Of a stretch of DNA of 24,750 bases, positions 1 to 24,750 are shown one piece after another. Made by a program: the position numbers and the translations under genes. The notes under the pieces were generated by a model. That model had not been told where the DNA came from and searched no databases. It saw only the letters and a program-made list of their open reading frames with translations. This stretch comes from a virus. Its lineage: Duplodnaviria; Caudoviricetes. The DNA lies in IMG/VR virus record IMGVR_UViG_3300020042_003181, positions 1-24,750 of that record; one strand, 5' to 3'. How positions within the stretch are numbered: position 1 is the first letter of the stretch; each line of letters begins with the position of its first letter.

Positions 1-2
1 GC

Positions 3-119
3 TATGACCATATGAATGATGCATTGGGGTATATGGTTGATTACCTATTCCCAGTGCGCCGTGACATAGACCCTGAACTACTGATCCCACAAAGGTGGGG
101 ACATAGTTTAGCAAAATAA
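3..119 (+). CDS. terL: Terminase large subunit, C-terminal fragment (runs off the window start)
   Basis: Frame 3 reads YDHMNDALGYMVDYLFPVRRDIDPELLIPQRWGHSLAK*. DHxxDALxY matches the C-terminal nuclease motif of large terminases, and the ORF lies directly upstream of the portal. Confidence 0.85.
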   Translation, partial: YDHMNDALGYMVDYLFPVRRDIDPELLIPQRWGHSLAK

Positions 120-128
120 GGATAAAAA

Positions 129-1694
129 ATGAATATCATAGAGACGCTGTCAAATGAACTAAAACAACTGCTACAAGGCAATCTCTTGTATCAGACCTAT
201 TCACTACAATGGCAGTATCTGCTAGAATCATACATTGGTGGACAAGAATATCGCGATGCTGAACATCTCACACGCTATCAACTAGAAACAGATGGAGAGT
301 ATGCTGCCAGACTGAAAACCACACCCTTGGACAATCACTGTCAGTCAGTGATATCAGTCTACAATTCATTCTTGTTCCGTGAAGATCCCAAGAGAGACTT
401 TGACAACAATGGCATGACCTTTGAACTTGAAATGTTCTTGCGTGATGCTGACCTAGATGGTCGTAGCCTAAACGCATTTATGAAGGATGTGGCCACATGG
501 AGCTCAGTGTTTGGACATGCTTGGATCATGGTAAGCAAGCCCAATGTAGGTGCTACCACAGTGGCAGACGAGCAAGCACAAGGTGTTCGCCCATATGTGA
601 GTCTACTAACCCCAATGGTTGTGTTAGATTGGCAGCATCAACGAGCACCATCAGGCAAAATCACACTGCAATATTTACGCTATCTAGAAGAAACCACAGG
701 CGATCTACGTACAGTAAAAGTATGGACCCCTGACACCATAACTACCACAGTGATTGATACCAAAAAAGGTGTGTTGGTTGACTCCGTAACAGAAGTCAAT
801 GGCTTGGGAATGATCCCAGCTGTGTGTGTCTACAATGGTCGTTCAATAATCCGCGGCTTTGGCGTGTCAGACATTGCTGACATTGCTGATGCACAGAAAT
901 TTATCTACAACGCTACCTCAGAGGTAGAACAATCAATCAGAATGGATAGTCACCCCAGCCTTGTCAAGACACCTGAAACACAGGCAGGCATTGGTGCTGG
1001 ATCAATAATCCATATGCCAGAAAATCTAGATCCAGGCTTGAAGCCATATCTATTAGAGTTTGGTGGTGCTTCTATCAGTTCAATATATGAGTCTATCAAT
1101 CACACCATTGCCAGCATAGACAAGATGGCCAACACTGGTGCGGTTCGTGCCACTGAAAGCCGCACAATGAGTGGCATTGCCATGGAGACTGAGTTTCAAT
1201 TGCTTAACGCTAGACTCAGTGAAAAGGCAGACAATCTAGAATTAGCAGAAGAACAGATGTGGGATCTGTGGTTTAGATATCAAGGTCAACAATGGATGGG
1301 AAGCATTGAATATCCAGGTAGCTTCAACATACGTGATACCAGCAGTGAGATCCAGCAGTTGGCATTGGCCAAGAACACCGCCACTGATCCTGCAGTTCTA
1401 CGCAAGATTGATGAGCATATCCTAGAGTGGATGGGTGAAGAAAAAGAATATCTACCATTCATAGACCCTAATCCACAGCCAGGTAGAACGTATCCAGATG
1501 GTGAAGAGATCAATGCAAATCTTCCAGCAGCCTATCAACCAGCATCAAATCCAGAGGTTCCTGAAGGTCAGAACTGTGACAATTGTGCATACTACAAGCC
1601 AGGTGAGATGTATTGCACCAAGTTTGACGCACCAGTTCGTGCAGTCTACTGGTGTGCCAAGTGGGAGCCGTATGAAGAAGAGGAAGTAGTTTGA
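129..1694 (+). CDS. Portal protein with a C-terminal Cys-rich (HiPIP-like) extension
   Basis: 521 aa following terL, with RBS AAGGA. Portal-like segments DADLDGRSLNAFMKDVATWSSVFGHAWIMV, NGLGMIPAVCVY, GVSDIADIA and SGIAMETEFQLLNARLSEKADNLELAE. Confidence 0.9.
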   Translation: MNIIETLSNELKQLLQGNLLYQTYSLQWQYLLESYIGGQEYRDAEHLTRYQLETDGEYAARLKTTPLDNHCQSVISVYNSFLFREDPKRDFDNNGMTFELEMFLRDADLDGRSLNAFMKDVATWSSVFGHAWIMVSKPNVGATTVADEQAQGVRPYVSLLTPMVVLDWQHQRAPSGKITLQYLRYLEETTGDLRTVKVWTPDTITTTVIDTKKGVLVDSVTEVNGLGMIPAVCVYNGRSIIRGFGVSDIADIADAQKFIYNATSEVEQSIRMDSHPSLVKTPETQAGIGAGSIIHMPENLDPGLKPYLLEFGGASISSIYESINHTIASIDKMANTGAVRATESRTMSGIAMETEFQLLNARLSEKADNLELAEEQMWDLWFRYQGQQWMGSIEYPGSFNIRDTSSEIQQLALAKNTATDPAVLRKIDEHILEWMGEEKEYLPFIDPNPQPGRTYPDGEEINANLPAAYQPASNPEVPEGQNCDNCAYYKPGEMYCTKFDAPVRAVYWCAKWEPYEEEEVV

Positions 1695-2065
1695 AACTCA
1701 AGCACAGTGAAATACGTGACTGGAGAATAAGACAGCTGGGCATACAGGATTACACCTGTGCCTTGTGTGGTGATATCATTGAACCCACAGAAGCTGTGTT
1801 GGATCATGATCACAAATCAGGCTTATTAAGGCAAGTGCTCCATAGGGGCTGTAATTCAATGTTAGGCAAGATAGAAAACAACACCGCAAGATCAAGGATG
1901 ACACCTCAAAGACTAAAAGTGTTTGCACAAAATCTCATAGAGTATATAACAACATCACACACTGAGGTCAGACATCCCACACATAAAACCAAAGAGGAGA
2001 GAGCGATGATGAAAAAAGCAATGGGCAGAGGCCGTGGACGAGGCAAGAAGCCACCAAAGCGTTAA
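1691..2065 (+). CDS. Endonuclease VII-family (His-Me finger) nuclease
   Basis: CALC...VLDHDHKSGLLRQVLHRGCNSMLG matches the T4 endo VII pattern CxxC...DHDH..G..R..L...CN..LG. The TTG start overlaps the portal TGA. Confidence 0.85.
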   Translation: MKLKHSEIRDWRIRQLGIQDYTCALCGDIIEPTEAVLDHDHKSGLLRQVLHRGCNSMLGKIENNTARSRMTPQRLKVFAQNLIEYITTSHTEVRHPTHKTKEERAMMKKAMGRGRGRGKKPPKR

Positions 2066-2387
2066 TTGGCTTGAATACTTTGAGAGCATTCAACGAGAGT
2101 GTCCTTGGAGCCTGGCAGCATACAAACGTGACCTAATTGACATAGTTGATTGGGTTCCAGGCAAGTCTATCGCAGGGCTTGGTCAGTATTCTGCTAGGAT
2201 GTATGTCATGGACTATCCTGACAGCATTATTGAAGCCATGGCCACAGAATTAGACACACAGGATGTTCTTTGTGAGTGGTTGTTTTCATATCCAGGATAT
2301 GGAGACTTTGCCACACCAGTAAAAGTATTGATCCAGCAGAACCGCAAAGAATTAAACACCATAAGATCAAAACTGGCTGAGGACTAA
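2034..2387 (+). CDS. Hypothetical protein (CPWS motif)
   Basis: 117-aa ORF filling the gap between the nuclease and the scaffold promoter. GTG start is uncertain and no family was recognised with confidence. Confidence 0.7.
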   Translation: MDEARSHQSVNWLEYFESIQRECPWSLAAYKRDLIDIVDWVPGKSIAGLGQYSARMYVMDYPDSIIEAMATELDTQDVLCEWLFSYPGYGDFATPVKVLIQQNRKELNTIRSKLAED

Positions 2388-2431
2388 AAGTCTCAAGATA
2401 ACTACATAACACAGCATTTCAGGTGAGATGC

Positions 2432-2439
2432 TATAAATA
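2432..2439 (+). promoter_or_regulatory. T4-type late promoter motif TATAAATA upstream of scaffold/capsid operon
   Basis: Exact TATAAATA in the intergenic gap, 32 nt before the scaffold ATG. No TTGACA-like -35. Preceded by inverted repeat AGCATTTC/GAGATGCT (2413-2432). Confidence 0.7.
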
Positions 2440-2471
2440 ACATATTAAACACTCCAAGGAGGCGATGTACA

Positions 2472-3155
2472 ATGTCAGACAATACATTGGTAACAGACAA
2501 CGCAACTGATGCGGCAACTGAACAAACTGAAAATCAGGCACAAGCGACAAAAACTTATAGTCAGCAAGAAGTAGACAACATGATGGCCCGTATGAAAGGG
2601 TCGTTGGAAAAGAAACTCTTGAAGCCCTATGAAGACTTAGGCGACCCTGTTGAACTTAGACAACTTCGTGAAGAAGCTGCCAAGAAACAGCAAGCAGAAG
2701 CAATCAAGCGTGGGGAGTTTGAAAAGACACTACAAGAATTAGCCGCAAAAAAAGATGCTGAAATCTCTAAGAGAGATAGTGTCATTAAAGAATACAAAGT
2801 GAATGTGCCTATTCTATCAGCCGCTGCCAAATATAATGCGGTAAATGCTGAACAGGTTAAGGCTCTACTCTCAACAAATGTAAGACTTAATGATAATGGT
2901 GATGTAGAAGTAGTAGATGCAAAGGGAAGTGTCCGTTACAATGACAAAGGTGAAGGCCTTGGCGTTGAGGACCTAGTGCGAGAATTCTTAGATTCCAATC
3001 CGCATTTCAAACTTGCTAACCCTACAACTACAAATTCCAAAAGCAATATTGTAAACAAGGCGAATGCTCCATTAGACGTGTCTAAATTAGATATGAACAA
3101 TCCAGAACATCGTGCCTTGTATAGAGAACATAGAAAGACACAGGGTCTTTCCTAA
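2472..3155 (+). CDS. Capsid scaffolding protein
   Basis: Acidic/Thr-rich N-terminus, KTYSQQEVDNMM motif and long charged coiled coil. Strong RBS AAGGAGG. Lies immediately before the capsid gene. Confidence 0.85.
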   Translation: MSDNTLVTDNATDAATEQTENQAQATKTYSQQEVDNMMARMKGSLEKKLLKPYEDLGDPVELRQLREEAAKKQQAEAIKRGEFEKTLQELAAKKDAEISKRDSVIKEYKVNVPILSAAAKYNAVNAEQVKALLSTNVRLNDNGDVEVVDAKGSVRYNDKGEGLGVEDLVREFLDSNPHFKLANPTTTNSKSNIVNKANAPLDVSKLDMNNPEHRALYREHRKTQGLS

Positions 3156-3175
3156 CTTAACTAAAGGAGTCTTAA

Positions 3176-4036
3176 ATGACTATTACTAACACAACAACCC
3201 TCAACGACCTATTGCCAAGTATCGTTGCAGAAGCATTATTCGTGGCCAGCGAGAAGTCTATCATGCGTGGACTTGTTCGCAACTACACATTGTCAGCAGG
3301 CCAAGGTAAGACTGTTACAGTTCCTATCTATCCCAAGCAGACAGCGGCAGCATTGACTGAAGGAACTGCACCTAGTTTCACAGCAATCTCTACAGATGGT
3401 GCTACACTAACTGTATCAGAAGTTGGTCTAACTGCACAGATCAGTGACTTGGCTATTATGGCTTCTAGTTCTAATGTTATCAGTGACATTGGTCGTTTGT
3501 TTGGCGAAGCAATTGCTCGCAAGATGGACACAGACTTGTTGGCCTTGGCTAACAGTTTATCAGTAACAGTTGGTGGCGTAAGCACTGCCGCTACACCAGC
3601 ATTGATTTTCCAGGCCATCGCTAAACTACGCAGCCAAGGTTACGATACAGCCAATGATTGTGCTATCGTTCTACACCCTAATGTGGCCTATGATGTTGCC
3701 AGCGTTTTAACATCTACTTTTGCCGCTCCTGCGTCAATGGTTGGTAATGACGCATTGCGTAATGGCTTTATGGGTATGTTAGGTGGTGTTCCAGTGTATC
3801 AAAGCAGTTTAGTTGCTCAGTCAACAGCTTCTTCAAATGCAACTGGTGACTATGCTAACTTGATTATGCACCGTGATGCATTTGGTCTAGCAATGATGCA
3901 AGACATCAAGATTGAATCACAGCGCGAAGCAACCAAGCGTGGCTTTGACCTAGTTGGTTCAGCAATCTATGGTGTTGGTGAATTGTATGATGCTGCTGGC
4001 GTATGCGGAATATTTGATTCCAGCATTGAAGCATAA
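3176..4036 (+). CDS. Major capsid protein (HK97 fold)
   Basis: 286 aa, RBS AAGGAG. Motifs GKTVTVPIY, LTEGT, GEAIARKMDTDLL, IVLHP and GMLGGVPVYQSS are typical of phage major capsid proteins. Confidence 0.92.
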   Translation: MTITNTTTLNDLLPSIVAEALFVASEKSIMRGLVRNYTLSAGQGKTVTVPIYPKQTAAALTEGTAPSFTAISTDGATLTVSEVGLTAQISDLAIMASSSNVISDIGRLFGEAIARKMDTDLLALANSLSVTVGGVSTAATPALIFQAIAKLRSQGYDTANDCAIVLHPNVAYDVASVLTSTFAAPASMVGNDALRNGFMGMLGGVPVYQSSLVAQSTASSNATGDYANLIMHRDAFGLAMMQDIKIESQREATKRGFDLVGSAIYGVGELYDAAGVCGIFDSSIEA

Positions 4037-4049
4037 TTAGGAGAATAAC

Positions 4050-4559
4050 ATGGCCTTCGTAATAGAATCATCAACAGTGATTAGTTTTGCGGAGTTTCAA
4101 GACGTCGTGAATAAAGATCAACGACTGTTTGAAGCTAATGAAGGCCTTTCTGACGATGCAATTGAACAACAATTGATCAGAGCCACGGATCGCATTTTAT
4201 CCAAATTGCGAGCCAGTGCTTGGTGGAGAAGTTATTACATCAAGCGTGACGCATCCATAGTATATAATACCGTGGCAGACGTCCCAGCTTTGGATCCAGA
4301 TAGAATCATAGCACGTGAAAGTGATTTCACAGACCTATGTGTGTTCACTGCATTGGCAGAATATATCCTTCCATCAATAGCGGATTTTGGTAATCAAGAC
4401 AGTGCAGAACGCCAGAAGATGGCCTACTACACACAACGAGCAGAAAGTTTGTTTGGTGAATTAATTACAGCTGGTGATTGGTATGACTTTGATGACAGCG
4501 GCACAATCGCAAGTTCTGAAAAGTCACCAGGCCAGTTTAACTTAAAGAGAGTTAGATGA
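4050..4559 (+). CDS. Putative head-tail adaptor / head completion protein
   Basis: Position directly after the capsid gene, 169 aa, helical and acidic, RBS AGGAG. Assignment rests on synteny. Confidence 0.6.
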   Translation: MAFVIESSTVISFAEFQDVVNKDQRLFEANEGLSDDAIEQQLIRATDRILSKLRASAWWRSYYIKRDASIVYNTVADVPALDPDRIIARESDFTDLCVFTALAEYILPSIADFGNQDSAERQKMAYYTQRAESLFGELITAGDWYDFDDSGTIASSEKSPGQFNLKRVR

Positions 4560-4951
4560 GAGCTTCAGTAATTGATTACTTGCAGACCCTGAGTCTAGGC
4601 AGTTTCATTGTTAGCAGTGAATTGCCTCTCAGTGAAAGCGGTGTGCCACTATACATCAAGAACTTGAAAAAGATCTATGTAGATGTGGATCAATCTACTT
4701 CAGAGAGTCTAATACGAACTTTGAGTGGTGTTAATATCACTAGAGATACTATCACTGTGGTTGTGTATTTTGCCAATGATGCCAAAACCATACCACCAAA
4801 CTATGATGAAGTTGTTGAATTTGTTAGAACTGCCAAAGACATTCTACCTACTACCAGTGGTTTCACCAGTAGAGAAGTAGATGTCAGCACCAGTTTTGAC
4901 ACAGACAAACTCATCACAGAAATAGAATTGCGATACATTAAACTAACATAA
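4556..4951 (+). CDS. Putative tail terminator / neck protein
   Basis: 131 aa, ATGA overlap with the previous gene, directly upstream of the major tail gene. Assignment rests on synteny. Confidence 0.55.
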   Translation: MRASVIDYLQTLSLGSFIVSSELPLSESGVPLYIKNLKKIYVDVDQSTSESLIRTLSGVNITRDTITVVVYFANDAKTIPPNYDEVVEFVRTAKDILPTTSGFTSREVDVSTSFDTDKLITEIELRYIKLT

Positions 4952-4962
4952 GGAGCCACACC

Positions 4963-5481
4963 ATGGCGTATATTAATCCAGGACCAGGCACATCAAGTCA
5001 AATTGTTCTATCAATTGACACAACTGCCAGTTCTACAATTACAGGCACAGCGCCTGTGACAGCAATTGCTTTAAGCGCAACACCGTTGGTAGTCCCAGCA
5101 ATCCAAGACGTAACTGTTAACGCAGCCAACGATATTTTTACTTGGAGTCAACTAGACAGCAGTGCTAAACAGCAGGTAGCAACAACTTCTACAAATTCAT
5201 TAAGCATGAACATTGTGGTTGATGATACTACTTTCTTTGGCACCACTATCACCGCTGCTCAGTCAGGTACAGTTGCAGAACAAGGCCTATTAGGTCTAAG
5301 CCGCAACAAAACACCAATTTGCTTTACACTGAAGATGCGTGAAAATTCATCTACAGATAGAGTAATCAAAGGACAAGGCTTTATCACTGGTCTTGCACCA
5401 ACAGTATCAGCAGATGCACCTGTATGGGTATCACCTATCACTATCACAGTGACAGGCGAATACTTGGTTGCTACTTCCTAA
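4963..5481 (+). CDS. Major tail tube protein
   Basis: 172 aa, Thr/Ser beta-rich, C-terminal GQGFITGLAPTVSADAPVWVSPITITVTGEY typical of siphovirus tail tubes. RBS AAGGAG, followed by a terminator. Confidence 0.8.
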   Translation: MAYINPGPGTSSQIVLSIDTTASSTITGTAPVTAIALSATPLVVPAIQDVTVNAANDIFTWSQLDSSAKQQVATTSTNSLSMNIVVDDTTFFGTTITAAQSGTVAEQGLLGLSRNKTPICFTLKMRENSSTDRVIKGQGFITGLAPTVSADAPVWVSPITITVTGEYLVATS

Positions 5482-5516
5482 GTAATACCTGGGAGCGAAC
5501 TATCGTAAGATAGACT

Positions 5517-5546
5517 GAAAGGGGGCGTAAAAACCCCCTTTCTTTT
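5517..5546 (+). terminator. Rho-independent terminator after major tail gene
   Basis: GAAAGGGGG (5517-5525) pairs perfectly with CCCCCTTTC (5534-5542), followed by TTTT. Confidence 0.85.
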
Positions 5547-5553
5547 ATGCTTA

Positions 5554-5561
5554 ACTAAATA
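5554..5561 (+). promoter_or_regulatory. Late-promoter-like ACTAAATA immediately after the terminator
   Basis: TAAATA core at 5556-5561, placed to re-initiate transcription of the chaperone/tape measure/tail-tip genes. Confidence 0.55.
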
Positions 5562-5577
5562 CAAAGGTAAAAGATTT

Positions 5578-5751
5578 ATGGATATTTTAGATTCAAAGTC
5601 AGACAGTGAATTGCTTCAAAGTCTGATTGCAGAGATTGCCAAATGCACTAATGAAATAAAGTGTGCCAAGGGTGATATAGAAAAAGCTCAGAGCAGACTG
5701 AAATTTATTTTAGTAGTTGCTCATACAATGATACATAGACAAAAGGATTAA
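5578..5751 (+). CDS. Small hypothetical coiled-coil protein (57 aa), absent from ORF track
   Basis: ATG 5578 to TAA 5749-5751 gives MDILDSKSDSELLQSLIAEIAKCTNEIKCAKGDIEKAQSRLKFILVVAHTMIHRQKD. It fills the gap exactly, ending 3 nt before the next ATG. Confidence 0.75.
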   Translation: MDILDSKSDSELLQSLIAEIAKCTNEIKCAKGDIEKAQSRLKFILVVAHTMIHRQKD

Positions 5752-5754
5752 CAG

Positions 5755-6051
5755 ATGAAACTTTCCCAAATTGCAGCCAAACCCAAACTTATAGTATTCT
5801 CTCTTGACGATGAAGCCACGGTCAAAGAATACGGCGAACCAGTTGAATTTTATTCCTGGGACCGCCAACCTCTTGATATCTTTATGCGATTAGCCAATGC
5901 AGATCAGCAGAATCTTGTAGAAATGATCACATTGGTCAAGACATTGATATTAGATGAAGAAGGCAAAGAAATTATCAAAGATGATAATATGTTGCCCAGC
6001 AATCTTTTAATCAAAGTCATTGCCAAGGTTGTTGAAACTCTGGGAAAGTAA
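5755..6051 (+). CDS. Tail assembly chaperone (gpG-like)
   Basis: 98 aa between tail tube and tape measure genes. Ends CTG GGA AAG TAA, containing the slippery heptamer G GGA AAG. Confidence 0.85.
   Translation: MKLSQIAAKPKLIVFSLDDEATVKEYGEPVEFYSWDRQPLDIFMRLANADQQNLVEMITLVKTLILDEEGKEIIKDDNMLPSNLLIKVIAKVVETLGK
6042..6048 (+). other. Programmed -1 ribosomal frameshift site GGGAAAG
   Basis: Same heptamer as the lambda G-T site, in the correct phase just before the stop. The -1 frame is open from 6042 to 6302. Confidence 0.85.
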
Positions 6052-6302
6052 TTGGGCAAGACGTTGAATGGGACAGCACTGACACCAGTTTGATGCTGAC
6101 TCTCAACAATCTCGCCAAGGAATATGGGTTGTTGCCCAGCGAGGCCCTGAGCAGAGCAACAACATTTGATTTATATGTGTTGGATTTATCAGCAAGATAT
6201 TTCAGACACAAGCAGGATCAAGCAGACGGCAAGGTCAGTAAGTTAGATAAAACCTACAGCAACGATGAATTGTTAGAAATGCTACAGAATGCAAGGAGAT
6301 AA
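6042..6302 (+). CDS. Tail assembly chaperone frameshift extension (gpT-like part of gpGT)
   Basis: The -1 frame reads GKVIGQDVEWDSTDTSLMLTLNNLAKEYGLLPSEAL...NARR*, in frame with track ORF 6090..6302, which lacks a good RBS. Confidence 0.8.
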   Translation, partial: GKVIGQDVEWDSTDTSLMLTLNNLAKEYGLLPSEALSRATTFDLYVLDLSARYFRHKQDQADGKVSKLDKTYSNDELLEMLQNARR

Positions 6303-6308
6303 CACACC

Positions 6309-6599
6309 GTGAAGACCAATATAAGAATGACTCAGAATACTATGACCAAGAGTCTCAAAGATCTTGAAGCAAGGATCTCTTCAATACCTGCCAAGGCCTA
6401 TGAGTATTTTGTCAGTCAAACACCCATAGACAAAGGCAATGCTCGTCGTCGCACTGTGCTGAAAAACAATACCATACACGCTGATTATGCCTACGCTCAA
6501 GCATTGGATCAAGGCAGTAGCAAACAAGCACCCAAGGGCATGAGTGAGCCCACAGAGAAATATGTTGCCACAATCACTAAACAAATGTTGAGGAAATAA
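6309..6599 (+). CDS. HK97 gp10-like tail completion/neck protein
   Basis: TPIDKGNARR and YAQALDQGSSKQAPKGM resemble the gp10-family motifs TPVDTGxLR and YAxxxExGxSxQAPxG. RBS AAGGAG with GTG start. Confidence 0.7.
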   Translation: MKTNIRMTQNTMTKSLKDLEARISSIPAKAYEYFVSQTPIDKGNARRRTVLKNNTIHADYAYAQALDQGSSKQAPKGMSEPTEKYVATITKQMLRK

Positions 6600-6600
6600 T

Positions 6601-9219
6601 ATGGCGGGCGATCTAAGATATTCAATAACCACTGATGTCACAGGCAGTATATCACCACTGCAAAAACTACAATCAGAAGTTAGTAAAACACAGGCTTCTT
6701 TTGGGGATCTCAAAACTGCAATAGGTAGCTTGGCCATTGGTGCCTTTGTTAGCAGCGCCTTTCAGTTAGCAGATAGCCTCAGTGATATCAGTGATGCCAG
6801 CGGCATGGCCCTAAAGAATGTCATGGGCTTCAGCAGTGCCGTTGCTGCCGCAGGTGGCAGTGTTGATGGTGCATTGACTGGCATAGGACGTTTCAATCAG
6901 ACCCTAGCGGCAGCGGCAGATGGCAGCAAACAAAGTCAAAACGCTTTTCTTAGTTTAGGTATAACATTTAAAGAGTTAGAAACTCTAAGTGAACAAGATC
7001 TATTGCGTAGAACCGTACAAGGTTTGGCCAACACAGGTGATGCTGCCAAACGCACTGCATTACAAGTTGACATATTTGGCAAGAGTTTTGCCAGTGTAGA
7101 CTTTGCCAAAGTCAATGGTAACCTTGACGAATTTATCAAGAAGAGTGGCGTTAGTGCTGCCTCAGTGAAAGCCGCAGGTGATGCCAGTGATAATTTTGCA
7201 TCAGCATTTAAGAAATTACAGATAGAATTATTAGCGGCCTTGGAACCAATTAGTAAACTTGCTGCCAGCATCAATACCGCAGGCGAAGCATTTGGTAGTT
7301 TTATCAAAATCATAGTGCAGATTGGCACAGTGGTTGCCAGCTTCTTTATTCTTGGTAGAGCAGTGGCATTGGTCACTGCAGGATTTAGTGCAATATCAGC
7401 AGGGGCTGCGGCCATAGGCACAGGCTTTGCAGTGGTGGTAAATCTATTCCGTAATTTTGGTGCTGTCACAGGACAACTAAATGGTCTAGGTGGCATCTTT
7501 GTTGGCACATTGAAGGTGCTGAGAGCATACCTTAGTGACCTAGGAGCATTTGCTGTTAAAAGCATACCTGGACTTGGTGCCTTGGGTGTGGCATTATCTT
7601 ATGTGTCAGACTATGCCAGCGATGCTTATGATAAACTAAAACAATTATTTGGTCTAGAAGATCCGCGAAATGCTGAAGCTGGCATGTCAAGAGGCACAAG
7701 AGATCCTAAATTTGAAAAAGAAGCGCAGGCAGCAAAAGAAGCTGAGGCAGCAAAATTAAGAGAAATCAAGACTGAAAATCAAAAAATTGCCAGTGAACTA
7801 CAGAAAATCCTGCAAAGCTACAAGGAAACAAATGCAGAGGCCAATAAGAAATTTGCCTTAGACACGGCCGCAATAAATCAAACTGACAAACAGAAATTGG
7901 CAGCACAGGAAAGATTCGCTGCTGAAAAAACTTTCAACCAAGAACTATCTAAACTACAAGATCAAATAAGTCAACGTCGCCAAGCAGGCACGCCTGTGGA
8001 TCTTGCTGTTATCCCACAACTTCAAGAAGCACAGAAGAAATTAACACAAGAATACCAAGCACAGAAAACAGCCATTGATGGATTGGTAGAGTCCAGAATC
8101 AAAGATGAACGTTCAAAACAACTCAGCTTGTTTAACACACAGTCATTCATAGGACTGCAACTAGAAGCAGACAAATTAGCAGAACGTTCTGCTATGCAAC
8201 TATTGCCACTACAGGCCAAAGGTTATCTAGAAGTAGAGTTGGCTGCTCGCCGTAGTGCAGAAGCGGCCATTGCTGCGGAAGAAGCACGTCGTGGTGAGAA
8301 ACTAGATCCTAGTGAAGCCACTCAATATTATCAAGCCGCTAGACAAGGCATAGAAGGTGTAAAAACTGCACAGGATTCATTGAATGCCAGCACTGCTGAA
8401 TACAATCAACTGCAATTCAGTTTGCAAACACAATTCAATCTACAAAAGAAAATCAGAGACATTCAGCATGAAATGAGCACAGCCACTCTCAGCGGCATTG
8501 CCAAGAAGTATGCTGACATTGAGAAAGCTGCCAGAGATGCCGCTGAAGCACAGATACAAGCAGAAGAAGTTCGTACTGGCAAAAATCTTGATGAAAATCA
8601 ACGCAAGGCCTATTATGAAACAGCAAGAAAAGGCATTGAAGAACTTAAACAAGCAGAAACTGAAAGTTATGAAGCCAGCCGTAATGGTCTGACTGGTCTT
8701 AAGAAAGCACTGAATGATTATGTTGATGATGCTACCAATGCTGCCAAGAATGTAGAAAACGTGTTCCGCAAAGCCACACAGGGCATGGAAGACATGATTG
8801 TGAAGTTTGCCAAGACTGGTAAGTTTGAATTCAAAGAGTTTGTAAACTCAATGCTAGAAGATCTACTGCGCAGTCAGATTCGCCAGACCATGGCCAACCT
8901 GTTTACCATGTCAGGCAATCAAGTCAAGGGCGGCGGAGGCGGCTTGTTTGGTGGCAGTATCATACCAGGCATATTGGCAGCAGGTGGTCCTGTTAGTGAT
9001 CGTCGTCCATACATTGTTGGTGAGAGAGGTCCAGAATTGTTTATTCCAAACTCAGCAGGCAGCATGGTGCCCAACAGTGGACTAACCAGTGGCAGCAATG
9101 TCACTTACAATATATCTGCTGTGGATGCCATGAGCTTCAAACAAATGATTGCCAGAGACCCTAGCTTCATACACGCAGTAGCAATGCAAGGTGGCAAAAC
9201 TGTGCCAGCAAGGAGATAA
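6601..9219 (+). CDS. Tail tape measure protein
   Basis: 872 aa, Ala-rich and helical with a central hydrophobic stretch. Lambda-type C-terminal region (DYVDDATNAAK...FAKTGKFEFKEFVNSMLEDL) and AGGPV...YIVGERGPELFIP motif. Confidence 0.93.
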   Translation: MAGDLRYSITTDVTGSISPLQKLQSEVSKTQASFGDLKTAIGSLAIGAFVSSAFQLADSLSDISDASGMALKNVMGFSSAVAAAGGSVDGALTGIGRFNQTLAAAADGSKQSQNAFLSLGITFKELETLSEQDLLRRTVQGLANTGDAAKRTALQVDIFGKSFASVDFAKVNGNLDEFIKKSGVSAASVKAAGDASDNFASAFKKLQIELLAALEPISKLAASINTAGEAFGSFIKIIVQIGTVVASFFILGRAVALVTAGFSAISAGAAAIGTGFAVVVNLFRNFGAVTGQLNGLGGIFVGTLKVLRAYLSDLGAFAVKSIPGLGALGVALSYVSDYASDAYDKLKQLFGLEDPRNAEAGMSRGTRDPKFEKEAQAAKEAEAAKLREIKTENQKIASELQKILQSYKETNAEANKKFALDTAAINQTDKQKLAAQERFAAEKTFNQELSKLQDQISQRRQAGTPVDLAVIPQLQEAQKKLTQEYQAQKTAIDGLVESRIKDERSKQLSLFNTQSFIGLQLEADKLAERSAMQLLPLQAKGYLEVELAARRSAEAAIAAEEARRGEKLDPSEATQYYQAARQGIEGVKTAQDSLNASTAEYNQLQFSLQTQFNLQKKIRDIQHEMSTATLSGIAKKYADIEKAARDAAEAQIQAEEVRTGKNLDENQRKAYYETARKGIEELKQAETESYEASRNGLTGLKKALNDYVDDATNAAKNVENVFRKATQGMEDMIVKFAKTGKFEFKEFVNSMLEDLLRSQIRQTMANLFTMSGNQVKGGGGGLFGGSIIPGILAAGGPVSDRRPYIVGERGPELFIPNSAGSMVPNSGLTSGSNVTYNISAVDAMSFKQMIARDPSFIHAVAMQGGKTVPARR

Positions 9220-9222
9220 TAC

Positions 9223-9603
9223 ATGAGTTTTCAATGGATCGTAAACAGATCAGAAAGTCTAAGCATAAATCGCAAACGCATGGTTGCCAGCACCACAGCA
9301 CGTGACGGCATTGTGCGAACTGTGAGTCGTGGCACACAGCCTAAACGATTTGAAATCAAAGTTCCAGATGGTATCTACTGGAGTGATATCCGCACAGATA
9401 TAGTAGCGGCAGAAGCACTAGATAGAATAACCACTGCAACAATTTCCATACCCTATACCAAGTTTCCTTGGTATTATGGCAACACAGCACCAGCCAGTGA
9501 TGAAAGTTATACCGTTCGCTGCATACAATTTCCTGAGTGGGTTATTTTTGCTCGCAACCAAGTGAGTTGGAGCGGTGCGTTTGTGTTTCAAGAGGTGTTA
9601 TAA
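9223..9603 (+). CDS. Putative distal tail protein
   Basis: 126 aa directly after the tape measure gene, ending in ...FVFQEVL as many Dit/gpM-like proteins do. Assignment rests on synteny. Confidence 0.6.
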   Translation: MSFQWIVNRSESLSINRKRMVASTTARDGIVRTVSRGTQPKRFEIKVPDGIYWSDIRTDIVAAEALDRITTATISIPYTKFPWYYGNTAPASDESYTVRCIQFPEWVIFARNQVSWSGAFVFQEVL

Positions 9604-10184
9604 TGGCAGTGCTTGATCTCAACAGCACCTATGCCATACAGACACACCTGTTTGTGAAGATTACTCTTGCTGCCAGCACTCTGCTCTTCAGCGATAGGAT
9701 CACAGCTACAACCATTAGCGGCAGCACCTACACTGGACTTGGTAAACTGTTGGCAGTCAGCGGCAGCAACAGTGAAATCCGCAGCAGTGGTCAGGATCTC
9801 AGCATCAGCATCAGTGGTGTGCCAAACTCAAGTATCACTGACATACTATCTTCCAGCATCAAAGGCAGTCCTGTGGTCATACTCAGAGGATTGTACAATG
9901 CCAGCAACGACACTTTCCTAAGCAGTCTTGCTGGCAATCCTATCATAAGATTCAGTGGTTACATCAACAACATTGGCTATGAAGAAGACTATGACATTGA
10001 AAACAGAATCAGTTCTAACACAGTAGTGTTTACCTGTGCCAGCAATGTTGATGTATTAGAAAACAAAATAGCCAGCAGAAAAACCAACAGTGAAAGCCAC
10101 AAGAAGTTCTTTGCCACAGATGTCAGCATGGATCGCGTGTCCGCACTAGAAAACAGTTTCTTTGACTTTGGAGCCAAACTATGA
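9603..10184 (+). CDS. Minor tail / baseplate hub protein (gpL/DUF2163-like)
   Basis: More likely start is ATG 9603 (TAATG overlap, GAGG RBS), giving 193 aa MAVLDLNST. Contains YTGLGKLLAVS, LSISISGV and RKTNSESHKKFF...D.SMDRV. Confidence 0.65.
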   Translation: MAVLDLNSTYAIQTHLFVKITLAASTLLFSDRITATTISGSTYTGLGKLLAVSGSNSEIRSSGQDLSISISGVPNSSITDILSSSIKGSPVVILRGLYNASNDTFLSSLAGNPIIRFSGYINNIGYEEDYDIENRISSNTVVFTCASNVDVLENKIASRKTNSESHKKFFATDVSMDRVSALENSFFDFGAKL

Positions 10185-10963
10185 GTTTCTTAGATGATGT
10201 GGTTGACTTTGGTTCCAAGATATACAACAGCGTCAGCAGTTCAAACATTGCATCCAGCATAGCCAAAACTGCGGCACTGGGATTTCTTGTTAATCAAGTC
10301 AGCAACAGTGTAAACAAGAAAAGCAGTTTGCCTCAGGCATCGCAGACTTCACAACCAGATAGATCAGTTCGTGAGCAGATGAGTCCAGATACCAATCACA
10401 GCATACCTGTGGTCTATGGCACTGGCTATCTCAAAGGCATTATCACAGATGCTGTAATGAGCAATGACAACAAGACCATGACCTACTGCATAACCATCTG
10501 TGAGAAAACAGGCATCAAACTTTCAGACAGCGCAGACAGTGTGATCACATTTGACAAGATCTATTTGAACAGCAACGAAGTTCAATTCAACAATGACGGA
10601 CTCACAGTTCTAAGCACCACTGATGAGGACGGCAACACAGACAACACCATGAATGGACTCATACGCATCTACTGTTTCAACAATGGCGGTAGTTCACCTG
10701 TGGTACCTGTGGGATATGCTAATGGTTCTTTGGGATATGCTTATAGTGTATTCCCAGGATGGACAGCCAATCACACCATGACCAGCACAGTGTTTGCCAT
10801 TGTGGTTGTTGAATACAACAAAGAAAAAAACATCACCAGTCTTGGTGAATTGGAATTTAAACTAACTAATTCTATGACTCTACCTGGTGATGTGCTAAAT
10901 GACTACATGAAATCCACACGATACGGTGCGGGACTAACAGATCAGGAGATTTACAGCGCATGA
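10181..10963 (+). CDS. Tail tip protein (gpJ-like), N-terminal part
   Basis: IPVVYG motif near the start and C-terminal PGDVLNDYMKSTRYGAGL, both characteristic of the N-terminal half of J-like tip proteins. Confidence 0.7.
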   Translation: MSFLDDVVDFGSKIYNSVSSSNIASSIAKTAALGFLVNQVSNSVNKKSSLPQASQTSQPDRSVREQMSPDTNHSIPVVYGTGYLKGIITDAVMSNDNKTMTYCITICEKTGIKLSDSADSVITFDKIYLNSNEVQFNNDGLTVLSTTDEDGNTDNTMNGLIRIYCFNNGGSSPVVPVGYANGSLGYAYSVFPGWTANHTMTSTVFAIVVVEYNKEKNITSLGELEFKLTNSMTLPGDVLNDYMKSTRYGAGLTDQEIYSA

Positions 10964-13302
10964 ACAGCCTAACAGAATTAAATGGATTTGTCAACGGATT
11001 TTCATTGCCTTACACTGATGTGAGATTGGCCAATGTGATATTTGACAGACCAAATCCAGTAAATCAAACACAGAGCGTGGACAGAGGTTTTACAATTACA
11101 GGCAGCGTAGGCATTGATATTATAGAAATATTAAATGCCGCCAACAGCACACCAAGTTATCAAATTGATTTATCAGGATTGGCCTCAGCCAGTTTGTCAT
11201 ATGCCAGTGTGCCAGCTGGTGTCACAGTGACTGAAACTGCGCCAAGAGTCTATGTGATCACAGGATTCACAGACAAGGCCACTTGGGATCTTATCAAATC
11301 ACCTACGATTGATTTTGCAGATGATTTTGTAGGTGCATGGACCTACACTTCAACTATATCATATGTCAGCGCCTTAGACGGTGGACAGACTCGTTCGTGG
11401 ACCACAGCAGTCACTGTGAATGCCGTGTTGTTGCTCACAGCGCCTACACAGTTTGTCTATGCGCTAAGTGCAGTGACTGCTATCACTGGTGCTCCTAATT
11501 TAGGTAATCTTGATGCTGCCTATCCAGGCGTTACTTTTACAGTGACCGTAACCCCAAGTATTATTTCCAGCATAAACACATTCACAACCACTGGCACAGG
11601 TGGATCATTCTCAGTGAATGCATCTACCAAAGTTATTACTATCTCAGGAACCAGAACACAGGTCAACAGTCGCATAAATGGTCTAAGAATTGATGCAAAC
11701 GCTGTGGCAGTAGATTTTGCCTTGACCTATAGTGTTACTAACAATCTAAATGGAGTCACTGATTCGCGTAGTCAAACTTTGATATCAGCAGGATTGGCTA
11801 TATTAGCAGCGGTTACACAGGTTCAGATATACTACAATGAAGACACTGCGTTTTTGCTCACAGGCGCACCTATTATCAATGACGTAGGGTTTGATGGCAC
11901 TGGCACATATGGTTACACAATTACACCTAGCACCACAAGTGCTATCAGCACTATCGCAGTCACAGGTTCAGGTGGCACAGTGTCATTTAACAATTCCACA
12001 AAGGTGTTAACCATAACTGGGTCACGCTCAGAAATCAATGCAAGACTGTCATTGATCACAATAACTCCAGGTGTGGATTTTGCCAGCAATTTTACTCTGT
12101 CATATGCCTGCAGTACGCCAAGAGCAGACACGGCCACCAAGGTGCAGGTTGTGAGTATTGGCAGCACTGACACTGAAATTGTTAATATGAATGTGAATCG
12201 CAATTTCTTGGCCAATGCCAGCAACTCTATTTTTGCAACCACTACTCCTCAAATCAGTGACAATGATGCTACTAATCCCTCATACACTGTGGTGTTTAAT
12301 TCTACTAATGGCACATTTAGTTATTCAACCAGTCTCAGCCCAGTCATAGACAGTGGAGCATCAAGTCCATTGAGTATCACTGGCACAAAAACATTTATCA
12401 ATGACAGATTCAGCAGTGTGAAATTTTACCCCACTGTGAATTTCAGTGGCAACACCACATTCACTTACACACAGTTCAAGAATGGTGTGCAACAAGTTTC
12501 TCAGACTGTGGCATTGATAGGCGCAGCTAATTCATTTGCCACAGTGCTTATTAATATTCTTGCCAGTCAGACATATACACCAACTCCTGAGTTGTTGTTG
12601 TATTCACAGTATGAAATTGTGTTAGTAGGTGGTGGTGGTGGCGGCGGAGCCTTTAATGGTGCAGGCGGCGGCGGCGCCGCAGTGACCACTGCTGTTAATC
12701 AACAATGGATTAATCAAACTTATAATGCGGTGATTGGAGCAGGTGGAGCAGGTGGCACATTTATACCATATGACGAGGTTCCTAATTCACAAAAGACTGA
12801 AGTTTATTCAGGAAAAAATGGCACAGCAACAACTTTTGCAGGATTATCTGCTGCTGGTGGTTTGGGAGCAACTTCAATTTACAATACTTCCACTGGGAAT
12901 ATGCCGCAGGTGGGAGGAACCAGTGGTAATGGCAATGCTGGCGCAGGCTCATTTACAGGCACTGGTGGCTCATCACGCGGAGGTGGCGGAGGTGGCGGAG
13001 GCGGTGTAGGTCTAGGAAGTCCTAATGGTGTAGGTGGTGCAGCAGTGGCTCACACGTTTAGTGTGCCCTACAGTGGCGGAGGTGGGGCAATACAACTGTT
13101 CAATCTAGGGCGTGGGGGTCAAGGCAATGGCAATTCAAGATCAGCACAAAATGGTTATGGTGGAGGCGGTATTGTGGGTGACTTAAATGGTCAAGACGGT
13201 AGTCCAGGTAATGCCAACGTCTACGGAGCAGGCGGCGGCGGCGGTAGAGCAGGCGGTGCTGGCAGCCAAGGCAGAATTGTTATTGTAGCTTACCAAAGAT
13301 AG
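10960..13302 (+). CDS. Tail-associated protein with Ig-like repeats and C-terminal glycine-rich domain
   Basis: 780 aa. Three repeats of ITISGTRTQVN/LTITGSRSEIN/LSITGTKTFIN, then LVGGGGGGG...IGAGGAGG...YGAGGGGG...GSQGRIVIVAY, the typical phage Gly-rich fibre domain. Confidence 0.75.
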   Translation: MNSLTELNGFVNGFSLPYTDVRLANVIFDRPNPVNQTQSVDRGFTITGSVGIDIIEILNAANSTPSYQIDLSGLASASLSYASVPAGVTVTETAPRVYVITGFTDKATWDLIKSPTIDFADDFVGAWTYTSTISYVSALDGGQTRSWTTAVTVNAVLLLTAPTQFVYALSAVTAITGAPNLGNLDAAYPGVTFTVTVTPSIISSINTFTTTGTGGSFSVNASTKVITISGTRTQVNSRINGLRIDANAVAVDFALTYSVTNNLNGVTDSRSQTLISAGLAILAAVTQVQIYYNEDTAFLLTGAPIINDVGFDGTGTYGYTITPSTTSAISTIAVTGSGGTVSFNNSTKVLTITGSRSEINARLSLITITPGVDFASNFTLSYACSTPRADTATKVQVVSIGSTDTEIVNMNVNRNFLANASNSIFATTTPQISDNDATNPSYTVVFNSTNGTFSYSTSLSPVIDSGASSPLSITGTKTFINDRFSSVKFYPTVNFSGNTTFTYTQFKNGVQQVSQTVALIGAANSFATVLINILASQTYTPTPELLLYSQYEIVLVGGGGGGGAFNGAGGGGAAVTTAVNQQWINQTYNAVIGAGGAGGTFIPYDEVPNSQKTEVYSGKNGTATTFAGLSAAGGLGATSIYNTSTGNMPQVGGTSGNGNAGAGSFTGTGGSSRGGGGGGGGGVGLGSPNGVGGAAVAHTFSVPYSGGGGAIQLFNLGRGGQGNGNSRSAQNGYGGGGIVGDLNGQDGSPGNANVYGAGGGGGRAGGAGSQGRIVIVAYQR

Positions 13303-13314
13303 GATTAAAAAAAT

Positions 13315-15195
13315 ATGCCAACACTTTATGCTCCCTTAAAAATCAACGGTGTGATCAGCACAGATAAAACTGTGTTGCAGAATCTCAATGATATCTGCAA
13401 TGCCTGCGGTGCATTCTTGACCTTTGACATCAGCCAAGGCAAATGGTCAGTGGTCATAAACACCACTGGTTCCAGTATCAAAAGCTACAGTGATTCAAAC
13501 ATCATTGGTGCCATCACAGTGAGTGAGACTGGTGTCAATGAATTATACAACAGTGCTACTTTTGAATTTCCACACAAGAGTCTAAGAGATCAAACTGATT
13601 TTGTAGAAGTAGTGATACCATCAGGCGACAGACTGCCCAACGAAATTGAAAATCCCCTGCAGTTACAGAGTCAGTTGATCAATGATCCTGTACAGGCTCA
13701 ATACATTGCTGCCATAGAACTAAAACAAAAACGCCTAAACAAAATAATTCAATTTACCACGGACTACACCAGTCTTGGTCTAAAGGCAGGTGATCTCATT
13801 GATGTGACTGCTGCCATGTATGGCTTTAGCTCAAAGGTATTCCGCGTTACCAAAATAGAAGAAGTAGATGATGATGTCATTGGCATCAACATCACTGGCA
13901 TGGAATACAGCGCAGATGTCTACAGCACCGCTGGTTTGGTGTTCAAAGAAAGAACCAAAAAAACAGGCATCTTACTACGACAGCAGAATGATGTGATCAA
14001 AGAGTTAGAGGATGCTGGTGTGGCTGGCAGCATTGGTAGAATGATTGCTGCCAATATAGGTCTAGGTATTGCCAACAACTTGCTGAACAAATTGTTTGGA
14101 CGTAATCAGATAGGCACTGATGCCAATGGCAATCCCATATATTCAAGACAGACCAAACCCGCTAACACCGCAGCTGAAGAATTAGACGCAGTGTTAGCTG
14201 GTGCCAAAAAACCAGCACTTCAAACCATAAGCGCAGGTGGCACACTCTGTGAAGGTGCCTCAAAGACCATCACTGTTGGACACAGTTGCACCAGTTGTTT
14301 GTTTGACATTCCCCCATTAAATTATGCATACACTATAACTGGTATATCCGCAGGTGACATCAACATAGCACTAACTGGTAATGTATTAGTGACAAATGGT
14401 GTGGGCTCTTTGACATTTACTGCTACCAATGATGCCACAGCAGAAGGCGGTGGCACTGGCTTTGAAACTGCCACAGTGACCATAGGCGGTTTGAGCACCA
14501 CTGTACAAATTTATGATAGTTCAGACTCAGGTCTAGTTTCAGCCACCCCTAATAATGCCAGCATCACAGAAGGCGGAAGTTCAATAGTCACACTCACAGC
14601 AAGTGGTGTAGCTCTTAATGCTGTGATCCCATATGTTATATCAGGAAGTGCCACAGCTAAGGTATCAAGTCCTACACTAAGTGGCACAGTGACTACCAGC
14701 AGTGGCACAGCAACCTTGACTATCTCAACCACAGATGATGGAGTTTATCAAGGAACACAGGGCCTAACTGTGACATTTGGTACTTCAAGTGCCAACCCAT
14801 GTGCAACTGGCGCTACCGTATCAACCAGTATCACTGTATTAGACAATGAAGCAGCACCGCCTACACCGCCAGCAGATGTGGTTAGACAATATATTTCAAC
14901 TCCTGTGGTTTGGAGCGGATCATATGATGGTACTACAGGGCAATTAAAATCCATAAGTGTGCTTCAGAGTGCATTTATGCCTGTGCCCTTTGCAGGTGAG
15001 CCTACTGCCAATGTGCCGTTGACACTTAGCGTTTCACAAGGCAATCCAAGTTCTATCACAGTGACATCAACTAGATCAATAAGCACAGTAGCAACACTAG
15101 GCGGAACATTGTTAGAACCAATCACTTCTTTTAACACTGTGGCACCAAACACTGCCATCACAGGAACCAGAGCAGCCATATTTGGATATTATTAA
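13315..15195 (+). CDS. Tail tip protein (gpJ-like), hub/C-terminal part with Calx-beta/Ig-like domains
   Basis: Begins KINGVISTDKTVLQNL...GKWSVVIN and contains LKAGDLIDVT...FRVTKIEE...EYSADVY (J-like hub). Followed by DATAEG..ETATV and SITEG...DDGVYQG..ITVLDNE repeats. Confidence 0.75.
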   Translation: MPTLYAPLKINGVISTDKTVLQNLNDICNACGAFLTFDISQGKWSVVINTTGSSIKSYSDSNIIGAITVSETGVNELYNSATFEFPHKSLRDQTDFVEVVIPSGDRLPNEIENPLQLQSQLINDPVQAQYIAAIELKQKRLNKIIQFTTDYTSLGLKAGDLIDVTAAMYGFSSKVFRVTKIEEVDDDVIGINITGMEYSADVYSTAGLVFKERTKKTGILLRQQNDVIKELEDAGVAGSIGRMIAANIGLGIANNLLNKLFGRNQIGTDANGNPIYSRQTKPANTAAEELDAVLAGAKKPALQTISAGGTLCEGASKTITVGHSCTSCLFDIPPLNYAYTITGISAGDINIALTGNVLVTNGVGSLTFTATNDATAEGGGTGFETATVTIGGLSTTVQIYDSSDSGLVSATPNNASITEGGSSIVTLTASGVALNAVIPYVISGSATAKVSSPTLSGTVTTSSGTATLTISTTDDGVYQGTQGLTVTFGTSSANPCATGATVSTSITVLDNEAAPPTPPADVVRQYISTPVVWSGSYDGTTGQLKSISVLQSAFMPVPFAGEPTANVPLTLSVSQGNPSSITVTSTRSISTVATLGGTLLEPITSFNTVAPNTAITGTRAAIFGYY

Positions 15196-15253
15196 TCTTT
15201 TATCTGCTTTTTTCAGTGATTATTGCTGAAATTGATTGATTTTTGAGGTTTCA

Positions 15254-15261
15254 TATAAATA
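15254..15261 (+). promoter_or_regulatory. T4-type late promoter motif TATAAATA
   Basis: Exact TATAAATA in the intergenic gap upstream of 15335, with no -35 hexamer. Confidence 0.7.
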
Positions 15262-15263
15262 CA

Positions 15264-15317
15264 TTGGGAGCACTGCTCCCAACAGACAACCATATGTTGT
15301 CTGAGTAGACAACATAT
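15264..15317 (+). promoter_or_regulatory. Structured 5' leader: palindrome plus two mutually exclusive hairpins
   Basis: TTGGGAGCA-C-TGCTCCCAA (15264-15282). CAGACAAC/GTTGTCTG (15283-15303) competes with ATATGTTGTCT/AGACAACATAT (15292-15317). Confidence 0.6.
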
Positions 15318-15334
15318 AACACAAGGAGACTACC

Positions 15335-15721
15335 ATGTCCGCAGCATCAAACTTTACAGAAAATCTTGCATTAAAATTCCTATTAGGCGTCAACACCACA
15401 GCAACCCGTCCTGCTGCTCATTATGTGGCATTGTTCACCACTGCTACCAATGATGCAGGCGGCGGTACAGAATGCACAGGCACTAACTATGCTCGTCAGT
15501 CCGTGGCTTTCACAGTCACTGATGACACAGCCACAAACTCAGCCACGGTGACATTCCCAGCAGCTGGTAACTCATGGGGTACTATCACTCACCTTGCAGT
15601 GTATGATGCTTCTACCAGTGGCAATCAATTGTTCCATGGCGCAGTCACAGTTTCCAAGTTGATAGAAAGCGGCGATACTTTCCAGATTTCTGCTTCCAAT
15701 CTTTCTATTACTCTAGCCTAA
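15335..15721 (+). CDS. Small virion structural (fibre-associated) protein
   Basis: 128 aa with YVALFT...GGGTE..GTNYARQSVAF...FPAA..SWGTITH.AVYDA.TSGN.L, a widespread phage structural family. RBS AAGGAG. Confidence 0.75.
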   Translation: MSAASNFTENLALKFLLGVNTTATRPAAHYVALFTTATNDAGGGTECTGTNYARQSVAFTVTDDTATNSATVTFPAAGNSWGTITHLAVYDASTSGNQLFHGAVTVSKLIESGDTFQISASNLSITLA

Positions 15722-15730
15722 TAGACTCAC

Positions 15731-15762
15731 AGAGGGTGTTAGTGTTCTAGCACCCTCTTTTT
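15731..15762 (+). terminator. Rho-independent terminator
   Basis: AGAGGGTGTTAG (15731-15742) pairs with CTAGCACCCTCT (15747-15758): 12 bp with one G:U, then a T run. Confidence 0.75.
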
Positions 15763-15781
15763 ACTTACAAGGAGAGTTTTA

Positions 15782-16822
15782 ATGGCTAAGCCAACAATCG
15801 TCACAAGAGCGGGTAAAGGCTCAGCATTAACTTTCGTTGAAGGTGATGCAAACTTTACCAACTTACAAAATGCTACCATATCAGTGGCAGGTGATTCAGG
15901 ATCTACACAAAGTTTAGATCTCAATGATACCCTAACAATTTCAGGTGGCACTGGTCTTTCATCAGCAATGACCACTGACACAGTTACACTTAATCTAGAC
16001 AATACCGCAGTTACAGCAGGTGCATATACCTATGCGTCAATCACTGTGGATGCACAGGGCAGATTAACTGCCGCTTCAAGCGGTGCTACACCATTAGTAT
16101 CAGGCGGTGCTTTAGGCACACCTAGTTCAGCTACATTAACTAATGCCACTGGATTGCCAGTAGGCACAGGTATTAGTGGACTAGGCACCAACGTGGCCAC
16201 AGCATTGGCAGTCAACGTGGGAAGTTCAGGTGCTGTTATAACCAATGGTGGTGCTCTAGGCACACCAAGTTCAGCTACATTAACTAATGCCACTGGATTG
16301 CCAATAGGCACAGGTATTAGTGGACTAGGCACAGGTGTTGCTACATTCCTAGCCACTCCAAGTTCAGCAAATTTAATCTCAGCAGTTACAGATGAAACAG
16401 GCACAGGTGCATTGGTATTTGCCACTTCACCAACATTGGTTACTCCAGTGCTAGGCACACCAGCAAGTGGTAATCTAACCAACACCACAGTGGATGGCAC
16501 CAACCCTGTGGGTTTTAGAGACTTGCCAGCAGTAGGCACCAAAACCACTTCTTATGCTTTGGTAGTAGGCGATGTAGGCAAGTATGTTCAAGTAGGCTCA
16601 GGTGGTTCAATCACTATTCCAGATGCAACATTTGCAGAAGGCGATGTTGTGGTTATTGCCAACAATCATTCTGCAGCCATAACCATTACCTGCACCATTA
16701 CCACTGCCTATATTGCAGGCACTGACACTGACAAGGCCACTGTGAGTCTTGCAACTCGTGGACTCTGCAACATTTTATTCTTGTCAGGCACAGTCTGCAT
16801 TATTTCTGGGAATGTCACATAA
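15782..16822 (+). CDS. Tail fibre protein
   Basis: N-terminal IVTRAGKGSALTFVEGDANFTNL, VTAGAYT..SITVDAQGRLTAAS, repeated LGTPSSATLTNATGLP and VTDETGTGALVFATSPTLVTP, all common phage fibre motifs. Confidence 0.8.
   Translation: MAKPTIVTRAGKGSALTFVEGDANFTNLQNATISVAGDSGSTQSLDLNDTLTISGGTGLSSAMTTDTVTLNLDNTAVTAGAYTYASITVDAQGRLTAASSGATPLVSGGALGTPSSATLTNATGLPVGTGISGLGTNVATALAVNVGSSGAVITNGGALGTPSSATLTNATGLPIGTGISGLGTGVATFLATPSSANLISAVTDETGTGALVFATSPTLVTPVLGTPASGNLTNTTVDGTNPVGFRDLPAVGTKTTSYALVVGDVGKYVQVGSGGSITIPDATFAEGDVVVIANNHSAAITITCTITTAYIAGTDTDKATVSLATRGLCNILFLSGTVCIISGNVT
16103..16332 (+). repeat. Intragenic direct repeat, ~86 bp unit at 144-bp spacing
   Basis: 16103-16188 and 16247-16332 are near-identical and encode GGALGTPSSATLTNATGLP(V/I)GTGISGLGT. 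Confidence 0.9.
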
Positions 16823-19128
16823 TGAGTGGCTTTCTATGTTCAATGGTTGGTGCCTCATTCACAGTGGCTGCAACTGGTCAAGTCCTGCGAGCAAAAAAAA
16901 CTATCACTGCTGTAGGCAATGCACAGGTTGATACTGCTCAAAGCCAGTTTGGTGGTGCAAGTGCCCTATTTGATGGCACTGGTGATTACCTAACCGTATC
17001 TACTGGAGCAGATTTAACTGATCTTACAGTTGAACTTTGGTATCGTGCCGCAACATTACCAGGAAGTGGCCTAGTGCCGTTGATCAATTTCAATAACACC
17101 TTGATGTATATTGGTTATAATGGTGCCAATACAGTCTATGACTACTTTGCCAACGGCTCAGGTAGAGTATCTCTCAACACCGTGGCTATTAGCACAGGCG
17201 TTTGGTATCACGTGGCTTTTGTTCGTTCAGGATCTAGTATCACAGTCTATCATAATGGCACCTCAGTGACCACAGGCACCTTTGGAACTGCTGTTGACTA
17301 TGGCACATATGGTGCTGAAATTGCCAAATATTCAAGTTATTTCTTTAATGGACACATGGATGAAATCCGTGTCAGTAATACTGCAAGATATACCACAACC
17401 TTTACACCATCAACCACACCATTCATTGATGACAGCAATACCCTGCTATTGATACACGCCAACGGCACAGATGCATCAACAGTATTTGAAGATGACAACG
17501 GCATTGGTCGCAGTCAAAATAATTTTAGATTTATAGGAAATGCACAAGTATCTACCGCAAGATCAAAGTTTGGTGGATCATCAGCATACTTTGATGGCAC
17601 AGGTGACTATGCAATTGCCGCAAACAGTATTACTTTTGCAGACAATCAAGATTTTACTTGGGAATTTTGGGTCAATGAAGATGTTTCACAAAATTGCAAA
17701 TACATAGGCGGTGAAATACAAAATGACATTTTTATAGGACACGACGGCAACGCATTTTCAAATAGACTAGGTGTTGGTGTTGTTAGTGTTGGTTGGTATA
17801 TAGATTTTGGTGAAACACTGGCTCTTGACACTTGGTATCATTTGTGTGTTCAGAGATCAGGTGACACAGTCTATGGATACATCAACGGTGTGCTCAAGGT
17901 CACTCACACAGGCACATTGGCCAATTGGGATTGGCATTGGCGTAAGGTGGTATTAGGTGCTGAAACCACAGGCAATACACCATTCAACGGTTATCTTGAT
18001 GAAATGCGTTGGAGCAACATAGTGAGATATGCCACTGCTGGATTCACACAACCCACAGCACCTTTTGTCAATGATGCCAATACTGTGTTGTTGGTTCACG
18101 CAGATGGCACCAATGCCTCAACTGTGCTCACAGATGACAATGCACAACTAACCGTAACACCTGCGGCCACAAGTGTTGACGAAGGCAGCAGCCTGACATT
18201 CAATGTGTCTACAATAGATACCTCAGATCAAACTTTATATTATACAGCAACCAACAGTGGTGACTTTGCTACCAGCAGTGGCAGTTTTAGTTTGGCCAGC
18301 AATGCAGGTAGTTTTTCATTGACTCCCACAGCAGACACAACCACAGAAGGTGCAGAAACATTTACTGCATCAGTAAGGATTGGCAGCACATCAGGTGACA
18401 TCATTGCCACAACACCATCAATAACAATCAATGACACCAGCGTGGCAACGGCATCAGCATTTACAGATGACGCCAATACAGTTTTATTAGCACACTTCAA
18501 TGGATCTAATAATTCTACATCATTTACAGATGATAACAGCAGTGGTAGGACCGCCAAGACAATTGGGTTTGATCCTGCTAACGCCTACACTGGTGGAGTG
18601 ATTTCAACAGCACAATCCAAATATGGTGGATCATCATTATATCTTTCTCAATCAGGAAATAATATGTTTGTGCAAGTCCCAGTTGCACAAAATGCAGATT
18701 TTGGATTCACAGGTGACTTTACAATAGAAGCATATGTTTATCAAACTGATAGTAGTGGTTTTAGAACTTTTATCAGTAACTGGGAAAATGCTTGGTTGTT
18801 GGCAATTAGCGGAGGCACCGCAATACAGTTCTATGCACTAGGAGCATTGAATATCAATGCAACTGGATTGACAATAACTTCTAATACTTGGCATCACATT
18901 GCTGTTACAAGAAGTGGATCAACAACAAAAATATGGTTCAATGGAACACAGGTTGGATCGTCAGGAACACTGTCAGGAACATTAACGGTAAATGATGCCA
19001 CTGGTATTGGGGTGAATATTAATAATAATCCATCAACTAATCCAAATTCATTCTTCCAAGGATACATTGATGAAATAAGAGTATCTAATATTTGTAGATA
19101 CACAGCAACTTTTACTCCAGGTCTATAA
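16822..19128 (+). CDS. Receptor-binding/fibre protein with three LamG (ConA-like) domains and one Calx-beta/Ig-like domain
   Basis: Three copies of S(Q/K)(F/Y)GG.S..F...W(Y/H)H.A..RSG....G..DE.R.SN..RY, plus SVDEGSSLTFNVST...ADTTTEGAETFT. Confidence 0.85.
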   Translation: MSGFLCSMVGASFTVAATGQVLRAKKTITAVGNAQVDTAQSQFGGASALFDGTGDYLTVSTGADLTDLTVELWYRAATLPGSGLVPLINFNNTLMYIGYNGANTVYDYFANGSGRVSLNTVAISTGVWYHVAFVRSGSSITVYHNGTSVTTGTFGTAVDYGTYGAEIAKYSSYFFNGHMDEIRVSNTARYTTTFTPSTTPFIDDSNTLLLIHANGTDASTVFEDDNGIGRSQNNFRFIGNAQVSTARSKFGGSSAYFDGTGDYAIAANSITFADNQDFTWEFWVNEDVSQNCKYIGGEIQNDIFIGHDGNAFSNRLGVGVVSVGWYIDFGETLALDTWYHLCVQRSGDTVYGYINGVLKVTHTGTLANWDWHWRKVVLGAETTGNTPFNGYLDEMRWSNIVRYATAGFTQPTAPFVNDANTVLLVHADGTNASTVLTDDNAQLTVTPAATSVDEGSSLTFNVSTIDTSDQTLYYTATNSGDFATSSGSFSLASNAGSFSLTPTADTTTEGAETFTASVRIGSTSGDIIATTPSITINDTSVATASAFTDDANTVLLAHFNGSNNSTSFTDDNSSGRTAKTIGFDPANAYTGGVISTAQSKYGGSSLYLSQSGNNMFVQVPVAQNADFGFTGDFTIEAYVYQTDSSGFRTFISNWENAWLLAISGGTAIQFYALGALNINATGLTITSNTWHHIAVTRSGSTTKIWFNGTQVGSSGTLSGTLTVNDATGIGVNINNNPSTNPNSFFQGYIDEIRVSNICRYTATFTPGL

Positions 19129-19137
19129 GGAATACTA

Positions 19138-21765
19138 ATGGATCAATTCTATTTTGAAGAAGGTTATCTAGAAGCCAGTTACTTCACTGTGATCCGTGAG
19201 GCTGTGGCAGCATTGCCTGTGGCTGTAACATTCGCAGCTCAAGGTGATATTGCTGACGCCACTGGCTACTACATCCCTGATTACATAGCAGTTGGGTATA
19301 TCAGTGGTGGAGAAATTAAACAAGCAGCGGCTGCATTAAGCTCAACATTCACACAAACTGTGGCAATTAGTCACATTAAAGGTGTTGATTTATTTGCGTT
19401 CAGTAATGCGGCCATTGCTGTACAAGTTCAACGAATTCGCAGCACCAACATCACTGCGTCCTCAGTTTTTGATATTGCTACCAATGTTCAAAGAATTCAA
19501 CAAGGTGATTGTGATGTTAACAGCATATTCTCTGCCATTATTAATGGACTCCGCAGCCGTGATGTCAATTTACAGACGCAGGCTGCGTTTTCTTTTGCGG
19601 CAAGTGTAGACAAACTAAAATTAGCACAGGCTGCGTTGTCTGTGTCATGTTCTATCTCAGTCACAGCAAGAAAGATCCGTGATGCTCACCTAACTGGCAC
19701 TGGCGTTGCGGCGTTGACCTGTTCACCAACTGTTTTAGGTGTGTTGTCAGCACAGTTGCAGAGCACTGCTGTGATAACTCCTAATGTTAGCAGAACCACA
19801 TTGGCAGCTTCAGCATTAACTGCGGTCAGTGCAATTTTAATTAGTAGGAATACAAACACTGGTAGGCCACGTGATTTTACCATAACTGGCACACTGACTT
19901 TTGACACAAGCATTAAGAAATTTGGCACAGCCAGTTATTTTTACAATGGTCAAGGTTTTCAAGATACAAATTATCTAACATATGCCAGCACATCTGACTG
20001 GTCCAAAACCAAAACCATTGATTTTTGGTGGTATCATGAAACACAGTCTAGCAGTTATCTTGATCAAAATACTATTTTAAGTTGGTATACAGACAGCAAC
20101 AATTTTAAAGAAATTAAGCTCAATCCTAGTAATAGTGCGGGTCTAAGACAAATTGTTATTGATCAATACATTGCTGGAGTTAGCACAGAAAAATATAGAA
20201 AATTATTAGCTGTTAATTCTTATCCAAATAATAATTGGTATCATTTTAGAATTTTAGATGATGGATCAAGTCTAACTGTGTGGCTTGATGGAACCCGCAT
20301 TGCCAAAGATTCAGGAACCTACATAGCAGGATTAACGCTAAATGCACCTCTAAGATTAGGACGTTTTAGCAGTCAGCCTGTGAGATTTGATGAACTGCTG
20401 ATTACACAAGAAATCTTAACAGCCAGTTCTGTTGCAAGTTTTACGCCGCCAGGCAGATGGAGTTTTACAGATCAAACCAATGTGTTATTGTTGAGTCATT
20501 TTGATCAAACTTACATTGATGATGTTTCTATAACACAATTAGCATCATCAACATTATCTTCAGTCGCTACAATTTCAGCAGCCTTGAGTGGGCCAGTACG
20601 TGCAGCCAGTGCATTGGTTGTCAACAGTTCATTGCAGGCCACTATCACCAACATCAAGGGTGCTGACCTCGTAGCGTTTGCCAATACCACATTAACAGTC
20701 AATGCAGATAAGTTACGCATTGCTGCCGCCAGTCTTGGTGTGGTAAGCAGTATCAGCACCACAGTGATCAAAACTGCCAGTGGGGTATCAAACCTTGCAG
20801 TCAGCAGTAGTTTAACAGCAAATGTGGCTAGAACAAGACCATTTACTGCTGGTTTCACTGCCTTTGTGAGCCAACTTGCTGTTGTGGTAAGAACAGCTGG
20901 ATTTATTTTAGATGACAGCATGGTATTTTCACAGACTGTCACAGCAAACAGAAACGCTGGAGCCACAGCAGGATTATCATCTGACTTTGCTGTTGCGTCT
21001 ACATCTACACGTATCAAACAATTCAATGCCGCTGTCACTGTGGTCAGCACCTTGTCAGCTAACGGCACTGTTGCAAAAATATCATCAGCTGACTTTGCGG
21101 TTGCTTCAAACATCAGTGCCACAGCAGATAGACTGCGAGGCACTGCCTTAACAGTTGCAATAAATTTTCAACTTGCTGCCATTGGCAACAATCTTACAAA
21201 AATTGAATTCCTTGCGTTTATTGCAGGATCATTCACGGTTGTTGCAAACAAAATCAACAACGGCATACTGTCAGCCACATCAACTACCACTGCCAGCATC
21301 GCAGTTAAACGCATAAGAAATGTTGGTGCCGCTTTAAGCAACACCGCTGTTATCACCACAGCGGCTGACAGGATCACAGTAGCCACCGCCACACTACAAG
21401 CATTTGTATCACAGATCACAGTGGCAGTTGAAATATCTAGCATACAAGCACAGTTGTCAGTGGTATCAAGTCTCACAGCGATAAGTAGCAGAACACGAGC
21501 AACAAGTGCCACATTTGTGACCAGCAGTGTCTTAACTGTGGTGATTGGTAAAATCAGTGGCACTGGTGCTGGGTTGACATCAGCATTTGCTCTCGCAGGC
21601 AATGGTGGCAAACGAGTTGGTGCTCAGGCTACAATTGCGTCAGCCATGCAGTTTGTGGCTGCAGTGCGTGAAATAAGATTGGATAACATCGTGTATGTTA
21701 TTCCAGGTGAAACAAGAGTGTATGTTATCAAAGGCGAGACTCGCATACATACAATTAGACAATAA
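19138..21765 (+). CDS. Long Ala/Ser/Thr-repeat fibre protein with inserted LamG-like domain
   Basis: 875 aa. N-terminal YFEEGYLEASYF/YYIPDYIAVGY motifs, ~20-aa A/S/T repeats, central KKFGTAS...TIDFW...NNWYH...FDELLI. The native stop may be TAG 21784-21786 (see findings). Confidence 0.75.
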   Translation: MDQFYFEEGYLEASYFTVIREAVAALPVAVTFAAQGDIADATGYYIPDYIAVGYISGGEIKQAAAALSSTFTQTVAISHIKGVDLFAFSNAAIAVQVQRIRSTNITASSVFDIATNVQRIQQGDCDVNSIFSAIINGLRSRDVNLQTQAAFSFAASVDKLKLAQAALSVSCSISVTARKIRDAHLTGTGVAALTCSPTVLGVLSAQLQSTAVITPNVSRTTLAASALTAVSAILISRNTNTGRPRDFTITGTLTFDTSIKKFGTASYFYNGQGFQDTNYLTYASTSDWSKTKTIDFWWYHETQSSSYLDQNTILSWYTDSNNFKEIKLNPSNSAGLRQIVIDQYIAGVSTEKYRKLLAVNSYPNNNWYHFRILDDGSSLTVWLDGTRIAKDSGTYIAGLTLNAPLRLGRFSSQPVRFDELLITQEILTASSVASFTPPGRWSFTDQTNVLLLSHFDQTYIDDVSITQLASSTLSSVATISAALSGPVRAASALVVNSSLQATITNIKGADLVAFANTTLTVNADKLRIAAASLGVVSSISTTVIKTASGVSNLAVSSSLTANVARTRPFTAGFTAFVSQLAVVVRTAGFILDDSMVFSQTVTANRNAGATAGLSSDFAVASTSTRIKQFNAAVTVVSTLSANGTVAKISSADFAVASNISATADRLRGTALTVAINFQLAAIGNNLTKIEFLAFIAGSFTVVANKINNGILSATSTTTASIAVKRIRNVGAALSNTAVITTAADRITVATATLQAFVSQITVAVEISSIQAQLSVVSSLTAISSRTRATSATFVTSSVLTVVIGKISGTGAGLTSAFALAGNGGKRVGAQATIASAMQFVAAVREIRLDNIVYVIPGETRVYVIKGETRIHTIRQ

Positions 21766-21786
21766 ACTCGCATACATACAATTTAG
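21691..21786 (+). repeat. 27-bp-period tandem repeat spanning the stop codon
   Basis: Units encode VYVIPGETR / VYVIKGETR / IHTIRQ*TR / IHTI*. Exact 18-bp repeat ACTCGCATACATACAATT at 21739-21756 and 21766-21783. Confidence 0.85.
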
Positions 21787-21795
21787 GAGAAGCAT

Positions 21796-22122
21796 ATGGC
21801 TATTTCAGGATTTGAACAAAGCATACAGGGTCTAACCACACGCAAGGACACCAATGCACAATTGATTTACACATTTGACTGGAGTGATTGGTTGCCCACA
21901 GGTGACACTATCACTGCCAGCAATTATGTCATCACAGCTCGTGCCAATGATCCAGATCCTTTGGCCATTCACACGCAGGGACGTACAACAACCACTACCT
22001 ATGTGGAACTCAAAGAAGGGCAAGAGGGCAAGGTATATTCAGTGAGTGTGCAGATTACCACTGCCAATGGTTTGATTGACAGACGCACATTTAGAGTCAA
22101 AGTTGAAAGGCGTTCAGCATAA
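21796..22122 (+). CDS. Putative fibre-tail adaptor protein
   Basis: KDTNAQLIYTFDWSDWLPTGDTI...G..GKVY.V...ITTANG..D.R.F matches a common small phage family (KDP...LDY.FDW..WL). RBS AGGAG. Confidence 0.7.
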   Translation: MAISGFEQSIQGLTTRKDTNAQLIYTFDWSDWLPTGDTITASNYVITARANDPDPLAIHTQGRTTTTTYVELKEGQEGKVYSVSVQITTANGLIDRRTFRVKVERRSA

Positions 22123-22316
22123 TGGCTACCTTAAAAGAACTGGCCAAAGAGATTGAAATAATCAAAACCAACCATCTTTCTCACATGGCTGAAGACATTG
22201 ACCGTGTGGAAAGCAAGGTAGATAGGATTGACAATAGAATTTGGGCCATTCTAATTATTCTATGTGGTGCCACATTTGTGCCACTTTTAGTCAGCATGTT
22301 CAAAGACACCTTATAA
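22122..22316 (+). CDS. Holin-like / XhlA-like membrane protein
   Basis: 64 aa with an N-terminal coiled coil and one C-terminal hydrophobic helix (IWAILIILCGATFVPLLVSMF), at the end of the tail module. Confidence 0.55.
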   Translation: MATLKELAKEIEIIKTNHLSHMAEDIDRVESKVDRIDNRIWAILIILCGATFVPLLVSMFKDTL

Positions 22317-22323
22317 GTATGTG

Positions 22324-22812
22324 ATGGACGATGAAGTATTCAAACAAAAACTGTCAGAAGTAGCAGAATGGCGTGTGCCCAAACTCAAAGAATGGGAAGT
22401 TGAACAAGCCAAGCAAAAGGCTCGCGGCAAAGGCCGTGCTTCACTTGAGGACTTGTACGAGGAAGAACACAACAAAATATTCTTAGAAATATTCAATGGT
22501 GTGAATCCCACATATGCTCCAGAAATCACCAAAATCAAAATACAAGCAGTGACCTGCGGTGACTGTGGTGAATTATGTGAACAAGGCAGACGCACTGAAA
22601 TCAAGTTCTGCGCCGCTGGTAGAAATGAAATGCCCTATCGCAAAGAACGCTGTGTGGAATGCAATCTCTATCGTGATCCTGTGACTGGCAAATTCTCAGT
22701 GAGCATGGGCAGAGCTGCTCACGTGTTTGCCCAGCATGCCAAACTGCTGTGGTTAGAAAACAAATCTGCTAAAAAAATCACATTATCTCAAGATTCTACC
22801 TCAGACAAATAA
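22324..22812 (+). CDS. Hypothetical protein with Cys motifs (CGDC...C...CVEC), putative Zn-binding
   Basis: Long open frame. ATG 22324 (or GTG 22321) lies just after TATAAGTA (22312-22319) with no SD sequence. Confidence 0.75.
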   Translation: MDDEVFKQKLSEVAEWRVPKLKEWEVEQAKQKARGKGRASLEDLYEEEHNKIFLEIFNGVNPTYAPEITKIKIQAVTCGDCGELCEQGRRTEIKFCAAGRNEMPYRKERCVECNLYRDPVTGKFSVSMGRAAHVFAQHAKLLWLENKSAKKITLSQDSTSDK

Positions 22813-22816
22813 ATAC

Positions 22817-22938
22817 ATGAGCAGAGACAATTCCGTTATTCTACCTGGATATGGGCTTGCTGTCATACCAAAGAGTTTTTCTATTGCCATTGAGAAACCG
22901 CTCTGTTAGAAACGTCCGCCTTGGGCGTTTCGCCTTTT
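22817..22938 (+). ncRNA. Candidate small multi-stem RNA between a TAAATA motif and a terminator-like hairpin
   Basis: TAAATA at 22810-22815. Closing stem 22820-22826/22901-22907, hairpins 22846-22870 and 22875-22898, final hairpin 22909-22931 followed by GCCTTTT. Confidence 0.55.
22909..22938 (+). terminator. Terminator-like hairpin
   Basis: GAAACGTCC / GGGCGTTTC form a 9-bp stem (one G:U) with loop GCCTT, followed by GCCTTTTGT. Confidence 0.6.
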
Positions 22939-22987
22939 GTGATATCACTTTTATCACGTTATTTTTATCTCGTGATAAATATTATCA
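22939..22987 (+). promoter_or_regulatory. Cluster of TATCAC/GTGATA inverted repeats overlapping a GATAAATA promoter motif
   Basis: Palindrome GTGATATCAC 22939-22948, TTTATCACG/CGTGATAAA 22950-22979, TGATAA-ata-TTATCA 22973-22987, and TAAATA 22976-22981. Confidence 0.55.
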
Positions 22988-23007
22988 GCAGGCAAATACC
23001 AAGGCAC

Positions 23008-23256
23008 ATGATGGCAACTCAAAAATATCTCAATCAAGCACTACAGTTAGCAACCATGGCGTTGCAGTACGCTGAATCACTGACTCCTAGGCAAAGACGA
23101 ACATTCCGTAGATTTCTCAAAGATTCAAAACTAGGCCACGAAATAAACCAAAAACAAATCACTAGAGTTCTAAGGCACTGTATCAAGGCACATCATCATC
23201 TAACACCTAAGGTTAGCGGGCCAGTTTGTAATACCGCTGTGGAAAAACTAGGGTAA
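23008..23256 (+). CDS. Small basic hypothetical protein (82 aa) whose 3' end overlaps the structured RNA
   Basis: ATG ATG at 23008/23011 downstream of the TAAATA motif, reading MMATQKYLNQ...PRQRRTFRRFLK...VEKLG. No canonical SD. Confidence 0.5.
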   Translation: MMATQKYLNQALQLATMALQYAESLTPRQRRTFRRFLKDSKLGHEINQKQITRVLRHCIKAHHHLTPKVSGPVCNTAVEKLG

Positions 23257-23590
23257 TAACTAGACACGTGACATATTGAGGCACCCCCGTTGCTACGGCA
23301 ACTATCCTGAAAAATTGGAAGTGGGTCAGAGGTTGAAAGCAAAGATAACCAACGCATTGATATAGTATGAATGTTAGCATACGACAACACCAGCTATAAA
23401 CATCTAGACACTAGGAACGAGGTCTAGAATGCTTTAACAAGCATATCGTGGCAGGAAGGAAAAGCACAGAGTCCTTTAGCATATGGTGTATAAAAATTAC
23501 CTGCTTCCCAAGTCTTGGCTGAGATAACTCACAGAAAGAGGACGGAACCTGTAAAAAGGTTCCGTCTGACTAAACAATCTACAGAAAGTT
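23205..23590 (+). ncRNA. Candidate large structured non-coding RNA (~385 nt), family not recognised
   Basis: About ten consecutive stems, a cUACGg tetraloop, two possible pseudoknots and duplicated loop motifs, in a mostly ORF-free stretch. Boundaries are approximate. Confidence 0.7.
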
Positions 23591-23650
23591 AAAAGTCAAT
23601 TATTAAGTCATGTGTATGTGTCAAATGAGATCTAGATGTTTTTAGAAGAA

Positions 23651-23707
23651 AGCGACAGCGATTACGAGTGAGCGACAGCGAAATGAGTTGATGTCTGCAA
23701 GACATCA
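23651..23707 (+). repeat. Direct repeat AGCGACAGCGA x2 plus GCA-triloop hairpin; possible single-strand initiation/primosome site
   Basis: 11-bp repeats at 23651-23661 and 23671-23681, then TGATGTCT-GCA-AGACATCA at 23689-23707. Confidence 0.6.
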
Positions 23708-23723
23708 TTGTTAGTGAGACCAA

Positions 23724-23996
23724 ATGAAACAACACATACTTCTTAGTGAACACCAAGTGGCATCAGCAAGTGAGATCAAGCAGTTGTTGCTTGATGGAGA
23801 TATCACGGAGTTTGTTCCAAGAAATCAAAGACACAAGTTATTTTACAAAATTAAAATTGCTCCATATGCCAGCTACAAAGGCCCATGGGGTAATGAACTC
23901 ATATATTGGGATGGAGTCAATGCCGCTGTGGTCAAGTCAACTGAATCACGTAGCCACGAAATACGGCAACACATCAGTGACTGTCTTTTTGGATAA
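23724..23996 (+). CDS. Hypothetical protein (90 aa)
   Basis: Open frame with plausible composition ending just before the next promoter cassette. RBS is weak. Confidence 0.55.
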   Translation: MKQHILLSEHQVASASEIKQLLLDGDITEFVPRNQRHKLFYKIKIAPYASYKGPWGNELIYWDGVNAAVVKSTESRSHEIRQHISDCLFG

Positions 23997-24026
23997 TGCT
24001 GTGGCTAAAATACAACACAAATCCAC

Positions 24027-24055
24027 TTGACATCTCACCAAATTGGTGCTATACT
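24027..24055 (+). promoter_or_regulatory. Sigma70 promoter, copy 1, with palindromic spacer
   Basis: TTGACA (24027-24032), 17-nt spacer, TGn-TATACT (24050-24055). The spacer holds CACCAA-A-TTGGTG (24036-24048). Confidence 0.9.
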
Positions 24056-24111
24056 AACACTATGAACTGCAAATGGCGTATTGACCGTTTGGCTCATATT
24101 GGAGATTTGAA

Positions 24112-24303
24112 ATGAATAACGAACAAGTAGCCCAAAAGATTTTGCGTTTTTATGGTGAGCAATTACTCAAACGCGAATGCGAAATGTTGGGAAAAGTATA
24201 TGACGCTGACAAGTTTAATGAAGTGTTTGAAACTATGTTAACCGCTGATGATGGTAAAAACATTGTTGCTAAAATAACCAAATTGGTAAATGAGTCAGCA
24301 TAA
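24112..24303 (+). CDS. Hypothetical protein (63 aa), probable early gene
   Basis: Has its own consensus promoter, RBS GGAG and a downstream terminator. Confidence 0.85.
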   Translation: MNNEQVAQKILRFYGEQLLKRECEMLGKVYDADKFNEVFETMLTADDGKNIVAKITKLVNESA

Positions 24304-24314
24304 TTGAGAGTTCC

Positions 24315-24343
24315 AAAGTGTGGCTTTTATGCCACACTTTTTT
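24315..24343 (+). terminator. Rho-independent terminator
   Basis: AAAGTGTGGC / GCCACACTTT form a perfect 10-bp inverted repeat followed by a T run. Confidence 0.8.
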
Positions 24344-24358
24344 ATGGCTAAAAAGTCA

Positions 24359-24387
24359 TTGACATCTCACCAAATTGGTGCTATAAT
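24359..24387 (+). promoter_or_regulatory. Sigma70 promoter, copy 2 (perfect consensus) with palindromic spacer
   Basis: TTGACA (24359-24364), 17-nt spacer, TGn-TATAAT (24382-24387). CACCAA-A-TTGGTG at 24368-24380. Confidence 0.92.
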
Positions 24388-24449
24388 TATTACATGAACT
24401 GCAAAAAGCACATTGACTTTTTGGCTCATACTTGAACTGGAGATTTGAA

Positions 24450-24749
24450 ATGGTAACTTTTAAAGCTGGTGATTATGTTGAATACGGATACCGTCACGGT
24501 CCGTATATTGGAGAACGACGAGGTGGTATTGAACGACACTATGGCGTAATAATGCCATTTGGTGGCGGACCAATGCTATATATGTATAGTGGTATGGATT
24601 GCGAAATACACGCATTGCGTCGTTTGGCAAATGGACAATACATTTTGAATGTTGAAGTGAGAGATGATCCAAAACAACGACTTTGGGTGCGTAAAGTCCA
24701 AGCTGATCAATTCAAACAACAATACAAAAATTCAGTATTGAATGTTTGG
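24450..24749 (+). CDS. Hypothetical protein, partial (runs off the window end), absent from ORF track
   Basis: ATG 24450 after RBS GGAG. Reads MVTFKAGDYVEYGYRHGPYIGERRGG...KNSVLNVW, 100 codons with no stop. Confidence 0.85.
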   Translation, partial: MVTFKAGDYVEYGYRHGPYIGERRGGIERHYGVIMPFGGGPMLYMYSGMDCEIHALRRLANGQYILNVEVRDDPKQRLWVRKVQADQFKQQYKNSVLNVW

Positions 24750-24750
24750 A

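Follow-up and report, generated by a model that had tools for sequence, protein, structure and literature searches.

The window, which is the whole 24,750-bp stretch of DNA analyzed here, is a single contig (G000) of a small tailed phage and was estimated to be 86% complete. Portal, scaffold, capsid, tail and fibre genes are all located on one strand. The contig starts (1-128) inside the large terminase gene; what is missing of the genome is located between 24750 and that start. Among isolates, the capsid protein (3176-4036) was found to be closest to those of the Pelagibacter phages HTVC202P, 111P, 026P, and 112P (48-49%); it also matches phage DSL-LC06 (36%), a phage of 29.8 kb. The cassette described below is located 3' of the last virion genes and 5' of two perfect or near-perfect sigma-70 promoters (24027 and 24359). 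Near-identical early promoter and leader blocks are found at 24027-24114 and 24359-24452, 332 nt apart; in each, the promoter spacer contains a palindrome, and the ribosome-binding leader is identical over 15 nt. An ORF of 163 aa with two cysteine pairs (22321-22812) is conserved directly 5' of the cassette in most small relatives, and a family search with this zinc-motif protein returned no family. The hexamer TAAATA, which we take to be the core of the T4 late promoter, occurs five times on the + strand of the window, every one at a gene boundary, and once on the - strand. The T4 late promoter has an 8-bp TATA box that is read by gp55 (PMC2988020, accessible part).

An earlier note on this DNA had described the region as an RNA-primed replication origin of ColE1-like logic under the control of a small RNA. 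When the sequence was checked again, all the parts listed in that note were found on the + strand where it had placed them. The features of the cassette are:

22810..22815, + strand, late-type promoter 1 (TAAATA), sharing bases with the stop of the 163-aa ORF; conserved in relatives
22820..22907, + strand, small RNA of ~90 nt with a closing stem, internal hairpins and a conserved TTGCCA loop
22909..22938, + strand, intrinsic terminator-like hairpin (22909-22931) and T run; the stem covaries
22939..22979, no strand assigned, short 'operator-like' palindromes, kept in the closest relative only
22976..22981, + strand, late-type promoter 2 (TAAATA), from which the large RNA is predicted to be transcribed
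22990..23190, + strand, leader with five AGGCA motifs (22990, 23002, 23089, 23173, 23186), enriched on the sense strand family-wide
23008..23256, + strand, basic ORF of 82 aa, strain-level and outside the conserved cassette; extends into the RNA
23200..23590, + strand, structured RNA of ~390 nt with 11 helices and three pseudoknot-type pairings; no Rfam match
23200-05/23372-77, 23393-96/23477-80 and 23449-50/23465-66, + strand, the pseudoknot-type pairings, covarying
23531..23538, + strand, direct repeat copy 1
23541..23566, + strand, terminal hairpin between the repeats
23581..23588, + strand, direct repeat copy 2, in concerted variation with copy 1
23590..23650, no strand assigned, AT-rich spacer (73.8% AT), candidate unwinding element
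23651..23681, + strand, two AGCGACAGCGA repeats with a GCGNNAGC DNA mini-hairpin in each
23689..23707, + strand, hairpin with a GNA triloop (GCA; a DNA-type loop)

What the earlier note had overlooked is that the cassette is common to jumbo phages and chromosomal islands.

The structured RNA, previously put at ~385 nt, is real, with a true span of about 23200-23590 that takes it into the last ~19 codons of the 82-aa ORF. The fold of 23250-23720 has a z of -2.67, and 0 of 100 shuffles were as stable. The structure named here, with 59 pairs in 11 helices, was found in 42 diverse copies with 95.1% of cells paired, and 35 of the 59 pairs change on both sides. None of 500 shuffles reached the pairing or the score, a control that is not independent because the structure was derived from overlapping sequence sets; slid controls gave 30-43%. 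Three crossing pairings covary, the longest being that of 23200-05 with the loop 23372-77. A fourth candidate pseudoknot (5' loop GCC with GGC at 23517-19) was rejected, being near-invariant, without covariation and not kept in islands. In three helices the ratios of G-U to A-C pairs on the + strand are 81:2, 111:3, and 56:0, and the + strand is therefore the folded strand. Across 60 sequences, 91 of 379 columns are invariant. The loops inside the element comprise 30 GNRA tetraloops versus four GNA triloops, whereas GNA triloops predominate downstream; as read from the sequence, this suggests RNA inside the element and single-stranded DNA after it.

The presence of a transcript over the region, as the earlier note supposed, is borne out by contigs from RNA runs. 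These cover 22820-23493 of the window, two of them without mismatch, and in a jumbo locus one contig bridges the upstream ORF and the RNA. Two contigs (22820-23159 and 22844-22950) overlap the small RNA. All were found with this stretch and speak for presence, not for strand, level or ends; library DNA is possible, and run X1 is probably DNA. The 3' end and the genes further downstream are thinly covered, to which we attach no weight. No Rfam family matched in the window (E up to 5), nor did any overlap the RNA of the 11 chromosomal loci searched (E up to 1), and a tRNA/tmRNA search found none. With three versions of the element as query, no DNA match was obtained in 50,697 phage records. A literature search, which had most subscription papers outside its reach, found no paper on the cassette. 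Four short cassette motifs were absent from six supplement files searched of PMC10690425, and cassette fragments may be among the 30-151-nt candidates of that study.

The last hairpin of the RNA has a copy of an 8-nt repeat on either side, 50 nt apart. The two copies co-vary, with 7.13 of 8 positions identical compared to 6.08 after shuffling (maximum 6.53 in 5000), as judged from 30 distinct pairs, one of them misparsed, from the 75 of 135 loci that the parser could read; relatedness inflates this result. Even diverged copies of the cassette with quite different repeat sequences are still matched within each locus. A third, complementary copy of the repeat was sought and rejected, as it was found in four of 75 loci and always more than 500 nt away. 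Pairing of the RNA copy with the template of copy 2 would fit such concerted repeats, and paired protein sites would fit equally. ColE1 has a similar hook, formed by a G stretch.

The spacer that follows (23590-23650) is 73.8% AT compared to 57.0% for the window, and 0.8% of all 61-nt segments are as high. The 11-mer AGCGACAGCGA is repeated at 23651 and 23671 and occurs nowhere else in the window. Downstream of the RNA, 88 of 125 loci have GCG-N1-2-AGC (0.076 expected) and 25 have its reverse, while GNA-triloop hairpins amount to 2.22 versus 0.126 per kb. The DNA stability of 23640-23715 as a whole is not unusual (z = -1.32). Loops of the GCGNNAGC and GNA types form stable DNA mini-hairpins, which occur at the G4 and ssiA priming sites (PMC13037366, accessible part).

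A degenerate pattern for the 5' hairpin gave at least 120 matches in the viral collection, where ~440 stretches are estimated from 18 of its 64 parts. We obtained 135 distinct viral loci, a few of them perhaps chance matches: 75 jumbo-type, defined by adjoining gp46, gp47, gp55 or baseplate-hub genes, 15 small-phage-type, defined by adjoining G000-like genes, and 45 that were too short or unplaced. The RNA is present as a single copy in each of the eight genomes with a strong match. In relatives the late promoter, large RNA, AT-rich spacer, repeats and hairpin co-occur in that order, as the earlier note had expected. TAAATA was found within 300 nt upstream of the RNA in 13 of 15 small-type loci versus 5 of 75 jumbo-type loci. 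The jumbo gene order is gp55, gp47, gp46, a SegE-like GIY-YIG gene, the RNA and the baseplate hub, and the RNA has no late promoter of its own. The late sigma factor of the jumbo phages is closest to those of PA5oct and MIJ3 (48%). Two of the jumbo phages (G003 and G017) carry PolB and a DnaB-type helicase, and a late sigma is encoded at the jumbo loci.

Six small phages (G002, G009, G010, G011, G012, and G014) of 26-31 kb were rated complete. Each has one cassette, three have terminal repeats, and TAAATA occurs 10-16 times on the coding strand versus 1-5 times on the other. Among the ORFs scanned, none could be recognised as a polymerase, helicase, primase, SSB, initiator, integrase or sigma gene; the lack of an initiator or primase was a check proposed in the earlier note. 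The scan took in 31 ORFs of G002 and 106 of the 123 unassigned ORFs of the other five genomes, the other 17 were for the most part short antisense ORFs, ORFs that overlap the RNA, and two long tail genes. When replication and sigma genes were searched for directly, the small phages were likewise negative and the jumbo controls positive. As a counter-signal, a 107-aa ORF of a relative (L090) weakly matches a replication-initiation family (E = 0.0026). Many small ORFs of the small phages belong to no family, so a replication initiator or sigma could be present in unrecognised form. Since the G000 contig is 86% complete, its own lack of replication genes rests on its relatives. Terminase subunits, portal and capsid are encoded by the small phages (portal, scaffold and capsid in the window; terminase in relatives).

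In GTDB genomes we found 48 matches, of which 31 pass a second marker, two of these being phage contigs in bins. TAAATA is located within 130 nt upstream in 28 of the remaining 29 marker-passing chromosomal loci (0.036 expected). Of the 17 matches that fail the marker, seven also have TAAATA, and several are members by eye. The cassette lies in integrase-bearing islands of 5-9 kb in Polynucleobacter, Rhodobacteraceae and others, and a tyrosine recombinase was present in nine of nine island loci scanned. A 6.7-kb low-GC island at secA (L297), with 29-bp end repeats, carries an integrase, a short recombinase, an HNH nuclease, a methylase and the cassette, with no Rep seen; two others (L298 and L300) are 5-9-kb units at porin genes. 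No Rep was found in the scanned islands, and L298 has an AAA ATPase. Restriction-modification and toxin-antitoxin genes are among the cargo. A catalytic-domain-only tyrosine recombinase of 190-220 aa usually adjoins the island cassette. In four islands (L255, L256, L270, and L302) a DUF6641 gene is directed away from the cassette, and in the Rhodobacteraceae islands DUF6626 comes after it; a literature search for these two names found no paper.

In a midpoint-rooted tree of 60 full-length RNA copies, from which island copies were left out, the copy in the window belongs to a clade (support 99/97) of six small-phage and two jumbo-type copies, including L003 and L114, that nests inside the jumbo RNA diversity. 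Two jumbo records, G017 (L127, L301) and G018 (L146, L304), and a Polynucleobacter genome, G020 (L270, L302), each have two distant cassettes of different types. The complete relative G001 (L091:9330-9930) has the two promoters, the small RNA and the AGGCA leader followed by an unrelated sequence of ~550 nt with a GCG-AGC end, possibly a third cassette type for another helper. In the cultured jumbo phage PA5oct (NC_071039, ~75.7-77.2 kb; L094:18900-20380), the slot of the cassette between gp46 and the baseplate hub is occupied by a nearly gene-free stretch of 1.4 kb that contains long hairpins and is a candidate origin of that phage. Neither the family profiles nor RF01718 matched in PA5oct or Atu_ph07. 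The stretch is not among the four PA5oct ncRNAs reported in the accessible part of PMC7318152.

Neither the small RNA nor the 82-aa ORF accompanies every cassette; both are optional. Taken alone, the small RNA has a fold z of -1.52 (12 of 200 shuffles as stable), yet it is conserved in the aligned relatives. It was found at full length at seven places in the 57 sources searched, all of them small-phage-type or short unplaced loci, and was absent from the jumbo phage G003 and the five islands searched; it is an optional module of one small-phage clade. In G001 it precedes the different sequence, without the large RNA. Its longest complement in the downstream transcript is 7-8 nt, and the pairing was not above shuffles in five of five loci (9 to 66 of 100 as strong), which speaks against the control by small RNA that had been proposed. 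The conserved 7-nt loop is complementary to the leader motif and also to a common Met-Ala start (27 of 516 ORFs of G003), and a role against helper mRNAs is a lead only. Further TAAATA-driven small RNAs with terminators and of unrelated sequence were seen at five loci (L093, L151, L159, L162, and L166), each with a GCCATT motif, mostly as TGCCATT.

The 'operator-like' palindromes at 22939-22979 are present, but they are missing in five of the six aligned relatives. In the 600 nt upstream of the RNA, the sense strand is 5.7-fold enriched in the AGGCA motif; 88 of 101 loci have at least two copies, the complement of the motif is rare, and its frequency falls once the RNA begins. At loci with TAAATA just upstream it is confined to the stretch after TAAATA (49 in 2,890 nt versus 12 in 7,160). 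When the 82-aa ORF was used as query, 35 loci on contigs of up to 332 kb were recovered, most of them matching the last 15-24 residues only. These loci align at the DNA level to 23195-23593 (70-84%), and the match is therefore to a nucleotide element and not to a protein. The ORF itself has only four near-identical homologues, a TilS match fell below the cut-off and was rejected, and unrelated short basic ORFs occupy its slot in a few other loci. Both promoters, the small RNA and the terminator are also present in four loci (L090, L101, L119, and L123) whose leader of 67-76 nt contains no ORF. Thus, the ORF is not a part of the cassette as previously claimed, and the ~600-nt length of the putative transcript is particular to this strain, the corresponding length in the four loci being about 450 nt.

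The small phages and the islands lack replication genes, have before the RNA a promoter that needs a foreign gp55-type sigma, and keep DNA signals in cis, and the simplest need common to them is to be copied during infection by a jumbo phage. The fold and strand of the RNA, the order and spread of the cassette, and the lack of recognisable replication and sigma genes in the complete relatives are directly established. From these data we consider it fairly probable that the cassette is a transcription-primed origin which G000 has in common with PA5oct-like jumbo phages and which is fired and replicated by such a helper. G000 is thereby likely to be a satellite with its own head, tail and terminase that would borrow late transcription and DNA copying. 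On co-infection, the gp55-type sigma of the helper would read the TAAATA at 22976. The transcript would fold, and behind the polymerase repeat copy 1, as RNA, would pair with copy 2 on the template strand, resulting in an R-loop held at the AT-rich spacer. The displaced + strand would then form the mini-hairpins and receive the helicase, primase and B-family polymerase of the helper, with the RNA end as primer. Chromosomal islands that bear the cassette would excise and amplify likewise. The SegE-like gene might supply a nick for clamp loading, a speculation given that the window has no such gene. The T4 replisome copies circles and plasmids that carry an R-loop within an unwinding element, the RNA acting as primer (PMC3016281, accessible part), so a borrowed origin would in principle be sufficient.

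Some observations count against an origin. The slot is filled by an unrelated sequence in G001, and the jumbo RNAs have no late promoter of their own. The GC-skew switch that the earlier note proposed to look for at an origin was not found at the cassette in the window, G001, G002 or G003. According to the accessible parts of the respective papers, T4 closes its R-loop origins late via UvsW (PMC3016281) and its late promoters require a loaded sliding clamp (PMC2988020); by analogy, both would be hurdles for an origin fired late. The observation made earlier is confirmed, and its interpretation as an origin is partly supported. We are evenly divided on the wider proposal that T4-superfamily jumbo phages start replication at a folded-RNA origin, Polynucleobacter-1 included, which two unrelated kinds of parasite captured and wired to the late sigma of the helper.

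A different reading, which we regard as unlikely, is that the RNA works in trans as a protein-binding or catalytic RNA of the jumbo phages, which small phages and defence islands have taken over to serve as a decoy or tool during infection only. Its ornate pseudoknotted fold with 91 of 379 columns invariant in 60 sequences, its transcription as indicated by the RNA-run contigs, the restriction-modification and toxin-antitoxin cargo of the islands, and a late promoter that would restrict expression to infection all agree with this. However, the mini-hairpins, AT-rich spacer and paired repeats accompany the RNA in cis in all three kinds of carrier, and a role in trans would leave the copying of genomes without replication genes unexplained. 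It is quite improbable that the jumbo phages use the cassette as a site for packaging or concatemer processing and that the parasites hijack it. The late promoter, the single copy and the need of the islands for a vehicle are consistent with such a site, and the polar AGGCA motifs upstream could be terminase sites, but the small phages have their own terminase subunits, portal and capsid, and in the three records with terminal repeats the genome ends lie away from the cassette.

We give little credence to a mobile or RNA-assisted nuclease unit made up of the RNA and the SegE-like GIY-YIG protein, or to the repeats marking a template jump of a reverse transcriptase. In 67 of 75 jumbo-type loci the SegE-like gene precedes the RNA, in three of 15 small-type loci it is located downstream, and the paired repeats are identical, but neither the window nor any of the nine island loci scanned has such a gene next to the RNA, the gene order is not fixed, and the test for a retron-like RNA gave an RVT_1 match in none of the five genomes searched (control positive in 3 of 14). 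Least credible of all is a ColE1-like replicon run by host RNA polymerase, RNase H, Pol I and PriA with the upstream small RNA as control: the parts are ordered as in ColE1 (PMC5043065, accessible part), the small-RNA loop is complementary to the leader, and the 23645-23690 motif finds its best local match on the ColE1 + strand at 1333-1364, just past the origin region, but this match is within shuffle range (128 of 200 as high), as is the small-RNA pairing, no + strand sigma-70 site precedes the RNA in 21700-23800, where TAAATA is found instead, the small RNA is missing from the searched jumbo phages and islands, and the island copy as query had no match in 72,556 plasmids.

If the cassette is an origin fired by a helper, there would be a widespread class of satellites without any replication protein, whose helper range would be set by an RNA together with a repeat pair through which this RNA is hooked to its own template. 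The place where replication starts in a large group of aquatic jumbo phages would then be named, and an RNA motif unexplained since 2010 would have a function. Such satellites would be missed by current screens because these seek a satellite-encoded primase or Rep, and the cassette would be a concrete answer to how satellite viruses without a replicase are copied. The islands are present in cultured Polynucleobacter and Rhodobacteraceae strains, which makes the claim directly testable. Should the origin reading prove wrong, the multi-pseudoknot RNA of 390 nt, found in bacterial chromosomes under a phage late promoter, still represents a new large RNA family.

As to known systems, the ColE1 RNA II/RNA I origin resembles the cassette in its folded transcript before the start point, its lack of an initiator protein and a priming-type signal downstream on the displaced strand (PMC5043065, accessible part); in the six complete relatives no initiator was recognised, small ORFs without annotation remaining. 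While the logic of the parts is thus ColE1-like, there is no sequence likeness (alignment scores are in the shuffle range, and the family profile is silent in ColE1), the promoter is of late type and not that of the host, there is neither an antisense RNA nor control by the small RNA, and the cassette is found in phages and islands, not in plasmids. Its occurrence in both jumbo phages and islands makes the machinery of a helper phage more likely than host Pol I, RNase H and PriA. The T4 origins oriF and oriG combine a promoter with an unwinding element, use a T4-type replisome and can work on a separate circle (PMC3016281, accessible part), and at the level of sequence the cassette has both a promoter motif and an AT-rich spacer. 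In contrast to the cassette with its conserved 390-nt pseudoknotted RNA and, in the parasites, a late-type promoter motif, the T4 origins have MotA-dependent middle promoters and no common local motifs, as described in the same part of that source.

MiniFlayer and MulchRoom are the nearest satellites. As far as PMC10690885 could be accessed, they encode capsid and packaging proteins of their own, lack an obvious replicase or primase, and have terminal repeats. The small phages also have capsid and packaging genes, and no replicase was found where the jumbo controls were positive. Unlike those two, they encode a full tail with tape measure, their presumed helper is a T4-superfamily jumbo phage, and a cis element common to the helper is identified, their helper dependence being a prediction. 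The accessible part of the same paper describes PICI, cf-PICI, P4, and PLE, which resemble our islands as small integrase islands with a predicted helper-phage trigger; these have their own replicases, whereas the islands here show none.

The closest likeness at the RNA level is to RF01718 (Polynucleobacter-1), which matches in G017, G018, and G020. It had no match in the window (G000; E up to 5) or in G009, the covariance-model bar of >37 bits not being reached, and the model spans only ~140 nt with a 5' domain different from that of the window RNA. The hits in the two jumbo records and the Polynucleobacter island lie in the slots of the cassette, after the SegE-like gene or after TAAATA beside DUF6641. 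In the three loci read, paired repeats, a hairpin and GCG-AGC-type motifs follow as in the cassette, and the 3' part of one of them (L302) weakly matches the cassette family profile (E = 2e-4). The table row and supplement hits of PMC2864571 state no function for Polynucleobacter-1. This orphan motif is the 5' end of a sister cassette.

Follow-up and report, generated by a model that had tools for sequence, protein, structure and literature searches.

A heavily pseudoknotted phage RNA with twin repeats and a tail of DNA-type hairpins, and its possible role as an RNA-primed replication origin

Priming of replication by a structured transcript is established for the plasmid ColE1, in which several hundred bases of structured non-coding RNA (RNA II) are followed by hairpins of single-stranded DNA (ssi), as described in PMC5043065, PMC5935869 and PMC5703827, and which by the account in PMC5043065 requires no plasmid-encoded initiator. 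The origins oriF and oriG of phage T4 are primed through R-loops that, as far as PMC3016281 describes them, need no specific sequence or ornate RNA, use middle promoters and are shut off in the late phase. Primase origins of the phages G4, St-1 and alpha3 are marked by GCGNNAGC mini-hairpins, which according to PMC13037366 are DNA-specific and much less stable as RNA; the same source describes the N4 promoter as also formed by GNA hairpins. GOLLD, ROOL, OLE and HEARO are described as large ornate RNAs of unknown function that are linked to phages or environments. The closest catalogued motif to the RNA reported here is Polynucleobacter-1 (RF01718), from fresh water and estuaries (Weinberg 2010, PMC2864571).

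Here, we analysed a stretch of 24,750 nucleotides (the window), which is the entire virus record IMGVR_UViG_3300020042_003181, a tailed-phage contig rated 86% complete that encodes portal, scaffold, capsid, tape measure and endonuclease VII. An element of about 390 bases follows the tail genes and is itself followed by two sigma70-like promoters, at 24027 and 24359. Our results support the view that 23200-23590 (+) is a conserved, heavily pseudoknotted, structured RNA of the + strand, whose family is absent from Rfam 15; after the second copy of a direct repeat the element switches to DNA-type hairpins. A sequence-only reading had proposed a large, pseudoknotted RNA of an unrecognised family. 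That interpretation is supported and its description of the structure as a whole partly confirmed: every sequence it listed lies where it was placed, and the DNA-type tail, reaching about 23710, was absent from it. The features are as follows.

22809..22815, + strand: ATAAATA box, candidate T4-late-type promoter of the small upstream element (box enriched before genes)
22816..22940, + strand: small conserved element with a terminator-like hairpin at 22909-22931, first part of the cassette (similarity by eye)
22975..22981, + strand: ATAAATA box, candidate promoter of the large RNA (box upstream in relatives)
23186..23190, + strand: AGGCA motif directly 5' of the structured core (at most 60 nt before the anchor in 97/123 loci)
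23200..23590, + strand: large pseudoknotted RNA, ends placed at the homology edges
23200..23377, + strand: pseudoknot 1, CTAAC 23200-04 with loop 23373-77 of hairpin 23365-82 (covariation)
23214..23239, + strand: stem TAGCGG/CCGCTG, fixed by the search pattern (580/582 paired; compensatory changes in G012, G017 and G020)
23248..23263, + strand: hairpin CTAG/CTAG (4 pairs above all nulls)
23273..23363, + strand: variable domain, closed by stem 23273-82/23354-63 (covariation, helix counts)
23387..23489, + strand: pseudoknot 2, GCTA/TAGC 23393-96/23477-80 extended by ACACCA/TGGTGT (covariation)
23403..23444, + strand: hairpin TCTAGAC with a conserved GGAACGA loop, then a variable hairpin (helix counts)
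23448..23504, + strand: GCAGG/CCTGC and AGGA/TCCT stems, with pseudoknot 3, GTG/CAC (23448-50/23465-67)
23531..23538, + strand: direct repeat copy 1 (ACAGAAAG), in the 3' domain closed by GTC 23512-14 / GAC 23568-70
23541..23566, + strand: last hairpin (G·U substitutions)
23581..23588, + strand: direct repeat copy 2, whose template strand is the predicted pairing site of copy 1
23652-59 and 23672-79, + strand: two GCGACAGC (GCGNNAGC) DNA mini-hairpin motifs (sequence; PMC13037366)
23689..23707, + strand: DNA-type hairpin with a GCA (GNA) triloop (sequence, tail loop counts)

The homology edges that define the RNA are sharp, at about 23190-23200 on one side and 23593 on the other. Comparison with shuffled sequences, a check proposed with the sequence-only reading, gave a folding z of -2.79 for the + strand (1 of 100 shuffles equally good) and -0.37 for the - strand. 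Covariation, another such check, was scored by our own background-corrected G-test, not R-scape, against 20 tree-simulated nulls, on 97 homologues below 93% identity that remained from 205 full-length matches after 183 with both anchors and 133 unique sequences had been retained. Above all 20 nulls stood 23 column pairs: 19 Watson-Crick pairs, three cross terms inside helices and one identity pair from repeat to repeat. Over 11 helices, 5062 of 5119 cells are paired in these 97 sequences, and G·U outnumbers A·C by 555 to 26, which fixes the + strand and favours RNA. The G·U part of the earlier argument for this strand therefore stands; its appeal to a UNCG-type cUACGg tetraloop fails, because the TACG loop is not conserved. 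Near-invariance (at least 97% conservation) extends over 115 of 386 columns and is partly a product of selection, since loci were collected with fixed 5' or 3' patterns.

The individual helices were counted in the 97 family members or in the 28 members of the window's subtype. Two pairings proposed earlier proved wrong, and two real pseudoknots, 23200-04/23373-77 and 23448-50/23465-67, had been overlooked. The bases assigned to TATAG/CTATA (337/485 paired only, with 86 A·C cells) pair instead as the stem that closes the variable domain, and the supposed knot CCAGTTT/AAATTGG is without covariation; at one position 12 of 21 rows have A·C, and some members have a shortened partner loop. The other proposed knot, ACACCA/TGGTGT, is real and register-variable (112/153), and the adjoining GCTA/TAGC (380/384, three pairs above all nulls) is its well-supported part. 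Pseudoknot 1 is paired in 484/485 cells with three pairs above all nulls, and pseudoknot 3 in 288/288 with five pair types, its single pairs lying just below the null threshold. The proposed 5' stem TAGCGG/CCGCTG holds, and its loop GCC (23220-22) may pair with GGC (23517-19), a pairing that is invariant and without covariation. The variable domain contains ACCC/GGGT, the hairpin GTTGC/GCAAC (139/139, several pair types), TCC/GGA and the hairpin GGTTG/TAACC (111/125), both hairpins as proposed. Further stems seen from the letters were borne out by the homologues: TATG/CATA, in full GTATG/CATAC (481/485, covarying), TCTAGAC/GTCTAGA (191/196), ATGCTT/AAGCAT as a hairpin of variable length (126/155), GCAGG/CCTGC (480/480, covarying), AAGGA/TCCTT (396/480, the inner four pairs holding) and the terminal hairpin (892/969). 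TGAG/CTCA is weak (271/367), and the duplication of the loops AAAGCAAAGA and AAAGCACAGA is not conserved.

Several other readings of the fold were tried and rejected. A - strand terminator at 23541-66 is contradicted by G·U substitutions, the hairpin working on the + strand. GGAAG/CTTCC (23317-21/23504-08) appears complementary, yet the loci L352 and L052 alter the 5' side together with TCC 23305-07, which favours the local stem. Readings as group I or RNase P, made by eye, do not fit the order of the helices.

Is this RNA a member of a catalogued family? The proposed scan of Rfam 15, with models for GOLLD, ROOL, OLE, HEARO, group I/II introns, RNase P and tmRNA, gave no match at gathering score, and the matches at E<=10 were chance miRNA/sRNA matches only. 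ARAGORN found no tRNA or tmRNA, and the statement that the RNA is not tRNA, tmRNA, RNase P or a group I/II intron thus agrees with both searches. Compared with GOLLD, ROOL, OLE and HEARO as these are described, the family is shorter and has twin repeats and a DNA tail. Blastn found nothing among phage isolates or among 72,556 plasmids, including RNA II and the ColE1 origin. With Polynucleobacter-1 it shares the aquatic setting and the CTATCC...GGA part of the domain 23273-23363, where the CACUAUCC...GGA junction subdomain of the window's subtype was recognised by eye and is unscored; a different 5' domain, pseudoknot 1 and the 3' domain set the family apart. By model it lies outside that motif: RF01718 (threshold 37 bits) matches neither the window at E<=10, nor 5 other records, nor 20 loci at gathering score. 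We found no published description of the family in the literature, of which the Fremin 2023 supplement was covered in part: six motif strings are absent from 6 of its files (PMC10690425), and other files may list short fragments. New here are the full covariation map, the measured switch from RNA to DNA hairpins and the presence of the element in complete small phages in which no replication genes were recognised.

The family is modular, with another 5' half in some loci and another 3' half in others. The chimeras L085 and L289 join the 5' half of the window's RNA family to a 3' half that resembles the Polynucleobacter-1 tail, and in L216, L225, L228, L170, L176, L181, L195 and L173 the family's 3' half follows a different 5' half. 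Homologues occur in hundreds of viral contigs from lake and sea phages; from pattern scans their number is put at about 680 stretches in IMG/VR and some 570 in metagenomes, and a profile confirmed 113/120, 77/120 and 120/120 loci of three scans. In the GTDB genomes only two short MAG contigs carry the element, and each of five large records examined has a single locus. A search with the ORF that overlaps the RNA recovered the element in 33 of 35 loci; this ORF (23008-23256), which overlaps the 5' end, belongs to no family, and its matches stem from the conserved DNA of the RNA.

Transcription of the element is only weakly indicated. The transcript check gave homologue contigs that cover parts of 23195-23521 in 7/7 RNA-Seq runs from 6 studies, at low depth; the runs were selected for holding the sequence, contigs give no view of strand or ends, and carried-over DNA is possible. 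Some contigs extend upstream; in most runs the contigs end before the 3' domain. Depth is about 2-15 per contig, though contig depth is a poor measure.

The key feature of the element is the duplicated ACAGAAAG, whose copies at 23531 and 23581 flank the last hairpin. The duplication had been noticed from the letters, and in the homologues it is conserved as identity: the two heptamers are identical in 186 of 192 loci before dereplication, with 12 different identical heptamers, and in 91 of 97 after it, including 26 of the 29 non-consensus rows. By parsimony, copy 1 changed 28 times, and on 23 of these occasions copy 2 underwent the identical change on that branch. Five of the 7 heptamer columns, and also 23539, covary most strongly with their counterpart in the other copy. 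Within the RNA, only 6 of the 29 non-consensus rows contain a fully complementary 7-mer, at scattered positions, and no covarying complementary partner was found. Identity without an internal partner is what is expected if copy 1 pairs with a product templated by copy 2, either the DNA template strand or cDNA. Divergent siblings (L069, L329, L161, G017 and G020) likewise have twin repeats around a hairpin, of unrelated sequence.

After copy 2 the hairpins become DNA-type. In the 200 nt downstream, 111 sequences contain 73 (+) and 65 (-) cGN(N)Ag loops against 3.5 and 2.0 in shuffles, an enrichment of cGNAg/cGNNAg hairpins of about 20-30 fold on both strands; inside the RNA the counts are 3 (+) and 2 (-) against 6.3 and 3.7, and the flanks are also unenriched. 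AGCG-N1-4-AGCGA occurs in the tail of 82 of 111 homologues, and the commonest motif of the family's tail is GCGTTAGC. The window's own tail folds as DNA no better than shuffles (z -0.3), and a minus-strand cGNAg hairpin beside copy 2, present in many homologues, is absent from the window. The GCGNNAGC and cGNAg mini-hairpins are shared with the G4, St-1 and alpha3 primase origins and with RSF1010 ssiA, which as described in PMC13037366 belong to single-stranded DNA phages or plasmids without an upstream RNA.

The small element 22816-22940 is the first part of the cassette, and text like it stands at the same place in G010, G011, G012, G013 and G017 (by eye); 22809-22940 may act as a small RNA or contain an ORF of 30 codons, and it is covered by RNA-library contigs in X2 and X4. 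A pattern derived from the small element recovered just one near copy, along with two unrelated phages. Upstream, a cysteine-rich protein of about 160 aa without a family (22321-22812) precedes the cassette in most small relatives and is a candidate activator or initiator; an Atlas search with this 162-aa protein gave 0.84 at best and no lead. A 16-nt direct repeat with AAGGCACAT (22997-23012, 23181-23196) flanks the small ORF directly upstream of the RNA, as though this ORF were an insertion. Beyond the element, a 77-nt direct repeat (24027-24103 / 24359-24435, 82% alike) holds in each copy a near-consensus sigma70 promoter with a CACCAAATTGGTG palindrome in its spacer. The ATAAATA box is, by the T4 consensus letters, a candidate T4-late-type promoter. 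It stands before a gene 44 times out of 59 across 11 small records (background 0.108; 4/81 for a control word) and 88 times out of 114 in 3 jumbo phages, and a TAAATA box lies 60-230 nt upstream of the RNA in G009, G012, G017, G020 and L326. PMC2988020 describes T4 late promoters as a TATA box of 8 bp that gp55 recognises.

The window is one of a common lineage of siphophages, 26-35 kb in size, with 485 scaffold relatives. Among 18 lineage records searched, four have the RNA and one the tail only; G009 also has the RNA. At the same locus, G017:28360-28900 (L550) and G020:17500-18060 (L539) carry a diverged sibling of the RNA that shares its 5' motif and has a CACTACCC...GGATG subdomain and twin repeats, the latter different in sequence. 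Other long non-coding, hairpin-rich stretches stand there in G013:1300-1900, G019:20700-21250 and G010:6000-6800 (L533, L538, L541), that of G013 retaining the same DNA tail; none has an Rfam match. Family-B polymerase, DnaB-type helicase and late sigma were not detected in G012, G009, G011 and G014, and the jumbo control G001 has all three; no replication protein turned up among the 25, 80 and 43 selected ORFs that were scanned against Pfam/PHROG. G012 carries direct terminal repeats. Since an AAA ATPase of unknown role occurs in G010, G011 and G016 and many small ORFs are without annotation, a cryptic initiator is possible.

Most members of the family follow a gp55-gp47-gp46-GIY-YIG operon in T4-like jumbo phages, which encode a full replisome. 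The operon starts with the late sigma factor in three jumbo records and continues with SbcD and SbcC in G001. As the jumbo phages' ATAAATA box is present in the small phages and polymerase, helicase and late sigma are undetected there, helper dependence is possible, and a small lineage without recognisable replication genes may borrow them from giant phages with the same element. Repeated capture by small phages was considered and does not follow from the tree of 32 window-type RNAs, in which six small-phage rows need three label changes, because a single clade passes the AU test (p = 0.087). Phage satellites (P4, PICI, cf-PICI, PLE, I55) compare in their possible reliance on a larger phage; measured against their description in PMC12772148, the small phages differ in encoding their own portal, terminase, capsid and tail, in having no integrase among the scanned ORFs and in being nearly absent from GTDB genomes. 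What they appear to be without is replication and late-transcription proteins (4/4 small records). In a bolder picture, which we consider less likely than not, the window would be a helper-dependent siphophage of ~30 kb that works within the factory of a jumbo phage, with its own virion, without replisome or late sigma and with jumbo late promoters, and would have captured an interchangeable RNA origin, the RNA being a self-anchoring, possibly catalytic primer that would grip its template by a freely variable 7-base repeat.

By analogy with ColE1 RNA II, our preferred reading, with a probability of about 0.5, is that the element works as an RNA-primed replication origin whose transcript re-pairs with its own template. 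We infer five steps. RNA polymerase would enter from the ATAAATA box in small phages or from the gp55-47-46 operon in jumbo phages. The folded core and the last hairpin would place repeat copy 1 beside the just-transcribed DNA. Copy 1 would pair with the template strand of copy 2 and seed a persistent R-loop, so that a change in one copy would need the same change in the other. A nuclease, or else the RNA, would generate a 3'-OH that is extended as the leading strand. The displaced + strand would fold the GCGNNAGC and cGNAg hairpins and load helicase and primase. What we observed as a basis for this proposal is the fold and its strand, the co-changing repeats, the hairpin switch, the single locus per record and the small phages in which replication genes went undetected.

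The G-stretch of ColE1 RNA II pairs with template DNA and offers a parallel to the twin repeats. Like ColE1 (as far as the cited accounts describe it), the small phages have no initiator gene that we recognised, many of their ORFs being unannotated, and here too single-strand hairpins, of putative function, lie downstream of the RNA. The family differs from ColE1 in having no similarity to plasmids, in its phage setting, in a repeat sequence that is free to vary and in three covarying pseudoknots; a scan for sigma70-like promoters found none on the - strand within the element that could serve an antisense RNA I, and priming is predicted by analogy. With T4 oriF/oriG, as described in PMC3016281, the locus shares T4-like hosts, a transcript-primed origin (here a proposed one) near a gene-orientation switch, which lies at 4-6 kb in three syntenic jumbo phages, and A+T-rich DNA downstream. 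Several observations count against an origin. An RNase HI gene is absent in 5/5 large records, where a host or T4-type enzyme is possible. The complete relative G016 has no such RNA at this locus, and blast detected it in no more than 3 of the 11 records whose completeness is 90% or above. The minus-strand cGNAg hairpin missing from the window, the unremarkable folding of its tail and the possible cryptic initiator also weigh against the proposal. The 115 near-invariant columns exceed the obvious need of a simple primer. Late-type promoters, which the small phages appear to use, would be an odd drive for an origin; T4 closes its R-loop origins late. GC and four-fold-site skew were tried as origin evidence in three jumbo records and are uninformative: skew at four-fold sites tracks the coding strand and gives no independent support.

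The RNA may instead be a ribozyme or the guide of a neighbouring nuclease, copy 1 directing either the nicking of the copy 2 template strand or cleavage of the RNA, with the start of rolling-circle or recombination-dependent replication or the marking of a packaging site as the outcome. We consider this rather unlikely. The highly conserved, multiply knotted core would suit it, as would the GIY-YIG gene that 112 of 127 loci have no more than 900 nt upstream (type judged by eye), and it explains the repeat identity equally well as an origin does. The small phage G012 has both the RNA and a SegE-type GIY-YIG gene, of the jumbo type, at G012:9813-10238 (L531), downstream of the RNA and not upstream. 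Against it stand the 15 loci without GIY-YIG nearby, among them the window, G009 and L326, and the missing resemblance to group I/II, RNase P and self-cleaving ribozyme models. Four of the 15 have a different nuclease-like ORF. In L059, L069, L089 and L282 the GIY-YIG gene is replaced by another conserved ORF, which by eye looks like a resolvase. The obligate adjacent nuclease of HEARO/OMEGA-like modules is thus not found here. At the 3'-OH step this explanation overlaps with a primed origin.

The repeats could also be two sites for a dimeric phage or host protein, with the RNA as a scaffold or a transcription switch between operons and the DNA hairpins serving the next promoter. This fits the location of the element between operons in both phage types, where an ATAAATA box often follows directly, and the GNA hairpins of the N4 promoter; we judge it improbable, as at least 12 repeat sequences with same-branch changes would demand a new protein specificity each time, and G009 keeps the tail despite a next gene on the other strand. 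Less probable still is an RNA acting in trans, of the GOLLD/ROOL kind, whose repeats are kept alike by local gene conversion and whose tail is unrelated: size, pseudoknots, aquatic phage habitat and the homologue contigs in RNA libraries speak for it, and the constant arrangement of repeat, hairpin, repeat and DNA hairpins among diverged siblings, together with a library depth that is weak for an abundant stable RNA, against it. That the stretch between the repeats templates a reverse transcriptase jumping from copy 1 to copy 2, as in the template-jumping mechanisms of telomerase and DRT2, we regard as highly improbable: a realigning product would suit the conserved ACA core and repeats that are identical and have no internal partner, yet an RVT_1 gene is absent in 5/5 large records (one 95% complete) and among the scanned small-phage ORFs, which also sets the element apart from DRT2/retron ncRNAs, the spacing of 35-77 nt shows no preference for multiples of three (42/43/66 of 151), and the DNA-type tail is left unexplained.

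If the element is a primer, it would be a sequence-defined RNA origin for T4-like jumbo phages and would explain how phages of ~30 kb without replication genes are copied. It would further hint at what sister RNAs such as Polynucleobacter-1 do, and would point to phage parasites that borrow replication and transcription, not capsids. Large ornate RNAs of bacteria and phages are mostly without a known job, and twin 7-base repeats beside a DNA-type tail provide a sharp handle.
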